64,000 nt of DNA, taken from Chloroflexia bacterium (GTDB lineage: Bacteria; Chloroflexota; Chloroflexia; QHBQ01; JADMIH01). The stretch lies in NCBI GenBank assembly GCA_034437815.1, contig DAOTTC010000006.1, positions 1,616 to 65,615 of the forward strand, given 5' to 3'. The notes below the pieces were generated by a model. It saw only the letters and a list, made by a program, of their open reading frames with translations, ran no database searches and had not been told where the DNA came from. The translations under genes and the position numbers were made by a program. Below are positions 1 to 64,000 of this stretch, piece after piece; the stretch's first letter is position 1, and each line of letters starts with the position of its first letter.

Positions 1-725
1 GCACCCGGTTCCGGCGTGTGTTCACGGTAACGCCCGACCACAGGTGGATACTGGAAGACGGCACTGTCACCACCAGCCTGAAGGTAGGTGACAGGCTGGC
101 CGCCATGAAGCCGGCCTACGACTACGCAGGTGCTGAACTCGATCCAAAAGGCTTCGCACACGGCTTCGTTTTTGGCGGCGGCTGGAGGCATACATACTAC
201 CCCAACCGCTTTATGCTGAGGCTGTGCGGGGAGAAGAGCCGGAAGTATCTGCCCATCCTCCAGCAGGCGGCCAGCCTGATCAGCTACCCACCTTCGACGG
301 GTGGAGACCCACAGCTCACTTTCCTGAGCGAGGACTTCGGTGGGATAGACCTCAAGTCTCTGCCGGTAGGAGCCGAGATAGACAACCACTACATACGCTC
401 CTTCATCCGTGGCTGGATTGAGGCGGACGGCGGCAGAGGAAAAGAGAACTCTATTCTGCTGACCACTCAGAACAATCAGGCGGCGGAGTGGCTGCTGGCG
501 CACGGCCCATATCATGGATACACCATAGTGGGCTACTCGGTGAACATCTCAGCTACTGACTATGGGGCGCGCTCATCTCCTGTACACCGCATCACCATGC
601 ACGAAGAGCCGAGAGGCTATGTGGTTGCGGCCATAATTGATCGAGGGGAAGAAGGCGAGGCTTACTGTGTGGTAGAGCCAGAGACACATACCTTCTTGCT
701 GGAAGGGGGTGTGGTCACAGGCAAC
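1..725 (+). mobile_element. Intein (N-terminus outside window) with LAGLIDADG homing-endonuclease domain
   Basis: Two LAGLIDADG-like motifs: KGFAHGFVFGGG (~147-182) and IRSFIRGWIEADGG (~393-434). Terminal block THTFLLEGGVVTGN ends at 725, with the +1 Cys codon at 726-728. Confidence 0.75.
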
Positions 726-1286
726 TGCTTTGCCATAGCAGTGTCGCTGGGCCTCCAGTACGGCGTGCCGTTGGAGGAGTACGTGGACGCATTCATCTAC
801 ACGCGGTTCGAGCCGAGCGGTCGGGTGCTGGGCAACGACCACATAAAGATGTGCACCTCGGTGATAGACTACATCTTCCGCGAGCTTGCCATCTGCTACC
901 TCGACCGGCTCGATCTGGCCCATCTGCCCGAAGGCGAGGCCAACCGAGGGGATGCAGTGCCCAACCTGCAAATCGGCCCGGCGGCCACCACCAACCCGTC
1001 GCCCCACTTCCACCTGCCCGGTAACGGCAACGGCAACGGCACTAACGGTCATGCCTACACCAATGGCGCAGCTCTAGGGGCCGTCGTTGAGGCGGCGGTG
1101 GCGGTGCAGACCGATGCCGGTTCCAGCGACCGGCCTTCCCCCACAGGCCGGGCAGACCGCATAGCCGAGGCCCGTATCAAAGGCTACGAGGGCGAGAGCT
1201 GTCGCGAGTGCGGCCAGTTCACCCTCGTACGCAACGGTACTTGCCTCAAGTGCGACACCTGTGGGAGCACCAGCGGGTGCAGTTGA
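1..1286 (+). CDS. nrdJ: Adenosylcobalamin-dependent (class II) ribonucleotide reductase, C-terminal part; 5' end outside window; frame interrupted by an intein (1-725)
   Basis: Frame is open from the window edge. After the intein junction it reads CFAIAVSLGLQYGVPLEEYVDAFIYTRFEPSG...TSVIDYIFRELA. It ends in the Cys-rich tail CRECGQFTLVRNGTCLKCDTCGSTSGCS typical of class II RNR. Confidence 0.8.
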   Translation, partial: TRFRRVFTVTPDHRWILEDGTVTTSLKVGDRLAAMKPAYDYAGAELDPKGFAHGFVFGGGWRHTYYPNRFMLRLCGEKSRKYLPILQQAASLISYPPSTGGDPQLTFLSEDFGGIDLKSLPVGAEIDNHYIRSFIRGWIEADGGRGKENSILLTTQNNQAAEWLLAHGPYHGYTIVGYSVNISATDYGARSSPVHRITMHEEPRGYVVAAIIDRGEEGEAYCVVEPETHTFLLEGGVVTGNCFAIAVSLGLQYGVPLEEYVDAFIYTRFEPSGRVLGNDHIKMCTSVIDYIFRELAICYLDRLDLAHLPEGEANRGDAVPNLQIGPAATTNPSPHFHLPGNGNGNGTNGHAYTNGAALGAVVEAAVAVQTDAGSSDRPSPTGRADRIAEARIKGYEGESCRECGQFTLVRNGTCLKCDTCGSTSGCS

Positions 1287-1328
1287 GCAACATACAGGTT
1301 GATGACAACATAAACCGGTACGCCATGC

Positions 1329-1360
1329 GAGGGCGAGGTCGCGATTGTGACCTCGCCCTC
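1329..1360 (+). terminator. GC-rich hairpin downstream of nrdJ (possible terminator)
   Basis: gagggcgaggtc / gacctcgccctc form a 12-bp stem with an 8-nt loop. No clear T-tract follows. Confidence 0.35.
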
Positions 1361-1454
1361 GCCATTTAACCCCTGTGTGGTGTAAAATACATCAACTCAC
1401 AGGGCGGGTACGTCCCCGTTATGTTTCCCTCAAGCTTAAGATAGGAGAAAACAG

Positions 1455-1976
1455 GTGACAAGCGACAGCCTCAACAACGAACGAGAGTGGCAAGAGTGGC
1501 GAGCTGAGTACATGAAGCAAGTGCAGGACCTCATCCACCAGTACGGTTGGTTTGCTCAGGGCGTACTCGCCGGTGAAAGCCACCCTGAATATGAATACAC
1601 CATAGGCCTCACCCAGACCTATAACCACCCTGAATTCATCATCTTCGGACTGCACGGAGACACCATGCACGGCATATTGTCTATACTCGTGCGCGAGATC
1701 GAGTCGGGTGCGCGTTTTATAGGGGGCGACCGCGTCTCGCAGGTCATCGAGGGCTACGACCTCGCCATCTGCCCGGTGCCCGGGGACCGGTACGATGAAT
1801 ACGTGGGTGTGGCCCTCGACTACAACAATGGGCCTGATTTCGAACTGCTTCAGGTGGTATGGCCCGACAGGGCCGGGCACTTCCCATGGGAAGACAATTA
1901 CGACTCACGCCTGCACGAACAACAGCCCCTGTTGTGCACATCCTACGAAGGCTCAGGCAACCCACCCGGGTCATGA
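1455..1976 (+). CDS. DUF4262-like protein
   Basis: GTG start 7 nt after AGGAG. The motif EYEYTIGLTQTYNHPEFIIFGL resembles the DUF4262 signature (xYTvGL...PELixxGL). Confidence 0.6.
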   Translation: MTSDSLNNEREWQEWRAEYMKQVQDLIHQYGWFAQGVLAGESHPEYEYTIGLTQTYNHPEFIIFGLHGDTMHGILSILVREIESGARFIGGDRVSQVIEGYDLAICPVPGDRYDEYVGVALDYNNGPDFELLQVVWPDRAGHFPWEDNYDSRLHEQQPLLCTSYEGSGNPPGS

Positions 1977-2009
1977 CCAACCCTGCCCCATATAATCAGG
2001 AGGTGCCAT

Positions 2010-2450
2010 ATGCCCATCACCCACATCCAGTCGGCTACCGTGTGCGTCAGCGATCAGGATAGGGCGCTGGACTTCTTCGTCAACAAGCTGGGCTTTGAAG
2101 TGCGCGAAGACGCACCGTTCGGGGAGAATCAGGAACTGCGCTGGTTAGAGGTGGCCCCTCCCGGCGCTAAGACCGTACTTGTGCTGGCTAAAGGCTATGG
2201 TGGCTGTACCTCTGAGCGCGTAGGTAAGTTCTCTGGCATCGTTTTCGAGACCGACGATATCCAGCGCACCTATGAAGAATTGACGAAGCGCGGGGTGCAC
2301 TTCACCGAGCCTCCTACCATGCAGCCATGGGGCATGTATCAGGCCATCTTCCAAGACCCCGACGGCAACCGCTTCGTGCTCGTCTCCGAGCCGGTGTACA
2401 TCCAGCGCCGCACCCGGGGCATCAGGACTTCTCAAACCAACCCTCTTTGA
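2010..2450 (+). CDS. VOC family protein (glyoxalase/bleomycin-resistance/dioxygenase fold)
   Basis: AGGAGG RBS. THIQSATVCVSDQDRALDFFVNKLGFEV ... FQDPDGNRFVLV is the typical VOC beta-alpha-beta pattern. Confidence 0.8.
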   Translation: MPITHIQSATVCVSDQDRALDFFVNKLGFEVREDAPFGENQELRWLEVAPPGAKTVLVLAKGYGGCTSERVGKFSGIVFETDDIQRTYEELTKRGVHFTEPPTMQPWGMYQAIFQDPDGNRFVLVSEPVYIQRRTRGIRTSQTNPL

Positions 2451-2477
2451 AAAGGCCGTAAACAGAAGACACTCCAT

Positions 2478-2604
2478 GGGGGCATGGCCCTCTGCACCCC
2501 TATTTTTGGGGTGGGGAACCGGGGCACCCCGCACCCACAGGTACCCCGGCAGGGGAGCACCCCTGCGCCCCGCTATTTATAGCCTTTGCCCGGATAACCG
2601 GTCT
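2478..2604 (+). repeat. Dispersed intergenic repeat, copy 1 (module C)
   Basis: ccccgcacccacaggtaccccggcaggggagcacccctgcgccccgctatttatagcctttgcccggataaccggt aligns with 51077-51165 and 38924-39012. Confidence 0.75.
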
Positions 2605-2843
2605 GAGGCATGCCTGTAGTAGTCCGTAGCCTACGATCTCCACATCCCTTCCACACTTTTCCCCAATTTATGAACACCCATCCCACATCGAAGGCACAAG
2701 TCGGGATGGGTGTGCTATGATTGCCCCCAGACAAAGCGTATTACATTGCACTACTTACCCGCTTACGTTTTTGCGTGTTGTGCCTACACGCCGACCGCTT
2801 TGGTTGCTTATCAGGTGTCGATTCTAAATTAGGAGACGGAGAC

Positions 2844-4019
2844 ATGTTGCAAACTACATCTTCACCTTCAAGCCTGCCTTCGATTGCCGACCTGCTCGCC
2901 AGAGGTAAGCAGGCGGCGATGAGCGGCCAGCGTGAACTGGCCCGCGAAATGCTCGCCTATGTGGTCTACTTGGACCCGGCCAATGCCGAGGGCTGGTTAT
3001 GGCTCAGTGGGGTTGTGGATATGCCCGATCAGGTGCGCTACTGTCTGGAGCGCACCCTGCGCGTGGACCCTGATAACCAGCGCGCCAGACGCGGCATTGA
3101 ATGGCTCGACGCCCGTCAAAAGGAGATAGATGAGGCGCGCGCCGCCGCCGAACGCGTCAAGCCCTACTGGCAGACCTCTCGGCCCAAACCGCTGCTCAAT
3201 GTGGTGAAGAGCGCGCAGATGCAGGCGGCAGGTGGTGCTAACACCGTCCAGCGGCGTCCGGCGAGCTGGACCTCTATCGGCCTGACAATACCCAACTCGC
3301 GCGTATCGCGCAGCAACTCCCCTACCATGCCCGTCTCCCCTTCTACACTGCAACGTGTGGCCGCCCGCCCTCCGGTCAGCGATCCCGCCTATCGTGAAGA
3401 AGTGCTGGCCGCAGGTGATGAGTTGGCCGCCCGCTTCGTGACCAACGTGGCCCTGCATAACCTGCTTCGCGCCGTGCACCGTGTGACCGGCGAGCCGGGT
3501 CTGCAAGTCATGCTCAGCATGTCCGGGTTAGAAGAATTCTATGGAGCCATCCCTGACCCCGATGAAGAACCGGCCATCAATTACACGCGCTTCAGCGCCT
3601 TCGCCGAGGCGATGGAAGAATTCTACGACCACGCTGTGGTGCCTATGGAGCTGAAGGTGGGACGCGAACTGTTCCGGCAGGAACTGGCCCTCAAGGGCAA
3701 GTTGGCCGCCATGAAGGGCATCCAGTTCAAACTGATGTCTCCAGAAAAGAAACTGGAGGCTATCCTCATGGAGATAGCCGATGCACACGCCCGCATGGGC
3801 ATGGACGCCTACTTCGAAGAGAGGGAAGGGGGCTACCTGTTCGTGATTGACACCTGCCCGTACTGTTACGGCCGCCTGACCAACGCAAGGTGCAACGTGA
3901 CGGCGGGTTTTCTGGCCGCTGGCATAGAATGGGCCACAGCACGCCCCCTGCCCGTGGAGGAAGTGTCGTGCCGGGGCTTGGACGAGCCGCACTGTGCGTA
4001 TTGGATTGCCGCAGATTGA
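2844..4019 (+). CDS. TPR-repeat protein with C-terminal V4R (4-vinyl-reductase-like) domain
   Basis: Likely ATG at 2844 after AGGAGACGGAG; the ORF is open from 2721. N-terminal TPR-like LDPANAEGWLWLSG...RVDPDNQRARRG. C-terminus FVIDTCPYCYG...NVTAGFLAAGIEWA...EVSCRGLDEPHCAYWI is V4R-like. Confidence 0.6.
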   Translation: MLQTTSSPSSLPSIADLLARGKQAAMSGQRELAREMLAYVVYLDPANAEGWLWLSGVVDMPDQVRYCLERTLRVDPDNQRARRGIEWLDARQKEIDEARAAAERVKPYWQTSRPKPLLNVVKSAQMQAAGGANTVQRRPASWTSIGLTIPNSRVSRSNSPTMPVSPSTLQRVAARPPVSDPAYREEVLAAGDELAARFVTNVALHNLLRAVHRVTGEPGLQVMLSMSGLEEFYGAIPDPDEEPAINYTRFSAFAEAMEEFYDHAVVPMELKVGRELFRQELALKGKLAAMKGIQFKLMSPEKKLEAILMEIADAHARMGMDAYFEEREGGYLFVIDTCPYCYGRLTNARCNVTAGFLAAGIEWATARPLPVEEVSCRGLDEPHCAYWIAAD

Positions 4020-4048
4020 CACCGTGGGCCGCGGCATGCATATCCATT

Positions 4049-4075
4049 GTGGGGCGAGGCCAGACCTCGCCCCAC
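4049..4075 (+). terminator. Hairpin downstream of the V4R gene (possible terminator)
   Basis: gtggggcgagg ccaga cctcgccccac gives an 11-bp stem. The tail is weakly T-rich. Confidence 0.35.
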
Positions 4076-4293
4076 CGATTCCCTATTTGCCGGCGCTCCT
4101 AGTATAACCGGCGGAGCAACCACCCATATCGGTGAATCGTTACAATCCAAGCAATGCATCGCAGCGTAATTATCGAATGCGCATTCATGAGCGATGTCAA
4201 GGAATGGGGAAGGGCAAGCCGGGGAGGGCAAAGCTCTACTCAGACCCGTCCTGCTGTTGCACACAAAACGCCATGAAATAGCACGAGGCAAAT

Positions 4294-6660
4294 ATGATGT
4301 CCCATCTTATCCACCTCGCCGTAGTCGTGCGCTACCTGCCAACGCCGCCCGTCCTTGTCCGGGTCGGGCTGATCCTGCTATTCGTAGTCAGCCTCGCCTG
4401 CTCGCCCATCACCGCTCATAGTTATGCTCTCGGCGATCGCAACTCAGCGCTCGCTGCCGGACCATCACAACCTATATCCGCTCCCGTTGCGGTCAGAGGC
4501 CCTGACTCTCGCCTGTGGATTACGCCCCGAGGCGGCCAGCCTTTCTTCGTGGTCGGGGCAAACTACGAAGGCCCCACCGACCACGCGTGGATGATGTGGG
4601 AAGACGATAAATTCGACATCGGACTGATAGAAGCCGACTTCGTGAAGGCACGTGATTTTGGCATCAACACGCTGCGTATCTTCGTGCAGAGGCCCCTGCG
4701 CGACGACATCAATGCGGGAGACTTTTCCAAACTGGACGCAGTTACCGCGCTGGCCCGCAAGCACCGGTTGTGGCTCATACTGACCTTCACAGATTGGCCG
4801 GAACCCGACTTGGCCAAGGCCGCCGACCTCAACGCGCGCATAGCCGCTCATCTGGCGGACGAGCCCTCGATACTGGCCTACGACGTGAAGAACGAACCGC
4901 AGTTCACCGACATAGCGGGGGCCATCTACCCACCCGAAGTTCAGGTACCCATCCAGACCCCGGACCTCATAGCGACCTATGGAGAGCGCATCGCCCGCCA
5001 TTCCGTTGGCGAATATCGGCGGGGTGAAGGGCGCAACATCATCCCGGCCCGCATGAACGACGACCAAGCCTACGTGATGGCTAACTACTACAAATTGTTT
5101 GTTGACTTCCTCAACGCCGGGGCGCAGTGGGTCAATGCTCACCCCGGCACCACCACGCTCGATTTCATGGATTCTCCCGATTCGGCCTCGTGGCAGCCAT
5201 TCCTCACGGCGCTGGACACCAGCCTCGCCGCTTGGGTGAACACACAGATAGCTCCGGTGCGCGCTGCCGACCCCGGTCGCCCGATCACCGTCGGGTACAG
5301 CAACATGGTGCTCGCCAAGCTACCCTTCAACCGTTCACTTGACTTTCATTCGCCCCACCGCTTCACGTCGCACGGCCATTCGGGCCTCATGGGCACCCTG
5401 CGCGTGCTGGACAACTTGCAGCGCACTTTCGCCGGCCAGCCGGTGTTGCTGGAAGAGTTCGGCTACCCCGGCCAGCGGCGCGGCTCGGACGGTGGCTTGA
5501 CTGGCTACGACCCGCGCACCACCGCCAATCTCGAATCGGCCATCTGGGTCTACCTGTATGCCAACGGTTTCGCCGGAGGGGCCAAGTGGATGCTCAACAA
5601 TTTCCCGCCCGGCTATGACCCTGCTCAGAACTCATTTGGTCTGTTCGATGACAACGGCAGGCCCAAGATCAACGCGCACGCCTTGCGGCAGATCGTCCAC
5701 ACCCTCAGCCGCACGTCGCCCGGCACCATGTCTTCGGTAAGCCCGGACGACAATCTGGCGGTGAGGTATGCCTACACCTCACGAGACGCCCTTATCGTCG
5801 GGGGCAAAGTATACACGGGTACCAACGTCATCTTCACCGCAAACGCCCCTTCTAATTTGATCATGGGTCTTGTGGGAGGTAGCGTTACCATCTTCTCCAC
5901 GGACTCGGCCACGCTGGACCTCGACCTGCCGGGCATTTTCGGCCTGCCGGTGAGCGAAATGGGGCGCATCAACCTGACCGGGCAGGACCCCAACGGCAAC
6001 CCATGGACCCCTCCTATGCCCACCCTGAACGGCGACCGGCTGCGCGTCTCCCTGTCGCCGCTCTACCGATACCGACTGAGCATAGTGCCCAAAGCCGTGG
6101 AGCGCGCTCAACCCATGCCCGGCCCCGACTCCGTATACTTTCCGCAGACCGGCCACAACCTGAGTGGCGAATTCCTCAGGTACTGGCAGGCTAACGGCGG
6201 CCTGCGCATCTTCGGCTACCCCATCTCCGAGCCGTTCATAGAGAACGGTTATCTGGTGCAGTATTTCGAGCGCAACCGCTTCGAATACCACCCGCAGAAC
6301 CAGCCGCCCTACAACGTGTTACTGGGCAGGTTAGGAGCCGATGCGGTGGCTGGGCGCAAGTTCCCCGCAATCCAGCCGTTCGAGTCCGGCCCTGACCATC
6401 GCTATTTCCCGGAGACGGGCCACTCGCTCAACTACGCCTTCAAAGGTTACTGGGAGCGCAACGGCGGCCTTGCGGTGTTCGGTTACCCCATCTCCGAAGA
6501 GATACGCGAGGTCAACCCCATAGATGGCAAGGAATATACGGTGCAATACTTCGAGCGTGCTCGCTTCGAATACCACCCGGAGTATAAGGGCACCGATGCA
6601 GAAGTGCTGCTTGGCCTGCTCGGAGTAACCGCCCTCAAAGACAGGGGCTGGCTTCCCTGA
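4294..6660 (+). CDS. Secreted glycoside hydrolase family 5-like enzyme with two C-terminal YFPxTGH repeat modules
   Basis: N-terminal hydrophobic signal/anchor. YDVKNEPQF (acid/base NEP) and LLEEFGYPG (nucleophile) motifs. Duplicated ~55-aa modules at ~6134-6292 and ~6404-6585. Confidence 0.65.
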   Translation: MMSHLIHLAVVVRYLPTPPVLVRVGLILLFVVSLACSPITAHSYALGDRNSALAAGPSQPISAPVAVRGPDSRLWITPRGGQPFFVVGANYEGPTDHAWMMWEDDKFDIGLIEADFVKARDFGINTLRIFVQRPLRDDINAGDFSKLDAVTALARKHRLWLILTFTDWPEPDLAKAADLNARIAAHLADEPSILAYDVKNEPQFTDIAGAIYPPEVQVPIQTPDLIATYGERIARHSVGEYRRGEGRNIIPARMNDDQAYVMANYYKLFVDFLNAGAQWVNAHPGTTTLDFMDSPDSASWQPFLTALDTSLAAWVNTQIAPVRAADPGRPITVGYSNMVLAKLPFNRSLDFHSPHRFTSHGHSGLMGTLRVLDNLQRTFAGQPVLLEEFGYPGQRRGSDGGLTGYDPRTTANLESAIWVYLYANGFAGGAKWMLNNFPPGYDPAQNSFGLFDDNGRPKINAHALRQIVHTLSRTSPGTMSSVSPDDNLAVRYAYTSRDALIVGGKVYTGTNVIFTANAPSNLIMGLVGGSVTIFSTDSATLDLDLPGIFGLPVSEMGRINLTGQDPNGNPWTPPMPTLNGDRLRVSLSPLYRYRLSIVPKAVERAQPMPGPDSVYFPQTGHNLSGEFLRYWQANGGLRIFGYPISEPFIENGYLVQYFERNRFEYHPQNQPPYNVLLGRLGADAVAGRKFPAIQPFESGPDHRYFPETGHSLNYAFKGYWERNGGLAVFGYPISEEIREVNPIDGKEYTVQYFERARFEYHPEYKGTDAEVLLGLLGVTALKDRGWLP

Positions 6661-6675
6661 CCACGGGCATCGGTC

Positions 6676-9108
6676 CTATTTTCGGTGCCACCACGCCAGT
6701 TCCGGACCGGTGGGAAGGCGGTGAACCTCGTATTCGTACTGTTGTTTGAGCTGCCCCTTCACCGGCTGGAAGTAGTTTATCCACTCGTCCAGTATGTAAT
6801 CGGGTTTGCGCCCAAGCACGTACACCGGGTCCTGCTTGTCGTGGCCGGGATTGCCGGTGCCCATGGTGCTTACTTGAAGCCTGCCAATGTGTAGGTCATT
6901 CAGGCCATACACGTCAATCACCCGTCGCTGGCTGTAAAAAGCAATGGCGCCCGCTCCCTTGGCCGCCGTGATAGTGTCAGGTGGCGTGTTGTCCCTCAGC
7001 CACAACCCCGCAGATCCCCACCTGTTGACGTAGCTGTCGTGCAGGCGGGTAAGCTGCGCGGCCACACTGTCTGGCGCTTGCAGGGCCAGAGCGCTTACTG
7101 AGTAGGCCGCCCATGCGAGGCCAAGGGTGGCCGCCGCATAGGTGCGTGCCCCGCTCCACCTCGGCAGGCGTGACAGACCCGCGCGGGCCGCATCCGTACC
7201 GAGCACGATCAATGGGACCACCACCGGCACGAGGAACCGCCAGCCCGGAAAGTGGTCACCACCCACCCATACAACATACAGGCTGTATATCGCCACGAAC
7301 GCCGCGAGCGCCGCACGCAACCCGTGCAGGCGGCGTTGCAGAGCCATCACAACGATTCCGAATGCAGACAGCCCAGCAGGCAGCCATCGCTCACCCAGAA
7401 ACACGCTCACATAGCCCCAACCCCGCGCTATCAGTGCAGGCGCGGTGCCCGTCTTGGCGTAAAAGGTGTTGGGGAGCAGGTCCCCGTAGTAGCTAATGCG
7501 CCATGCCTGATAGGGCAACACGACCGCCAGATAGGGCAGGACACAGATGCCCAACATCCTGCCCCATCGCCCATCCCGCCCCTCAACCCTGTCTTGCCAC
7601 GACCTCATGGCTATGAAAACAGCTGCTGCCAAGAGCCCTTCCGGTCTGGTGAGTGATGCCAAGCCGAGCACCGCCCCACCCAGCGCCCGCCGCGCCATCG
7701 TTGAAGCACCCCCTTCGGACCACAACAGGGCAACCCCCAGCAGGACCAGAAATCCAAAGGCCATGGCTTCCATGCCACTGCCGCGCGCCCCATAGGCGAG
7801 CACCGCACCATCTGTCGCCACCAACAGTGCCGCCAGCATGGGCCATATGCTGCTTGTTCCCCACAGCCTGCCCCCCAGATGAAAGGTCAAGGCCAGCATG
7901 CCGATTGCCAGCCCGATATTTGTGGCCAGCATTACTCCAACTGGGTGCATGCCGGCCCACAGGACGGCCGCCGCCAGCATGGTCCACAGGAAGTTGGTGT
8001 AGCCTTCCACCACCTCGCCGGCGTTGTATACCAGCCCATTGCCATGAACCATGTTCCACGCATATCGGTAGGAGATGTAAGCGTCGTCCATCTGCCAGTC
8101 GCCCATCACGCGCCCCGCCACCACTAGCCACACGCCCATAATAGCAAGGCCCATGGCCATAAGCCTTGCCGTGGCCGAGGCCTTGCGCGGTGCCAGCCAT
8201 ATGCTCAGGAACCACGCTGTGCCGGCAAGCGCCATCTCCACGGGCAATGGCACGGCGCGAGCAACGTAAGTGAGGCTAAGGAAGGTGAGGGACAGCGCCG
8301 TGACCACCGCGTACACGACCGCCCATAGCGTCGAGAACCTGCGGAGCGCCATCCACAGCACCACGCACAGTACCGCCACCCACGTGGCCGCCTCCACAGC
8401 CAGCTCTGTCCGGCTCTTACGGGCGTGCAGCTCTACCCGATCCACCGCCACACCCAACTCCCTCGGATCGCCGGGCACGTGGGCAGTGGTGGTTCTCAGG
8501 TCTACCTGTATGTGCGCTGGGTGGAGATAAGGATTGGGTTCCCGCCATGTGTCGAGCGCCGCGCTTATTTCCTGAAATTGTGGGCCTACGCGGTAATCGC
8601 CTGCCGGTCTGTCATTCAGGTACAGCCTTACCACCGCCGGGTTCTGCTCGGTGGCCCACACGGCCGCCAGCCGCACCGACACATGCGTGTGCCTGCCCAA
8701 GTGCGATGCGTAGGGGAAGGTCAGCGTGGCATGGGGGCCGGTCCACCGGAAGGTGATGCCGCCCGGCCCGACCTCAGGGGGATACATACCCGAAGCGTGG
8801 GCCAGCGGGTCGTACAGGCCGTCGGCAGGATAGGTGTGTGCCGTCATATCAATGCTCATCGCCCCACCCGGTGCCGCTATGGCCAATGCCAGATATGCTA
8901 TGCCGCTCACTATCACGCCGGCCACCAATGTAGCAGCGCGTGCCATGGACGGGCGGCCGCGCTCCGGGCTTTGGCCGTCCAGACCAAAGCTAGCGCCCAT
9001 GCCTAGGGTCGCTGGAACCTGCTTGCCTTTGCGAACTTCGGCTTGTTGACGGTCGGTGGTGTACATGGTCATGCTCGGTTCGTGTCGGCGCGGGATGGCA
9101 CCCGGCAC
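6676..9108 (-). CDS. Large polytopic membrane protein, GT-C-type glycosyltransferase-like (start codon uncertain)
   Basis: More than 10 hydrophobic segments. The motif [36 protein letters not shown] resembles the first-loop DD motif of GT-C/arabinosyltransferase-like enzymes. Confidence 0.5.
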
Positions 9109-9575
9109 ATGCGTGTGTCGAACCTCACGCGCGATTCTACCAGAAATCGGGTCGGGTGCGGCTGACTGGAGGCTGCCGTCCCACCGACAAGGCAGATGGG
9201 TGGATCAGCTGACGTTTTGTATGTATCGGCAAAGGGGATTCCGGTGCCCTCTGCCGCCTGAAAACCTTTGTAAATCATCAGCGTGATTCGCCAACCCTTA
9301 CAAAAGTCATGGTGCGGTTTGGCCCCATTGTGTCACCTCGTGGCATTTCCATCCAAGCGCCGTTTGGGGTAGAATAAGGTAATTTCCACTGCAATGGCGC
9401 ACCCGGCCCATTACTCGAAGCATGGAGGCCCTCGCCTCTATATCGGCGGGCCGTTAGCTGTGTGCGTGGGTGGCACACACGCCCCCCGAGCAGCTATGCT
9501 CCGGCACTCCGTGCGACCGGGCCGGTGCAACATCGTCAGTATATAGGTATATAGTGCATATGACTGAACCAGCCT

Positions 9576-11603
9576 ATGTGGAGGCATCTGTTGCGATTAC
9601 CTTTCAATAAGAAGCGTCCCTCCGGATCGGAGAATCGTAGTTTCATCGCCCGAATGCTGGCAAGCCCGAGACACCGGCTGGCCGGCCTTTGTGTACTGCT
9701 ATTGGCGCTGATCGTGGTTGCATTCGGGGTGCCGTCTCGCACATCGAGCACGGAGTACATCCCCATCTCACAAGTGGTAGCGGATGTACGTGGGGGCCAC
9801 GTGGCCCGATTAGTGGTCATCAACGAAAGCAATGAGGTAGAGGTTCACTACAAACATGGCGACCCGGCGATTCGGCGTGCGTACAAAGAAGGGACCATAA
9901 GCTTGCAGGAGACACTCATTCAAGGGGGTGTGGATCGGTTGGAACTGCCTGAGATCGCGGTTCGCCAGCCCGACTACAACTGGGACCGTGCCCTGAGCTT
10001 TCTCCTGCCGGGCGCTCTGCTTGCGGGGGTGTTGGTATATACCCTCAAGCAGAGCGCCCGTCAGAACGCGGCATTTGGCAAATCCAGAGCCAAGCTGTTG
10101 CAGGAGGCCAACACAGGCGTGACCTTCAACGACGTGGCGGGCATAGACGAGGCGCGCACCGAGCTGGCCGAACTGGTGGAGTTTCTAAAGGACCCCGCGC
10201 GCTTTGGGACGCTGGGAGCACGTATACCCAAGGGCGTGCTGATGGTTGGGCCGCCCGGCACGGGCAAGACGCTGGTGTCCAGAGCCATTGCCGGTGAGGC
10301 CGGGGTGCCGTTCTTTTCGGTTTCAGGCTCGGAGTTCGTGGAGATGTACGTAGGAGTGGGTGCAAGCCGGGTGCGCGACTTGTTCGCGCAGGCCAGACAG
10401 CACGCCCCCTGCCTCGTGTTCATTGATGAAATCGACGCCCTTGGCCGCAGCCGCGCATCTGGCGGTACCACCGGTGCCCATGAAGAGCGCGAGCAGACCC
10501 TCAACCAACTTTTGGTGGAGATGGACGGGTTTGAGGCCAGCTCTGGCATCATCGTCATCGGGGCCACCAATCGCCCGGACGTACTCGACCCCGCTTTGCT
10601 CAGGCCCGGGCGCTTCGACCGGCAGGTGGTGCTGGACAGGCCTGATATCAAGGGCCGCACGGCTATCTTGCAGGTACATGCGCGCGGCAAACCCCTCGCG
10701 GCGGATGTGGCGCTGGACACTATAGCCAAGATGACACCCGGCTTCTCAGGTGCGGAGCTTGCCAACGTGATCAACGAAGCGGCCATTCTGGCGGTGCGGC
10801 AGGGCCGCAAACTGATCACCATGCAGGATATGGAAGAAGCCATCGACAGGGTGGTCGCAGGCCCGGCACGCAAATCCCGCATCATATCCGAGCATGAGCG
10901 CGCCGTCACTGCCTATCATGAAGTGGGGCATGCAATCGTGGCTCGCATGCTGCCCCATGTCGATCAGGTGCACAAGATCACTATAGTATCAAGGGGCATG
11001 GCCGGTGGCTACACCCGCGTGTTGCCCGCCGAAGATCGCATGATGTACAGCAAACAGCAGTTCAAGGAAATGATGGCCTTTATGCTGGGCGGCAGGGCCG
11101 CCGAGGAGATTGTGTTCCGCGACGTGACTACTGGCGCCAGTAACGATTTGGAGCGCGTCACCGATCTGGCCCGTCAGATGGTCATGCGCTACGGTATGAG
11201 TAGCAAGCTCGGTCTGGTGTCCCTCGGCAAGCGCTCCGGCACAGAGTTCCTCGGCAGTCGCAGCGATGCTGAAGTGAACTACTCGGAGGATGTGGCACGC
11301 CAGATAGATTCCGAGGTGCGCGAACTTGTGGACGAAGCCTACCGGCTGGCGAAAGACATCCTGCTCGCTCAGATGGACCGATTGGTGAACATCAGCGAGA
11401 CACTTATCGAGAGAGAGACCCTTAACGCCGAGGAGTTCGAAGCCTTCTTCGAGGGCCTGCCACGCCCGGAGCGCAAACCGCACCGCCCATCACTGCCACT
11501 CCAAAAATCCGGATTGAACACGCCGAACCTAGTGCGAGCCTCTGCACCCGCCGCCAATCCGGGGCCTGCTGCCACGGTGCGCCGAGGTGACCATTCCCCC
11601 TGA
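9576..11603 (+). CDS. ftsH: ATP-dependent zinc metalloprotease FtsH
   Basis: Walker [13 protein letters not shown] region, and HEVGHAI zinc site. An alternative start is possible at 9654. Confidence 0.92.
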
Positions 11604-11719
11604 CCCATCAAGACCGGTTCATATCCTTCGGTGGCACACTATCTGCTACAAATAACAATGGCGATTGCATCCCATGCCGATGGCGCCAAATGTCACGTCG
11701 CCCATACGCCCATATATAC

Positions 11720-11737
11720 CAATACATACATGTATTG
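11720..11737. promoter_or_regulatory. Perfect 8-bp inverted repeat (CAATACAT-ac-ATGTATTG), candidate operator upstream of the zinc-finger gene
   Basis: Read directly. It lies in an AT-rich patch ~95 nt upstream of ATG 11833. Confidence 0.3.
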
Positions 11738-11832
11738 AATATGCTGCAAAGTAGACAACAGGGTGACGAAGCGGTGCCTGAGTCGTGATTTTCGTGGCCC
11801 GTTCATGGGCACGAAGGAGGGAGGCAGATACT

Positions 11833-12048
11833 ATGGCTACCGAGACCAATATAGACACTGGAATGACCACCCCGCACTACACCTGTGATGTGTGCGGCCT
11901 GACGTTCGGCTCGGAAGAGGGGTTGCGAGAGCACAAGGTTAGCCACGCTGGCATGTCGGCCACCGCTCAGCACACTTGCAATATCTGCGGTGAGCGGTTC
12001 GACTCTGAAGGCGAGCTGCGTGCCCACAAGCGCGAGCACGGCAGGTAG
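11833..12048 (+). CDS. Small protein with two C2H2-type zinc fingers
   Basis: AAGGAGGGAGG RBS. The fingers are YTCDVCGLTFGSEEGLREHKVSH and HTCNICGERFDSEGELRAHKREH (C-x2-C-x12-H-x3-H, twice). Confidence 0.6.
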   Translation: MATETNIDTGMTTPHYTCDVCGLTFGSEEGLREHKVSHAGMSATAQHTCNICGERFDSEGELRAHKREHGR

Positions 12049-12508
12049 AGGTATACCATACCAACCACGGCCCTCTCGCCCTCTCGCATCAAGAGGTCAT
12101 ATTGTGGGCCTTTCCGCTTCTGCTCCCGCCGAGCGTCACTCAATTCCAGACTCTGGGGCAGGCGCTGTCCAACTTCGCCTGCCCCTTTTGCATGCGCACA
12201 CGCCACCTACGTCTCTCCAATTCTCATCTAACTTTAATTTTTCTCTAAACCTCTTTTAAGGTTCGTTCCGCATAATGAAGACATCGCAGGAGCGCACGTA
12301 ACCAGTGAGGGCACTGGTAATATGAATAAAAACAGGGAATGGGACCTAGCCGCGGTCGTCGTGAAGTGCGCTCCTGCCGATCAGCCAATTACCGGCCTCT
12401 CCGGCCCGATGGGGCAGACACTGGCCCCACGCCGATAGCCGTGAGGTTATCAGGCGGCGATCGTATAAGGCATTGGGACATGCTGCACCCGGCGAGGCCC
12501 TCCAATCA

Positions 12509-12560
12509 GGAGCCATGGGGGCTACCTTCACACCAAACACCGTTCAGCCCCCATAGCTCC
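12509..12560 (+). other. 14-bp-stem hairpin in the htrA leader
   Basis: ggagccatgggggc (12509-12522) pairs with gcccccatagctcc (12547-12560) with one mismatch and a 24-nt loop. Confidence 0.35.
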
Positions 12561-12567
12561 CACCATT

Positions 12568-13857
12568 TTGCGGAAACGGCAAGCGCACGAAGAAATACGC
12601 ATGTTCCGAGCGAAAGCGCTACATGAAGAGTTGGAGCGTTTACCGAGCATGAGCAACTATCTGAGAGCAGTCGCAGCCGGGCTGCTGGTGGTCGTGCTGA
12701 TCACCCTTGGGGGTCTGGGGATGATGGGGGCCACAAAGCACGGTTGGGGGCTACCCACATTGAACCAGAGTGCCTCCACCACGCCATCCGGGGTGCGTGT
12801 AGAGCAGGCGGTTGACCGTAACACCGACACCAATGGCAGCTCACCGGCGGGCACAACCACAGTCGGCCAACAACCGGCCCAGACCCAACAGCAGGCAGGC
12901 GTGATTGACGCCCGCACAGCCGTCAGGCGAGTGGGTGCGGCGGTTGTCACGGTGGTGAACACTCTAGAGAGCGGCACACGCTTCTCTGGCTCACCAGCAC
13001 AGCAGCCCACGGCACGCGGGTCAGGGGTGATCATTGACAGCCGGGGGTACATCGTGACCAACTACCACGTCATAGAGGGCCAGAGGGGCCTTGAGGTGAT
13101 ATTCTCGGACGGCACCAAAGCACCGGCCACCCTCAAGGGCACCGACCCATTCACCGATCTGGCAGTCATCAAGGTTGATGTGCCGGTGCCCGCAGTGGCT
13201 ACATGGGGTGACAGCGACAGGCTCGAACCGGGCCAGCCGGTGGTAGCCATCGGATCGGCGCTGGGCGACTTCCGCAACACCGTCACCGCCGGCGTAGTCA
13301 GCGCGCTGGGCCGCGACCTCGAAGATGCCAACACCCCGGCCCTGCGCAACCTGATCCAGACTGACGCGGCCATCAACAGCGGTAATTCGGGTGGCCCTTT
13401 GGTTGACCTCAACGGCAACGTCATAGGCATCAACGTGGCGGTGGTGAGGGGAGCTGGCCTGAACATCGCCGAAGGTCTGGGCTTCGCCATACCAAGCAAT
13501 ACGGCGCGCGAGGTCGCCAACCAGATAATCAACACAGGCGCTGTGCGTCGCCCGTACATCGGCATCTCATACCAGAACATCACACCTCAGATCGCGGCCT
13601 ATTATGGATTGGCACGCAATCAGGGCGTATTGGTCGGCGAAGTGCAGGCGGGCAGCCCTGCCGACAAGGCAGGGATCCGTCCCGGCACCATCATAACCAA
13701 GTTCGACGGCCAAGCACTGGATGAGAAAACATCCCTGCTGGAACTGCTGATGCAGCGTCAGATAGGCGACAGCGTCAAGCTCACCGTGCTGTTGCCCGAT
13801 GCCCAGAGCGAGACCGAAGTCACCATCGTGCTGGGTAGCAGGCCGCCCGATCGGTAA
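12568..13857 (+). CDS. htrA: HtrA/DegP-family serine protease with PDZ domain (start uncertain: 12568, 12601 or 12649)
   Basis: TM anchor, trypsin-like core with GNSGGPL, and a C-terminal PDZ (GVLVGEVQAGSPADKAGIRPGTIITKFDG). Confidence 0.88.
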   Translation: MRKRQAHEEIRMFRAKALHEELERLPSMSNYLRAVAAGLLVVVLITLGGLGMMGATKHGWGLPTLNQSASTTPSGVRVEQAVDRNTDTNGSSPAGTTTVGQQPAQTQQQAGVIDARTAVRRVGAAVVTVVNTLESGTRFSGSPAQQPTARGSGVIIDSRGYIVTNYHVIEGQRGLEVIFSDGTKAPATLKGTDPFTDLAVIKVDVPVPAVATWGDSDRLEPGQPVVAIGSALGDFRNTVTAGVVSALGRDLEDANTPALRNLIQTDAAINSGNSGGPLVDLNGNVIGINVAVVRGAGLNIAEGLGFAIPSNTAREVANQIINTGAVRRPYIGISYQNITPQIAAYYGLARNQGVLVGEVQAGSPADKAGIRPGTIITKFDGQALDEKTSLLELLMQRQIGDSVKLTVLLPDAQSETEVTIVLGSRPPDR

Positions 13858-13940
13858 GCCACGCCTGCACGCAGGCCCATGCAGAGCCGGGCACGACCCA
13901 CACATCAAAACTTGCTAACTTTCCTTCCTCCCTCCTCGAG

Positions 13941-13972
13941 CAACAAGCCCCGTCGAATGGCGGGGCTTGTTG
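13941..13972. terminator. Hairpin between convergent htrA and mltG (possible bidirectional terminator)
   Basis: caacaagccccg tcgaatgg cggggcttgttg gives a 12-bp perfect stem. Confidence 0.45.
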
Positions 13973-14036
13973 TGTGGGCGAGCGCATTCGCATTACTGTG
14001 CGGGTGGCCGCTCAACTTTATAGCGACGAGCATGCG

Positions 14037-15122
14037 TCAACGGTTTCCGTAGATCACGCGGTTGCGCTCGTGTTCTTCCAGCGTCTCGGCGAAGGCGTGC
14101 GCTCCGGTGCCGTCGTTCTTTGCTACGAAGTACAGGTAGTTTGTATCCGATGGATAGACAGCGGCCCTGATAGCGTCTAGCCCCGGACTACAGATAGGTC
14201 CGGGTGGTAGGCCGGGGAACTTGTAGGTGTTATAGGGGTGGTCTACATCACGGGGCAACACGCCGAGTTGGTCCAAGTTAGGCCACCAGTTGGGCGTTCT
14301 GCCCAGTGCATACTGGGTGGTGGGGTCGGCATCCAGAGGCATGCCGGCGTCCACACGGTTCCAGAAGACCGAAGCTATATCCGGCAGCTCTTCCTTGACC
14401 ACGCCTTCGCGCTGTACTATGGAGGCCACGGTCAACACCTGATGTATGGTGCGGCCCTTCTCTGCCACGGCTTGCCGCATCTCCGGGGTAAACTTCTCCT
14501 CCATAGTGCGAAGCATAATGCGTATCACCGCTTCGGAGTTGTCCCCGTCCGATTGCTTGATCTCATAGGTGTCGGGGAAAAGGTAGCCTTCCAGCCCCTG
14601 ATCGGCGGGGCGGCCTGAGCTGGCGAGGAAATCGCTTTGGAACTTGGCCGCGCCTTCAGGCGTACCGGCCATTTGCATAAATATGGTGCTGCTGATGATG
14701 CCTTCGGACGACAATTTCTCCGCTATCTGTTCAAGGCGCATGCCTTCTATGACTGTGAAGCGGATTCCGACCTCGGCGGGCGGTGTGCTGAGGGTATCTA
14801 TCAATTGGTCTACGCTCATGCCGGGGGTCAACTGGAACCGGCCCGCCTTGGGCAATTTATCGGGTCCGGCCCCCTTCAGTTTGAGGATGAACCACTGCTT
14901 GCTGATGCCATCGAGCAGGCCGGCCTGCTCCAAATTGTCCGCTATCGTGCCCACGTCTTGGCCGGGTTGTACTGTAAACATCACCGGCTGTCCGGTGGAG
15001 TCGGCCTGCGGCTGGGGCAGGGCCTGAGACACGCCCAGATATATGAACACACCAGCCGCGATCACAGCCCCCACCATACCAAGGCTGATCACGACCCTGA
15101 TGACGTTAGTTATAACTGACAC
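14037..15122 (-). CDS. mltG: Endolytic murein transglycosylase MltG (YceG-like)
   Basis: GTG start after AAGGAGG. N-terminal TM, and YceG-type core (...LTVASIVQREG...NTYKFPGLPPGPICSPG). Confidence 0.85.
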   Translation of the reverse strand: MSVITNVIRVVISLGMVGAVIAAGVFIYLGVSQALPQPQADSTGQPVMFTVQPGQDVGTIADNLEQAGLLDGISKQWFILKLKGAGPDKLPKAGRFQLTPGMSVDQLIDTLSTPPAEVGIRFTVIEGMRLEQIAEKLSSEGIISSTIFMQMAGTPEGAAKFQSDFLASSGRPADQGLEGYLFPDTYEIKQSDGDNSEAVIRIMLRTMEEKFTPEMRQAVAEKGRTIHQVLTVASIVQREGVVKEELPDIASVFWNRVDAGMPLDADPTTQYALGRTPNWWPNLDQLGVLPRDVDHPYNTYKFPGLPPGPICSPGLDAIRAAVYPSDTNYLYFVAKNDGTGAHAFAETLEEHERNRVIYGNR

Positions 15123-15222
15123 GTTCGGACCTCCTTATGCAAAACCAATTGCCATTGTAGCAAAACCCTTCGAACATCAGCAAGGAACAAATGACAGGGT
15201 TCCACCGATAATGTGGGTGAAC

Positions 15223-15428
15223 AGGGGCTGAACCAACCCCTGTCCGAGGTGGAGGGGTACTCCCCCTGCCCGCGGGTACTCCTTGGGTGCGGGGGTATAG
15301 GGGTATAAATGTCCCCCAGTCCCCCGCTTGTCTTCTCCCCACAGCGGGGTGCGGGGAGCGCCCCTGACAGGGGTATGGGGGTGTCCCCAGTTTCCCACCT
15401 CTCTCCCCACAATCTATAGCCTTCCTAT
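15223..15428 (-). repeat. Dispersed intergenic repeat, copy 2 (modules A+B+partial C, inverted)
   Basis: The reverse complement reads aggctatagattgtggggagagagg...tgtggggagaagacaagcgggggactgggggacatttataccc...ccccgcacccaaggagtacccgcgggcaggggg. This is collinear with 50895-51110. Confidence 0.75.
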
Positions 15429-15463
15429 GGGGAATTGGTATAAGACGGTAAGCAGGTATAATT

Positions 15464-16393
15464 ATGCTGCATATGTCCGACCACTCAATGCCCCAGCTAA
15501 TCGCAATCGTAGGCCCCACAGCCGTGGGCAAGAGCGCCCTCGCCATTCGATTGGCCGAAGCGGTGGGCGGAGAAATAGTCAGCGCCGACTCGCGTCAAGT
15601 ATACCGGCTGATGGATATCGGCACCGACAAGCCGCCGCCTGAGGTGCGCAGAAGGGTGCCGCACCACATGATTGACCTCGTGTGGCCCGACGAACCGTTC
15701 ACCCTCGCCCAGTATCAGGAAGGGGCGTACACCGCTATAGAAGACATCCACAGGCGCGGCCGGGTTCCTATACTGGCGGGGGGCACCCCTCTGTATATCA
15801 ACGCCGTGCTCGAAGGCTGGACCATCCCGCGCGTCGCGCCCAACCCCGACCTGCGGCGCAGGCTAGAGCAAGAAGCCGCGGAGCTGGGCCCGAGGAGCTT
15901 GTTCGAGCGATTGAGAGAGCTTGACCCCCGCGCCGCGGAGCGAATCCTGCCGACCAACACTCGCAGGATCGTGCGTGCCCTCGAAGTGATTTACAGCACC
16001 GGGCGGCCCATCAGTGAGCAACAGGGCAAGCGCCCCCCACCCTACCATGTGTTGGTGATCGGCCTGACGTGCGACAGAGATATCCTCTACCGGCGGATAG
16101 ACGCACGTGTGGACGACCAGATAAGGCGTGGGCTGATTGACGAGGTAGCCGGGCTGCTGGCCCGCGGCTATTCCGAGCATCTGCCTTCCATGACCGGGTT
16201 GGGTTACCGCCAGATCGTGGATTACCTGAAGGGCAGGGCTACCCTTGAAGAAGCGGTGCAGAGGCTGAAGTGGGATACTCACAACTTCGCCCGCCATCAG
16301 GGCAACTGGTTTCGCCGCATGCAGAACGTGCACTGGATAGACACCACCCAAAATGACCCCACCGAAGAGGCACTACGGCTCATCAGGGGTTGA
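15464..16393 (+). CDS. miaA: tRNA dimethylallyltransferase
   Basis: P-loop IVGPTAVGKSALAI, DSRQVYRLMDIGTDKP, and typical MiaA length. Confidence 0.9.
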   Translation: MLHMSDHSMPQLIAIVGPTAVGKSALAIRLAEAVGGEIVSADSRQVYRLMDIGTDKPPPEVRRRVPHHMIDLVWPDEPFTLAQYQEGAYTAIEDIHRRGRVPILAGGTPLYINAVLEGWTIPRVAPNPDLRRRLEQEAAELGPRSLFERLRELDPRAAERILPTNTRRIVRALEVIYSTGRPISEQQGKRPPPYHVLVIGLTCDRDILYRRIDARVDDQIRRGLIDEVAGLLARGYSEHLPSMTGLGYRQIVDYLKGRATLEEAVQRLKWDTHNFARHQGNWFRRMQNVHWIDTTQNDPTEEALRLIRG

Positions 16394-16544
16394 CAGGGGA
16401 GGCGCTCTGCCAATCATCTTGGCGGCCAAATCTTCGCGCCCCCGTGTGCGTACTTTTGGCCTATGCAGTGCCATGTTGTATAATTTGGAGGGGCACCTGA
16501 TATGATGGGGCACATAGCACCCTTGAGAGGAGCATGGAGGCGCA

Positions 16545-17708
16545 ATGCGATTTGCAAGCCGAGTGGATAAGTTGCCGCCATACGTATTCGCCGGGATGCG
16601 TAAGCAGCTAACCGATATGGAAGCCGCGGGCATACAGGTCATCAACTTCACCATGGGGGACCCCGACATACCCACGCCCGATTACCTGTGCGATGAATTG
16701 TGCGCGGCAGCGAGACGGCCTGAAAACTCACGATATCCCGATTACTTCGGCAAACCCGCCCTGCGTCAGGCCATCGCCGACTGGTACGGCGAACGATTCG
16801 GCGTGCAACTCGACCCGGACCGTGAGGTGCTCGCCCTTATAGGGTCCAAAGAGGGCATCGCCAATGTATCGCTGGCCTTCGTGGACCCCGGCGAGACTGC
16901 GCTCGTGCCCGACCCGGCCTATCCCGTGTACAAATTCGGCACGATCATGGCCGACGGCGTTGTGTGCCCCGTGCCCATGACCGAGGAGAGCGGTTGGCTA
17001 CCCGACCTCGAATCGGTTGACATGTCGCTGGCTACCGAAGCCAACGTCCTGTGGCTCAACTACCCCAACAACCCGACCGGGGCAGTGGCCGATCTGGATT
17101 TCTTCGAGAGGGTGATACACTGGGCAAAGCGTAACGAGGTGATAGTGGCGCACGATAACCCTTACAGCGACGTGACCTACGATGGTTACGTGGCGCCATC
17201 TATATTGCAGGTGCCCGGAGCGAAAGATATAGCCATCGAGTTCAACTCGCTCAGCAAGACCTTTTCCATGGCCGGCTACCGCATAGGCATGGCCGTGGGT
17301 AACGCCGAGGTCATATCGGTGTTGGGACGCATCAAGACCAACATAGATTCCGGCGTGTTCGGGGCGGTGCAAGACGTGGCTGTGAAGGCGCTCACCGGCG
17401 ATAAGTCATGGATACCTGAGCGCAACGAGATATACAGGCGCAGGCGCGACAAGCTGTGTGAGGCGTTGCGCCACGTAGGGTTGAGAGTACAGGAGCCAAA
17501 AGCGGGGCTGTACATATGGGGGCGGGTGCCCGAAGGGTTCACATCACGCCGGTTCGCGGAACTGATGTTGGAGAAAGTTGCCATCGCCGTCACCCCCGGC
17601 ACGGCTTACGGAGCGCAGGGCGAAGGCTACGTGCGCCTGTCGTTGACCGTGCCGGACGATCAGGTGGATCAGGCGGTGGCAAGGCTGAAAAGGGGGGATC
17701 TGCTATAG
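16545..17708 (+). CDS. PLP-dependent class I/II aminotransferase (LL-diaminopimelate/aspartate aminotransferase-like)
   Basis: KLPPYVFA..., NPNNPTG, and [14 protein letters not shown] (PLP lysine). Confidence 0.8.
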
Positions 17709-17737
17709 CACATAAGCTTTTCGAGACGAAGAGGCCC

Positions 17738-19042
17738 GTGGAGAGGGCGCTGCTGGTCGGCGTAGAACTTGGGCACGAGCTGTTTGACGTGCAAGACTCG
17801 CTTGACGAGCTTGAGCAACTGGCGGCTACCGCGGGCGTGGACGTAGTCGGACGAACCTATCAGAAGATGCAAGAGGCCAGTCCCGCTACGCTGGTGGGCA
17901 AGGGCAAGGTGCAGGAGATTCGCGACCTCAAAGACCGATTGCAAGCCGATCTGGTGATCTTTGACGAGGAATTGACGCCCACGCAATTGCGCAACCTCGA
18001 AGAGGCCTTGAACACCAAGATACTGGACCGCACGGGCCTTATCCTCGACATATTCGCGCGCCATGCGCAAACGCGTGAAGGGCGGCTTCAGGTGGAACTG
18101 GCCCAACTTGAATACCGCCTGCCGCGCCTCACGAGGATGTGGACCCACCTGTCGAGGCAGGGGGTTGGCGGCGTCGGTCTGCGCGGTCCCGGCGAGACCC
18201 AGCTCGAAGTGGACCGCCGCCAGTCCAAGGAACGGATCACGCGGCTGCGCGATCAGTTGAGGGAAGTGCATGCACACCGCGAGCTGTACAGACAGAAGCG
18301 GCGTCGCGAGGGCATACCAGTGGTCGCGTTGGTAGGCTACACTAACGCAGGCAAGTCCACATTGCTCAACGCGCTGTCCAACGCCCACGTATACGCAGCC
18401 AATGTGTTGTTCGCCACACTCGACCCCACCACCCGGCGCATCCAAATGCCCGAAGGACAGGAAGTGCTGTTGACCGATACTGTGGGCTTCATCCAGCGCC
18501 TGCCGACCCAGTTGGTGGCGGCCTTCCGAGCCACGCTTGAAGAGATACAGGACGCTGACATCATCTTGCATGTGCTGGACATCACCCACCCCAATGCCGA
18601 AGAGCAGGCGCAGACCGTAGATAAGGCCCTTGAGGAGCTTGGCGTGGCCGACAGGCCGCGCATAGTGGCCCTCAACAAGATAGACCGCCTGTTTCCTTCG
18701 GGTCGGGTGGAAGCCGATGACAATGGCACACACGGCTCCGAACCCAATGTGCAGAGTATCAGTCAGCACATCGCGGAGGAGATGGGCCTCGGCGCCGATT
18801 ACGTACCCGTATCCGCGATCAAGGGTTGGGGGCTGGACCTGCTGGTAAAACGCATACAGGACGTGCTCAGCGGCAACCTGACACCGGTGAAAGTGCTCAT
18901 ACCATATAATTCGAGCGATCTGGTGGCCCTGTTCCACGAGCGGGGGGTCATCGAGCACGAAGAGCACACCGAGCGCGGCACGTTGATACAGGGCCGGGTG
19001 CCGGCAAAGCTCTCGGGGTTGTACGGGAACTATTCCGTATGA
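17738..19042 (+). CDS. hflX: GTPase HflX (start uncertain; the ORF is open from 17516, but the first plausible start after the upstream stop is GTG 17738)
   Basis: ERALLVGV N-domain, G1 [23 protein letters not shown]. Confidence 0.85.
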
Positions 19043-19053
19043 TTTAATATGGG

Positions 19054-19097
19054 ACAGGTGGCGACCCGCCCGGGCGGGTCGCCACCTGTTTTTTTTT
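19054..19097 (+). terminator. Rho-independent terminator of hflX
   Basis: acaggtggcgacccgc ccgg gcgggtcgccacctgt gives a 16-bp stem. It is followed by T9. Confidence 0.8.
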
Positions 19098-19152
19098 GCC
19101 TTGATCCCTGCCTTGTACCCACCTACTTCTGGCGTTGCCTCGCAGGTGGTGA

Positions 19153-19449
19153 TTATCTGGGTTCGATCACGGCCAGAATGTCACGCTCGCTCAGGATCAG
19201 CAGTTCACGGTCGTCTACCTTGAATTCCGTACCTGCGTACTTGGAGAACACCACGCGGTCGCCTACCTTGACCTCGAGCGGCGCTCGCTCACCGTTGTCC
19301 AGCAGCCTCCCCGGTCCTACCGCTATCACGTTGCCCTCTTGGGGCTTTTCTTTGGCGGTATCGGGCAGCACGATACCGCTGGGTGTGCGCTCTTCCCGCT
19401 CGATCGGTTCGACGACTACGCGATCACCTAAAGGTTTAAGGTTTGCCAT
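19153..19449 (-). CDS. groES: Co-chaperonin GroES (10 kDa)
   Basis: [59 protein letters not shown]. No groEL follows. Confidence 0.92.
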
Positions 19450-19504
19450 GGCAATCCCTCCTTTAGCAACTCTTTTTGAGAAGATTGTAATGCTCACTAT
19501 CCAT

Positions 19505-19590
19505 AAAAGCTATGAATTGAGAGGGGAGAGGTGGCGGATCGGGGATACCCCATACCCTATACCCCGGCGGGGGTGCCCCCGATTTGACGC
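19505..19590 (+). repeat. Dispersed intergenic repeat, copy 3 (module A-like)
   Basis: aaaagctatgaattgagaggggagaggtggcggatcggggataccccataccc matches aggctatagattgtggggagagaggtgggaaactggggacacccccataccc (copy 2). Confidence 0.6.
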
Positions 19591-19814
19591 AGTACCAGCC
19601 TATCATATATCATTGCAAAAGTCGAGTATATCCATAGGCCATCCGGTCATAAAGATTACACCCTCATGCGTGACAGCGTGGGCACAGAGGCGCATAGCCG
19701 CGTGCCCCTGCTCAGCGCCAGCGTTTTGTATGCAACAGGGGGAGGGGGTTTGAGGAGAGATTCGCTCTCCCCGGCCCTCTCCGGCTGTCAGGCTATAATC
19801 GTCAGGCAATAGAC

Positions 19815-20774
19815 ATGGAAACCACAGCCCGCTCACAAGTCGAGGTGCTCCAGAAGACCGCACCGTTGCCGGTGCTGCTGCTGAAGGCCATGCGCCCCAA
19901 GCAGTGGACCAAGAACGTGCTGCTGTTCGCGGGGTTGCTCTTCGCCCTGAAGTTCACCGACCCGCCCTCCATAACAAGGGCCATAGCTGGGTTCGTGCTG
20001 TTCTGCCTGCTCTCAAGCTCGGTGTATATCATCAACGACCTGCGCGACCGCGAGAAGGACGCGCTGAACCCGCGAACCCGCAACCGGCCCATCGCCTCCG
20101 GAGCACTAAAACCTGCGGTTGCTCTGGCCTTTGTAGGCGTCATGTTGCCTGTGACGTTCGTGCTGTCGTGGCTGCTCAGTCCATGGTTCGCGCTAGTGGG
20201 CGGCATCTACATGGCCAAGGATCTGGGATACTCGTTCGGGCTTAAACACGTGGTCATAATGGACGTGCTGTTGATCGCGGCGGGCTTCACCCTGCGTGCC
20301 GTGGCGGGCGCTCTGGCCATCGGCGTGGCGATATCGCCGTGGCTGTACGTGGTGACTACGTTGGGGGCGCTGTTCCTCGCCCTCAACAAGCGCAAGCATG
20401 AATTGCTGCTGCTGGGGGCAGATGCCAGCAGCCACCGCAGGGTGCTGGGCGAATATTCGCCGGCGCTGGTGGAAGAGATGCTGGCGGTGGTCACGGCCAG
20501 CACGCTGATGTCCTATGGCCTGTACACCTTCACAGCCGAGAACCTGCCGCGCCCGCTCAGAGAGAACCACCTGATGATGCTGACGATCCCATTCGTGCTC
20601 TACGGTATCTTCCGCTATCTTTACCTCGTGTACCAGAAGGACGTTGGTAGTAGCCCGGAAGAAGTGTTGCTCAAAGACAAGCCGCTCCTGCTGTGCGTCA
20701 TCTTGTGGGCGTTGACCAGCGCCGCTCTGCTGTACATCTTCTCCCCACTCAGCGGTCTCTACCCGGCGCGCTGA
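19815..20774 (+). CDS. UbiA-family prenyltransferase, decaprenyl-phosphate phosphoribosyltransferase-like
   Basis: LKAMRPKQWTKNVLLFAGLLFA, NDLRDREKD...NRPIASG, and ~9 TM segments. Confidence 0.7.
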   Translation: METTARSQVEVLQKTAPLPVLLLKAMRPKQWTKNVLLFAGLLFALKFTDPPSITRAIAGFVLFCLLSSSVYIINDLRDREKDALNPRTRNRPIASGALKPAVALAFVGVMLPVTFVLSWLLSPWFALVGGIYMAKDLGYSFGLKHVVIMDVLLIAAGFTLRAVAGALAIGVAISPWLYVVTTLGALFLALNKRKHELLLLGADASSHRRVLGEYSPALVEEMLAVVTASTLMSYGLYTFTAENLPRPLRENHLMMLTIPFVLYGIFRYLYLVYQKDVGSSPEEVLLKDKPLLLCVILWALTSAALLYIFSPLSGLYPAR

Positions 20775-20799
20775 AGCGCACAGCCGGCATGGCGATCAT

Positions 20800-20862
20800 T
20801 CCCCCACCCGGAACCAGCCCCTTTGCCTCACCCTGCACCCCGCCATTTATTGCATCTGCCAG
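20800..20862 (+). repeat. Dispersed intergenic repeat, copy 4 (short module C fragment)
   Basis: ccctgcaccccgccatttattgcatctgcc matches cccctgcaccccggtatttattgcctgtgc. Confidence 0.45.
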
Positions 20863-20899
20863 ACATGCCCGATCTGCCGAATCTACAACGCAAGCCCTA

Positions 20900-20928
20900 T
20901 TGACTACCTAGAACTTCTGTGCTATAAT
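20900..20928 (+). promoter_or_regulatory. Consensus sigma70-type promoter upstream of the SWIM gene
   Basis: TTGACT (20900-20905), 17-nt spacer, TATAAT (20923-20928). Confidence 0.55.
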
Positions 20929-20958
20929 AGAACAAACGTTCAGCATGGAGGTTGCACC

Positions 20959-21186
20959 ATGGCAGAGAGGCGTCCTGCACGCGGGAGAGCGGAGCTGACG
21001 CGAATCAGCGTAACCGGCTCCCGCGATTTTTATCAGGTGCGCAACGGCAACGGCCTGCCCGTGCGCGTGTGGCGGGCACTCGACGGCCTGATATGCGAGT
21101 GCGGTTTGCCCGGTTGCGTGCACATCGAGAGCCTGCGCATATGCGGCTTCTTAGAGGACCCGATGCAACAATCACAGGCGGCGTGA
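20959..21186 (+). CDS. Small SWIM zinc-finger protein
   Basis: GGAGG RBS. CxCx5CxH signature ICECGLPGCVH. Confidence 0.5.
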   Translation: MAERRPARGRAELTRISVTGSRDFYQVRNGNGLPVRVWRALDGLICECGLPGCVHIESLRICGFLEDPMQQSQAA

Positions 21187-21245
21187 CGTTTGTTCGAACG
21201 GGCAAGGTAAAGCGATGAGGCGATATCGTAGCGAGACAGGTTAGA

Positions 21246-22109
21246 GTGCGAAAGGAGACAGAGTTGGACGAGAACATGAGCCGGAACCAGAGCCATAGAC
21301 CCACCAAGTTGTCACCAGAGGTTTACGTATACGCCACCAGCAAGCATTTCCTCAACGTGTACGATGCGCTCAGGATAGACAAGTTCAAAGTGGAAATCGC
21401 AGGCTACGACCCCACGACCAACCGCCAGACCGGCTGTGCCAGCGCATGGCTGGACAAGGACGACCTGCGCCTGCTGGCACATCTAGTATGCACCCGGCTG
21501 TTCGTGCCCATCACCGGCGGGCGGTGGGAGCGCTACGGTGGCAGCCAGAAGGACGACGGTTCCATCGAAAGCCGCACCCTGACAGTGGAATGGGATGAGG
21601 GCGAGGCCGGGAGATTCGCGCACTTCCCGTATCGCCTGACCATAACCAACGGGCCGGGCAGGAGAACCAGCACAGGCGGGGTAACCCCCGCCGGTGAGCC
21701 CACCGCCAGACTCGCCATGCGCCTGCCCGAGGGGGATATGATGAAGATCATGCTGGCTGTGGGCGATTACTTGCACGCCTATGAGGCCGCCCATCATCAT
21801 CGCATAGTGGCACAGCGCGTCCGAGAGCTACGCGATAAGCTCGAAGAGAGAGCAAGCCGCTACGAGAACGAATACGAACCCCACGCCGTCGAGCCTGCAA
21901 GACCGCAGCCTGCCCACGAACCTGTTGCCCCCATGCGCGCCCAAACGCAAGCTCGACCTGCGGACAGAGCTATAACCGCAGGCGCGCTCCCCGTTGCTCC
22001 GGCGCAAGATGGGACCGCACCAACACGACCGCCCCTGAGGGCGGTGCCCGGCGGCAATCGCAGCCGTGACAGGGAGCGCACCCCCAACGCACGCCCTGCC
22101 GCAGGCTAA
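21246..22109 (+). CDS. Hypothetical protein (no family recognised); probable start TTG 21264 or ATG 21276
   Basis: AAGGAG at 21252-21257. Coding-like composition over ~280 codons with a Pro/Ala/Arg-rich C-terminal tail. It lies between the SWIM gene and ssb. Confidence 0.5.
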   Translation: MRKETELDENMSRNQSHRPTKLSPEVYVYATSKHFLNVYDALRIDKFKVEIAGYDPTTNRQTGCASAWLDKDDLRLLAHLVCTRLFVPITGGRWERYGGSQKDDGSIESRTLTVEWDEGEAGRFAHFPYRLTITNGPGRRTSTGGVTPAGEPTARLAMRLPEGDMMKIMLAVGDYLHAYEAAHHHRIVAQRVRELRDKLEERASRYENEYEPHAVEPARPQPAHEPVAPMRAQTQARPADRAITAGALPVAPAQDGTAPTRPPLRAVPGGNRSRDRERTPNARPAAG

Positions 22110-22258
22110 AGCCGGCACGCAGACTAGAGGGCGCATTCAAGCGGCATTTCAGCGCCGGGACTGCGAACTCCATGCACAGGCGTACCAAGAGCGTTATGAG
22201 ATCTCCAAAGAGAGTTGGCAACATCGTTATAAGCCAGATGGAATGAGGAGTAACTGAG

Positions 22259-22732
22259 ATGGCAAGGACATTGAACAAAGTGATGTTGATCGGGCGGCTG
22301 GGCGCCGACCCCGAATTTCGCTACACCAGCACCGGCATGCCGGTAGCTACTTTCCCTATCGCCACTAACCGCCAGTGGGTGGCCCGAGACGGTAGCTTGC
22401 AAGAGCAGACCGAGTGGCATAATATAGTGGCGTGGGACAAACTCGCGCAAATATGCGCCGACCACCTGACCAAGGGCCGTCTGGTGTTCATCGAAGGCCG
22501 ATTGCAGACCCGCTCGTGGGAATCCAACGGCCAGAAGATGTACCGCACCGAGATAGTGGCCTCCGATATGCTCATCCTCGACTCCAAGAGCGGGGGCACA
22601 CCGGAGCCGGACACGCCGGTGGCCGCCACCATGGCAGCCGGTGAGGGCGAGGCCGCTGGCGTGCCCCGCGCCGCCGAGGCGCTCGAAGCTGAAGCCGATG
22701 ACTGGCAGGACCCGGACGAATTGCCTTTCTAG
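22259..22732 (+). CDS. ssb: Single-stranded DNA-binding protein
   Basis: OB-fold N-terminus KVMLIGRLGADPEFRYT...WHNIVAW. Acidic tail ending DELPF. Confidence 0.92.
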   Translation: MARTLNKVMLIGRLGADPEFRYTSTGMPVATFPIATNRQWVARDGSLQEQTEWHNIVAWDKLAQICADHLTKGRLVFIEGRLQTRSWESNGQKMYRTEIVASDMLILDSKSGGTPEPDTPVAATMAAGEGEAAGVPRAAEALEAEADDWQDPDELPF

Positions 22733-22746
22733 CCTAGCACCACCTC

Positions 22747-24987
22747 ATGAGAACACAGCCGGTTGACCACGCAGCCACAGGCACGGATGCCCTCACAATC
22801 CAGCCGCTGGAAACCCTTGATGGCGTGGTGAAGACCATCACCTATGTTAACGAGGAAAACGGCTACACCATCGCCCGCCTGAAGGTGCCCAAACACAAGC
22901 CCCTCATCACTATCACGGGCAGTCTGCCGGGGATCAGCGTAGGCGAGGGGCTGAGAGTGGAAGGCCGGTGGATCAACCACCCGCAGTATGGCCGCCAGTT
23001 CGTGGTGGAGCGATTCCAGCAGGCCACCCCCGACACCCCTGCGGGACTGAAGAAATACCTTGGTTCGGGCCTACTCAAGGGGGTGGGCCCGGTCATAGCC
23101 GAGCAAATAGTCAATACGTTCGGGCTGGATACCATAAGAGTGCTGGACGAGGCGCCGGGCCGTCTCATGGAAGTGCCCGGGTTGGGCAGGCGCAAAGCAC
23201 AGGCTATCGCCGAGGCATGGGCCTCGCGCCGCGCTCTGAACGAGTTGATGCAGTTCTTGCAGGGCGAGGGCTTGCCCGTGGCGCTGGCCGTGCGCATCAT
23301 GCGCAAATATGGCACCGCTGCCGAGAGCGTGGTCCGCCTGCAACCCTACCGGCTGGCCGCCGAAGTGTACGGTGTGCCATTCGAGGTAGCCGACGCGTTG
23401 GCCGCCCGCTCAGGTGTGAAAGCCGATGCGCCCCAGCGCATTGGAGCGGGGCTGGCACAAGTACTGCGCGACGCTGCGGACTCCGGCCACACCTATCTGC
23501 CCGCACATGAGCTTGTGGGCAGGGCTTCACGCCTGCTGAAGCTCAGCCCCGATCTGCTGGCACGCTCCCTGCCGTCCATGCAAGATGAAGGCTTCGTCGT
23601 GCTTGAGCGGGACCCGGCCGGTACAGGTGGCATCTCCGAACGGGTCTACCTGCCCGCCCTGCACGCCGGTGAGTTGGCCGTGGCTGACACCTTGCGAACT
23701 TTGTTGACCGCCAGGCATGACCGGCTGGCCGATTTCAAACGGCTGGATTGGGCAAGCGCGTGGCGATATCTTGGAGCACAGGGGACCGTGCACCTGTCGG
23801 ACCGGCAGAAAGAGGCTGTGCGCGCGGCGTTGGAAGGGCGAGTGGTGGTCATCACAGGGGGTCCGGGCACCGGCAAGACCACCGCCTTGCGTGGTTTGGT
23901 GCGGTTGGTCATGGCAAAGGGGCACACGGTGGCTCTGGCCGCGCCCACAGGGAGGGCCGCCAAGCGGCTGGCCGAGGCCACCGGCGCGCCGGCAAGCACC
24001 ATCCACCGCCTGCTCGAACTGCGGCCCGGCGGCGCATATGAGGTGCGCGAGCCGCTGGACGCCGACCTGATAATCATCGACGAAGCCTCCATGATGGACC
24101 TGTCGCTGGCCTCGGCGCTGTTTCGTGCAGTGCCGCCCGGCGCGCACCTCGTGCTGGTAGGAGACGCCGATCAACTGCCTCCGGTGGGCGCGGGCGCGGT
24201 GTTCCGTGACATCATTGCCAGCAGAGTGGTGCCGATCGTGAGGCTGGATGCGATATTCCGTCAGCCCGAGGGGAGCGCTATCGTCAGCAACGCCCACCGC
24301 ATCAATCAAGGCCTGTTGCCACGGTTTGGTGGCGAGATCAAAGACTTCTTCTTCCTGAACGAGCGTAGGGCCGCCGAGTGTGCCCGTCTAGTCGTGGAAC
24401 TGGCCGCGCACCGCCTGCCCGGCCACTACGGCTTCGACCCGGTGGAAGACATACAGGTCATTGTGCCCATGTACGCAGGGGTGTGTGGGGTGGATGCGCT
24501 CAATGCCGCCCTGCAAAAGGCGCTCAACCCCGCCCACCCATCAAAAGACGAGCGCCGCTTCGGCAGTCGCGTGTTCCGCGTGGGTGACAAAGTTATGCAG
24601 GTGGTCAACGACTATGACCGTCAGGTGTCCAACGGCGAGATGGGCCGCATCTCTCGCATTGATCTGGAAGAGCAGATCGTGCTGGTGTCCTTCGACTCCG
24701 ACCTCGCCGTGCCCTATACATTTCAGGAGCTTGATGAGCTTACCCACGCATACGCCATCTCGGTGCACAAAGCGCAGGGCAGCGAGTATCCGGCGATTGT
24801 CATGCCCGTACTGCCCCAGTATGGCCGCCTGTTACAGCGCAACCTGCTGTACACCGGAGTGAGCCGAGCGCGCAGTCTGGTGGTGCTGGTGGGGTCGGTG
24901 GACGCCCTCAAACGTGGCGTGGACAACGACACCGCAACTCGGCGCTATTCCTCTCTCGTAGAGCGGCTGCGCCGGGTCCTCGGTTAG
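22747..24987 (+). CDS. recD2: RecD2-type SF1 ATP-dependent DNA helicase
   Basis: N-terminal OB/HhH region, Walker A ITGGPGTGKTT, DEASM, and C-terminal YAISVHKAQGSEY. Confidence 0.88.
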   Translation: MRTQPVDHAATGTDALTIQPLETLDGVVKTITYVNEENGYTIARLKVPKHKPLITITGSLPGISVGEGLRVEGRWINHPQYGRQFVVERFQQATPDTPAGLKKYLGSGLLKGVGPVIAEQIVNTFGLDTIRVLDEAPGRLMEVPGLGRRKAQAIAEAWASRRALNELMQFLQGEGLPVALAVRIMRKYGTAAESVVRLQPYRLAAEVYGVPFEVADALAARSGVKADAPQRIGAGLAQVLRDAADSGHTYLPAHELVGRASRLLKLSPDLLARSLPSMQDEGFVVLERDPAGTGGISERVYLPALHAGELAVADTLRTLLTARHDRLADFKRLDWASAWRYLGAQGTVHLSDRQKEAVRAALEGRVVVITGGPGTGKTTALRGLVRLVMAKGHTVALAAPTGRAAKRLAEATGAPASTIHRLLELRPGGAYEVREPLDADLIIIDEASMMDLSLASALFRAVPPGAHLVLVGDADQLPPVGAGAVFRDIIASRVVPIVRLDAIFRQPEGSAIVSNAHRINQGLLPRFGGEIKDFFFLNERRAAECARLVVELAAHRLPGHYGFDPVEDIQVIVPMYAGVCGVDALNAALQKALNPAHPSKDERRFGSRVFRVGDKVMQVVNDYDRQVSNGEMGRISRIDLEEQIVLVSFDSDLAVPYTFQELDELTHAYAISVHKAQGSEYPAIVMPVLPQYGRLLQRNLLYTGVSRARSLVVLVGSVDALKRGVDNDTATRRYSSLVERLRRVLG

Positions 24988-25218
24988 GGGGATTCGTGGT
25001 GTCCCCAATGCCCCAACCCTCTTGCTAATACTGCAATTTACGTAATTCCGCTACTTCTCTTACGTAAACTGCTACAGAAATGGCGCTCACCTATTGACTC
25101 CATGTCGCTCCCTCTGTTATATGACCCTGTGTCATAACCGGGGAGGCAGGCGATTGCCGCTTGACGGCAGATAGTGGTGACCTGCCCCACGGCCCTTTTG
25201 CAAGGAGGGAGAACACAA

Positions 25219-25647
25219 ATGAATAACAAGTTCGCGGGGCTACGCCTGAACAGGCGTCTGTGCGTGGGCTTACTGGCGATAGCTGCCGTATGCGTGCCGT
25301 GGATCAGCGGTTATGGAGGGGCACAGGCCGCGCAGACCAATTCACGGCTGGCGCAGTATCGAGCGTGGATGGTGGAAGCACGCGCCATGTACCCTTATCC
25401 GCAAAGCGTGGACAAGATGTACCGCGTGATGATGTGCGAGTCAAGCGGCAACCCGCGCGCCGTGGGCGGGGGTGGCGCGTGGTTGGGCCTCTTCCAGTAC
25501 GCTCCCCGCACGTGGCGCGGCTCGTGGAACCCATACCGCAATCAAAGCATCTGGGATCCCAAAGCGCAGATATTCGCCACTGCCAAGGCATGGAGCATCG
25601 GTATGCAGAGCCATTGGTCCTGCTATTATAAGACGGCAGGCAAATAA
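25219..25647 (+). CDS. Secreted lysozyme-like (SLT/transglycosylase-like) protein
   Basis: AAGGAGGG RBS, signal peptide, and MCESSGNPRAV...GLFQYAPRTW. Confidence 0.6.
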   Translation: MNNKFAGLRLNRRLCVGLLAIAAVCVPWISGYGGAQAAQTNSRLAQYRAWMVEARAMYPYPQSVDKMYRVMMCESSGNPRAVGGGGAWLGLFQYAPRTWRGSWNPYRNQSIWDPKAQIFATAKAWSIGMQSHWSCYYKTAGK

Positions 25648-25674
25648 AGAGTCTGGAGAATACAGCACAGCAGC

Positions 25675-25705
25675 GAGGCGACCCCCGACGGGTCGCCTCT
25701 ATTTG
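25675..25705 (+). terminator. Hairpin terminator after the SLT gene (overlaps the stop of the convergent methyltransferase)
   Basis: gaggcgaccc ccgac gggtcgcctc followed by tattt. Confidence 0.5.
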
Positions 25706-26451
25706 CCCGCCTTGATGTACAGAGGCCATGTCACTGTCTTGACAGCGAACGGGTCTCCCCATGCCTCGGCGAGTTGAGACGCTATGAGGTCAACCGGGTC
25801 AGACCCATGCCGCTCGATATACCTGCGGACGGGCGACCAAGTACGCAGGTAGGCCAACATATCCTCAAGCGCCCAGTCTAGTTTGATCTCGAACCGCGGC
25901 ATCGGTATCTCGTCGAACGGGAAGGCGAGCGAACGATACCCATCATCAACGAACTTACGCTCTTTTGGCCAGTACGGGCCTATCGTGCCAGAATAGAACG
26001 ACTCCAGTATTTCATCCACGCGTGGCTCCACCCGACAGAGGGCATAACTCCACACTGCCAACACCCCATCCGGTTTGAGCACCCTCTTCGCCTCTTGGTA
26101 GAACTTCGGTATGTCAAACCAGTGCAAGGCCTGAGCCACAGTAACGAGGTCAACCGTGCGCGATGCGATGCCGCTGCGCTCGGCGCGCGCCACTCTGTAG
26201 GACACTTTGCTGTGCGGGAAGGCGTTGCGAATCTGCTCCGCGCTGGCGTCAGTGGCTATGACGCAGTCGAAGTACGGAGCGAGACCAAGCGCCGCCTGCC
26301 CGTTGCCGGTGCCGCAGTCCCACGCCAGTTCATGCTCGCGGGTTAGCGACGCCAGATGCTCGAACAGCTCTGGGGGATAGGTCGGGCGGTGGCGGGCATA
26401 ACTGCTTGCGTGAGCAGAGAAATAGTCTTTGAATTCGTCTGATTGTGCCAT
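25699..26451 (-). CDS. Class I SAM-dependent methyltransferase
   Basis: Motif I AWDCGTGNGQAALGLA; VAQALHWF. Confidence 0.78.
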   Translation of the reverse strand: MAQSDEFKDYFSAHASSYARHRPTYPPELFEHLASLTREHELAWDCGTGNGQAALGLAPYFDCVIATDASAEQIRNAFPHSKVSYRVARAERSGIASRTVDLVTVAQALHWFDIPKFYQEAKRVLKPDGVLAVWSYALCRVEPRVDEILESFYSGTIGPYWPKERKFVDDGYRSLAFPFDEIPMPRFEIKLDWALEDMLAYLRTWSPVRRYIERHGSDPVDLIASQLAEAWGDPFAVKTVTWPLYIKAGK

Positions 26452-26516
26452 TTGTGCCCCCCTATTGATTCTTGGGCCGTTTGCAGGCGGTGGCTGCCCG
26501 CGCCCGGTCTAAAAGG

Positions 26517-29500
26517 TCACCACCCGCCGCTGGAACTGCCGCCACTGCCCCAACTACCGCTGGACGAGCCACCCCCACCGAACGTACCCCCGGACGAGCC
26601 GCCTCCGGAGAAGCCTCCACCGCCTCTTCCACCGCCTGAAAAACCACCGCCCCATGGGGTACCCCACGGGCCGCCCCAGCCCCTGCCTGCGCGCCTGCGC
26701 CCCCCGCCTCCGAGCAGCGATCCTATCACTGCGGCGGCTATGGCCTGTTCAATCGCCGCCTGTTCTCTGGCACGCCGCTCGTTGTAGCGCCGCACCTCGT
26801 CCTCGGCAACGGACAGCGCACGCCTCGCCAGTGCTTCGGCCTCGCGGGCATCGGTTGTGATGGATTGGAGTGTGCGCTCGTCTACTCCATCTTGCCATGC
26901 AGGCAGTGCGTTTACCGCTTGCTCAAGCATCTCCCAACTTCGTCTGCTGAGCACGCTCCGGTTGTTGTTCAGGTAGGATGCCACCTCCCGTATAGTGGAG
27001 TCGGCGCTCTCCAGTGCGTGGGCGGCCTGCGCGCGCAATTCTTCCATGCGGGCGAATTGCTGTTGTGCTTGCCGGTACGCCTCGTCGGCGGAGTGTTGCA
27101 CTGCGCCAAATATGGACGAAGCCTCATCCAAAGCCTCGGCACGCTGTACATCCTCCAGCCCACCCCGCTCGGCCTGCTCCACCAGACGGTGTGCGCGTTT
27201 CAGGTCTTCCTGCGCCCTCGCCAGTACATCGAAGAGATCGGGCTTTACGTCCTGTCGGTGCACCGAAACGAAGTTGAGAGCACGGCTCAGGCTGGCATTG
27301 GCCTGTTGCGACAGGGTTTGAGCGCGCAGGCGGCGGGCTTGCATGGCTTCCTGCTGGCTGCGGGCATCGGCGAGGGCTTTATCCGCAAGGTCATTGGCCT
27401 GACGGGCCAGCGCCACCACCCGTATCCAGTCGGGCTTGCCGGCGGCTATCTCCTTTCTGGCTTGAGCCAGCAGTTCCTCCGCTTCAGAGAGCGCCTTGGC
27501 GGGCGCAGCGTTGATGTCCGGGTCGTACCGTGCCACGAACGCTTTGCCCGCGGCTATGTCGCGCTCGGCAGCCTCGATCTCAGCCTGAGCGGTGCGCTGG
27601 CTCTCCCGAATGTGGTTGAGTCGCTCAATGATGGCCGTTATCAATTCGCGGGCGCGGGCCAAGAGAGTGTCGGCCTGTTCAATTAGCCGTTGAGCGCCCT
27701 CGAAATCCTGAGGGGAATCCGGCGACAGGGAGTTGAGTGCGGTGGCTTGTTGCCACAGCGCGAAGGCCTGATCAGCGGCGCGCTGGGCCTCGGTGCCGTT
27801 GCCCCGTATATCCTGCCATGAACTCTCAGCATACTCGTCCACTTGATCGAAGGCCTTGGCTCCCTCTTGAATGTAGGCGCGCACCTCTTCGCCGGCCGCA
27901 TGGAGCCGGGCCAGCGCCTGCTGGTTGGCCTCGTGCAGGGCCGTGGCCCGGTCAACCGATGCCCCCGCCTGATCTATCATGTGCAGGGCAATGCCGAGCG
28001 CTTGGTCGAAGCCGCCCGTGTCCGTATCCGTGCGTGTGCCGGGGGCAGGGATATCTTCCAGCAGGCGGGCGGCGTCAGATAGCCTATCCAGCGCCTGCCT
28101 GAAGAGCCCATCGCTGTGGGGCAGTTTGAAACCTCTGGAGCGGGCCTCGGCCAGCTTTGTGCGTGCCTGTGCCAGTGCCTGATAAGCTTGAGAGAGGGCG
28201 CGCACCTGCGCCCCCACCCTCTCGGCCGACGATCGCGCGGCTCTGGCCGCGTCGTAGGCTCGCAGAGCCATGGGCGGCCTAGAATCCAGCGCGCTTTCCG
28301 CCTCGGCCAGCCTGCTGTGCGCCTGCCGGAGCACGCGGTCCGGTTGTGGGGTGTAGAGGTCCGGGGCCGCCGCAGCCAGATTCACTAACTCATCATTGGC
28401 TGCGGCTATCGCTTTTTTTGCCGCGTCTGTCTCCGGGCGCGCCGAAGTCGCCTGCGCCTCCACCTGCCTGCTCAGTTCCGCCAGATGGCGGAGGAAGTCG
28501 GCGGCTGCGCGCACATCGTTCTGCACAGCCTGATACTGCGAAATGGCCCATGACATTTCTTCTTCGGTGGTGAACCGGCGCTGACCCAAGTCATTGTACA
28601 CCGCTAAAGCCTGTGCCAACCGGTCGTAGGTCTGTTTGTACCGGTCGGTGATCTCGGCGAGTTGGTCGGGGCGCTCCTGAGCGAGCGACAGCACAAGGAA
28701 GCGGTATTGCAGTTGTTCCTCGGGGTTGGCGGGGAAGTCGAGGTCGGTGATCATGTCGGCGGCCACGTTGCGAGCCTGCGTCAATTGGGCTTGCAAGGCG
28801 CGGCGGCGGGCAGCAGCTTGCTGAGCTTGCCTGTAACGCCGCCACAGCATGGGGCCGAGTACGGCAAGCGCCCCCACCGCCAGCAGCACCACCAGACAGA
28901 TGATGAAGGCATTGGCTATGGCGGTGGTGTCCACCTGCGTGATGGTCGCGGGCTGTGGCGTGGGCGTGGGAGGTGGGTTCCTGTACAGGTCTATCTCGCG
29001 GGCCGCCTGCTCAAAGGTCTGCGCGAAGGCCTGCGTATAATCCCCGCCCGCCAGATCAGGTTCGAGGTAGTGGGTGCGGAGGTAGTCGGCCAGTGTGCCA
29101 GTGCTGCGCGGCTGCTCCATTATGGGCTTGAGCCGATCGCCGAACACGATGATATCCCTGCGTATGTCTAGCACCACGACCACAGCGAACAGGTCGGGGT
29201 CTACCAAACCGCCTTGGCTGAGACCGTAAGCGGCTATGGCCGAACGGGCGAATGTGTCTATGTCCTGCCCGAAACTGCTGCGGGCCAGCACCGCCAGCGG
29301 CTGAACGCCTATCCGCTCCAGCCGGACCGCGGCCTGATTCACCCGCACTCGGTCCAACCTGCCGGTGTCGTCGGATACCACCCCATCCAGAGGCGGCCAG
29401 ACCTGCAAGGCTTGGGCCGGCGCGCCGGCCACAGGCGCTATCGGCCACACCAACCACACCAACCACACCAGCCATACCAACCACATACCTCTCAGCAGAT

Positions 29501-29609
29501 TGCGCACGCGACCCCGCCCGGGAGGCACCCGGTGCACGCTGTGGGCGTTTTGGGGCGTAGCGGGCGCTGAGTCAGGTTGGGCGTGTGGGAGTGGGAACAA
29601 ACCGAACAC
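26517..29609 (-). CDS. TPM-domain (YgcG-like) membrane protein with ~700-aa helical/coiled-coil insertion and Gly-rich C-terminal tail
   Basis: Signal peptide, then a TPM-like region (VSDDTGRLD...FARSAIAAYGL...VVVLDIRR). TM FIICLVVLLAVGALAVLGPMLW, a long Ala/Gln/Arg-rich helical region, and tail GGGFSGGGRGGGGFSGGGSSGG...GGW. Confidence 0.65.
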   Translation of the reverse strand: MFGLFPLPHAQPDSAPATPQNAHSVHRVPPGRGRVRNLLRGMWLVWLVWLVWLVWPIAPVAGAPAQALQVWPPLDGVVSDDTGRLDRVRVNQAAVRLERIGVQPLAVLARSSFGQDIDTFARSAIAAYGLSQGGLVDPDLFAVVVVLDIRRDIIVFGDRLKPIMEQPRSTGTLADYLRTHYLEPDLAGGDYTQAFAQTFEQAAREIDLYRNPPPTPTPQPATITQVDTTAIANAFIICLVVLLAVGALAVLGPMLWRRYRQAQQAAARRRALQAQLTQARNVAADMITDLDFPANPEEQLQYRFLVLSLAQERPDQLAEITDRYKQTYDRLAQALAVYNDLGQRRFTTEEEMSWAISQYQAVQNDVRAAADFLRHLAELSRQVEAQATSARPETDAAKKAIAAANDELVNLAAAAPDLYTPQPDRVLRQAHSRLAEAESALDSRPPMALRAYDAARAARSSAERVGAQVRALSQAYQALAQARTKLAEARSRGFKLPHSDGLFRQALDRLSDAARLLEDIPAPGTRTDTDTGGFDQALGIALHMIDQAGASVDRATALHEANQQALARLHAAGEEVRAYIQEGAKAFDQVDEYAESSWQDIRGNGTEAQRAADQAFALWQQATALNSLSPDSPQDFEGAQRLIEQADTLLARARELITAIIERLNHIRESQRTAQAEIEAAERDIAAGKAFVARYDPDINAAPAKALSEAEELLAQARKEIAAGKPDWIRVVALARQANDLADKALADARSQQEAMQARRLRAQTLSQQANASLSRALNFVSVHRQDVKPDLFDVLARAQEDLKRAHRLVEQAERGGLEDVQRAEALDEASSIFGAVQHSADEAYRQAQQQFARMEELRAQAAHALESADSTIREVASYLNNNRSVLSRRSWEMLEQAVNALPAWQDGVDERTLQSITTDAREAEALARRALSVAEDEVRRYNERRAREQAAIEQAIAAAVIGSLLGGGGRRRAGRGWGGPWGTPWGGGFSGGGRGGGGFSGGGSSGGTFGGGGSSSGSWGSGGSSSGGW
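29446..29490. repeat. 9-bp tandem repeat (cacaccaac x4-5) encoding the (WLV)n core of the TPM-protein signal peptide
   Basis: The units are cacaccaac cacaccaac cacaccagc cataccaac cacatacct. The minus strand encodes MWLVWLVWLVWLVWP. Confidence 0.85.
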
Positions 29610-29612
29610 TTC

Positions 29613-30224
29613 CTAGGTGCGGCGCGCACCGTCTGGGCCGGGCAATTTGTACCCGGGACCGCTCATAGCGGGCGCAGTGAACATGCGGATGAACTCAGGC
29701 TGCTCCATCAATTGCTCATTGGCAGGCAGGAACAGGCTGGAGAGCAGGCGGAGCGCTTCTTCCTGACGCGCTTGGTCATCGCGGTAAGCCAGCTTTATGG
29801 TGTCCAGCAATATGCCCTCGAATAGCCCCGCTATCTGCGCGTTGTACCTGTATGGCATGGTCTTGTCGTTGACCTGTGCGATCTGAGGGTCGCCGAGGTT
29901 GATCAGAGCGTGCTGCAGAGCAGCGTGGTCACCGGAGCGCAGGGCCTGAGCTATCACCAGTGCGGCCCCTGTGGCGTTGGCAGGGTCGGCGGCCACCCCG
30001 CCTACCCCATATAACAGTTGGGCGTGGTACACATGCCGCTGAGCGATCACCTCAGCCTGCTCTTCGATGATGCGGGCGATGTCCTCGGCCAGCGGGACGG
30101 GCTGTGCAGGCGGGGTATCGGCATGTTGTGCCTCGCCCGGCGTGCCTTGAATGTGCGTGTTCGCGCCGGCGGCTTGTGCAGTGGGCCGGTCGGGCGGGTT
30201 GGGCATATTGTCTGTGCTCATCAA
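29613..30224 (-). CDS. Hypothetical protein (203 aa), probably co-transcribed with the TPM gene
   Basis: Its stop lies 4 nt from the start of the downstream gene. No motif recognised. Confidence 0.5.
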   Translation of the reverse strand: MMSTDNMPNPPDRPTAQAAGANTHIQGTPGEAQHADTPPAQPVPLAEDIARIIEEQAEVIAQRHVYHAQLLYGVGGVAADPANATGAALVIAQALRSGDHAALQHALINLGDPQIAQVNDKTMPYRYNAQIAGLFEGILLDTIKLAYRDDQARQEEALRLLSSLFLPANEQLMEQPEFIRMFTAPAMSGPGYKLPGPDGARRT

Positions 30225-30279
30225 ATCTCCTCCATGAAGTTCTACGGAGTGCTAATCAACTGTGCTTGCCAATGCTGTG

Positions 30280-30951
30280 TCAGTTGATGGAGAAGTGGGT
30301 ACCGTCTATTGTGCGGGGTCCGGGGCCGGAGGCTAGTGCGCGCAACACCGGCAGTTCGGCCCGCAACAGGTCTACCTCGGATTGCAGGCGCAGAGCGCAA
30401 CCGGGCATCTCCAGCAGGCGCTGGCGCTGATGCATCGTCACCTGCAAACAGCCCGCCAGTATGTAGGACAGCGCTTCAGGCTCGGTGGGCAGCGGGATGT
30501 CTTTGAGCTGTCTGCCGGTGAATTTCATCAGGTGCTGGGTGTACTCAAGGAACATCTTGGTCGCTGTGGATACCAGAGCCGGGTCAGGTGGGGGGCCTTC
30601 ATCAGGCAGCGCTTTGACCGTGCCCACCAGATAGGGCTTGCTAATGCGGTCGGTGTCCAATATCTGCACGCGCCGCTCGCCCATCGCCAGCATGTTGTAG
30701 CGCTTGTCCGCCAATTCGTGCAGTTGCAGTGTCCACGCCACACACGCAATCGAGTGCGGTTCGGCTTGACCCCCTACCTCCACACCTTCGCGGATGAGGG
30801 CCACGCAGAAGCGGCCATCGGCGCTTTGCAGGTCCTTCACCATCTGCTTGTAGCGCTCTTCGAAGATGTGCAAGGCGATGGGCATTCCCGGGAAGAGTAC
30901 CGTGTTTAGAGGGAACACCGGCAGGGTAAACACGGTGGTCTCAGCTGACAT
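30280..30951 (-). CDS. LON N-terminal (substrate-binding) domain protein
   Basis: LPVFPLNTVLFPGMPIALHIFEERYKQMV is a classic LON/PUA-like N-domain start. No AAA+ or protease domain. Confidence 0.75.
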   Translation of the reverse strand: MSAETTVFTLPVFPLNTVLFPGMPIALHIFEERYKQMVKDLQSADGRFCVALIREGVEVGGQAEPHSIACVAWTLQLHELADKRYNMLAMGERRVQILDTDRISKPYLVGTVKALPDEGPPPDPALVSTATKMFLEYTQHLMKFTGRQLKDIPLPTEPEALSYILAGCLQVTMHQRQRLLEMPGCALRLQSEVDLLRAELPVLRALASGPGPRTIDGTHFSIN

Positions 30952-31200
30952 ATCAGTGTGCCTTCCTACTTCCGGGTGCGAAGCCGACCCTCACCCATAC
31001 CACCGGGTTTGTTTGTCGGGCTTGTGCGTCGAGGTGTCACCCATAACCCAGATTGGTGCAACGATATTATAGCACACGGCACGCTTGAGCGGCCACAATG
31101 GGTGCCGACTTGGGTCCCACCAACAACCGTGGTCTCCAGTCGTTAGTAGTTAGAGCGAACCACCAAGAGTCACCACGGGCACCAAGCCCACTATTGGCGT

Positions 31201-31270
31201 GGAGCGCGGGCGTCTCGCCCGCAGTTGGGTTGGCTTGCTTCGAGGTTGGCGAGATGCCCACCCGCGCTCC
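31201..31270. other. Long imperfect hairpin (19-bp stem with a 4-nt bulge) in an ORF-free spacer
   Basis: ggagcgcgggcgtctcgcc (31201-31219) pairs with ggcgagatg-ccca-cccgcgctcc (31248-31270). Confidence 0.45.
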
Positions 31271-31319
31271 TAATTGTTGGGTGAGTTATAAAGGGGCCCC
31301 GAAATGGAGGTTCTTGCGG

Positions 31320-31345
31320 TATAATTTGTACACCCAATGTGTACA
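31320..31345 (+). promoter_or_regulatory. TATAAT box immediately followed by palindrome TGTACAC-N5-GTGTACA (candidate repressed promoter)
   Basis: TATAAT at 31320-31325; inverted repeat at 31327-31345. No good -35. It lies ~230 nt upstream of the 31557 gene. Confidence 0.3.
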
Positions 31346-31556
31346 CTTAGTGATGCAGAAGCGACAGACATAATTCAAAGGACATCTACTGTCCACCGGT
31401 GCATTTTTAGCTCTGCGCCAAGCACATGGACGGAGGCACTGGAAGGACCGCCAGTTTGAAGTTTGAACATCGCTATGACTCAAAAGGATAGCTCTGCAAC
31501 TGATCTCACAAAGAAAGTCACTCGACACGGCCTACTTATGTAAGGAGGTGTGCCAT

Positions 31557-32198
31557 ATGGAAGAGCACAAAGATCTGAGTATAGTTCGGAACGGGACTTC
31601 TACGAACGTCCTCGCGGCCTTTGACATCTTGCTGGAGCAGATAGATGCCAAGATGAATTCTCTCAACAGCACCGGCGCTGAGGCCTTTAAAGCTGGCAAC
31701 TACGAAAAAGCAAACGGATTGCTCAAACAGGCAGATAAATTCAGGTCGTACCGCAATAAAGTTGTAGCTTTGCGTGAGGAATGGCAACGGTTAAGCTTAC
31801 AGCCAAACTCAAGACCTGTAAGATCCAAGATTAGAACAAGCGGCGGTATGCGAGGAACTTCTAAGCGCCGCGGAGAACGGACCCCGGAACAGGCTTATTA
31901 TATACCTATCCTTCAAGCTCTTACCGAGCTTGGAGGTTCGGCAAGAGTAAGGGAAGTCCTTCGAAGGGTGGGGCAGCTTATGAGACCTATTCTCAAAGAG
32001 AGAGACTATGAGCCCTTGCCGTCAAACCCGCGAGAACTCCGCTGGATCAATACCGCAAAATGGGCTCGAGCCAGCATGGTGAATGAAGGTCTGCTGAGCA
32101 ATGCTTCCCCTTATGGCGTATGGGAGATCACGGACAAAGGCCGGCAGTATCTGGAACGGGAACGGCACCGACAATGGCAGGCTAATACTCGTAATTAG
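31557..32198 (+). CDS. Winged-helix protein with Mrr_N-like C-terminal domain and coiled-coil N-terminus; no nuclease domain
   Basis: AAGGAGG RBS. YYIPILQALTELGGSARVREVLRRVGQLM...LRWINTAKWARASMVNEGLL...GVWEITDKGRQYL resembles the N-terminal wHTH of Mrr-type restriction proteins. The region is AT-richer than its flanks. Confidence 0.55.
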   Translation: MEEHKDLSIVRNGTSTNVLAAFDILLEQIDAKMNSLNSTGAEAFKAGNYEKANGLLKQADKFRSYRNKVVALREEWQRLSLQPNSRPVRSKIRTSGGMRGTSKRRGERTPEQAYYIPILQALTELGGSARVREVLRRVGQLMRPILKERDYEPLPSNPRELRWINTAKWARASMVNEGLLSNASPYGVWEITDKGRQYLERERHRQWQANTRN

Positions 32199-32331
32199 AG
32201 GAGTGTGTGCTGTACCCCGAAAACCGTACATAGAATCGGGCCATCTGTAAGGGCAGCGGCATCAGCTTGCGAAGCTGAACTGCGAACCCGCTCCCTCCAA
32301 ACAGCCCCGACCTTTACGTTAATCGTAAGTT

Positions 32332-35300
32332 CTAACCCTTGAACAGGCCCACTTCTTCCTGTTCTTGCTTCTTGCGCCTTTCCAATCTGGCGTCCTCTTC
32401 TCCCTCTTCTCCTTCGTCATCTTCCGGTGAAGATGCGGATACGCCTTTCCTCTGCGGACGCGTGGTGTAGTACTTGGACTGTGGGTGATGGGTCACCAGC
32501 GCGGCTGTGGACTGCTCAGGCTTGAGCACGTACCCTTCGGTGAGGCCCACCCCGATGGTCTGCTCGGCAGGCAGCACCCTGAGCAGTTTGACCTGCTCGG
32601 AGAGGTCCGGGCAGGCCGGGTAGCCCCATGAATAGCGCCTCCCCTGCCATTCGGGCAGGCCCAGCTCGCGCTTCACCAGCCGATGGGTCCATTCGGCCAG
32701 CGCCTCGGCCAGCGCCACGCTCAACCCGTGGATATAGTAGCCTTCCGAATAGTGGCCCTCTTTCTGCATCCTCTGCACGACCTCGGTGGCCCGGTCGCCC
32801 ATGGTCACCACCTGCAAGCCCACCACGTCCATGCGCCCCGAATCCACCGAGGCGAAGTAGTCCGACAGGCACAGGTGCTCGCGGTCGGGCTGGCGCGGGA
32901 ACGTAAAGCGCACCAGCGGCTCAGGCCGCCCATCTGTAGCCGCCCAACCACCGCCCTGCATGATTGCGGGGTCGTACACCAGCAGGTCGTTGCCCTCGGA
33001 CTGGCACGGGAAGTATCCATATATGACTTTCGGGGTAAGTATCTGCCCGGCGCGCATCTCTACCTGCATGCGCCGCAGGCGGGGCATCAGCTCTGTCTCC
33101 ACTGCCCGCTGGTAGTCGGCCCCGTGCAGTTTATGCGCGCCCCATGACAGCCTGAACAGCGACTTCAGGTCCAGACACTCGAACACCTCATCTAATGGGA
33201 TATGTCGCTGGTCCAGCACCCTGTAGCCCCAGAACGGCGGCACCGGTATGGGCACGTTGGGGTCTACGTTGGAGCGCACCACCGGCGCTCCCGCTTCGTC
33301 TGCGCCCTCCGGCAGGCCCGCCGCCTCCCGCTCGCGGAATATGTACGCCTCGCGGTGCTTCTTCTGGACGAACGCCTCGCGCCGCGCCGCGTCGGTGAGC
33401 GCGTCCATCACCTCCAGCCCCTCGAAGGCGTCTTTGCAGTAATACACCCCCGGTTCGTAGCGCTTGCCGTCCTCCACGAAGCCGATGCGGTAGCCGAACG
33501 GCCTGTTGATGGCCGCCCCGCCCACCAGCACCGGGAAATCCAGCCCGCGCCGGTACAGCTCCTGCACGCACAGGGGCATCTGTTTGGAGGTGGACACCAG
33601 CAGGGCGCTCAACCCGATGGCCGTGGCGCCCACCTCCACCGCTTTGTCTATAATTACGTTGATAGGCACCTGCTTGCCGAGGTCGTACACGGTGTAGCCG
33701 TTGTTGGTCAGGATAGTGTTGACGAGGCTCTTGCCGATGTCGTGCACGTCGCCGAACACCGTAGCCAGCACCACCTTGCCCTTGGTGTAGCCCTCTTTCT
33801 TCTCGAAGTACTTTTCGAGGTGGGCCACCGCCTTCTTCATGACCTCAGCCGACTGAAGCACGAAGGGCAGGATAAGCTCGCCCGCGCCGAACTTGTCGCC
33901 CACGTCCTTCATGGCAGGCAAGAGTATGTCGTTGAGCACCGATACCGCGTTCCGCGTTTTGAGGGCTTCCTCCAGCAAATCTTCGATGCCCTCTTTCTTG
34001 CGGTGCAGGATAGCGTAGTGTATCTTCTGCTCGACGGGCAGAGAGGCCCATCCTTCTTCCTCTCTGGCCCTGCGCCCCTCGCCCTCCGCCGGTTTGTGCG
34101 CCTCGAAGTAAGCGATGTATTCGGGCAGGGCGTTGGACTCGTTGTTGATCAGCCGCTCGGCCAGCAGGCGCTCCTGCTCCGGTATCTCGGCATACGGGGT
34201 GATGTGCACCGGGTTGACGATGGCGAGGTCCAGCCCCGCTTCCACGGCGCGGTGCAGGAACACCGAATTGAGCACGGCCCGCGCATAAGGGTCAATGCCG
34301 AACGACACATTGCTCACTCCCAGCACGGTGAGCGACCCCGGACACTCGGCCTTGACGCGTCGGATGCCTTCCAGCGTCTCCAGCGCCGAGCGGGCCAGCT
34401 CCTCCTGCCCGGTGGTCACCGGGAAGGTGAGCACATCGAATATCAGCGCGTCGGGAGACAGCCCGTACTCCTGCGTGGCGATATCGTATATGCGCCTGCA
34501 CACGGCCAGCTTGCGCTCGGCGGTGTGTGCCATACCCTCTTCGTCAATGGCAAGGGCCACCACCGCCGCGCCGTGCTCCACAGCGAGGGGCAAGACCGCC
34601 TCGATGCGCTCGCGCCCCCGCTCCATGTTGATCGAGTTGATGATGCCCCGGCCCGGATACACCTCAAGGGCGGCCTTCAGTGCCGAAGGCTCGGTGCTGT
34701 CGAACATAAGTGGGGTTTCCACCGCGAGGCTGAGCTTCTTGACCAGTTTGCGCATCATCTCGTCTTCATCGGTGCGCTCGGTGAGGGCCACCTGCACGTC
34801 CAGCACATGCGCGCCACCCTCCACCTGCTCGCGGGCCACCTGCACCACCCCATCGTAATCTTCGGCCAACAGCAGGCGCTTGACCTTGCGCGACCCCTGC
34901 GCGTTCACCCGCTCGCCCACCAGCAGGGGGGGTGGCTCCTGATGCAGGGGCGTAGCCCGGATGCCGCTGGACACGTGCGGCGGGAAGTAGGTGGGGCGTG
35001 CCCTCTGCGGTCGGTCGGTGCCAATGGCCTCCACCAGCGCGCGGATGTGTTCAGGGCCGGTGCCACAGCACCCACCCACCACGCTCACCCCGAACTCGGT
35101 CACGAACTCGTACAGGGCTTTGGCCATAGGCTCTGGCTGAAGAGGATACACAGCCTGCCCGCCCACGTTGATCGGCAGGCCCGCATTGGGTATGCACGAC
35201 ACCCAGCGCGTGCAGTTCTGGGCGAGGAAGCGGATCGGCTCGCGCATGTGCTCAGGGCCGGTGGAGCAGTTCAGCCCGATCACATCCACCGGCAGGGCCT

Positions 35301-35958
35301 GAAGGGTGGTCATGGCGGCCACGATGTCGGTGCCCAGCAACATGCGCCCCGACGTGTCCAGCGTGACCTGCGCCTGTATGGGCACCCATCGCCCGCTCTC
35401 TTTGAAATACTCGATGGCCCCGTTGATGGCGGCCTTCAGTTCGAGGATGTCCTGTGCGGTCTCGATAATCAACAGGTCGCACCCGCCTTCCACCAGCGGC
35501 TTGGCCTGCTCTTTATATATCTCCTTGAGCTGTTGATAGGTGATGTTGGACAGGGTCGGGTCGTCGGCAGATGGCAGGAAACCGGTAGGCCCCATAGAGC
35601 CTGCCACGTATCTGGGACGCGACGGGGTGGAATATTCATCGGCCAGCCTGCGGGCCAGCTGAGCGGCGGTGTAGTTCTGGTGGTACACCTCGTCGCCGAT
35701 GCCGTATTCGCTCAACTTGGGGCGGGTACTGCCGAAGGTGGCAGTCTCCAGCACGTCGGCCCCCGCTTCTAGATAACCTGAGTGTATCTCTTCAATGATG
35801 CGGGGGTTGACCACGCACAGATAGTCGTTACAGCCTTCCAGTTGAGGGCCGCCGTACTCCTCCGCCGTCAGGTTATACTTCTGCACCGAGGTGCCCATCG
35901 CCCCATCGAAGATCAGCACCCGCTCGCGCAAGCTCTCCAGATACGTCTTTCTGCTCAT
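32332..35958 (-). CDS. metH: Cobalamin-dependent methionine synthase
   Basis: Hcy-binding LIFDGAMGT, pterin-binding domain, B12 motif GDVHDIGK, and AdoMet-activation domain. Start ATG 35958 (MSRKTYLESL). Acidic C-terminal extension. Confidence 0.93.
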   Translation of the reverse strand: MSRKTYLESLRERVLIFDGAMGTSVQKYNLTAEEYGGPQLEGCNDYLCVVNPRIIEEIHSGYLEAGADVLETATFGSTRPKLSEYGIGDEVYHQNYTAAQLARRLADEYSTPSRPRYVAGSMGPTGFLPSADDPTLSNITYQQLKEIYKEQAKPLVEGGCDLLIIETAQDILELKAAINGAIEYFKESGRWVPIQAQVTLDTSGRMLLGTDIVAAMTTLQALPVDVIGLNCSTGPEHMREPIRFLAQNCTRWVSCIPNAGLPINVGGQAVYPLQPEPMAKALYEFVTEFGVSVVGGCCGTGPEHIRALVEAIGTDRPQRARPTYFPPHVSSGIRATPLHQEPPPLLVGERVNAQGSRKVKRLLLAEDYDGVVQVAREQVEGGAHVLDVQVALTERTDEDEMMRKLVKKLSLAVETPLMFDSTEPSALKAALEVYPGRGIINSINMERGRERIEAVLPLAVEHGAAVVALAIDEEGMAHTAERKLAVCRRIYDIATQEYGLSPDALIFDVLTFPVTTGQEELARSALETLEGIRRVKAECPGSLTVLGVSNVSFGIDPYARAVLNSVFLHRAVEAGLDLAIVNPVHITPYAEIPEQERLLAERLINNESNALPEYIAYFEAHKPAEGEGRRAREEEGWASLPVEQKIHYAILHRKKEGIEDLLEEALKTRNAVSVLNDILLPAMKDVGDKFGAGELILPFVLQSAEVMKKAVAHLEKYFEKKEGYTKGKVVLATVFGDVHDIGKSLVNTILTNNGYTVYDLGKQVPINVIIDKAVEVGATAIGLSALLVSTSKQMPLCVQELYRRGLDFPVLVGGAAINRPFGYRIGFVEDGKRYEPGVYYCKDAFEGLEVMDALTDAARREAFVQKKHREAYIFREREAAGLPEGADEAGAPVVRSNVDPNVPIPVPPFWGYRVLDQRHIPLDEVFECLDLKSLFRLSWGAHKLHGADYQRAVETELMPRLRRMQVEMRAGQILTPKVIYGYFPCQSEGNDLLVYDPAIMQGGGWAATDGRPEPLVRFTFPRQPDREHLCLSDYFASVDSGRMDVVGLQVVTMGDRATEVVQRMQKEGHYSEGYYIHGLSVALAEALAEWTHRLVKRELGLPEWQGRRYSWGYPACPDLSEQVKLLRVLPAEQTIGVGLTEGYVLKPEQSTAALVTHHPQSKYYTTRPQRKGVSASSPEDDEGEEGEEDARLERRKKQEQEEVGLFKG

Positions 35959-36112
35959 GAACCAGCTCCCTCCACTTCCTACTGATACCTGCTGTAACGG
36001 TGCCGGTATACGGAGCGCGGGTGTGTGGGCAGTGCCGTACCCCAACTACTGCGTGTGATGCGCATATTTGCTTTTGCCCACACAAAGGGCGTCAAACCGG
36101 CACCACTGATTG

Positions 36113-36277
36113 CTTAACAAAAAAGCCTCTCATGGAGAGGCCCTTGTTTTGCCCCTGAACTGAACGGGGGCCAAATCCTTCCCCATAATGGGCTGGGTGG
36201 GGCACCGCGCCTTTGCCGGTTGCCGGGTAGGTCAACGAGCCAGTCCTCTCGCTACCGCTCTCGATTTCTATGCACTT
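36113..36277 (-). promoter_or_regulatory. SAM-I (S-box) riboswitch with intrinsic terminator, leader of metH
   Basis: AUCGAGAGCGGUAGCGAGAGGACUGGCUCGUUGACCUACCCGGCAACCGG...GGUGCCCCACCCAGC matches the S-box core. Terminator gcctctc-cat-gagaggc plus T6 at 36116-36141. Confidence 0.8.
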
Positions 36278-36283
36278 TGCCTT

Positions 36284-36312
36284 AGTCTACCATAGATGGG
36301 CGCCAGCGTCAA
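36284..36312 (-). promoter_or_regulatory. Promoter of the metH leader
   Basis: Minus strand: TTGACG (36307-36312), 17 nt, TAGACT (36284-36289). Confidence 0.5.
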
Positions 36313-36344
36313 GCGCCATTGCAACGTCGGGATCGGGGGCCAAG

Positions 36345-36472
36345 CCCATCCAATATCCAATAGGGGAAAAGGTAAAGAGCCGGGGACACTTATACCTCTA
36401 CCCCGCACCCAGAGGGCACCCGCCGGCAGGGGGCTTAGATCAGCCCCCTGCCAATCCCCGATTGTTGGTAGA
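36345..36472 (+). repeat. Dispersed intergenic repeat, copy 5 (end of module B plus module C variant)
   Basis: ggggacacttatacctctaccccgcacccagagggcacccgccggcaggggg...ccccctgcc...gattgttggta. Confidence 0.7.
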
Positions 36473-36538
36473 AGCTGCAATGCTACCCTATGCGGTTCCG
36501 GCAGTAATCGGGGCTGCAACCCTTGCACTTCCGATAGG

Positions 36539-37348
36539 CTAGCGCCAGTGGATCAGGATGCTTTCGCGGTTGAACAACTTCACCGCCAACCCAAGCACCG
36601 CGAGGTCCACCAACCCAACGGCAACCGCTGTAACCAAGATGAACCCCACGCTCATCTGCACCAGCCCCACTATCTGCCCCACCAGAGCACCCAGTATTGG
36701 AAGCACTATCAGCGAGCTGAACTGTTGAGCGCTCTGTGGTTCCCTGACCTTGGACGATATTATGATGCCCACGCCGACCGCCAGCATTGCGAACAGCGGC
36801 GTGAGCATCAGCATGCCGAGCACCCACGTAGGGCCTACTATCAGCTCGGCAAATAACGCCCGATCCAACAGCACCCACGCCACCAGCGCAAAGACGTCGA
36901 ACCCCAGCCACGTAGCCAGCAGGGCCGGCAGGGCCGCCGCCAGCGCCTTGCCGAGCAGCAGTTCCCATGTATGAATGGGCGTGGCAAGCAGTGCCTCCAA
37001 CGACCGGCTCTGCTTCTCCCCGACGATCGAATAGCTCGCTATGGTCATCGGCACCACCAGCGGTATCAACTGGAACAACAGCAGCAACGGGCTTAGTAGA
37101 GCGCTTTGCACCATGGCCGCACCACTCCGATAGGTTGCTTGGTGCCCTTGGGTCCACAGTGGGGCCAGTGTACCCTCTATCTGCGAAGAGGTCGCGTGCA
37201 ACAGCGCGGACAGCAAGAGGACGGCCACACCCACCGTCACCAGCAACACCGGTGGGGCTAGTATGGTGAACAGCGCAACCTTGTTTCGGCGGAGTTGCGC
37301 CCACTCGTTCTCCATGATTGCGGTTACGTGATGGTTCAGCAAGAGCAC
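36539..37348 (-). CDS. ABC-2 type transporter permease (alternative start 37315)
   Basis: Six hydrophobic segments. It lies downstream of the ATPase in the same orientation. Confidence 0.7.
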   Translation of the reverse strand: MLLLNHHVTAIMENEWAQLRRNKVALFTILAPPVLLVTVGVAVLLLSALLHATSSQIEGTLAPLWTQGHQATYRSGAAMVQSALLSPLLLLFQLIPLVVPMTIASYSIVGEKQSRSLEALLATPIHTWELLLGKALAAALPALLATWLGFDVFALVAWVLLDRALFAELIVGPTWVLGMLMLTPLFAMLAVGVGIIISSKVREPQSAQQFSSLIVLPILGALVGQIVGLVQMSVGFILVTAVAVGLVDLAVLGLAVKLFNRESILIHWR

Positions 37349-37468
37349 ACCGACCTTACGAGCATGAAAGTGCTACTACCCACTCTTTTCGAAGAGACTG
37401 CAAAAAGACAAGAGAAGATAACCTCATCTTACAGCCTCTTTACGACAATTGGCCTAACAGGCACCGGC

Positions 37469-38557
37469 TTAATCGGACGCGTCGCCATCAAAGCGGGCCA
37501 CCAGATCGAGGTATGCACGCTCCAGCGGGTACTCGACCTCGGCTACCCGCACTATGTCCGCGCCCAGCGCGACCAGCAGGCGCACCACATGAGGTATCAC
37601 GTCGTCCGGATCGAGCGCGGCGACCAGCAGTGTATCGTCTGATACCACTACATCACCTACGCCCGGAACCCCGGCTACCAACACGGCCAAGTCGTTCAAC
37701 GACCGACCCTCGAGTGGCTCATCAGGCTCTCCCGTACTATGCATGCTGGCAAAGCCGGGGCTTGCATCGTCTGTGAGGCTCCTGTCCGCCGCCACGCTCA
37801 GGGCCACGGCAAGCCGGGCATCGGTTGGGGCTTGCAGGCGGGCACCCTGCACCTGCCTGACCCGTATCTCCACCTGCCTGCCGTACAGCGAACGCTGCAA
37901 CTCACGCGGGGTGCCCACCCGCAGCAGTGTGCGCTTGATGATAGCCACCCTGTCGCACAGGCTCTGGGCTTCCGACAGGTTGTGGGTGCACAGGAGAATC
38001 GTGCGCCCCTCGCCCCTCAGCGAGCTGATGCAGTCTCGCACCACCTTAGCCCCTTCCGGGTCCAGCGCCGAGGTAGGTTCGTCCAGTATCACTACTTCGG
38101 GGTCATGCAGGAGGGCGCGGGCAATGCTCAGTTTCTGCTTCATCCCTTTGGAAAAGCATGCCGTGACATCATGCCGCCTGTCCCACAGGTCGAACAGCTT
38201 CAGGTAATGCTCGGCCTGCCTATCGGTCGCCTCGGCGCTCATATCGTAAAGTTTGCCGTAAAACCGCAGGTTCTGAAGCGGCGAGAGGCTCTCGTACAGC
38301 CCCGGAGCCTCCGTCATGATGCCCACCCTGCGCCTTATCTCCGTCTGGTGCCTTCGGATGTCGTGGCCGCACACCCATGCGTCGCCGCCGCTGGGCGACA
38401 GCAGGCAGGCGAGGATGCGCATGGTAGTGGTCTTGCCCGCGCCGTTAGGGCCGAGCAGGCCGAAGATCTCGCCCTGCCTGATCTCAAGGTTGAGGTCTGT
38501 GATCGCTCGGTGCGCTCCAAACCGGCGCTCGAGGCTTTCGGTTATAATCGCGTGCAA
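37469..38557 (-). CDS. ABC transporter ATP-binding protein with C-terminal accessory domain
   Basis: Walker A GPNGAGKTT, signature LSIARAL context, Walker B VVILDEPTSALD, plus a ~120-aa C-terminal extension. Confidence 0.87.
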   Translation of the reverse strand: MHAIITESLERRFGAHRAITDLNLEIRQGEIFGLLGPNGAGKTTTMRILACLLSPSGGDAWVCGHDIRRHQTEIRRRVGIMTEAPGLYESLSPLQNLRFYGKLYDMSAEATDRQAEHYLKLFDLWDRRHDVTACFSKGMKQKLSIARALLHDPEVVILDEPTSALDPEGAKVVRDCISSLRGEGRTILLCTHNLSEAQSLCDRVAIIKRTLLRVGTPRELQRSLYGRQVEIRVRQVQGARLQAPTDARLAVALSVAADRSLTDDASPGFASMHSTGEPDEPLEGRSLNDLAVLVAGVPGVGDVVVSDDTLLVAALDPDDVIPHVVRLLVALGADIVRVAEVEYPLERAYLDLVARFDGDASD

Positions 38558-38766
38558 TGTTACCTTCTGTCCAACGGATAGTGCAGGCCGGGCTGTAGGC
38601 CCAATGTGGCAAGAGGCCAGACCCGGTGGGTGCGCCTCTTGCCTCAGCTATTATACCCTTTTGGCCGGCACCGGCCAATGCCAAGCCGGTACTAGTAATT
38701 ATAGGACTTTATTCTAAGGCTCAGTCTCCGCCGTGAATCTCGCCAAGCCGTGTTATACCGATCCAC

Positions 38767-38793
38767 CCATAGTGCCGATTTATGGCACTATGG
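38767..38793. other. 10-bp-stem hairpin upstream of the ABC operon
   Basis: ccatagtgcc gatttat ggcactatgg. Confidence 0.4.
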
Positions 38794-38799
38794 GTGCAA

Positions 38800-39012
38800 T
38801 AGAGGGAAGGGATTTGGAGAGGGCTGCGTCCTCCTCGGCCCTTCTCTTTCCTCAACATGTTGCATGAATCTGCAGTAAGGCTATAAATTGTGGGGGGAAG
38901 ACAAGTGTCCCCCACTTGTAACCCCGCACCCCCACGCCCAGAGGGTACCAGTCGGCAGGGGCGCTCCCCTGCACCCCGGTATTTATTGCCTGTGCTCGGA
39001 TAATTGGTATTA
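38800..39012 (+). repeat. Dispersed intergenic repeat, copy 6 (modules Z+A+C, full 3' end)
   Basis: ggagagggctgcgtcctcc...ttgcatgaat...aaggctataaattgtgggggg...ccccgcaccc...caggggcgctcccctgcaccccggtatttattgcctgtgctcggataattggtatta. Confidence 0.8.
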
Positions 39013-40044
39013 GAGATGTCGCTTCACAGCATATACTGTGAGGATTGCGCCTCTGCCAGCGAGGGCCATCGCGGGCACATACAACAGGCTGAGCAGGCCC
39101 AGCGGCACCGCTGTAGCCAGCGCCAGCAAAGCCTGACCACGACCAACCTCGCGGCTGCCCCTGCCGCTGCCGTCGAGCAGTTTAGCCGAGCGCGTCCTCA
39201 GCAGGTCGTACAGAAGGTTATGGGGCAACCCCAACTTGTTCTGCACCGTCTGCACGAAGCCAAAGAAGCTGTATTCGGGGGCAAACCACTCACGGCGCAG
39301 CACTTGGAGGCCCACCCCGCGCAAAGCCCCCTCCAGAGTGCGAGGCGTGAAATGGGTGAGATGCCTTGGCACGTCCAAATGGAACCAGTGCCTCCGGCCC
39401 CAACGCGCTTCCCAACTCCCAAAATTGGGCACGGACAGCACTAACATGCCACCCGGTTTGAGCAGGCGGCTCACTTCACTCAGAGCGGCGAGCGGGCAGT
39501 GCATATGCTCCAGCACATGCCACAGGATGATGAGGTCAAACTCGCCACTGCGGAACCCGATTTCTTCCAACCTTGCGGTGAACACCGGTAGTTTAAGGTA
39601 GTGGCGGGCGTAGGCCGCTGCATCTTCGCTGAGTTCGGTGCCAACCGCTTCCCAGCCGCGCTGTCGAAGCTTGTTGAGCAACAGGCCCCGCCCGCAACCT
39701 ATATCGAGCACTTTACCCGGCGCAACCCCGCGCACAATCCTCGCTGCGCGATACGAGTACAGCCTGTCCAGCGCCCACTCTACCGGAGAGGCAAAGCGCC
39801 TGCCCACGCCATAATACCTCCGGGGGTAGTACCGCACAATCTCTTCCGGCGAAGGGGCGGGCTCGGTCACGTATAGCCTGCATACCGAACAGCGGGCAAC
39901 AACGAACCCATCGCCTGTTATGTAGTCGCGAGCCGAAAAGACCGGCTCGGTCTGGTGGTCGGCATCATGGCACCGCGAGCCAAGGGTAGCTTGCCTGTCG
40001 TTCATGTGAGCATCGGTCCTGAAGTATTTTGGTGTGGTGAGCAT
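39010..40044 (-). CDS. Class I SAM-dependent methyltransferase with N-terminal Cys-rich segment (start uncertain)
   Basis: VLDIGCGRGLLL motif I, DLIILWHVLEH, and N-terminal CSVCRLYVTEP. Confidence 0.72.
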   Translation of the reverse strand: MLTTPKYFRTDAHMNDRQATLGSRCHDADHQTEPVFSARDYITGDGFVVARCSVCRLYVTEPAPSPEEIVRYYPRRYYGVGRRFASPVEWALDRLYSYRAARIVRGVAPGKVLDIGCGRGLLLNKLRQRGWEAVGTELSEDAAAYARHYLKLPVFTARLEEIGFRSGEFDLIILWHVLEHMHCPLAALSEVSRLLKPGGMLVLSVPNFGSWEARWGRRHWFHLDVPRHLTHFTPRTLEGALRGVGLQVLRREWFAPEYSFFGFVQTVQNKLGLPHNLLYDLLRTRSAKLLDGSGRGSREVGRGQALLALATAVPLGLLSLLYVPAMALAGRGAILTVYAVKRHL

Positions 40045-40084
40045 AACTCAGTTGCATGCCTGCCCCGGCAGAATCGAGAGCCTA

Positions 40085-41950
40085 TCACAGTTCCGCCGAG
40101 CGGTCGGCTATCTTCCTCTGGACCATGGCAAGGAACTCGACGAAAGGCAGGTCGTTCTGCTGGCTGCCATCGCGCCTGCGGACAGACACCGTCTCGCCTT
40201 CCATCTCCTTGTCGCCCACCACCAGCATGTAGGGCACCTTCATCAATTGGGCGCGGCGTATCTTGGCGTTCATGCGGTCGTTGTCCACGTCGGCCTCGGC
40301 TCGGATGCCCAGCCCACGCATATTCTTTTGCAGACGCAGGGCATAATCGTTGTGGTGTTCCGAGATAGGTATGACCCTCACCTGCTCAGGCGACAGCCAC
40401 ACCGGGAAGTTGCCCGCGTAGTGCTCCAACAGGAAGCCGATGAAGCGCTCGTGCGTGCCCAGCGGCGCGCGATGGATCACCAGAGGCATCTCTTCCTTAC
40501 CATCGCGGTTCATGAAGGTCAGGTTGAAGCGGGCCGGCTGGGCGAAGTCCACCTGATTGGTAGCCAGCGTGAACTCGCGCCCGATGGCGCTCCATATCTG
40601 CACGTCAATTTTGGGTCCATAGAAGGCCGCCTCGTCCGGCACCTCCACGAACGGCACGTTGCCATCGCGCATCGCCTTGCGCACCATGTCTTCGGTCTTG
40701 AGCCACAGGTCGCGATTGTCCACGTATTTCTTGCCCAGCCCTTTCGGGTCGTGCAGGCTGAGGCGCATCAGGTAGCGCTCGATGCCAAACAGCCGGAAGT
40801 AGTCCAGATACATGGCTATCACGCCCATGAACTCGGTCTCGAACTGCTCTTCTGAGCAGTAGATGTGAGCGTCGTTCATGTGCAGGCAGCGCGAGCGCAT
40901 GATGCCGAACAGCTCGCCGCTCTTTTCATAGCGATAGCAGGTGCCGTACTCGGCCAGCCGGATGGGCAGGTCTCGGTAACTACGCGGTTTGGACGCGTAT
41001 ATCTTGTGGTGGAAAGGGCAGTTCATCGGCTTGATGTAATAGCGCGCGCCCTCCAGCTCCATGGGTGGGTACATGCTTTCGGCGTAGTAGGGCAGATGGC
41101 CGCTTCGGATGAACAGGTCCTCCTTGGTGATGTGAGGCGTGAGCACACGCAGATAACCAGCCTGAAACTCCCTCTCCTTTGCCAACTTCTCCAGTTCCTC
41201 GGCTATGACTGCCCCGGCGGGCAGCCACAGGGGCAGGCCCGGACCCACTTCTTCGTCAAAAGTGAAGATCTCGAGGTCCTTGCCCAGCTTGCGGTGATCG
41301 CGCTTGCGGGCCTCTTCCAGCATGTGCAGGTAAGCTTCGAGGTCCCTGCGGCTCTTCCACGCCGTGCCGTAGATGCGCTGGAGCATGGGGTTGTGCTCGT
41401 CCCCGCGCCAGTACGCACCGGCCACATTGAGTAGTTTGAAGGCATCGGGCGGTATCTGGCCGGTGTGCTCCACGTGCGGCCCCCGGCACAGGTCTTCGAA
41501 GCCGTCGTGACGGTAGGTGCTGATTTTGGCCGGGCCACGCACCTCGTTGCCGTACTCATCAACCTCGCCTCTGGCAAGGCCTTCTATCAGTTCGAGCTTA
41601 TAGGGCTGGTCCTTGAACAGCTCACGCGCCTCTTCGGGGCTGACCTCTCGGTAAACGAACGGGTACTTGCCCGCGATGATCTGGCGCATGCGTCTTTCGA
41701 TTTTCTCAAGGTCTTCGGGCGTGAAGGTGCGAGGCCTGCCGCTTTCGTCCCTGCCCAGATCGAAGTCATAGTAAAAACCATGCTCAATGGGCGGACCGAT
41801 GCCCAGTTTGGCGTCGGGGTACAGCTCAAGCACGGCCTGAGCCATCACATGCGCCGCGCTGTGCCTGAGCCGGTACAGTTCGTCTTTCTCTTTCTGCTCG
41901 GCTTGCCCAACGTCCTGCTCTTGCTCTTGTTCTTGTAGAGTATGGCTCAT
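40085..41950 (-). CDS. thrS: Threonine--tRNA ligase
   Basis: RHSAAHVMAQA editing/second-additional domain, class II motifs, and HRAPLGTHERFIGFLLEHYAGNFPVWLSP. RBS GGAGGTGAG. Confidence 0.94.
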   Translation of the reverse strand: MSHTLQEQEQEQDVGQAEQKEKDELYRLRHSAAHVMAQAVLELYPDAKLGIGPPIEHGFYYDFDLGRDESGRPRTFTPEDLEKIERRMRQIIAGKYPFVYREVSPEEARELFKDQPYKLELIEGLARGEVDEYGNEVRGPAKISTYRHDGFEDLCRGPHVEHTGQIPPDAFKLLNVAGAYWRGDEHNPMLQRIYGTAWKSRRDLEAYLHMLEEARKRDHRKLGKDLEIFTFDEEVGPGLPLWLPAGAVIAEELEKLAKEREFQAGYLRVLTPHITKEDLFIRSGHLPYYAESMYPPMELEGARYYIKPMNCPFHHKIYASKPRSYRDLPIRLAEYGTCYRYEKSGELFGIMRSRCLHMNDAHIYCSEEQFETEFMGVIAMYLDYFRLFGIERYLMRLSLHDPKGLGKKYVDNRDLWLKTEDMVRKAMRDGNVPFVEVPDEAAFYGPKIDVQIWSAIGREFTLATNQVDFAQPARFNLTFMNRDGKEEMPLVIHRAPLGTHERFIGFLLEHYAGNFPVWLSPEQVRVIPISEHHNDYALRLQKNMRGLGIRAEADVDNDRMNAKIRRAQLMKVPYMLVVGDKEMEGETVSVRRRDGSQQNDLPFVEFLAMVQRKIADRSAEL

Positions 41951-41961
41951 TTCTCACCTCC

Positions 41962-42256
41962 AAACAAAAAGCCCCTCGCCCGATATCGGGACGAGAGGCA
42001 TCGAATACACCCTCACGTGGTTCCACCCGAGTTCGGTGCCCCATGCCGATTCGTACATGGGGAGCACCCTCGTTGGGGCCGGTAACGGGGCCAACCGATA
42101 CCGCATACTCACCCTGCACGGGCTTTCTGCGATATGGCTCACAGGTGGTTTTCGCCGGTTGCGATGCGATAGCGGCTCTCAGCCTTGGGCCTCTACTCTC
42201 TGTCGCCCGCCAGACCGGCTACTCGTCCTGATCAACGCCTGTTGAATCTTAGGTTG
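41962..42256 (-). promoter_or_regulatory. T-box leader (Thr) of thrS with terminator
   Basis: Stem I AGAGAGUA elements and a candidate specifier GAAA-ACC-A. T-box sequence CGGGUGGAACCACGUGAG. Terminator cctctcgtcccg-atat-cgggcgagggg plus T-tract (41962-41999). Confidence 0.75.
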
Positions 42257-42262
42257 AGTAAG

Positions 42263-42291
42263 ATTATAGCACCCCATGTGCTGTGCGTCAA
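42263..42291 (-). promoter_or_regulatory. Consensus promoter of the thrS leader
   Basis: Minus strand: TTGACG (42286-42291), 17 nt, TATAAT (42263-42268). Confidence 0.6.
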
Positions 42292-42349
42292 GTAGCTGTA
42301 CCTGACATCCAATCATAACTGATGCACGTTCATGCATGATGTTTAGAAA

Positions 42350-42463
42350 AGGGGAGGGCTATGTCCTCCCCAAACCCCCTATTGGATGAATATGCATCGG
42401 GGACCAAACCCACCACTATGGGGGAAGCAAGGAGCGGGGATATGTGTACCCCGCACCCACAGA
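42350..42463 (+). repeat. Dispersed intergenic repeat, copy 7 (module Z plus start of module C)
   Basis: ggggagggctatgtcctccccaaaccccc...ggatgaatatgcat...taccccgcacccacag. It is truncated just before the yitJ-like promoter. Confidence 0.65.
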
Positions 42464-42482
42464 AGTTGTCAGCTCGCACGAC

Positions 42483-42511
42483 TTGACATATTTTCGGGTG
42501 TAATGTAGACT
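42483..42511 (+). promoter_or_regulatory. Promoter of the second SAM-riboswitch leader
   Basis: TTGACA (42483-42488), 17 nt, TAGACT (42506-42511). This is the same architecture as 36284-36312. Confidence 0.5.
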
Positions 42512-42517
42512 CTTCCA

Positions 42518-42706
42518 GTAATCGAATAGAAATCGAGAGCGGTAGCGAGAGAACTGGCTCGTTGACCTACCCGGCAACCGGCAAAGGCGCGGTGCCCCAC
42601 CCAGCCCCGCATTGAGCACGGGGGAAGGATTCGGCCACCCACTCCAACATCAGGCATCGAGTCGGGCGGCAAACCGGGTGCCTCTCCGTGTAGAGGCACT
42701 TTTGTT
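42518..42706 (+). promoter_or_regulatory. SAM-I (S-box) riboswitch with intrinsic terminator, leader of the Hcy-methyltransferase/MTHFR gene
   Basis: The aptamer core is 80/81 identical to the metH leader. Terminator gtgcctct-ccgtgt-agaggcac plus TTTTGTT (42678-42706). Confidence 0.8.
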
Positions 42707-42749
42707 ATCCGCGACCTTTCCCCACTTCAAGTATGTGGAGGATAAAGAT

Positions 42750-44747
42750 ATGGATAGTGCCAGCACGAGCACGAGCACCAATACCGATACCGGCACCACC
42801 GCTTCGCGTGAACAGCACCCCTTCCTCATCAGGTTGCAACAGCCCGGACCGATAATATGCGACGGGGCGATGGGTACGATGCTGTACTCGATGGGCGTGC
42901 CCGCTAACAGTTGCTTCGACGAGTGCAACCTGTCCCAACCCGAACTGGTACGCAAGATCCACGAGGCCTACATCCATGCAGGTGCCGAGATCATAGAGAC
43001 CAACACCTATGGGGCCAACCGTTTCAAACTGGCCGCCTACGAATTGGCCGACAAGGTGCACAAGATAAACATTCGGGGCGCAAGGCTGGCACGCGAGATG
43101 CGCGAGGTGAGCGGCCAGCCCGTATTCGTGGCCGGAGCCGTGGGGCCTTTAGGCAAGCCAATACAGCCGGTGGGCCTGATCCCGGTGCTCGAAGCGCGGG
43201 CTATATTCAGAGAGCAGATCGAGGCCCTGCTTGAGGGTGGGGTGGACCTAATCATCCTTGAGACGTTTCGAGACCTTGAAGAGATGCGTCAAGCCCTGAT
43301 CGCCACCAGAGAGGCCTGCGACCTGCCGGTGATTGCCCAAATGACCTTCGCAGAGGACGGGCGCACCCAGATGGGCAACACCCCGGAAGAGATAGTGCGT
43401 GTGCTGGAAGAGCTGGGGGCCGACGTGATAGGCGCCAACTGCTCGACAGGCCCCCAGCGCATGGCTCAGGTGGTGGAGCAGATGTCCCACTTTGCCCATC
43501 GGCCCCTGTCTGCCCTGCCCAACGCAGGCTGGCCAGAGATGGTGGGCGGGCGCATCGTATACGTGTCCACCCCCGACTACATAGCCCAGTTCGGCAAGAG
43601 GATGGCCGAGGCCGGAGTGAAAATACTAGGGGGGTGTTGCGGCACCACCCCGGCACACATCAAGGCGCTCGCCGACTGCCTGCGCGAGCTTCGGCCCACC
43701 GGCACCGCACCATCGGACAACGGCACGCAAACCCCAACACAAACCTTGATCAGAGAGACCATTCGGGTGGAGCACCACGAGGCGCCCATGTTGCGCGAGG
43801 CCGCGCCGCTGGAAGTAAGCGAAGAACGCGAGTCGGTGCACACCTTACCCGGATCGTTCGGCTGGAAGCTGGGCAAAGAATTCGTGGTGAGCGTAGAGCT
43901 GGCTCCCCCACGGGGCATCAACCCGGCCAAGGTGCTGGCCGGAGCGCACATGCTCAAGGCCAGAGGGGTGGACGCCGTCAACGTCACTGACAGTGCGCTG
44001 GGGCGGGCGGCCATGAGCGCGCTGGCCGTGTCCTACCTGATCCGGCTGGAGGTGGGTCTGCCTGTCATCCCCCACTTCACCACCCGCGACCGCACGTTGA
44101 TGGGCATTCAGGCCGAACTGCTGGGCGCGCATGCCATGGGCATACGCCACATCCTCGCATTGACGGGTGATGCCCCCAACCCTGTGGACCGCATGGGGTC
44201 GTCGGCGGTGTTCGATATAGACTCCATAGGGCTGATCAAGCTTTTGACCAAGCTCAACAACGGCGAGGACCTCGCAGGCAACAGCATCGGCGGCACCACC
44301 GACTTTCTCATCGGGTGCGCGTTCAACCCCACGGCGCGTGATCTGCCCCTTGAGCTTGACAGGCTGGGCCAGAAGCTGGAAGCAGGCGCGCACTTTGTGA
44401 TGACCCAGCCGGTGTACGATCTGGAGCTTGTGGAGCGCACGCTGGAGGTCGCCAGACAGTTCAGGGTGCACATCCTGCTGGGCATACTTCCCTTGCAGAG
44501 CCATAAGCACGCCGAATTCTTGCACAACGAGGTGCCGGGCATCGTCATCCCTGATTTCGTGATGGAGCGCATGAAAGAGGCCGGGCCTAATGGCCGGCAG
44601 GCCGGCGTGGAGATGGCTCAGGAAATACTCCGGTACGCCTACAATCGCTACGCCGGCGCGTATCTGATGCCTTCGTTTGGCCGGTACGAATTGTGCGCCA
44701 GCGTGCTGGATGTGCTGCCCCGTTTCGCGCCTACCATATCAGCCTGA
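42750..44747 (+). CDS. Bifunctional homocysteine S-methyltransferase / 5,10-methylenetetrahydrofolate reductase (YitJ-like)
   Basis: ATG 42750 after GGAGGA; the track ORF from 42612 would run through the terminator. N-terminal ICDGAMGTMLY...GGCCGTTPAHI, and a C-terminal MTHFR domain (VSVELAPPRG...). Confidence 0.85.
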   Translation: MDSASTSTSTNTDTGTTASREQHPFLIRLQQPGPIICDGAMGTMLYSMGVPANSCFDECNLSQPELVRKIHEAYIHAGAEIIETNTYGANRFKLAAYELADKVHKINIRGARLAREMREVSGQPVFVAGAVGPLGKPIQPVGLIPVLEARAIFREQIEALLEGGVDLIILETFRDLEEMRQALIATREACDLPVIAQMTFAEDGRTQMGNTPEEIVRVLEELGADVIGANCSTGPQRMAQVVEQMSHFAHRPLSALPNAGWPEMVGGRIVYVSTPDYIAQFGKRMAEAGVKILGGCCGTTPAHIKALADCLRELRPTGTAPSDNGTQTPTQTLIRETIRVEHHEAPMLREAAPLEVSEERESVHTLPGSFGWKLGKEFVVSVELAPPRGINPAKVLAGAHMLKARGVDAVNVTDSALGRAAMSALAVSYLIRLEVGLPVIPHFTTRDRTLMGIQAELLGAHAMGIRHILALTGDAPNPVDRMGSSAVFDIDSIGLIKLLTKLNNGEDLAGNSIGGTTDFLIGCAFNPTARDLPLELDRLGQKLEAGAHFVMTQPVYDLELVERTLEVARQFRVHILLGILPLQSHKHAEFLHNEVPGIVIPDFVMERMKEAGPNGRQAGVEMAQEILRYAYNRYAGAYLMPSFGRYELCASVLDVLPRFAPTISA

Positions 44748-45257
44748 CCTCTCCAGTTGTTGAGCCTGCCGCAAGGCCACTTGGATGAGCCGCCTCTGCC
44801 TGCCCGGCAGGCCCACGGGGAGCTGATCCGGCGGGAAAAACCTTGCTTCGGCTATTTCGGCGTTGGGAGCGAACGTGGAGAGGTCCTGCCCTTGTGCCGG
44901 GCGGCACGCGAATATCATGTCTACCAGCCTGATATCAAAGTGGGCGCTCGCAGACAGCAGGCCCTGTATCTCGACATCCAGCCCTGCCTCCTCCTTGACT
45001 TCCCGTCGCAGACAGTCTTCCAGACTCTCCCCGGGCTTGAGGCCGCCGCCGGGCAACCCCCATGGCTGCGTGCGCCGGTAAGTATGGCGTAGCAGAAGCA
45101 CACGACCCTGCTCGTCGCGCACCAGCGCCTGCACCCCTACCACAAACTTGGGGTTCAGCAGCCATATGAGCGCATAGCGCACACTGCGCTTGAAAGGGAT
45201 ACGGCCCCACAGCCACACGAGCAAGTCTCTCAACCCTGCACCCCGGCCTACAATCAC
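44739..45257 (-). CDS. NUDIX hydrolase
   Basis: Nudix box GLPGGGLKPGESLEDCLRREVKEEAGLDV. Confidence 0.82.
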   Translation of the reverse strand: MIVGRGAGLRDLLVWLWGRIPFKRSVRYALIWLLNPKFVVGVQALVRDEQGRVLLLRHTYRRTQPWGLPGGGLKPGESLEDCLRREVKEEAGLDVEIQGLLSASAHFDIRLVDMIFACRPAQGQDLSTFAPNAEIAEARFFPPDQLPVGLPGRQRRLIQVALRQAQQLERSG

Positions 45258-45269
45258 GTACCAATAACA

Positions 45270-46223
45270 TCAAGGCGCCGAACTGTCGAGCACCGCCTCG
45301 CCGGTGAAGGCATCGAAGAAGATGAACGTCTGGCTCCCGCTCCCGGAGCCGGGGATGAACAGTTCGTATGCCAGTCTGAGCGGGCCGCCCCCGGAGGGGG
45401 GCGCAGGCAGCGGGCCAAGGCCCAGACCATCCGGCGCCAATAAGGCTATGCCTGTGTTCTCGGCATTCCCTCTGGCGCCCGCCCTCACCGCGATGTCGTC
45501 GGAGTCCACCAGCCCGGACAGGTTGAGCTTCGCCAGATCAAGCGCCTGCATGTCGGGTGTGGAGAAACCTTGCAGCACCTCCTCGGTTACCGCACCCTCT
45601 TTCACCATGTCTACGTGCGTGCCGTCCATGCTAATGGCCATTGCCCCATTGATAGATGGGGAGAAGGCCAACAACGTCCAGTTGCGCCCTTTACCTCCGG
45701 GCGTGGGTTCGTTCACATCAGGGTCGCCAAGCCCCACCGCGAGCAGATTCTTTTGCTGGCCGGGGCGCACATTGGCAAGCATGCCCAGTCGGGCATCGGC
45801 CTGCCAGCGAAGCGCCTGAGGCTTGAGCCGCGCCAGCGCCTGAAGTGCGGTTATCTCTTCCCCTCGGCTGGTGGCCGTCACCGGCGTGGGGCTTGGGGCG
45901 CTGTCGTCGGGGGTGGGTGGAGGGGTAGCCGGGGCGACGTCAACCGGCGTGCCGGCGGGCGCGGGTGTGGGCGCCGTGGTGGGCCGGTCAGGTGGGGGCG
46001 CGCTTGTGCTGATTGCAACGGGGGTAGCAGTAGATGCCACTGCCACATCCGTTGCCGTGGCAGGCCCACCCACCCCGGGGGTGGAGGTAGGTTGTAGGGG
46101 CGGTGCGCCCACCGAGTCGCATGCGACGAGCACTAACGTGGTTGCCGCTGTAGCTGTGATGACGACCATCAGCAGTCTCAGGAGCGCAATGGCCGGCTTC
46201 GCAGGGCTGTGACGATGTGTCAA
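45270..46223 (-). CDS. Putative lipoprotein with Pro/Thr/Ala-rich linker
   Basis: Signal peptide plus lipobox LVLVAC, followed by a low-complexity PT-rich region and a ~170-aa globular C-terminus. Confidence 0.55.
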   Translation of the reverse strand: MTHRHSPAKPAIALLRLLMVVITATAATTLVLVACDSVGAPPLQPTSTPGVGGPATATDVAVASTATPVAISTSAPPPDRPTTAPTPAPAGTPVDVAPATPPPTPDDSAPSPTPVTATSRGEEITALQALARLKPQALRWQADARLGMLANVRPGQQKNLLAVGLGDPDVNEPTPGGKGRNWTLLAFSPSINGAMAISMDGTHVDMVKEGAVTEEVLQGFSTPDMQALDLAKLNLSGLVDSDDIAVRAGARGNAENTGIALLAPDGLGLGPLPAPPSGGGPLRLAYELFIPGSGSGSQTFIFFDAFTGEAVLDSSAP

Positions 46224-46283
46224 GACGTTTTCTCCTCTTGTGCTCTTCTCAATTTCGCGACCTGCCGATCGGCCCGGTTTCGG

Positions 46284-47033
46284 CTACGCGACATCTTTCA
46301 CCACCAGTGCGCCGTTCAATGCCATATGGTAAAGAAATATAGCGTGCATAAGGTCGCCATCGTGCGGCATGGCCCCGATTGACCGCGCCACCTCCACCGG
46401 TAGGTCGTAAGTCTGCACACAGTTGGCGGGCACGATGACGTTGGAGCGCTTGCCCTGAGCATTGGCGCTGAGCTTCAGGTGCATGACGAGCTGGTACAGG
46501 CACAGGTCGGTGCAGTCGCCCACGCACAAGAAGGTGTTGAGATTGGGCCGCTCGGCGAGCCACCTGTCCATATCTGTGTGCAGGGCAGGGTGCAGAGAGT
46601 TCTTATGGATTATTTTGAACCGGTCGGAAAACGGAAGAGAGGCCAGTGCCTCTACCGTCTGGGCTTCTTCGGTCTCGCGGATGCAGTGGGGGCCGAACTG
46701 CTCGAATTCAGGCGCATCCGGGCTGTGATATTCCTGCACGAGAGCAAATTCGCGCACACCCAGTTCGTAAGCGCGTCTGAACAGTTCGGCGCTCGGCTCG
46801 ACTATGCTTGCTATGCGTGGCGAGGCCAACCTGCCCTTGTAGCAGAAACCGACCACCAGATCGGCGCTGATCACGGCCATATTTTCAGGCGTGATGTTTT
46901 TGTCGCGCATGAAACTCTGCAAATCAAGGGTCTGTAAGCCCGACAGCCAGCCATCCAACCAGTCAAGGAAGGGCTTGCTCTTAGTAGCGAGGTCTGCGCT
47001 CACAGCAACGGCTTGAGGGCTACCTGCGGTCAT
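46284..47033 (-). CDS. Isochorismatase-family (cysteine hydrolase)-like protein
   Basis: The D...K...C pattern is VISADLVVGF, IIHKNSLHP and LCVGDCTDLCLYQ. Confidence 0.5.
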   Translation of the reverse strand: MTAGSPQAVAVSADLATKSKPFLDWLDGWLSGLQTLDLQSFMRDKNITPENMAVISADLVVGFCYKGRLASPRIASIVEPSAELFRRAYELGVREFALVQEYHSPDAPEFEQFGPHCIRETEEAQTVEALASLPFSDRFKIIHKNSLHPALHTDMDRWLAERPNLNTFLCVGDCTDLCLYQLVMHLKLSANAQGKRSNVIVPANCVQTYDLPVEVARSIGAMPHDGDLMHAIFLYHMALNGALVVKDVA

Positions 47034-47070
47034 GGTGACACCTCCTCTCCGCCAGATAAGGCCATAATCG

Positions 47071-47090
47071 GTCCTATATTGTCCTATATT
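47071..47090. repeat. Perfect 10-bp tandem direct repeat (gtcctatatt x2) in a divergent promoter region
   Basis: Read directly. It overlaps a minus-strand TATAAT (47088-47093). Confidence 0.6.
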
Positions 47091-47161
47091 ATAGTATAGC
47101 CCAAAACGTAAAAGGGTTGGTTACGCATTACGCCCCACGTATTTGATATAATGCTGATAGG

Positions 47162-48700
47162 ATGGATGCTGATCTGAAAGACCGGCAGGATACGCTTTCC
47201 CCGCTCCATATGCTTTTGCAGGCGGCCGGCGATGTCGCCTCGATACCCACAGGCACGCCACCCGTGTCCTCTCCCCGGCACGAAGGCCTCAGGGACGCCC
47301 CTGCCTATGACAACCTGCTGGCGTGCATAAGGTGTGGGGCCTGCCTGCCGGTTTGCCCCACCTACAACACCGACCTGCTGGAGGTACAGTCGCCCCGCGG
47401 CAGGGTGCAACTCATCCGGCAGGTAGAAGAGGGGTTGCTCGAACCGTCCGAGACCTTTCTTGAGCATATGTACCATTGTCTGGACTGCCGCGCCTGCCAG
47501 AGCGTGTGCCCCACGGGTGTGCGCATAGGCGAACAGGTACTGCGGGCGCGGGTGCAGATGGAACGGGGCAAAAGGCAACCACTGATCAAGAAACTGGGCC
47601 TGCGGTTCGCGCTGGGCGACCAGAGAAGGCTGGAACTGCTGATGTTGCCTATCGCAGTGTACCAGCGCTTGGGGTTGCAGTGGCTGGTGCGCAAAACCAG
47701 ACTGTTGCACCGAATTCTGCCCGCCCGTCTGAAGGTGCTGGCCTTCATGGAAGAGTTGCTGCCGGAACGCATACCCTTCCGGTCGCTGAGGCAACAGATC
47801 GCCACGGTCGTGCCCGCGCAGGGCCAGAAGCGCTACCGCGTGGGCTTCTTCCTCGGGTGCGTCATGAGCACCATGTTCGCCGAAACCTCATCCGCCACCG
47901 TGCGGGTGTTGAGTGAGAACGGATGCGAGGTGGTCACGCCCAAGACCCAGAAATGCTGCGGCGCGCCCCACGCCGAAGAAGGGGACTTCGAATCGGTCAG
48001 GGAGTTCGCCAAGCACAACATAGCCCTGTTCGAGCGGTACAATGTGCAATACATCATCTGCGACTGCGCGGCGTGCGGTGCACAAACTAAAGAGTACGCC
48101 GAACTGCTGCACGATGAGCCGGGGTGGGCCGAGCGGGCCGCACACTTCAGCGCCAAAGTGCGCGACATCATGCAATTTCTCGCCGAGATACCTTTGAAAG
48201 AACCGACCGTCGAAGTGGCCCGGCGCGTCACATACCATGAGGCATGCCACCTGTGCCACGCGCAGAAAGTGCGCCGTGAGCCGGTGCAGGTGCTCAGCAA
48301 AGTGCCGGGACTGCGAGTCGTGCCGCTCAACGAGAGCGACATGTGCTGTGGCAGTGCGGGGATTTACAACCTGACACACAACGAGCGCTCCATGAAGATA
48401 TTGGACCGCAAGATGGCGAACGTCGAGGCCACCGATGCAGACGTGGTGCTAGCGGGCAACCCCGGCTGTATGTTGCAGCTTGACTACGGGCGGCGCATGG
48501 TAGGCTCGGATAAGCCTGTGCTTCACCCGGTGCAGGTGCTCGACGCCGCCTACCGAGCCGCGCACCACACCGACTTCCACGGCGTCCATTCGGGTCGGCA
48601 CTTGAGGGGCCGGGGCGGGCGTGTGCTGGCCGTGGCAGCCGATGGCAAGACCAAAGTTGTGCTGTCACAGCACCAAGGTCAACGAGGGGCACTCCCCTGA
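47162..48700 (+). CDS. (Fe-S)-binding oxidoreductase subunit, GlcF/heterodisulfide-reductase-like, with unusual C-terminal extension
   Basis: CIRCGACLPVCPTY and CLDCRACQSVCPTGV 4Fe-4S motifs, and two CCG-type Cys-rich domains. The last ~5 codons run into a repeat copy. Confidence 0.75.
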   Translation: MDADLKDRQDTLSPLHMLLQAAGDVASIPTGTPPVSSPRHEGLRDAPAYDNLLACIRCGACLPVCPTYNTDLLEVQSPRGRVQLIRQVEEGLLEPSETFLEHMYHCLDCRACQSVCPTGVRIGEQVLRARVQMERGKRQPLIKKLGLRFALGDQRRLELLMLPIAVYQRLGLQWLVRKTRLLHRILPARLKVLAFMEELLPERIPFRSLRQQIATVVPAQGQKRYRVGFFLGCVMSTMFAETSSATVRVLSENGCEVVTPKTQKCCGAPHAEEGDFESVREFAKHNIALFERYNVQYIICDCAACGAQTKEYAELLHDEPGWAERAAHFSAKVRDIMQFLAEIPLKEPTVEVARRVTYHEACHLCHAQKVRREPVQVLSKVPGLRVVPLNESDMCCGSAGIYNLTHNERSMKILDRKMANVEATDADVVLAGNPGCMLQLDYGRRMVGSDKPVLHPVQVLDAAYRAAHHTDFHGVHSGRHLRGRGGRVLAVAADGKTKVVLSQHQGQRGALP

Positions 48701-48830
48701 CGGCGGGTACCCTTTGAGTGCAGGCACACCCCTTTTGCATATTCATGCAAGATGCTGGGGAAGGGAAAGCAAGGGGAGGTCGGGGAGGGCTGTGCCCTGC
48801 CCAAACCCCACCTCCCTTTATTGCATACGA
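48686..48830. repeat. Dispersed intergenic repeat, copy 8 (inverted module C fragment plus modules Z in mixed orientation)
   Basis: ggggcactcccctgacggcgggtaccc is the reverse complement of gggtacccgccgtcaggggagtgcccc. Also ttgcatattcatgcaa, ggggagggctgtgccctgcccaaacccc, and ccctttattgcat. Confidence 0.65.
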
Positions 48831-48864
48831 AGTGCCATGAAATAGCACTAGCTCCCTAAAGGGG

Positions 48865-49731
48865 TTGGCGCAGGAAAGGATGGCGATGAGGTTCTTCAGA
48901 TGGCCCGGTTGGAGTGGGAGGAAAAGCCGCGCCGCAAACCACAGCAGTCAGGCGCAACCGCTGAAGACCGGCGGGCACGGCGACCATTGGGGCTGCATCA
49001 TCACCGCCGACCGGCAGAGCTGGCTACTCGATTACATCGTGCAAGTAGCCAACCAAGACCCACACCCTCGGCGGTTCACCAGCCCTACCGGAGGCCGCGC
49101 GCTGGCTGCCTACTCGCCAGTGAGCGGCACGCACAGACAGGTGCGCCTGTGCGTGTTGGCCGAAAACAACGAGGTGGTGAGCGCCTATCCGGAGGCGCTC
49201 GGAGGGGCGCTGTGGCCGGTGGAGATCACCGACATAGTGCCGTGGGCCAACGGCCTCGAAGGGCAGATAGAGGGCATATGCGCGGGCTCGAAGGTGAGTT
49301 TCTTCGATACCCGTTTCTACACCAACCAACGTATATATCGAAAAGGCGCGACTTATAACTTCCACATAAACGGGTTCGCCTACGTGCTCAGACGAGCCGA
49401 AGAAATGGAGTTCGAGATCGAAGGGGGCGCAAAGGTGTCATGGCAGGGGGCGCATGCCTACATTCCTGCCGGGGCGGGCAATCCAGACGCGGACATAGAC
49501 GACTACTGGTTCCACAGCCCGCTCGAAGGCGAAGTTTCGGCACTGGAGTTCGTGGGCGACACGCTGCAATTATACCCTGTCACGCTGGCAGTGCCCTACA
49601 ACTTCGAATTGAGCATCAACCTGTACGCCGCAGGGCACACGCTCGTCGAGGGCATGGCCGATGTGCAACCGGGTGACGACCTCGAAGGCTTTCTGTGGCT
49701 ACAGGGCTATCTTGCCGACGATGGAAGGTAG
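48865..49731 (+). CDS. Hypothetical protein (288 aa; start uncertain)
   Basis: Long ORF with coding-like composition. No motif recognised. Confidence 0.45.
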   Translation: MAQERMAMRFFRWPGWSGRKSRAANHSSQAQPLKTGGHGDHWGCIITADRQSWLLDYIVQVANQDPHPRRFTSPTGGRALAAYSPVSGTHRQVRLCVLAENNEVVSAYPEALGGALWPVEITDIVPWANGLEGQIEGICAGSKVSFFDTRFYTNQRIYRKGATYNFHINGFAYVLRRAEEMEFEIEGGAKVSWQGAHAYIPAGAGNPDADIDDYWFHSPLEGEVSALEFVGDTLQLYPVTLAVPYNFELSINLYAAGHTLVEGMADVQPGDDLEGFLWLQGYLADDGR

Positions 49732-50317
49732 ACGAACCGAAAACGCTGGAGACACGAGGCACGCGGAGGACATCAGGCCCATGCCCGGCCCGGACACCAC
49801 CTACCGTAGGGCGGGCGTGCTTCTGCTGTTGTACCCGCGCAATGGCGAAGAGTATGTGGTGTTCATGAGGCGCACCGACACCGTAGAGCACCACAAAGGG
49901 CAGATCTCACTGCCCGGCGGCGCTCAAGACCCCGAAGACCCCGACCCAGTGTATACCGCCCTGCGCGAGAGCCACGAGGAATTAGGCATCGACCCTGCCG
50001 ATGTCGAAGTAATATCTATTCTGGACGATGTATACGTGCCAGTGAGCGGGTTCGTCATCACACCTGTGGTAGCGAGGCTAAGGCCCGACCGCGCCCCACA
50101 CCAGCCGGTGTTCAAGCCTAACGCCGAGGAAGTAGCCGAGGTCATCGAAGTGCCTGTCAGGGTGTTGCGCGATAAGGCCACCCATCGCACCGAGCTACGC
50201 ACCACTCGCGGTGTGACGCACACCGTGCACTACTATACCTATGGCCCCTACGAGATATGGGGAGCTACGGGGCGTATAATCTACGAGTTTTTAAAGGGCC
50301 ATGCAAGCAATCCGTAA
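49721..50317 (+). CDS. NUDIX hydrolase, CoA pyrophosphatase-like
   Basis: RAGVLLLLYP..., and Nudix box LPGGAQDPEDPDPVYTALRESHEELGI. ATG 49721 overlaps the upstream stop by 11 nt. Confidence 0.75.
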   Translation: MEGRRTENAGDTRHAEDIRPMPGPDTTYRRAGVLLLLYPRNGEEYVVFMRRTDTVEHHKGQISLPGGAQDPEDPDPVYTALRESHEELGIDPADVEVISILDDVYVPVSGFVITPVVARLRPDRAPHQPVFKPNAEEVAEVIEVPVRVLRDKATHRTELRTTRGVTHTVHYYTYGPYEIWGATGRIIYEFLKGHASNP

Positions 50318-50355
50318 TGAAGCCTTAGCAGCCGACCTCCCGACAGTTTGCACTT

Positions 50356-50871
50356 ATGCCCAACGCACGCACCCATGATTTTATCACGCTGGCATCGGGG
50401 ACGGGGATGGCCCTCACGGCGCCAAGCTCCAACCTGCCCGATATGAACCCCGCTAATGCCGCAGTGTTAGTGGGCGCCTATCTGGTATCCGGGCTGTTGT
50501 TCAGTCCCGACCTAGACACGCGCTCGACCGCTTACAGGCGATGGCGCTGGATCAGGTGGTTGTGGCTGCCCTACCAACGTATGGTGCCGCATCGAAGCTG
50601 GGTCTCACACCACATGCTGTTTGGGCCGGTCCTGCGCATATTGTATCTGACGGGGATATCGGCTGTGGTTACGCTGGCGGGCTTCGGTGTGCTCAATATG
50701 CTGGTGCCGGTTGACCCATCGGGGCTGTTGTTGAGCATAGCACGCACAGCGTGGCAATGGATAGGGTCGCACCCGTTCACTACAGCTTACGCTATGCTGG
50801 GTTTTATACTGGGTGGCACGACCCATACTCTGGCCGACCTGCTATTCACCGCGATCAAACGCCGGTTCTAG
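50356..50871 (+). CDS. Small membrane protein, DUF2227-like (putative metal-binding)
   Basis: N-terminal MPNARTHDFITL, and 3-4 hydrophobic segments. The family call is from memory only. Confidence 0.4.
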   Translation: MPNARTHDFITLASGTGMALTAPSSNLPDMNPANAAVLVGAYLVSGLLFSPDLDTRSTAYRRWRWIRWLWLPYQRMVPHRSWVSHHMLFGPVLRILYLTGISAVVTLAGFGVLNMLVPVDPSGLLLSIARTAWQWIGSHPFTTAYAMLGFILGGTTHTLADLLFTAIKRRF

Positions 50872-50894
50872 CGTCCGCTTTATACCAGTTCTCC

Positions 50895-51168
50895 GCAGAA
50901 AGGCCATAAATTGTGGAGAGAGGACAAGTAGGGACTGGGAACTGGGGGACACCCCCATTTGTGGGGAGAAGACAAATAGGGACTGGGAGACTGGAGGACA
51001 TTTATACCCCCGCATCCGAAGGGTACACGCCGGCAGGGGAGTGCCATGGGGGCGGGCAGTGGCGGCGGCTGTGGCAGATGTCCCGCACCCACAGGGTACC
51101 CGCCGGACCGGGGAGCGCCCCTGCACCCCGGTATTTAGCACCTTTGCTCGGATAATTGGTATTACGGC
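50895..51168 (+). repeat. Dispersed intergenic repeat, copy 9 = longest exemplar (modules A, B x2, C)
   Basis: A: aaaggccataaattgtggagagagg. B: ...gggactgggaactgggggacaccccc / tgtggggagaagacaaatagggactgggagactggaggacatttataccccc. C: tcccgcacccacagggtacccgccgg..ggggagcgcccctgcaccccggtatttagcacctttgctcggataattggtattacgg. Confidence 0.85.
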
Positions 51169-51190
51169 AAGCTACAGAGCCGGGCCGCTC

Positions 51191-52396
51191 CTACGCTTGG
51201 CTTTTGTGCGCCTCTGCTTCGGCCATGCGGATGCGCTCTGATATGGGTGGGTGGCTGTGGAACAAGAAACGCACCCACGCAGGGGGATCGGCTTCGGCCA
51301 AGTTCTGGCCGGCCAGCTTAGTCATGGCCGAGCGGAACGCCTGAGCCTTGCCGGTGGTGCGCAGGGCATATCGGTCGGCGGCGCGCTCCATCTGCCGGGT
51401 AATGAAGTTGCCCGCAGGCATGGCTATCAGCCCGAACACCAACATAGCGACCATGAGCAGCGGCAGGGCTGCCACGTCGTCTATGCCCCGCAAACCGAAG
51501 AAGTTGACCCCCCAACCGAGCACCAGCGACGCCACCCACATCCCGGCCAGCATGATGACCGCTTCGAACACCAACCCCTTGGGCAGGTCATTGTGCACGT
51601 GGTGGGCAAGCTCATGCGCCAGCACAGTCTCTATCTCGTCAGGCGTATAGTTTTGCAGGAGCGTGTCGCCCAAGATGATGCGGCGGGTGCGGCCCAGCCC
51701 CGCGAGCATGGCATTGGCGGCTACTGTACGACTGCTCAAGTCCATCACGTACACTCCGCGCACCTGTGTGCCCGCGCGCTCGGCCAGCAGAGTGAGACGC
51801 CGCACCAATTCGGGGTCGTCCAGCGGGCGGAACTTATAAAACAGAGGCATCAACAGCACAGGCCCTAACTGCGCCATCACCACGGCGAAAAGCCATGTAG
51901 CGGCGGCCATCATCACCCACCACCAGTCGGGGAAAGTGCGCAGCAGCCAGTACAGCAACTCCACGCCCGCCAACCCGAAAACCGCGCCAAGCATCAGGCT
52001 CTTTACCGTATCCAGCGCCCACCCACCAATTGTCTGGGTGGACAGGCCAAACCGATGGGGAAGGACATACCCGGAATAGAAGTCGAACGGCAGGGAGACA
52101 AGCGTAAAGACGGCGCCCAGAGCAATGGCATACAGCGCCACCACCACCCATGGATTGGTCGATAAGCTCTCGGCCCACCGGCTCAATTGCACAGACCAAC
52201 CGCTAGCCAGCAGGAGATATATCAGCAGGACCGCAAGCCCAAGCTCGATGAAAAACAGTCGACGTCTGACGGTGGAATACTGTCTGGCAAGTCGCTGCCG
52301 TTCGGGGTCAAGCTCGCCAACGCCCTGCGAATGGTCGGGGGGCGCATTTTGTGCGCCGTCTATTATGCAGAGCATATATGCCCTGTACATGTACAT
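51191..52396 (-). CDS. M48-family (Ste24/HtpX-like) zinc metallopeptidase (start uncertain)
   Basis: Multiple TM segments; HELAHHVHND zinc motif. Confidence 0.82.
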   Translation of the reverse strand: MYMYRAYMLCIIDGAQNAPPDHSQGVGELDPERQRLARQYSTVRRRLFFIELGLAVLLIYLLLASGWSVQLSRWAESLSTNPWVVVALYAIALGAVFTLVSLPFDFYSGYVLPHRFGLSTQTIGGWALDTVKSLMLGAVFGLAGVELLYWLLRTFPDWWWVMMAAATWLFAVVMAQLGPVLLMPLFYKFRPLDDPELVRRLTLLAERAGTQVRGVYVMDLSSRTVAANAMLAGLGRTRRIILGDTLLQNYTPDEIETVLAHELAHHVHNDLPKGLVFEAVIMLAGMWVASLVLGWGVNFFGLRGIDDVAALPLLMVAMLVFGLIAMPAGNFITRQMERAADRYALRTTGKAQAFRSAMTKLAGQNLAEADPPAWVRFLFHSHPPISERIRMAEAEAHKSQA

Positions 52397-52433
52397 ACGC
52401 GTATGCGCCCGTACTCAGACATTGTACCTGCCT

Positions 52434-52952
52434 TTACTTATGCTCATCGTCTTGTGGTGGCGCGTGCTCGGTGTTACCGGGAGCACCGGAAACGGCGCTC
52501 TCCACCTGCCAATTAGGGCTGTCGGCAGGCCGCCAGTCGGCTATCCACGCACGTTGCACTATATAAGGCCGGCCGCCACCCATCACGCCATCTTCACCCT
52601 CTTCCGGCGCGGCTAGGGCCACTGCCTCGCGGGAGTACCATGCTACCGTGCCCGCCAGTTCCTCGCCGTTCTCCAGCATGAGGACTACAGGCACAGAGGA
52701 CTTCTTGTGCTCATCGAGGAAATAGGTGAGACGTTTGCGGTAAGCTTCGCGCCGACGAGCAAGTTCGGCAACCGGCACGCCAAAGTAATCGGCCAGTTTC
52801 TGAAGCAGGGCATCGTCTTCGCCCACGCGTCTGTGCTTCACTTCGATAAGGTGCACATCACGTGCTGGTATGCCATAATCCTGCTCTATCTCTCGCGGGG
52901 TGACCCCACCCCTGAGGGCGCGCAGGTATTTGATGTAATCGCTCAAGCTCAT
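52434..52952 (-). CDS. HTH (XRE-like) protein fused to an Sm/Hfq-like beta-barrel segment
   Basis: MSLSDYIKYLRALRGGVTPREIEQDYGI...LQKLADYFGV (HTH). VPVVLMLENGEELAGTVAWYSREAVAL...YIVQRAWI resembles the Sm1/Sm2 pattern of Hfq. Confidence 0.5.
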   Translation of the reverse strand: MSLSDYIKYLRALRGGVTPREIEQDYGIPARDVHLIEVKHRRVGEDDALLQKLADYFGVPVAELARRREAYRKRLTYFLDEHKKSSVPVVLMLENGEELAGTVAWYSREAVALAAPEEGEDGVMGGGRPYIVQRAWIADWRPADSPNWQVESAVSGAPGNTEHAPPQDDEHK

Positions 52953-53043
52953 ATGGTGGTGATTAGTTCCGACGAAACAACACAAGCAACACGCTATATG
53001 ATAACACTTGGGGTAAGCTGGCTGCGCCCCGCGCCCGGCCGCA

Positions 53044-53361
53044 TCAACCTTCCGTCACTGTTATCACATCGTCATCCACCGACACGCGATAGGTCTTGAG
53101 GGGCACTTCGGCCGGACCGGTGACCACTTCGCCCGTACGAACGTTGAACTCAGACCCATGCCACGGGCAGGTGACTATCTCACCCCACAGCGCGCCTTCG
53201 CATAACTGACCACCCATGTGGGTGCATGTGGCCTGAACGGCGTAGAGTCTGCCGTCCACGTTGAACACCGCGATCTCTTCACCGTCAACAATACCTGTTT
53301 TGCAGGTGCCTGATGGTATGTCTGAAGCCCTGAGGACCGCCTGTACACGTTGTTTGACCAT
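53044..53361 (-). CDS. Rieske [2Fe-2S] ferredoxin-type protein
   Basis: CTHMGGQL...CPWHGSEF (CxH...CxxH). ATG 53361 after GGAG. Confidence 0.82.
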   Translation of the reverse strand: MVKQRVQAVLRASDIPSGTCKTGIVDGEEIAVFNVDGRLYAVQATCTHMGGQLCEGALWGEIVTCPWHGSEFNVRTGEVVTGPAEVPLKTYRVSVDDDVITVTEG

Positions 53362-53519
53362 GTTTAATCTCCAAGGTTGGGCAGAGGTTAGGGTGGACGG
53401 CGGTGGGCGCTCATCCGGTACATAATTATACAGCAAAGGCGCAATTGCGAGCCTGTTCTGAACAATATCACCCCACTCATTCTCTTAATTCTCCTTGGGG
53501 AATGCACGAGCACAAGCCA

Positions 53520-53650
53520 CACAGCCCCCCTCTTCCATGAATGGAGAGGGGAGGGGGAGGAGGAAGGGGTGATTATGCAGTATGTAAAGAGGTTCCGGCA
53601 ATAAGCGAGGGTGCAGGGGCACCCCCGTCAGGGGGTGTGGGGTGGGGGTG
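53520..53650 (-). repeat. Dispersed intergenic repeat, copy 10 (modules Z plus C variant), abutting the tRNA-His fragment
   Basis: The reverse complement reads ...ccccctgacgggggtgcccctgcaccctcgcttattgccgg... and ...cattcatggaagagggggg. Confidence 0.65.
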
Positions 53651-53658
53651 GGTGGTTT

Positions 53659-53703
53659 TGGGGTGGCTGATGGGACTCGAACCCACAACCCCTTGATCCA
53701 CAG
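53659..53703 (-). pseudogene. tRNA-His 3' half (anticodon loop to encoded CCA); no 5' half present
   Basis: Minus strand: CUGUGGA (GUG anticodon loop) UCAAG GGGUU GUGGGUUCGAGUCCCAU CAGCCAC C CCA. The discriminator C and ...AGCCACCCCA match bacterial tRNA-His as I recall it. The upstream sequence cannot form the acceptor, D or anticodon 5' strands. Confidence 0.7.
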
Positions 53704-53789
53704 TTGAGCGATTACTTGCGCTGTGCTACTGTACGTGGTGGTATATCAAATTTGCGTCCAGTTAGTTACTCCTCACTACACCGATCGGT

Positions 53790-54198
53790 AACATCACAGC
53801 TCAGTATATTGGAATCCATTTCAAAATACAACCCCCCATACTACTCTGGCGGTAGCTCTGACCAACCTTGATCGGTCGGCCTCCCTTTGGCCTGATGCGC
53901 TTGCGCCTCTCGAAAGTAGAGATCGCTGGCTTGATACCCCCTCTTCCTTAGCTTCTGTTGAAACCTTCTATTGTCATACGGCTTTGTCTGCTATCAACTC
54001 CTTGGGACAAATGCATGCCCTGCCTCTTCTGCTGACTGCTTCACCCGAACTGTTGCCAGTGCCCGCAATCCGCGCCATAGCCAGCGCTCACCGCAGCGCA
54101 CCATCTACCATCGGCCTGCTCCAAAATGTTACCCCCGCCACGACCCCTTGATCTGCTCCTGCCACTTTTGTTGCAGTTGCCACTATTGCTATCGCTCA
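53790..54198 (-). pseudogene. Decayed tyrosine-integrase N-terminal remnant (stops and frameshifts; catalytic domain absent)
   Basis: Minus-strand frame reads MSDSNSGN...LEQADGRWCAAVSAGYGAD, which is like the integrase arm-binding motif dGrWxaxvxxGyxxxGKR. It continues ...RMTIEGF...IKPAISTFERRKRIRPKGGRPIKV, interrupted by stops. Confidence 0.4.
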
Positions 54199-54207
54199 TC
54201 TCGCCGC

Positions 54208-54567
54208 CTACTCATCGTACAGTTTGTGAAGTCGATTCAGCTTAGCACCGATCTTGGCCCCGGTTTCCTTCCTGTATAAACGGATTCTAATCCGACTCGG
54301 TCTGGTGTTCAGGTTGCCTCTCATCAGGCTTGTACAAAGTGGGGCTAGCGGGTCTGCCGGGCTTATACCTGTCCTGTGTGTCGCAAACCGGACCCGAAAC
54401 ACTTCCGGTTCCAGCACCCCGGCCAGACCTGTCAGGGTCAGCCAGCCGGGGCGTGCCCTGTCATTTCGGCCCCTCTTATTATGCCATGTGAAAACTGCCC
54501 TGCCTGTTATCTTGGTATAACGCATCATTAATGGTGTGTCAGGGGGTATAAGCGCACTCTTCTTCAT
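54208..54567 (-). CDS. Hypothetical protein (119 aa)
   Basis: ORF only; Arg-rich; no motif recognised. Its position next to the integrase remnant would fit a small DNA-binding protein. Confidence 0.3.
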   Translation of the reverse strand: MKKSALIPPDTPLMMRYTKITGRAVFTWHNKRGRNDRARPGWLTLTGLAGVLEPEVFRVRFATHRTGISPADPLAPLCTSLMRGNLNTRPSRIRIRLYRKETGAKIGAKLNRLHKLYDE

Positions 54568-54643
54568 GCTGGCTCATAGGAGCTGAGGTCCGGGTGTGAA
54601 TAGAGAGATGTGGGGTGGTTGTTGTATTGCGTTGCGTTGTGCC

Positions 54644-55021
54644 CTAACGCGGCTTCTTTGTAGCCTTTCGTGCATAAGGCTTCAGTTGTTGCTCGCGCTC
54701 TGTCCAATCGGGCATGTAGGCATACATGAAGCTCTTGAAGAGCTTGCCGTGATTGGGCACAAGCATATGTACCAGCTCATGCACAATGACAAACTCGCCC
54801 AGCTCCTTCGGAAGTTGCAAGAGACCAGCGTCAAGAGTAAGCCGTCCGGTGGTAGACATCGAGGCCCATTTGGTGGTCATAGGGCGCACGTGGACGTGCG
54901 GCACGCGCACACCGATCTGTACTGCCCAGTGGCGTGCTGCCCAGCGTAGGTCTTCAGCATCCTGCCAGTATTTTGCTCCATGCGCCTGTGGCTGTGGTTG
55001 CTTTTCGGCTATCATGCTCAT
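54644..55021 (-). CDS. Short DUF45/YgjP-like zinc metallopeptidase (C-terminal half only)
   Basis: VRPMTTKWASMSTTGRLTLDAGLLQLPKELGEFVIVHELVHMLVPNHGKLF (HExxH). It is ~100 aa shorter than typical YgjP and lies immediately downstream of hsdR. Confidence 0.7.
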   Translation of the reverse strand: MSMIAEKQPQPQAHGAKYWQDAEDLRWAARHWAVQIGVRVPHVHVRPMTTKWASMSTTGRLTLDAGLLQLPKELGEFVIVHELVHMLVPNHGKLFKSFMYAYMPDWTEREQQLKPYARKATKKPR

Positions 55022-55076
55022 TGCTATTGTGCTACTGTGTCTGTGCTAAAATTTCAGATGGGCCAGATGATTTATG

Positions 55077-57944
55077 TTATACCCGTTGCAGCTTTAGCAG
55101 GGTGTTAGCCGCCTGCACCATGCCTTCTTTGCCTACCAGAGGATACAGCAATTTGTAGAGTTCTGCACGGAGTCTAGCTTCTTGTTGTGGATCCCATGCA
55201 TAGCTTGGGTAGCGGGTGAACAGCTCGTTGATCTCTTTTGCCTGCTCTACCGACAGGCCGTTGGCGTTGGGCTTTAGAGCCGTGTATATGGCGAAGGTGT
55301 TTTCGTCTACGTTCATCTGCTCGCGCTGGGCTTCGGCCTCTACCACCTGACGCGCCAGACGGTCGAACTCTTCCAGAGCTTTCTCTGTTGTTATGCGTCG
55401 GTCTTCGTACATTTGCGCGAGGGCTTCGGCGCGTTCTCCTATGGGGATCAGATATGGCTTGGTCTGTCCCTCGGCATCAACGGTTACAGCCAGCACTTTG
55501 CGAAGGTTCAGCACTTTGGTGGTGTCGGTGGTGTTGCTCCGCTTCAGAGCCTCTAACTCGGCCACGCCCAGCTGATGGATTGCGCCCGGTAATTCCAGCT
55601 CGCTCGCCACGTGCTGGTGCAACAGTTCGCGGGTCTTAGTGGTCAGTTCCTTATCTATGTAGGGCTTTGGCGAGTAGGCATTGCGAACCAGAGCATACAA
55701 TTCAGCCAGCGCCCGGTAATCCTCCATGTAGGGGCGCAGGAAGGCGTCGGGGGACAGTATGTCGTACAGGCTCTGAACTTGCTTGAAGAACCGGTAGAAC
55801 TCTTCCCGCTTCTTCTTATCCTCAAAGCAGGCTACTGCCTGCTCTTTGGCCTTGTCGTCCCACCCTCTGGTGAGGGGCAGATAAGGCGCTGCTGTCTGCG
55901 TCATCATCAGGGCAAAGCGGTCCTTCAACACGCTGATGTTCTGGATTACCGAGGTTACCACGTCCGAGTCGAAGGCGAGGGCGCTTTCGAGGGTCTCGAA
56001 GATGCCTACGAAGTCCAGCACGAAGCCATACGGCTTGACCAGCCCGTCCTCATCTTCGTATGGCCTATTGACGCGCGCAATAGCCTGCAACAGCACGTGA
56101 TCGCGCATGGGCTTGTCCAAGTACATGCAGTAGAGGATGGGAGCGTCGTAGCCGGTCAGCAGTTTCTCCGTCACAATCAATATTTTGGGGGTTGAGTCCT
56201 TCCGGGCGAATGCCTTGCGGACTTCTTTCTCTTTATCAGGTAAAAGCTGGTACTGCCTGAGGATCGGAGGGTCGTTGTGAGCGGACGAGTAGACCACCTG
56301 AGAGTACTCCGGGAGCAGGTATTTATCCAGCGCCTGCTTGTACAAGGCGCAGGCTTCCCTGTCTACAGCCACGAGGAAGGCCTTGAAGCCCATCTTCTCT
56401 ACGTTCTGGGTGAAGTGTTGGGCCACAAACCGGGCAATTTTATCTATTCGGTCTGGCGCTTTCATCATCTCTTTCAACTCTACGGCCCGGTCGAGGATGG
56501 CGTTCAACTCTTCTATATCGCTCATGCCTTCAGCCTCGGCCAGCGTCAGGAACTCGCGCTCTAACGTATCGCGGTCTACCAGCAGGTCTGAGGGCGCAAG
56601 CTGGTAGTTGAGGCTGACGGTGGTGCCATCCTCTATGGATTCGGCTATGGAGTATTTATCGAGGTAGCCCTGTTCGTCGTCTGCGCCGAACACTTTGAAG
56701 GTGCCCTGCCCTCTGGAAAGCCGGTCTACGGGCGTGCCAGTGAACCCGATGTAGGTGGCATTTGGCAGTGCGGCCATGAGGTAGTTACCCAGATCGCCGC
56801 CGGTTGTGCGGTGCGCCTCGTCTACCAGCACGATGATGCTGTGCCGTGTGTTCACGTTGGCAGGGATGCCGTCGAACTTGTGGATCATGGTCACTATCAG
56901 CCCTCGCCGGTCGCTGGCCAGCAGTTGCTTCAGGTCGTTTTTGCTCTGGGCTACTTCCACATCGCCGATGCCGTAGGCGGTGATGTTCTTGAATAGCTGG
57001 GCTTCCAGTTCGTTGCGGTCCACCAGCATCAGCACTGTGGGCTTCTCTTTGCCGCTCCCTTCCCTCAGTAATTTGGAGGCTATGGTTATCATGGTGAGGG
57101 TCTTGCCGCTCCCCTGCGTATGCCAGATCAGCCCGCGCCTCTTGTGCCTGTCTGCCACCCTATCCAGCACCTTCTCCACGGCCCGCGTCTGGTGCTGCCT
57201 GAGTATCACTTTGGTGAGCTGGTCGTCTCTGGTCAGGAAAATGATGTAGTCGCGCAGTACCCTGAGGAAGCGGCTTCGGTCGAAGAACGCTTTGACCTTG
57301 CGCTCGAAATCGCCCCCCTGCTCATCTTTCCAGTTGAACAGGTTCTTGCGGCTGACGCTCCACGTCGCGCCATAGTAGAAGTCCCACAGCTGGGTGACTT
57401 CAAACACCTGAGGGGCAAGCAGCAGTTCGGGCGTCTCGCGCTCGTAGCGGCGTATCTGGTCTACGCCTTCGGCTATGCCGTCGGGTCGGCTGGCCGATTT
57501 GGTTTCGGCCAAGGCCACGGGTATGCCGTTGATGAGGAATACAATGTCGGCGCGGTTGGCGAAGCGCGCACCTTTGTGCCGCCACTCATCGGTGACGTGG
57601 AAGATGTTGTTGTCGGGGTTGTCGAAGTCTAGCAGGCGCACGTTGCGCTCGCGCTCCTCTGAAGGCACATACACCGACTGCTCACCCCGCAGCCATTCGA
57701 GGAGATCGCGGTTGCCTTCGATGTTGGGGCGCAGGGTTGACAGCCTGAGGACGACCTCGGCGGCGCGCTTGGCGTCTACCACACCGGGGTTGAGGCGCAT
57801 CAGTTGAGCCTCCAGATGGCCGGTGAAGAAGAAGCCTGTATCACCCCCACGCATCTGCAATGCCGTGTCAGGCGGGACGTACTCCCAGCCTATGTCCTGC
57901 GCATACTTGATCATAGGGTTCTGTACTGCGGACCGCTCGCTCAT
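55077..57944 (-). CDS. hsdR: Type I restriction endonuclease subunit R
   Basis: N-terminal nuclease region, helicase motifs HTQGSGKTLTM and LVDEAHRTT, and a C-terminal helical domain. Confidence 0.93.
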   Translation of the reverse strand: MSERSAVQNPMIKYAQDIGWEYVPPDTALQMRGGDTGFFFTGHLEAQLMRLNPGVVDAKRAAEVVLRLSTLRPNIEGNRDLLEWLRGEQSVYVPSEERERNVRLLDFDNPDNNIFHVTDEWRHKGARFANRADIVFLINGIPVALAETKSASRPDGIAEGVDQIRRYERETPELLLAPQVFEVTQLWDFYYGATWSVSRKNLFNWKDEQGGDFERKVKAFFDRSRFLRVLRDYIIFLTRDDQLTKVILRQHQTRAVEKVLDRVADRHKRRGLIWHTQGSGKTLTMITIASKLLREGSGKEKPTVLMLVDRNELEAQLFKNITAYGIGDVEVAQSKNDLKQLLASDRRGLIVTMIHKFDGIPANVNTRHSIIVLVDEAHRTTGGDLGNYLMAALPNATYIGFTGTPVDRLSRGQGTFKVFGADDEQGYLDKYSIAESIEDGTTVSLNYQLAPSDLLVDRDTLEREFLTLAEAEGMSDIEELNAILDRAVELKEMMKAPDRIDKIARFVAQHFTQNVEKMGFKAFLVAVDREACALYKQALDKYLLPEYSQVVYSSAHNDPPILRQYQLLPDKEKEVRKAFARKDSTPKILIVTEKLLTGYDAPILYCMYLDKPMRDHVLLQAIARVNRPYEDEDGLVKPYGFVLDFVGIFETLESALAFDSDVVTSVIQNISVLKDRFALMMTQTAAPYLPLTRGWDDKAKEQAVACFEDKKKREEFYRFFKQVQSLYDILSPDAFLRPYMEDYRALAELYALVRNAYSPKPYIDKELTTKTRELLHQHVASELELPGAIHQLGVAELEALKRSNTTDTTKVLNLRKVLAVTVDAEGQTKPYLIPIGERAEALAQMYEDRRITTEKALEEFDRLARQVVEAEAQREQMNVDENTFAIYTALKPNANGLSVEQAKEINELFTRYPSYAWDPQQEARLRAELYKLLYPLVGKEGMVQAANTLLKLQRV

Positions 57945-58034
57945 GGTGGCTCTTCTCCTGTTCTTCTCAGCTGTTCTCTGCTCAAGAGGGTGTCCTGAGT
58001 AAGACGCAGGAATTGTTATGCTATATCGCTCAGA

Positions 58035-58493
58035 TCAGAAAGGGAATGTGTCGGGTGTGCATGTGGCTACCGCTGTGGAGGCGCGCTGTAGCTGCTGCCG
58101 GTCCCAACTCACCAGAGGGATGCTCATCCGCTGGGCGACAGCTACGTAAACGGCATCACCTGCGCGTAGGCTGAGGTCGGCGGCAACATCAATACTCTCC
58201 TGTACCAGTGTGGCATCGAGCGGGATGAGGCGCATCTCGCTCACGTTCTGTAGGGACTGCGCGGCCTGTCTGGCTATCGCGGCGGGGCCTGACTGCCGGG
58301 CAATGGCTGCCGCCACCTCGATGAGCAAAAGGGTCGGGGCTATGAGCAGTCCCCCGGCGTCTATAAATTTACTCATCCAATCAACGCTGGCCGCATGGTT
58401 GCGGTCCCAGTGCATGTACCAGCTTGCCCAGACGCTTGCATCTATAACCACGCTGGGATGTCGAAGCGAAACGGGCCGGACAGGGGTCGCCAT
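58035..58493 (-). CDS. vapC: PIN-domain toxin VapC
   Basis: Acidic residues in VVIDASVW, LLLIEVAAA, RAGDAVYVAVA and SWD. The start overlaps the antitoxin stop (TAATG). Confidence 0.8.
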   Translation of the reverse strand: MATPVRPVSLRHPSVVIDASVWASWYMHWDRNHAASVDWMSKFIDAGGLLIAPTLLLIEVAAAIARQSGPAAIARQAAQSLQNVSEMRLIPLDATLVQESIDVAADLSLRAGDAVYVAVAQRMSIPLVSWDRQQLQRASTAVATCTPDTFPF

Positions 58494-58750
58494 TAGAGCT
58501 TACGCCTTACATCGCGTATGGCCTCCACCGCGTCTATATTTGGCGGCAGGTACTGCGCCAGTTCCTCCGATAGCCGCTCCATTTCCTGCCACACGGTATC
58601 ACGTGCTGTGTCGCCCGGCTCCTCCGCAGGCACTATGCGCGCCACCACCATACCATAGCTGATAATTTCGACGATCTGATGTTCTTCTTGCACCCGGCGG
58701 AGCACCTCAAACAGGTGCTCTTGTAGGTCTTCAATTTCGATGGTGGTCAT
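58493..58750 (-). CDS. Antitoxin (Phd/YefM-like N-terminus) of the VapC toxin
   Basis: 85 aa. MTTIEIEDLQEHLFEVLRRVQEEHQIVEIISYGMVVARIVP. It overlaps vapC by 1 nt. Confidence 0.65.
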   Translation of the reverse strand: MTTIEIEDLQEHLFEVLRRVQEEHQIVEIISYGMVVARIVPAEEPGDTARDTVWQEMERLSEELAQYLPPNIDAVEAIRDVRRKL

Positions 58751-58876
58751 ACTGTAATGATCTCCTTTTTGCGTAACGCTCGGTGGCTCCTTGTGGGCGG
58801 CCTTTAGCCTGTCCTTACTATTTTAGCATAAGTGCAATAATCAACTCATTAATGTCTGCGCGCTGGGGCATTGTGC

Positions 58877-60139
58877 TCATGGTGGGGTTTCCCCTTCAAC
58901 CAGAGGCAGCGCCGACAGCCTCCCGGTCATTAGCTCTTCCAGCATGGTCTTGAAAAGCTCTTCCAGCAGAAGAATCTCGTTTTGCAGAGCATCTTGCTTT
59001 GCGTCACATTGTTGAAGGACCTCTGCTATTTCTTCTTGTTCAGCGATTGGTGGCACTGGTAATAAGAAGGCTTTTAGCCTAGCTCCAGATAAGTTTGGTA
59101 TCGTAGTCTTATTGCCATAGCCCTCATAGTGCTTGAAGATTAACATGGCTGCTTGCATCCAGTACATAAAGAACTCAGGCACCACGGCAGTATCCTGTTT
59201 TCGACGTAGACGATGAAGATGATTCTGGTAGTAACAATCAGGTAATTCACCATTCCACATAGCTGTTCGGCCAATCTCACCCCCTTCGCACACAAGAAGG
59301 TCGCCGGGCCGCAATTCTAGCTTGTTGCATTCGTCAGGCGTGAAATCCATCTGGTCCAAGGTTGATAGATCGAGTCGGCCCCATAACACATTAGCAGTAC
59401 GAAGAAACGGTTTTGGATTTGATCCCTGACGGCTTTTCACAGATAGTGCCTTGCCCTGTTGGACATCAAATAGCTCCCCCAGCCTCACCACCCTCCAACT
59501 CTCCGGCATCAGCCCGATCTCAGTCTCCTTCAGAGGCTCGCCGCGAGTGCCGTGCGTGAACAGGTGCTGCATGAGGGCAGCCTTGCGCTCGCGCTCCAAT
59601 TCCAGCTCGCGCTGCCGGGCTTCTTTGGCCTCCTGCACGGTTCGCAGGGCGCGGGCTATTGCGCGCTGTTCGGACAAAGGAGGGAGTGGGATAGGCAACT
59701 CATTGATCTTCGACTTGTTCAGAGTGTTACCCTTTACCGCACGATCTTGGTGGTCGCTGAAGTTGATAGTGGGCAAGTAAAACATCAGGAAATCACGATC
59801 AACCTCTGACTTTGGGTATATAGAGATTATCGCCTCATTGTGGAAGGCATGTATACCGAGTATTGATACGCGCCCTATAGTTAGTTTGAAGCTCATAAGG
59901 AGAGTTCCTGCAGGAACAAGCCTGCCGCGGAATATCTCCTGATAGGCATCGGACGATACCGCTTCCTTGGTACGACAGATGAGGCCGTATTCCTGCATGT
60001 CGGCGATGCTTACCCACGGGTACTGACCTGCTTGCCAGTATCTGGTTACATTACGTGGTGGTGTCCTACCTAATGCATAATGTGCCACTTCGCTAAACTT
60101 AGTAACACGCCAATGCGAGGGGAAGTTAGATGGGCCCAT
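58877..60139 (-). CDS. hsdS: Type I R-M specificity subunit
   Basis: Two target-recognition domains are separated by conserved helices LPPLSEQRAIARAL and LPVPPIAEQEEIAEVL. The TRD regions are AT-richer. Confidence 0.9.
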   Translation of the reverse strand: MGPSNFPSHWRVTKFSEVAHYALGRTPPRNVTRYWQAGQYPWVSIADMQEYGLICRTKEAVSSDAYQEIFRGRLVPAGTLLMSFKLTIGRVSILGIHAFHNEAIISIYPKSEVDRDFLMFYLPTINFSDHQDRAVKGNTLNKSKINELPIPLPPLSEQRAIARALRTVQEAKEARQRELELERERKAALMQHLFTHGTRGEPLKETEIGLMPESWRVVRLGELFDVQQGKALSVKSRQGSNPKPFLRTANVLWGRLDLSTLDQMDFTPDECNKLELRPGDLLVCEGGEIGRTAMWNGELPDCYYQNHLHRLRRKQDTAVVPEFFMYWMQAAMLIFKHYEGYGNKTTIPNLSGARLKAFLLPVPPIAEQEEIAEVLQQCDAKQDALQNEILLLEELFKTMLEELMTGRLSALPLVEGETPP

Positions 60140-60141
60140 CC

Positions 60142-61767
60142 CTATACCTCACCCATACCTAGCCGTGCCAACATAGCATCCAAAGCTACATCCGCCTGCT
60201 CTCGCTCCTTTCGGGCAATGCTAAGGTCGGCCAGAATCTCACTCAGGGGCCGGTGGGTTGCCCGGTCGTTCACCTCCACGAACTGCGAGGGGCTTAGATT
60301 GTAGTCGGCGGCACGAGCTTCTTCTATGGTGATCACCCGACTCAGCTTCCCTCGCGTCTCCCATCGGTGGTACACCTCGACGACGGCGGCGATGCCCTCA
60401 TCGGTCAGCACGTTCTTGGGCTTCTCCTTGCGAAAGTAGGCCGAGGCGTTCACCAGCAGGATTTGGCCCTTGCGCTCTTCCGACTTATGGCGGTTAAGGA
60501 GCATGATGATGCCGGGCGCTGAGGTGTTGTAGAAGAGGTTTTCAGGGAGCAGGATCACCGCTTCGATGAAGTCGTGCTCCACGAACTGCCTGCGAATTTC
60601 CTTCTCCTTGTTGGTCTGCTTACTGCCCGACCCGCGCGATACCGCGCCGGTATCCAGCACGATGGCGGCCCGCCCGGTGTCCCGGAGCGAAGCCAGTATA
60701 TGCTGTACCCAGCCCCAGTCGGCAGACGAGCGCGGAGGGATACCGTAGCGGAACCGACCCCACTGGTCGGCCTCGTAGAAGTTTTCATCGTAGTTGTCCT
60801 GATTCCACATGGGGTTTGCCACAACGTAATCGAAGCGTTGCAGACCCGCTCCCTTAGGGGCAGTCTGCGGATTGCGTAACGTATCGCCTAGGTAGATACG
60901 GGCGTCGGTGTAGTCGTGCAGGAACATGTTCATCTTGGCCATTGCGTAGGTGGTGGGGTTGAGTTCCTGCCCGGAGAGTTTGGGTGCAAGATCGGCCTTA
61001 TCGGGGTTGTGCTGTATGTAGACCTGTCGCGCCTTGATGAGCAGGCCGCCCGAACCACATGCCGGGTCGTATATCTCGGCCTGCGGCATGGGGTCAATCA
61101 GTTCGGCCATGAGCCTGCCCACCTCCATGGGGGTATAGAACTCGCCCGCACTCTGACCCTGCCCCTCGGCGAACTTGCGCAACAGGTATTCGTAGGCGCG
61201 ACCCAGAATATCAGGCTCGGCGTTCTTGAGGCCCAGACGGTGGCGGCTGATTATCTCGATCAGAGCCGATAAGCGGTCGTCGTCAATCGTGCGCTGTCCG
61301 CTCTGGCGCTCGTTGTAGTCGCGCACGTTTATCACGCCATCGAGCGGAGGGTTCTGGCGGGCAACGGCGCGCATGGCCTCGCTCACGAACTGGCCCAGAC
61401 CATCCAGCGGGTGGTTGCGGATAGCATTCCAGTGGTATTCACGCGGGATGAAGAAGCGCACAATGCCCCTCCGCCCGCTCTTCAATGCATCTTCGTGGTC
61501 TGCGCTAACGATCTCCCATGCCAGACCTTCATCGCCGTACAGCTTTACCTGTTCGGCGAACTCATCGTCAAAAACATCGGACAAACGCTTGTAGAAAATC
61601 AGAGGAAGGATGAAGTCCTTGAACTTGGGTGCATCAGTGGCCCCACGAATGGCGCAGGCCGCATCCCAGAGCCATGCTTCGAGTGCGGCGAGGTCCAGAT
61701 GCTCCTCGGAAGGGTTAAGAGGCAGGGCAGTCTGCTTAACGGTGGACGCCATAAAGCATACTCCCAT
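60142..61767 (-). CDS. hsdM: Type I R-M N6-adenine DNA methyltransferase subunit
   Basis: HsdM N-domain, motif I YDPACGSGGLL, motif IV VVANPMW. Probable start ATG 61752. Confidence 0.93.
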   Translation of the reverse strand: MGVCFMASTVKQTALPLNPSEEHLDLAALEAWLWDAACAIRGATDAPKFKDFILPLIFYKRLSDVFDDEFAEQVKLYGDEGLAWEIVSADHEDALKSGRRGIVRFFIPREYHWNAIRNHPLDGLGQFVSEAMRAVARQNPPLDGVINVRDYNERQSGQRTIDDDRLSALIEIISRHRLGLKNAEPDILGRAYEYLLRKFAEGQGQSAGEFYTPMEVGRLMAELIDPMPQAEIYDPACGSGGLLIKARQVYIQHNPDKADLAPKLSGQELNPTTYAMAKMNMFLHDYTDARIYLGDTLRNPQTAPKGAGLQRFDYVVANPMWNQDNYDENFYEADQWGRFRYGIPPRSSADWGWVQHILASLRDTGRAAIVLDTGAVSRGSGSKQTNKEKEIRRQFVEHDFIEAVILLPENLFYNTSAPGIIMLLNRHKSEERKGQILLVNASAYFRKEKPKNVLTDEGIAAVVEVYHRWETRGKLSRVITIEEARAADYNLSPSQFVEVNDRATHRPLSEILADLSIARKEREQADVALDAMLARLGMGEV

Positions 61768-61899
61768 ATGGTATCAGGATGAAGTACCGGGAGCATCGTT
61801 TTATCAGATATGGCTGGCATTGTCAAGCCTGTCAGGCCGGTCTATCCCATACCTCTGCCTGTAATGCCCGGTATCTCACCTCACCTCATCTCATCTTAC

Positions 61900-62628
61900 T
61901 CAGTCTCGTCCTGCATCCGGCACTTTACGGGCCGATGGCTTTCCCTCCTCTAAGATGAGAGTAGTCTCAACGTACAAGTGGCTCTTCTCTATTGCCGCTA
62001 AAGCCTGCGCTATTAGTTTCTCAACCTTGGCCCGTTCGCCTTCCTCCAAACATGTATAGATATTGCTCTCTAGCGCCAGAAAGCGTATGACCCTCAGCAC
62101 ATTCTTAGCCATTAAGGGAAGGTAATGAAGCTCTAGTGACCAGAGCTTAGGAAAGTAATGCACGAGCTTATTGCGTAGCTTATGCAAGCTGTCCAAGGAA
62201 CGCTTTTCTTGATCTGTAAGCTGCAGCGGATTGGAAACATAAGCTGCATTTTGACTAAGTTCAATCACTTTTTGGAAGCTTAATAATCGTTCGTCATCTT
62301 CCTTTTTTCGACGTTTCTTATATTTTTCTAGCTCTTCACTAGCAGCTCGCCTTACTTCCGGATCTAGAGAAACTTGAGCCAGTATCGATGCTTCATCCTC
62401 GGAATATTGCGGTTCCTTCCCTTGCGGCTTTTCCCTCACATTCTCGGGGTTGGTGCCCCGGCACGCACTGACCGCGAAACCATACACTGCTCCGTAGAGG
62501 GCTAGGATCACCCACTTCCATAGCATAACATCCTGCTCTACCTCTTGCAGCCATATACACGCACGCTCTAAGCAGTCTAACGCATTAGTTTCCTCAGTGA
62601 GCCTTAGATATCTTGGTTCGACAGACAT
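61900..62628 (-). CDS. Hypothetical 242-aa protein with Rx4H (HEPN-like) motif; either an orphan RHS-toxin immunity protein or an R-M-linked RNase
   Basis: LHKLRNKLVHYFP (R152-H157, 62158-62175). One hydrophobic segment WKWVILALYGAVYGFAVSA. AT-rich. The start overlaps the upstream RHS-CT ORF by 25 nt. Confidence 0.45.
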   Translation of the reverse strand: MSVEPRYLRLTEETNALDCLERACIWLQEVEQDVMLWKWVILALYGAVYGFAVSACRGTNPENVREKPQGKEPQYSEDEASILAQVSLDPEVRRAASEELEKYKKRRKKEDDERLLSFQKVIELSQNAAYVSNPLQLTDQEKRSLDSLHKLRNKLVHYFPKLWSLELHYLPLMAKNVLRVIRFLALESNIYTCLEEGERAKVEKLIAQALAAIEKSHLYVETTLILEEGKPSARKVPDAGRD

Positions 62629-63050
62629 AATCGTTCATCCTCCTCCCAGCCAAATTTTGCACTGATAAGAGGCCCAACCCCAGAGAGGCGCTTGTAACAA
62701 ATTCTGGAGAGACGATACCCCAATACTGAGGTCAGGCCGTGTTTGCTTTGTAGCCCGCTGAGCAGTGCCCCCTCGTGGAAGTCCACCGTCAGCAAGCTGT
62801 TCTGCTCCTGCCCCACCGTGCCCAGCGCACCACCCGCACCCAATGAGGCACCCGGCACTATGCTGTCGGGGCTGATGAAGCGTGCAAGGCCGGGGTCGTA
62901 ATACCTTGCGTGGTAATACAGAAGGCCTGTGCCGTCCAGCCTCTGCCCCGTGTAGTTGAGCGTGGTGTGCCCTATGCCTATGCCCCCAGTGCGTACCTTG
63001 CCCCACGGGTCGTACTCCTGCTGAGACACCACCTGCCCGCTGGCGTTATA
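62604..63050 (-). pseudogene. 5'-truncated (orphan) RHS core end plus ~80-aa C-terminal toxin domain of unknown family
   Basis: YNASGQVVSQQEYDPWGKV...YTGQRLDGTGLLYYHARYYDPGLARFISPDSIVPG is the RHS-associated core terminus. The frame is closed by TAG at 63051-63053, where a repeat copy begins. Confidence 0.75.
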
Positions 63051-63125
63051 CTATTTATCCAAGCAGGGGTGGTAAATATCAGGGTGCAGGGGTGCTCTCC
63101 TAACATAGCCTTTCCCCCACGTATT
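63044..63125 (-). repeat. Dispersed intergenic repeat, copy 11 (module C, 3' end abutting the truncated RHS gene)
   Basis: The reverse complement ggagagcacccctgcaccctgatatttaccacccctgcttggataaatagtataacg matches gggagcgcccctgcaccccggtatttagcacctttgctcggataattggtattacg. Confidence 0.7.
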
Positions 63126-63342
63126 GGAATGCCATCTGCACTACCAACTCCATTGAGCGATTGAGGGGGTGAAGTGATCTCACAAAATAAGCGAGATAAG
63201 CTACCCTTCCGTAACGAAGGGATCTGTTTGTTAATGTTCTACGCGGTGATCAGAGGCGTGAAGTTACAGAGGCATAGTGAGCCTCTGTGAGTAGTGGGCA
63301 GTCTAGCCCCGATTTTACGCGACCTTGACCGCCTTCTAGAGT

Positions 63343-63792
63343 TCATGTCTCTGAGAGATGGTCATAATATGGGCTCCAATTTTGCAAATCATAAGGCGGC
63401 TCTCCAAGTTTACTTGGGACACGGTACCACCAGTAACCCTTTTTTATAACGTTATCCAGAATTGGCAGCAAGGGTTCCTCTACCGCCTTTGTTACCTCAA
63501 TAAACATAGCATCCCAAGGCTGCAATGCAGCAAGCAGTTTGCTCTGAACAGCTGGTGGCACCTGGCTAATTAATTCTTCGAGGAGATCTCTGGCACCAAG
63601 ACTGTTAGTATAATCAGCAAAGGAGTCATTATATCCCTGTGCGATTTCAATTACAAAATTGCGCCAGTCCTGTAATAACATCTCCAAGGTAATTGGAAAC
63701 TTGGCGCGTCTAGAGAAAGAGTCAAGAATAGCGGTAACAAGCTTCAACTCATCCGCGGATAAATGAAGGTTAGCGTCCATATTTAATCCCAT
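63343..63792 (-). CDS. Putative immunity protein of the upstream polymorphic toxin
   Basis: 149 aa, acidic, AT-rich. It starts 11 nt after the stop of the toxin C-terminus. No family recognised. Confidence 0.45.
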   Translation of the reverse strand: MGLNMDANLHLSADELKLVTAILDSFSRRAKFPITLEMLLQDWRNFVIEIAQGYNDSFADYTNSLGARDLLEELISQVPPAVQSKLLAALQPWDAMFIEVTKAVEEPLLPILDNVIKKGYWWYRVPSKLGEPPYDLQNWSPYYDHLSET

Positions 63793-63802
63793 CTATCCCT
63801 TA

Positions 63803-64000
63803 TTATTTGCAGTATTTAGCAACTTGTTCGAGCCAATAATCATACCCCCGTGTTGGTTGGAAATAGGTAACTATGTTACCTGTTTCGTCTATTATAGCAA
63901 ACTCATTTGTGGCTCTATTATATAAATAATGCCAACCTCCTTTAGACTGAAAATAATTCCAAATGTCCGATGTATAATATTTTGGTCCAGTTGTAGAACG
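63803..64000 (-). CDS. C-terminal end of a polymorphic-toxin-type protein (5' part outside window)
   Basis: Minus-strand frame is open to the window edge: ...RSTTGPKYYTSDIWNYFQSKGGWHYLYNRATNEFAIIDETGNIVTYFQPTRGYDYWLEQVAKYCK*. The call rests on context (immunity-like gene, then orphan RHS-CT). Confidence 0.4.
   Translation of the reverse strand, partial: RSTTGPKYYTSDIWNYFQSKGGWHYLYNRATNEFAIIDETGNIVTYFQPTRGYDYWLEQVAKYCK

Follow-up and report, generated by a model that had tools for sequence, protein, structure and literature searches.

A MITE family with TNA target duplications accounts for dispersed G/C-tract-rich repeats in a Chloroflexia genome

Short G/C-tract-rich sequences recur between the genes of a Chloroflexia draft genome (3.15 Mb in 166 contigs, 87% complete, ∼60% G+C), and the locus that drew attention to them raises a simple question: are they a mobile element, structured RNAs, regulatory sites or a chance likeness among G/C-rich spacers? 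The stretch of 64,000 nucleotides analysed here (C6:1616-65615) is called the window below and is the frame of all coordinates given without a contig. An initial annotation had listed 12 such sites in it, with an exemplar at 50895-51168 and four modules (A, B, C and Z) that seemed to recombine; a non-autonomous mobile element (MITE or REP-like), a family of structured RNAs and the end of an IS200/IS605-type element had been offered as possible origins. Our best explanation is that the repeats are a MITE family with terminal inverted repeats (TIRs) and TNA target site duplications (TSDs), mobilised in trans by a DDE transposase of the IS5/PHIS type, and we put the probability of this reading at roughly 0.88.

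That the repeat family is real is established far beyond chance. An iterated nhmmer profile of module C gave 290 genome-wide matches with a best E-value of ∼1e-21, 51 of them near full length, 106 covering the 3′ two-thirds only and ∼41 the 5′ half only; the shared modules were recovered by gap-free repeat finding as well. With the 274-bp exemplar as query, BLAST returned 197 pieces across the genome. Merging the module-C matches with the matches of our end profiles yielded 216 loci, or 0.7% of the assembly. The description of the copies as mostly intergenic in the initial annotation also stands: 253 of the 290 module-C matches (87%) lie outside genes according to our own crude gene calls. Relative to the downstream gene, 86 copies have the same and 91 the opposite orientation; convergent spacers are enriched for copies (39 observed versus 21-26 expected) and divergent spacers are depleted of them (19 observed versus 26-50 expected). 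Such a distribution is usual for tolerated selfish DNA, unlike that of promoters.

The 12 listed sites are not all members. Six are significant genome-wide (2527-2608, 15246-15444, 38868-39013, 48685-48724, 50878-51165 and 63044-63104) and a further two reach significance when the window alone is searched (36401-36451, E 2.9e-5; 19487-19580, E 0.002), whereas two are marginal (20800-20862 and 53520-53650, E ∼0.05) and two have no match of the family. A profile search of the window gave no match at the trace near 25000, and 42350-42463, likewise without a match of the main family, adjoins a partial copy of family Z at 42320-42379, with a 30-nt overlap. The exemplar itself actually spans 50883-51161; the outer 12 nt of its left end had been missed, and for this reason the TIRs had escaped notice. 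Its parts, including two tandem internal units with (GGGACTG)-type G-tracts and a G-rich insert between the left TIR and the core hairpin, are placed as follows:

50880-50882: TTA, left TSD of the exemplar, the same as the right flank 51162-51164
50883-51161, plus strand: exemplar, complete MITE copy of 279 bp (profile matches, flanks)
50883-50917, plus strand: left TIR TACCAGTTCTCCGCAGAAAGGCCATAAATTGTGGAG, which includes module A (endL profile, E 8.6e-10)
51108-51123, plus strand: core palindromic hairpin CCGGGG-AGCG-CCCCTG (consensus CAGGGG-N4-CCCCTG)
51130-51161, plus strand: right TIR GGTATTTAGCACCTTTGCTCGGATAATTGGTA, the 3′ part of module C (endR profile, E 8e-13)
51162-51164: TTA, right TSD of the exemplar

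In the exemplar, module A is adjoined on its outer side by TTATACCAGTTCTCC, and the 3′ end of the element, GGATAATTGGTATTA, is the reverse complement of this sequence. Across the genome, termini with the motif GGANAATTGGTA fall into two kinds: those of module C have …TTTATCGCCTTTGCTC before the motif, and the others have …CAATTTATAGCCTTTCTAT, which is module A reversed. The consensus sequences of left and right ends are identical at 23 of the 29 outermost positions, giving imperfect TIRs of ∼30 bp that pair with each other in predicted folds. Module A is the inner part of the left TIR, and the ‘sharp 3′ boundary’ of module C is that of the right TIR.

Reading outward from both ends, the flanks of 162 profile-defined termini are T (∼90%), N (A/T-biased), A (∼85%) and G (∼55%): the element inserts at C|TNA|G and duplicates 3 bp. 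Identical 3-bp flanks were found in 15 of 29 left-right pairs (TTA in 8, TAA in 6, TCA in 1) versus 7.1 expected by shuffling (P ∼1e-4); most of the non-identical pairs differ by one base, and about half of the TSDs are intact. The flanks are direct (TTA with TTA, TAA with TAA) while an extension of the TIRs would pair TTA with TAA, hence they are TSDs. Twenty-eight of these complete pairs measure 79-359 bp, most commonly 120-145 bp; the remaining one, a left-left pair of 683 bp, is probably not one element. A canonical copy of ∼120-145 bp has the order left TIR TACCAATTCTCCATAGAAAGGCTATAAATTGTGGGG, a G-tract spacer that carries GGGGACT-type heptamers in the alignment of complete copies, a GGGGGACACCCCC hairpin, the CAGGGG-N4-CCCCTG hairpin and the right TIR GGTATTTATCGCCTTTGCTCGGATAATTGGTA. 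We saw no coding sequence by eye within the 28 complete copies. Eighteen complete copies of 105-178 nt have predicted folds that are TIR-paired hairpins with a mean z of -4.0, and it is this pairing of the TIRs that makes the fold strong. Small, non-coding, with inverted ends and a 3-base target duplication, the family is a MITE family. Besides the exemplar, the window holds one more complete copy and several fragments:

2527-2602, plus strand: fragment with the core and a decayed right TIR (…GGATAACCGGTC, then TGA), no left end
15246-15440, minus strand: fragment with the left TIR and internal units, no right TIR; terminus at 15440, flank TAA at 15441-15443
19496-19580, plus strand: decayed remnant with the left TIR (E 0.002 within the window)
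36401-36451, plus strand: core fragment only (CCCCGCACCCAGAGGGCACCCGCCGGCAGGGG…)
38756-39009, plus strand: second complete MITE copy, its left TIR split by a nested family-Z copy
38753-38755 and 39010-39012: TTA, the TSD of copy 38756-39009
48685-48724, minus strand: core fragment abutting the family-Z copy 48733-48850
63049-63104, minus strand: fragment with the hairpin and right TIR; terminus at 63049, flank at 63046-63048

The right TSD at 39010-39012 is at the same time, on the minus strand, the TAA stop codon of a methyltransferase gene (39010-40044). Preferential insertion at stop codons was considered and rejected: 10 of the 162 termini (6%) lie at stop codons versus 7.5% of the TNA triplets outside coding sequences, which is no enrichment.

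How, then, did the impression of freely recombining modules arise? Modules A, B and C belong to a single element, and Z is a MITE family of its own. Four things make the element look modular: its two ends are symmetrical, an internal unit of ∼50-100 nt has been duplicated in tandem, copies have decayed to fragments, and the second family is nested in copies or lies beside them. Because the ends are similar, the module-C profile also matches left ends in reverse, which produces ‘inverted’ copies. In the alignment of complete copies, those of 217-359 bp have two or three tandem repeats of the internal unit; the exemplar has two units at 48-nt spacing plus a unique G-rich insert, and one subfamily has an extra CCCGCACCCAGAGGGTACCCGCCGG segment, which is the 5′ part of module C. 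The variable loop reported for the core hairpin (agcg, agca or cgct) can be explained in a similar way: to a large extent the variants are the same palindrome read from either of the two similar ends, as the loops form reverse-complement pairs (AGCG/CGCT, AGCA/TGCT, AGTG/CACT). Counting compensatory versus broken cells for each stem pair, we found the six pairs of the core hairpin 82-93% paired, with 0-3 compensatory versus 19-43 broken cells per pair. There is no covariation in the core hairpin, which is conserved by sequence.

Module Z is a separate, unrelated MITE family with a TA duplication. Its 112-nt consensus has 285 genome-wide matches, 84% of them intergenic, with the ends and TIRs GTGCATATTCATG…CATGAAGTAGCAC and a GGGGAGGGC-N4-GCCCTCCCC hairpin. 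In the window it is present at these positions:

4176-4286: family-Z copy
19720-19781: partial family-Z copy
38772-38875, minus strand: family-Z copy nested in the main-family copy 38756-39009, flanked by TA at 38770-38771 and TA at 38876-38877
42320-42379: partial family-Z copy
48733-48850: family-Z copy

The uninterrupted consensus of the main-family left TIR, CCATAGAAAGGC, has a single TA at the point of Z insertion and serves as an empty site for Z; with TA on both sides of the nested copy, the TA has been duplicated. Z is nested at the same TA of a main-family left TIR in two copies, 38756-39009 and C164:9231-9513.

Some other features of the window may be recorded here. An 82-nt inverted repeat (36190-36271 and 42526-42607) has arms that are 99% identical and 6.2 kb apart. 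The first gene downstream of an arm is metH (32332-36045, minus strand), and the other arm precedes a homocysteine S-methyltransferase/MTHFR fusion gene (42612-44747); the stretch 36170-36270 scores 36.5 bits against the SAM-I riboswitch model (E 6e-7), short of its gathering score of 44.4. The arms look like two near-identical SAM riboswitches on two genes of the methionine cycle, and the near-identity of these putative riboswitches suggests that they were recently duplicated or homogenised by gene conversion. Upstream of a 621-aa gene at 40085-41950, the minus strand carries a T-box leader at 41984-42244 (RF00230, 95.6 bits).

In addition to the ends, the duplications and the target motif, movement has left its traces in a paralogous empty site, in the absence of a copy at an orthologous locus and in the nesting described above. 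For the copy C137:7303-7464 we reconstructed the empty site from 60 nt of left flank, one TTA and 60 nt of right flank, and ∼25 other loci match this query straight across the junction. All 10 aligned copies of this host repeat are uninterrupted there (…ATGCA-TNA-GTTATGA…, with T(T/C)A in most), and the junction is a paralogous empty site. At the orthologous level, one copy lies between rpoB and rpoC, 17 nt ahead of the latter (C74:15997-16140), and is missing from that spacer in all seven same-genus genomes aligned. The flanking genes of the exemplar are adjacent in no same-genus genome, with identity of at most 78%, and among public contigs the only other one with its flanking gene is the identical source contig (100%). 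The rpoB-rpoC spacer is itself variable. In each same-genus relative it measures ∼90 nt and is filled by a palindromic array of 7-nt repeats peculiar to that genome (units such as TTACGAA or CAGTGAC); here it holds a different hairpin and the MITE, and the spacers cannot be aligned while the flanking genes are 75-85% identical. Several same-genus genomes have ∼850-930 bp inserted between rpoB and rpoC; the one insert examined (G011, C75:40650-42150) contains two small ORFs of 161 and 102 aa.

How widely is the element distributed? As far as the genomes compared here tell, our subfamily is unique to its own genome: BLAST searches of 40 relatives gave few partial matches only, and a search of 185,579 species genomes for the exact right-TIR 20-mer found it in none but this one. 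Other MITE families, whose interiors differ, share the outermost 13-16 nt and the TNA duplication; their termini read TACCAAT(T/A)A, and they are found, patchily and with TNA duplications, in three other Chloroflexia lineages. Genome G033, which together with G027 and G031 belongs to another family of the same order, has a very homogeneous 91-nt element with 216 ends; G027 has 27 ends and G031 three. In G033 this MITE is also seen in head-to-tail tandem arrays at 94-nt spacing, each unit being followed by TAACAC or TAAGTC, suggesting that a copy, once inserted, was duplicated locally in tandem along with its target. The complete single-contig genome G152 (5,723,298 bp), from another family of the class, has an element of 110-150 nt with 54 ends; the TSD is perfect in nine of its 10 pairs, TCA and TGA being among the triplets, and the element was not found in nine relatives of G152. 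The same genome carries six copies of an IS of 1,465 bp with a 461-aa DDE_Tnp_1 transposase and ends CTCGACTTTATCCAT…, flanked by 5-bp direct repeats of CTNAG type (CTCAG, CTGAG, CTTAG, CTAAA, CAAAG); this IS is unrelated to the TACCAAT-end MITEs of G152. A related MITE is also carried by a Chloroflexaceae MAG (DAOUBZ010000171.1). Among 251 genomes of the class, appreciable copy numbers were found only in G000, G027, G033 and G152, which represent three genera, next to the three ends in G031. In each case a TACCAAT-end family is abundant in one species and missing from its congeners, and this patchy distribution fits bursts of a mobile element. It is possible, if rather unlikely, that the TACCAAT-end MITEs form an orphan superfamily that was cross-mobilised by a transposase with different ends, or moved by an enzyme so far not recognised as a transposase, and repeatedly seeded by horizontal transfer into naive genomes.

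What could have moved these elements? A DDE transposase, supplied in trans, would bind both TIRs and excise the element, which would then be inserted at C|TNA|G, where repair of the staggered cuts would give the 3-bp TNA duplication. Longer copies such as the 279-bp exemplar have grown by internal tandem duplication of the ∼50-100 nt unit and by expansion of the heptamer G-tracts. The IS1031 and IS427 groups of the IS5 family in ISfinder have a TNA-type target signature, and the known ends of this family start with GA or GG, not with TA. For PIF/Harbinger elements TWA targets, and for NuwaII the C|TNA|G target, are documented (PMC4482050). The C|TNA|G signature is shared with both groups, and judged by this target signature the driver is most likely an IS5/PIF-Harbinger (PHIS) superfamily transposase. 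One IS with IS427/IS1031-type ends, a DDE_Tnp_1_2 transposase and a C|TTA|G duplication is present in G031, a relative of the same order (L030).

No matching transposase was found in the genome itself. The initial annotation had seen no transposase in the window, which agrees with the part of the window's ORF list that we scanned, and the assembly (87% complete) has no match to PF01609, PF13359 or PF13586 (DDE_Tnp_1, DDE_Tnp_4 and DDE_Tnp_1_2) and none to PF01797. PF01609 was matched in 25 of 26 genomes searched, the present assembly being the sole exception; IS copies are often lost from metagenome bins. The single rve gene of the assembly is IS3-like and without matching ends. An autonomous element with TACCAAT ends was found neither in our assembly nor at those loci for IS5-, IS4-, Harbinger- and rve-type transposases that we inspected in relatives, where the IS ends seen (GAACTCATTTGG…, GAGCTTATCC…, TAGATAAGG…, CTCGACTTTATCC…) are unlike the terminus TACCAATT of the present family. 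Inspection of 20 regions around TACCAAT ends in G033 and of 23 regions in the complete genome G152 revealed no autonomous partner, 10 single-match regions in other genomes were all chance matches in coding sequence, and a scan of viral contigs with a 14-base end pattern found no related element, one candidate end pair lying inside a 923-aa ORF.

By their anatomy the repeats have what is expected of MITEs, namely a size below ∼600 bp without coding sequence, TIRs, a TSD of fixed length and dispersal in many copies with empty sites; a related autonomous IS with similar TIRs was found neither in this genome nor in G152, nor at any IS locus of the order that we inspected. Many accepted MITE families are orphans, hence a missing autonomous partner does not exclude membership. 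Of the marks of PHIS elements, the 3-bp duplication at C|TNA|G was found, while matching TIRs and a host transposase were not. The copies are ∼80-85% alike, half of the duplications are decayed, most loci are fragments and no gene for a matching transposase is present: the family is old in this genome, and it is probably no longer moving.

Other explanations have to be weighed against a MITE family. Copies that are short, GC-rich, hairpin-bearing and mosaic-looking, that lie mostly between genes and are enriched between convergent ones, would suit REP/BIME-like palindromes or remnants of IS200/IS605 ends (PATE-like), spread by Y1 enzymes (RAYT or TnpA) acting on single-stranded hairpins. We consider this extremely unlikely because the Y1 domain PF01797 gave no match in this genome and did give matches in control genomes, TIRs of ∼30 bp and 3-bp TSDs are foreign to REPs and to IS200/IS605, and the conserved GTAG/CGTC head is lacking; the REP-like option and the derivation from an IS200/IS605 end, both raised initially, are given up on these grounds. 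The third option raised, that selection on the hairpins maintains the copies as structured RNAs or as signals at the RNA level (sRNAs, terminators, stabilisers of mRNA), is very unlikely as well. The 6-bp GC stem is conserved, the folding is strong (mean z -4.0), and with copies after genes and one in the spacer of the rpoB-rpoC operon some are certainly transcribed. However, Rfam models match none of the repeats in the window at the gathering threshold, nor the exemplar region when it is scanned permissively, broken cells far outnumber compensatory ones in every stem pair (19-43 versus 0-3), orientation to flanking genes is random (86 versus 91), the hairpin is not followed by a U-tract, pairing of the TIRs accounts for the strong fold, and the family is missing from 24 other species of the genus.

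Dispersed regulatory DNA, that is promoter modules or operator sites for a dimeric regulator, might be suspected from the sequence TGgTATTAg at the very end of the element, which resembles an extended -10, and from an inverted pentamer in the right TIR that is seen by direct reading (TTATC-N11-GATAA). This, too, has hardly any probability: every second copy faces the 3′ end of a convergent gene, the divergent, promoter-bearing spacers are depleted, a -35 at usable spacing is missing, and the sharp boundary is a transposon terminus followed by the duplicated TNA. The right end was also considered as a promoter by itself and is ruled out by its random orientation to downstream genes. Finally, weak matches of G and C runs are all that is seen at 20800-20862, 53520-53650 and ∼25000, as would be expected if G/C-tract-rich spacers had converged by chance and no element existed. 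For the core family this is refuted by full-length matches with E ∼1e-21, ends defined to the base, TSDs and an empty site, and we give it practically no weight. The MITE option, for which ends, TSDs and an empty site are now defined, is the one that holds.

In conclusion, the repeats are a new MITE family of the ordinary selfish-DNA kind, with a PHIS/IS5-type target signature and no autonomous partner found. We found no report of MITEs in Chloroflexia in the literature searched, and the family documents, for this class, non-autonomous elements that target C|TNA|G in the IS5/Harbinger style. For annotation it means that ∼0.7% of the genome and many odd G/C-tract spacers are two intermixed MITE families, whose copies should not be taken for regulatory RNAs, REP elements or promoters. 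The species-specific bursts (in this genome, G033 and G152) offer markers for strain typing and for spacer turnover in these filamentous bacteria.

Among known systems, the Tourist-like MITEs of PIF/Harbinger (PHIS), including NuwaII with its C|TNA|G target (PMC4482050), resemble the present family in their small non-coding form, their TIRs, a 3-bp TWA/TNA duplication in a C…G context, high copy number near genes and the frequent lack of an autonomous partner with identical ends. They are eukaryotic, however, the termini of our family (TACCAATT…) differ from theirs, and we found no DDE_Tnp_4 element with these ends. The IS1031, IS427 and ISL2 groups of the IS5 family and their MITE derivatives share the TNA duplication at CTNAG-like sites and TIRs of 20-35 bp, but the ends of the IS5-family elements examined start with GAAC or GAGC and ours with TACC, and no member with matching TIRs was found. 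REP/BIME sequences of Enterobacteria and Pseudomonas, which are RAYT-associated (PMC3733652), are likewise mosaic GC-rich palindromes that often lie between convergent genes; unlike our elements they are without TIRs or TSDs and tied to a Y1 RAYT gene, which this genome does not have. A last comparison concerns the Correia/NEMIS elements of Neisseria. Correia elements are not known to have a cognate transposase; they duplicate TA and carry a functional promoter and IHF/RNase III sites, whereas the present family duplicates TNA. They and other orphan bacterial MITEs (reviewed in PMC10969869) are, like our elements, intergenic repeats of 100-160 bp bounded by TIRs, present in hundreds of copies and co-transcribed with neighbouring genes.

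Follow-up and report, generated by a model that had tools for sequence, protein, structure and literature searches.

A probable HEPN-superfamily protein, solo and patchily distributed, encoded between an RHS core remnant and a type I R-M operon

Gene layout and the truncated RHS fragment

Between an RHS-derived ORF and the hsdM gene of a type I R-M operon lies an ORF of 242 aa whose product carries an R-N-x3-H motif. A preliminary description of this DNA had offered two readings for it, an immunity protein for an RHS toxin encoded directly upstream or a HEPN effector travelling with the R-M genes. The question was which of the two, if either, is favoured by the locus itself, by the relatives of the protein and by the surroundings of those relatives.

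The ORF listing of the window (the whole stretch of 64 000 nt that was analysed) confirmed the coordinates and strand of the gene (Table 1). It is preceded, on this strand too, by an ORF of 142 aa (62604–63032), and the reported overlap of the two is real, the ATG of the 242-aa ORF lying inside the upstream ORF with 25 nt (62604–62628) in common. Downstream, hsdM follows on the same strand after a gap of 132 nt, and after it come hsdS, a VapB/VapC pair, hsdR and a YgjP-like gene. The minus strand of this gap (61768–61899) showed no terminator-like site, and a promoter and terminator scan gave the counts expected from shuffled sequence. A search for flanking repeats or target-site duplications around 61900–62760 returned just short, chance-level matches.

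Table 1. Positions of the features of the locus in the window
Feature	Position	Strand	Remarks
242-aa ORF, unannotated HEPN-like family	61900..62628	−	Predicted to be all-helical
Rx4H motif codons (R152-N-K-L-V-H157), predicted catalytic dyad	62158..62175	−	C-terminal end of helix 3 and start of the next loop; motif definition from PMC3710099
Lys/Glu-rich insert, residues 66–113	62290..62433	−	Helix-2/helix-3 region, variable in HEPN domains
Shine–Dalgarno-like run GGGAGGAGG	62639..62647	−	10 nt 5′ of the ATG at 62628; read from the sequence
Low-GC (49 %) stretch without homologue	62604..62760	−	Final ~48–52 codons of the upstream ORF (read-through) and 5′ flank of the HEPN-like gene
Internal RHS core remnant, truncated on both sides	62761..63042	−	93.6 % identity to the contig C70 paralogue; TIGR03696 positions 1–51 only
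hsdM of the adjoining type I R-M operon	60142..61767	−	GC3 0.74 versus 0.48 in the HEPN-like gene

The upstream ORF had been taken for an orphan RHS toxin with a C-terminal domain of ~80 aa, which it proved not to be. It matched the RHS-associated core model (TIGR03696, 76 positions) over its first 51 positions only. RHS paralogues are present elsewhere in the genome, and in a blastn comparison with the paralogue on contig C70 the similarity covered 282 nt, from 63042 to 62761 of the window, and then ended. The C70 copy extends past the sequence ...DFHEGxLLSGL, as does the main RHS gene, which lies just outside the window, both continuing as N[SN]DNALILQKGYWFQLSGQDRRQRQAREP.GP.NPQALSRYAYVLGNPLRY[VT]DPTGH and then into divergent C-terminal domains, whereas the fragment in the window breaks off ~60 residues short of the YAYVLGNPLRY[VT]DPTGH core end and cleavage motif of these paralogues. 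The DPTGH end motif, the cleavage motif and a toxin domain were all absent from the upstream ORF. For its last ~48 codons (62604–62760) no homologue was found in 40 relatives by DNA search, the 53-aa tail gave only chance-level matches in 401 genomes of the phylum, and no homologue of this stretch was found beside any homologue of the HEPN-like gene. Judged from these comparisons, the upstream ORF is an internal remnant of an RHS core, truncated at both ends, with read-through at its 3′ end. Its overlap with the HEPN-like gene is incidental, and there is no toxin domain to be neutralised. On contig C70, an intact C-terminal domain is followed by an unrelated hydrophobic ORF of 128 aa that is no relative of the 242-aa protein.

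Conserved residues and relation to HEPN domains

No Pfam, NCBIfam or PADLOC model matched the 242-aa protein above its threshold. When 1.84 billion cluster representatives were searched exhaustively with phmmer, the protein nevertheless proved to belong to a family that numbers at least 725 clusters at 50 % identity (E≤1e-3), including 226 proteins at E≤1e-10. A profile search recovered 789 family proteins at E≤1e-5. Each of these was either nameless or annotated as ‘hypothetical protein’, and a Pfam domain was present in none. The median length in the family is 199 aa, and typical members, of about 200 aa, are predicted to be all-helical. The window protein is longer than a typical member because of its Lys/Glu-rich insertion, which most homologues lack; the preliminary description had correctly picked out this segment, in which 52 % of the residues are K, R, E or D.

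The R-N-x3-H motif was found as described, within the sequence SLHKLRNKLVHYFP. Conservation was assessed in an alignment of 147 family representatives with mutual identity of no more than 50 %. R152 and H157 were each kept in 145 of the 147, with a spacing of four residues, and the residue after R152 was N in 128, D in 16 and H in one (N/D in 144/147, 98 %). P160 was kept in 140 representatives, whilst W37, K38 and W39 were kept in 135, 144 and 142, respectively; D18 was present in 124 (84 %) and position 22 was K or R in 98 (67 %). Given this conservation of R, N/D and H across the 147 representatives, Rx4H is a signature of the family, far beyond chance. It had been anticipated that the HEPN-like reading would fall if the predicted fold were no HEPN bundle and the R and H varied among homologues; both residues are near-invariant.

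HEPN domains are recognized by an Rx4-6H motif in which a polar N, D or H stands right after the R (PMC3710099). They fold as an up-down four-helix bundle in which helix 3 ends in the motif and helices 2 and 3 are separated by an insert that varies, and often carry an acidic Ex3[KR] motif, placed in helix 2 (PMC3710099). In the family described here a D18-x3-[KR]22 motif, which resembles Ex3[KR], sits in the first modelled helix, and helix 2 carries W-K-W instead of an acidic residue.

In the study that defined the superfamily, member families were detected by profile–profile matches with probabilities of 75–98 % (PMC3710099). For the present comparison, a DUF3644 profile was built from 12 domains from genomes of the same phylum and compared by hhalign. 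The family matched it with a probability of 76.8 % and E=2.1e-5; this match was borderline in probability and local, covering 67 columns with the LRNxxxH helix at their centre, and a more diverse family alignment (A2) gave 55 % and E=1.2e-4. Column-reversed controls gave E=0.19–0.64 (E=0.44 for the comparison at E=2.1e-5). Other HEPN families scored less well, with E=0.005 for RiboL-PSP-HEPN, E=0.018–0.18 for DUF4145, which the preliminary description had put forward, and a non-significant E=0.08–0.3 for HepT; none of these three was retained as the nearest family. Since established HEPN families scored no better than E=0.002–0.36 among themselves in the same set-up, the link to DUF3644 is, under these hhalign conditions, stronger than the links among accepted HEPN families.

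Single-model searches gave a fainter signal. By HMMER, the window protein matched Pfam DUF3644 weakly over residues 100–178 (E=0.0025), as it did the corresponding PADLOC model (E=0.0074). Membership of Pfam DUF3644 (PF12358) itself was rejected, the window protein scoring 17.9 bits against a gathering threshold of 27.6 and only one of 133 family members matching the model at E≤0.01. Two family members matched HEPN_RiboL-PSP weakly, and the family stayed below threshold with every Pfam HEPN model. The N-terminal halves of the family and of DUF3644 could not be aligned significantly (E=0.076).

The AF2 models of the window protein (pLDDT 81, pTM 0.72) and of the compact homologue P0003 (pLDDT 86.6, pTM 0.86; 124-sequence alignment) were both all-helical. 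In the window protein, helices 1 (residues 12–29) and 2 (36–57) are followed by the variable insert, helices 3 (139–155) and 4 (163–187) and two C-terminal helices; R152 lies within helix 3 and H157 in the loop. In P0003, helix 3 comprises residues 103–121 and RNKFEH residues 117–122. The segment between helices 2 and 3 (residues 58–138 in the window protein, 59–102 in P0003) is poorly conserved, and the Lys/Glu-rich insertion falls exactly there. In both models the third long helix thus has Rx4H at its C-terminal end, an arrangement that matches the HEPN layout as far as the order of secondary-structure elements is concerned. A hydrophobic N-terminal helix noted earlier was also modelled (residues 36–57), but as a helix inside the predicted bundle with pLDDT above 90, and with a borderline Kyte–Doolittle maximum of 1.55 over 19 residues; a membrane anchor was rejected on these grounds.

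Foldseek searches of the PDB returned no significant match (none with E below 0.001). The sole matches of low rmsd were HepT/SO_3166 HEPN toxins, with TM scores of 0.53–0.56 on the target and an rmsd of ~5 Å, not significant (top match 7bxo_G, TM 0.56 and 4.9 Å over 151 columns; best HepT E about 0.65), and the remaining top matches had an rmsd of ~9 Å or more, mostly above 12 Å. Sequence profiles of 14 or 133 sequences found no match in the PDB even at E≤10, and Foldseek found no meaningful match in BFVD. The structural check that had been proposed therefore came out HEPN-like in helical order and in the position of the motif, but not in a significant match to a solved HEPN structure.

The near-invariant motif with N or D after the R, its place at the end of predicted helix 3 and the profile match to DUF3644 all agree with the HEPN-like reading of Rx4H in the preliminary description. 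Membership of the HEPN superfamily is likely on the strength of the profiles and models, and the closest described family, as judged by sequence, is DUF3644/EC042_2821. DUF3644 is the EC042_2821 family of HEPN domains, reported in R-M operons (PMC3710099). It also forms the N-terminal domain of the defence protein HEC-08, in which the histidine of Rx4-6H is required for defence and which its own authors matched to PDB entry 5YEP (HepT/SO_3166), the same entry as found here.

Neighbourhoods, distribution and composition

About 53 distinct neighbourhoods of family genes were compared, drawn from nine look-ups of exact proteins (the window’s own included), 10 species genomes and 34 usable metagenome loci, the neighbours in the last being annotated from our own ORF calls. 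When all ORFs lying within ±2.5 kb in 15 loci were compared with one another by blastp, no neighbour recurred. In Pfam tallies of 59 and 146 flanking proteins no family occurred in more than four loci, and only the generic TPR reached four. A tblastn search of 18 homologue loci found no RHS sequence, and neither RHS nor any other recurrent family was among the 25 commonest neighbour families of the 34 further loci. The family thus consists of solo genes with no obligate partner, and a two-gene toxin–antitoxin system was rejected on the same blastp and Pfam evidence.

R-M genes were directly adjacent in two of the ~53 contexts, the window and locus L045, where the homologue lies directly upstream of a type IIG R-M gene. 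R-M methylases occurred within ~6 kb in L008 and L044, an XhoI system was near one of the loci L015–L024, and phmmer with HsdM, HsdS, HsdR and methylase seeds gave one marginal match in the 34 metagenome loci. The proposed comparison of co-occurrence with RHS C-terminal domains and with hsdM thus favoured neither, as neither partner recurs. Other genes of conflict systems were scattered among the loci: L001, L005 and L042 have toxin–antitoxin genes (VapBC or other), L003 encodes a TIR protein and L044 a STAND NTPase, integrases or transposases occur in L008, L015 and L021, and other HEPN families (Apea, Ymh) lie near some homologues. In L042 the homologue adjoins an MNT/HepT-like_2 pair that is complete in itself. 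Some loci were purely housekeeping (e.g. L043 and L020); the genes nearby included those for ArgRS, lactate permease and DXP synthase. Because many homologues lie amid housekeeping genes, the context does not imply a defence role everywhere.

Homologues were recovered from Syntrophaceae, Verrucomicrobiota, KSB1, Saccharibacteria and Paenibacillus, among others, yet within its own group the gene is isolated. Of the 61 genomes searched, only the present one carried the family, all 60 relatives being without it; five of these relatives have orthologues of hsdM (68–73 % identity). The gene has a GC content of 47.5 % (GC3 0.48; 47.5–49 % with its 5′ flank) in a genome of 61.5 % GC, and there is a sharp break in composition to the R-M genes, GC3 being 0.74 in both hsdM and hsdR; the RHS tip/immunity region has 35–49 % GC. 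No match to the family was found in 50 697 phage records or in PHROGs, and one IMG/VR contig and one Alteromonas plasmid, on which all neighbours are hypothetical, contained a match. A phage origin was rejected on this evidence. The gene was probably acquired horizontally, and the simplest reading is an independent acquisition, the gene now being flanked in a variable island by the RHS remnant on one side and the R-M operon on the other. Its landing site here would be a low-GC block between the decayed RHS core fragment and the type I R-M operon.

The RHS array upstream does hold one bona fide pair of a C-terminal toxin domain and a small ORF.

Probable role, rival explanations and known systems

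The explanation that best fits these results is that the gene belongs to an unannotated family of the HEPN superfamily and encodes a solo, patchily distributed and self-contained RNase of conflict islands, which is neither an RHS immunity protein nor a dedicated R-M accessory (probability about 0.68). By analogy with characterized HEPN proteins, the 242-aa protein would be a metal-independent endoribonuclease (PMC3710099). H157 may serve as the general base and R152 and N153 may stabilize the transition state or bind the backbone, as in HEPN domains, and cleavage would then leave 2′,3′-cyclic phosphate ends (PMC3710099). The active form is probably a dimer, in which the R152/N153/H157 motifs would form the active site. 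Most probably, the protein would serve a conflict island as a self-contained RNase of the stress, abortive-infection or toxin type, and self-restraint might be exerted by the variable insert or the two C-terminal helices. More tentatively, the family marked by W-K-W and R-N-x3-H could be a stand-alone anti-phage or Abi HEPN RNase with antitoxin-free self-restraint by the C-terminal helices or the insert, which might also back up the adjoining type I R-M system; this more specific proposal is rather doubtful.

The position of the gene right after an RHS-derived ORF suggests the immunity protein of an RHS polymorphic-toxin module, translationally coupled through the 25-nt overlap, and the array does contain a genuine pair of this kind. 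The low GC content of the gene also resembles that of the RHS tip/immunity region and not that of hsdM and hsdR. An RHS immunity gene would, however, directly follow a toxin C-terminal domain that itself comes after the core end motif DPxG[LH]. The ORF directly upstream has no toxin domain: its homology ends at 62761, ~60 residues before DPTGH, and its last ~48 codons are free of homologues, whilst the C70 paralogue that shares the core stretch is followed by an unrelated ORF. RHS is absent from the 18 loci searched by tblastn and from the neighbour tallies of 34 more, and an invariant motif of catalytic type would be unexpected in a protein that only binds. The immunity alternative is accordingly highly improbable. 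The other neighbour suggests a PrrC-like second-line effector, silenced by HsdMSR and released when a phage inhibits restriction. The gene does precede hsdM by 132 nt on the same strand, a terminator-like site being absent from the minus strand in between, the R-M genes near L045, L008, L044 and one of L015–L024 point the same way, and at least 16 HEPN clades, DUF3644/EC042_2821 among them, have been linked to R-M systems (PMC3710099). Against this stand the rarity of R-M adjacency (two of ~53 contexts, and the one marginal phmmer match in 34 metagenome loci), the five relatives whose orthologous hsdM operons lack the gene and the sharp composition break between it and hsdM. The protein also has no ABC-ATPase or other PrrC-type sensor domain. 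A PrrC-like effector is very unlikely, and travelling with R-M genes, as the preliminary description had proposed, is not supported as a property of the family.

The bundle might also be HEPN-like without being a nuclease, as a non-toxic RNA- or nucleotide-binding or regulatory protein that for this reason needs no antitoxin. Such a protein would suit the absence of a conserved antitoxin or partner, the many copies amid housekeeping genes and the lack of a significant structural match to HEPN toxins, and non-catalytic HEPN domains are known, e.g. MtlR (PMC3710099). Non-catalytic HEPN domains have, however, typically lost Rx4-6H (PMC3710099), whereas here R, N/D and H are each 98–99 % conserved, and a mobile conflict gene would account better than a housekeeping regulator for the low GC and the patchy distribution; a non-nuclease is unlikely, though clearly less so than an immunity protein or a PrrC-like effector.

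What is described is a new unannotated family in a very well-known superfamily, not a new kind of system. The gain is incremental, HEPN RNases in conflict islands being an already well-populated category. It gives several hundred clusters of ‘hypothetical protein’ from many bacterial phyla a likely superfamily assignment and predicted catalytic residues (R152, N153 and H157). Two tempting annotations are also corrected, in that the supposed orphan RHS toxin is a core remnant that lacks a toxin domain and the small ORF overlapping it is not its immunity gene. If the family is an active solo RNase, its partner-free restraint would be of some interest to toxin and defence biology.

Compared with DUF3644/EC042_2821 (PF12358, the N-terminal domain of HEC-08), the family shares the catalytic helix hhxLRNxxxHh, preceded by a short helix, as well as HepT/SO_3166 as the nearest solved structure and a position near R-M and defence genes in some loci. 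The two differ in their N-terminal halves, which do not align, and in helix 2, which has the invariant W-K-W here and AWELLLKA in DUF3644. Whereas members of the present family are solo proteins of ~200 aa, DUF3644 proteins usually carry a fused wHTH, REase or Zn-ribbon domain, and the DUF3644 open frames found in this work were mostly of 300–440 aa. HepT (DUF86) of the MntA–HepT pairs (5YEP, 7BXO and 6M6W) is the best geometrically consistent structural match, although not a significant one, and has the Rx4H motif and small size in common with the family. The HepT pairs have an MNT nucleotidyltransferase as antitoxin, in contrast to the present family with no adjacent MNT partner or conserved neighbour, and its proteins are ~60–100 residues longer than HepT owing to the insert and the two C-terminal helices. 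The likeness to RHS immunity proteins is one of position alone, in that the small ORF belongs to an orphan array and overlaps the end of an ORF derived from RHS; unlike them, the gene has no toxin domain upstream, its homologues are never beside RHS in the loci compared and its invariant motif is enzyme-like.

AbiD/F, AbiJ, AbiU2, AbiV and PrrC/RloC are stand-alone or R-M-adjacent HEPN RNases of defence islands, as is proposed here. No match at the sequence level was found between the family and the Abi or PrrC models in Pfam or PADLOC, and the ABC-ATPase domain of PrrC/RloC is absent from it. The latent-RNase logic of the Abi, PrrC and RloC proteins (PMC3710099) is the same as that proposed for the present family.

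RHS genes and a dispersed repeat

The RHS homology of the remnant, an internal RHS core fragment directly upstream of the HEPN-like gene, starts at 63042 and directly adjoins an intergenic repeat (see table below). This repeat shows 77–90 % identity to the ends of C133 and C100, two other contigs of the same genome, and is a dispersed element that also breaks assemblies.

The main RHS gene, which lies upstream of the array and continues past the window edge, seems to be disrupted. It contains an in-frame TAG within YDP*GKV and, compared with the paralogue on contig C70, it displays a frame change and lacks approximately 25 codons between ...YYDPGLARF and LTVDFHEG. The gene could have decayed into a pseudogene, or the MAG could be misassembled here.

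At the second RHS locus, on C70, a 409-aa fragment was identified that keeps its DPTGH motif intact and carries approximately 190 aa of C-terminal domain. The next ORF encodes a hydrophobic protein of 128 aa, probably the immunity protein, and is followed by another orphan RHS core fragment (C70:1680-1862) that contains one TGA.

Features of the window, its genome and the homologue loci
Feature	Location	Remark
VapBC module	window 58035-58750	inside the type I operon of the window
Intergenic repeat	window 63110-63273	between putative immunity ORF (63343-63792) and RHS remnant
Main RHS gene	contig C6 about 65418-67149, beyond window edge	C-terminus at window 63803-64000
Second RHS locus	contig C70:1363-3814 (-)	
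Homologue and toxin-antitoxin pair	L042:6001-7293	
Family member on viral-class contig	L120:6001-6603	IMG/VR contig IMGVR_UViG_2816332134_000001, 33.8 kb

VapBC in the type I operon

In the relative G278 (locus L054; hsdM identity 73 %), hsdR seems to begin right behind hsdS, and no VapBC pair separates the two genes. The VapBC module of the window therefore looks like a lineage-specific insertion.

Family conservation and homologue loci

In both family alignments (A2 and A4), conservation of the W-K-W triplet that opens helix 2 (residues 37–39 of the window protein) comes close to that of the predicted catalytic residues R and H, with K38 kept in 144 of the 147 representatives (≤50 % identical to each other). 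No counterpart of this triplet was found in the HEPN descriptions consulted.

At L042 a gap of 5 nt separates the family homologue from a complete MNT (Polβ)/HepT-like_2 toxin-antitoxin pair downstream of it, and two different HEPN-type genes are therefore adjacent, flanked by housekeeping tRNA-synthetase and ribosomal genes. The L120 protein (31 % identity) was the one member of the family recovered from a contig with a viral classification.
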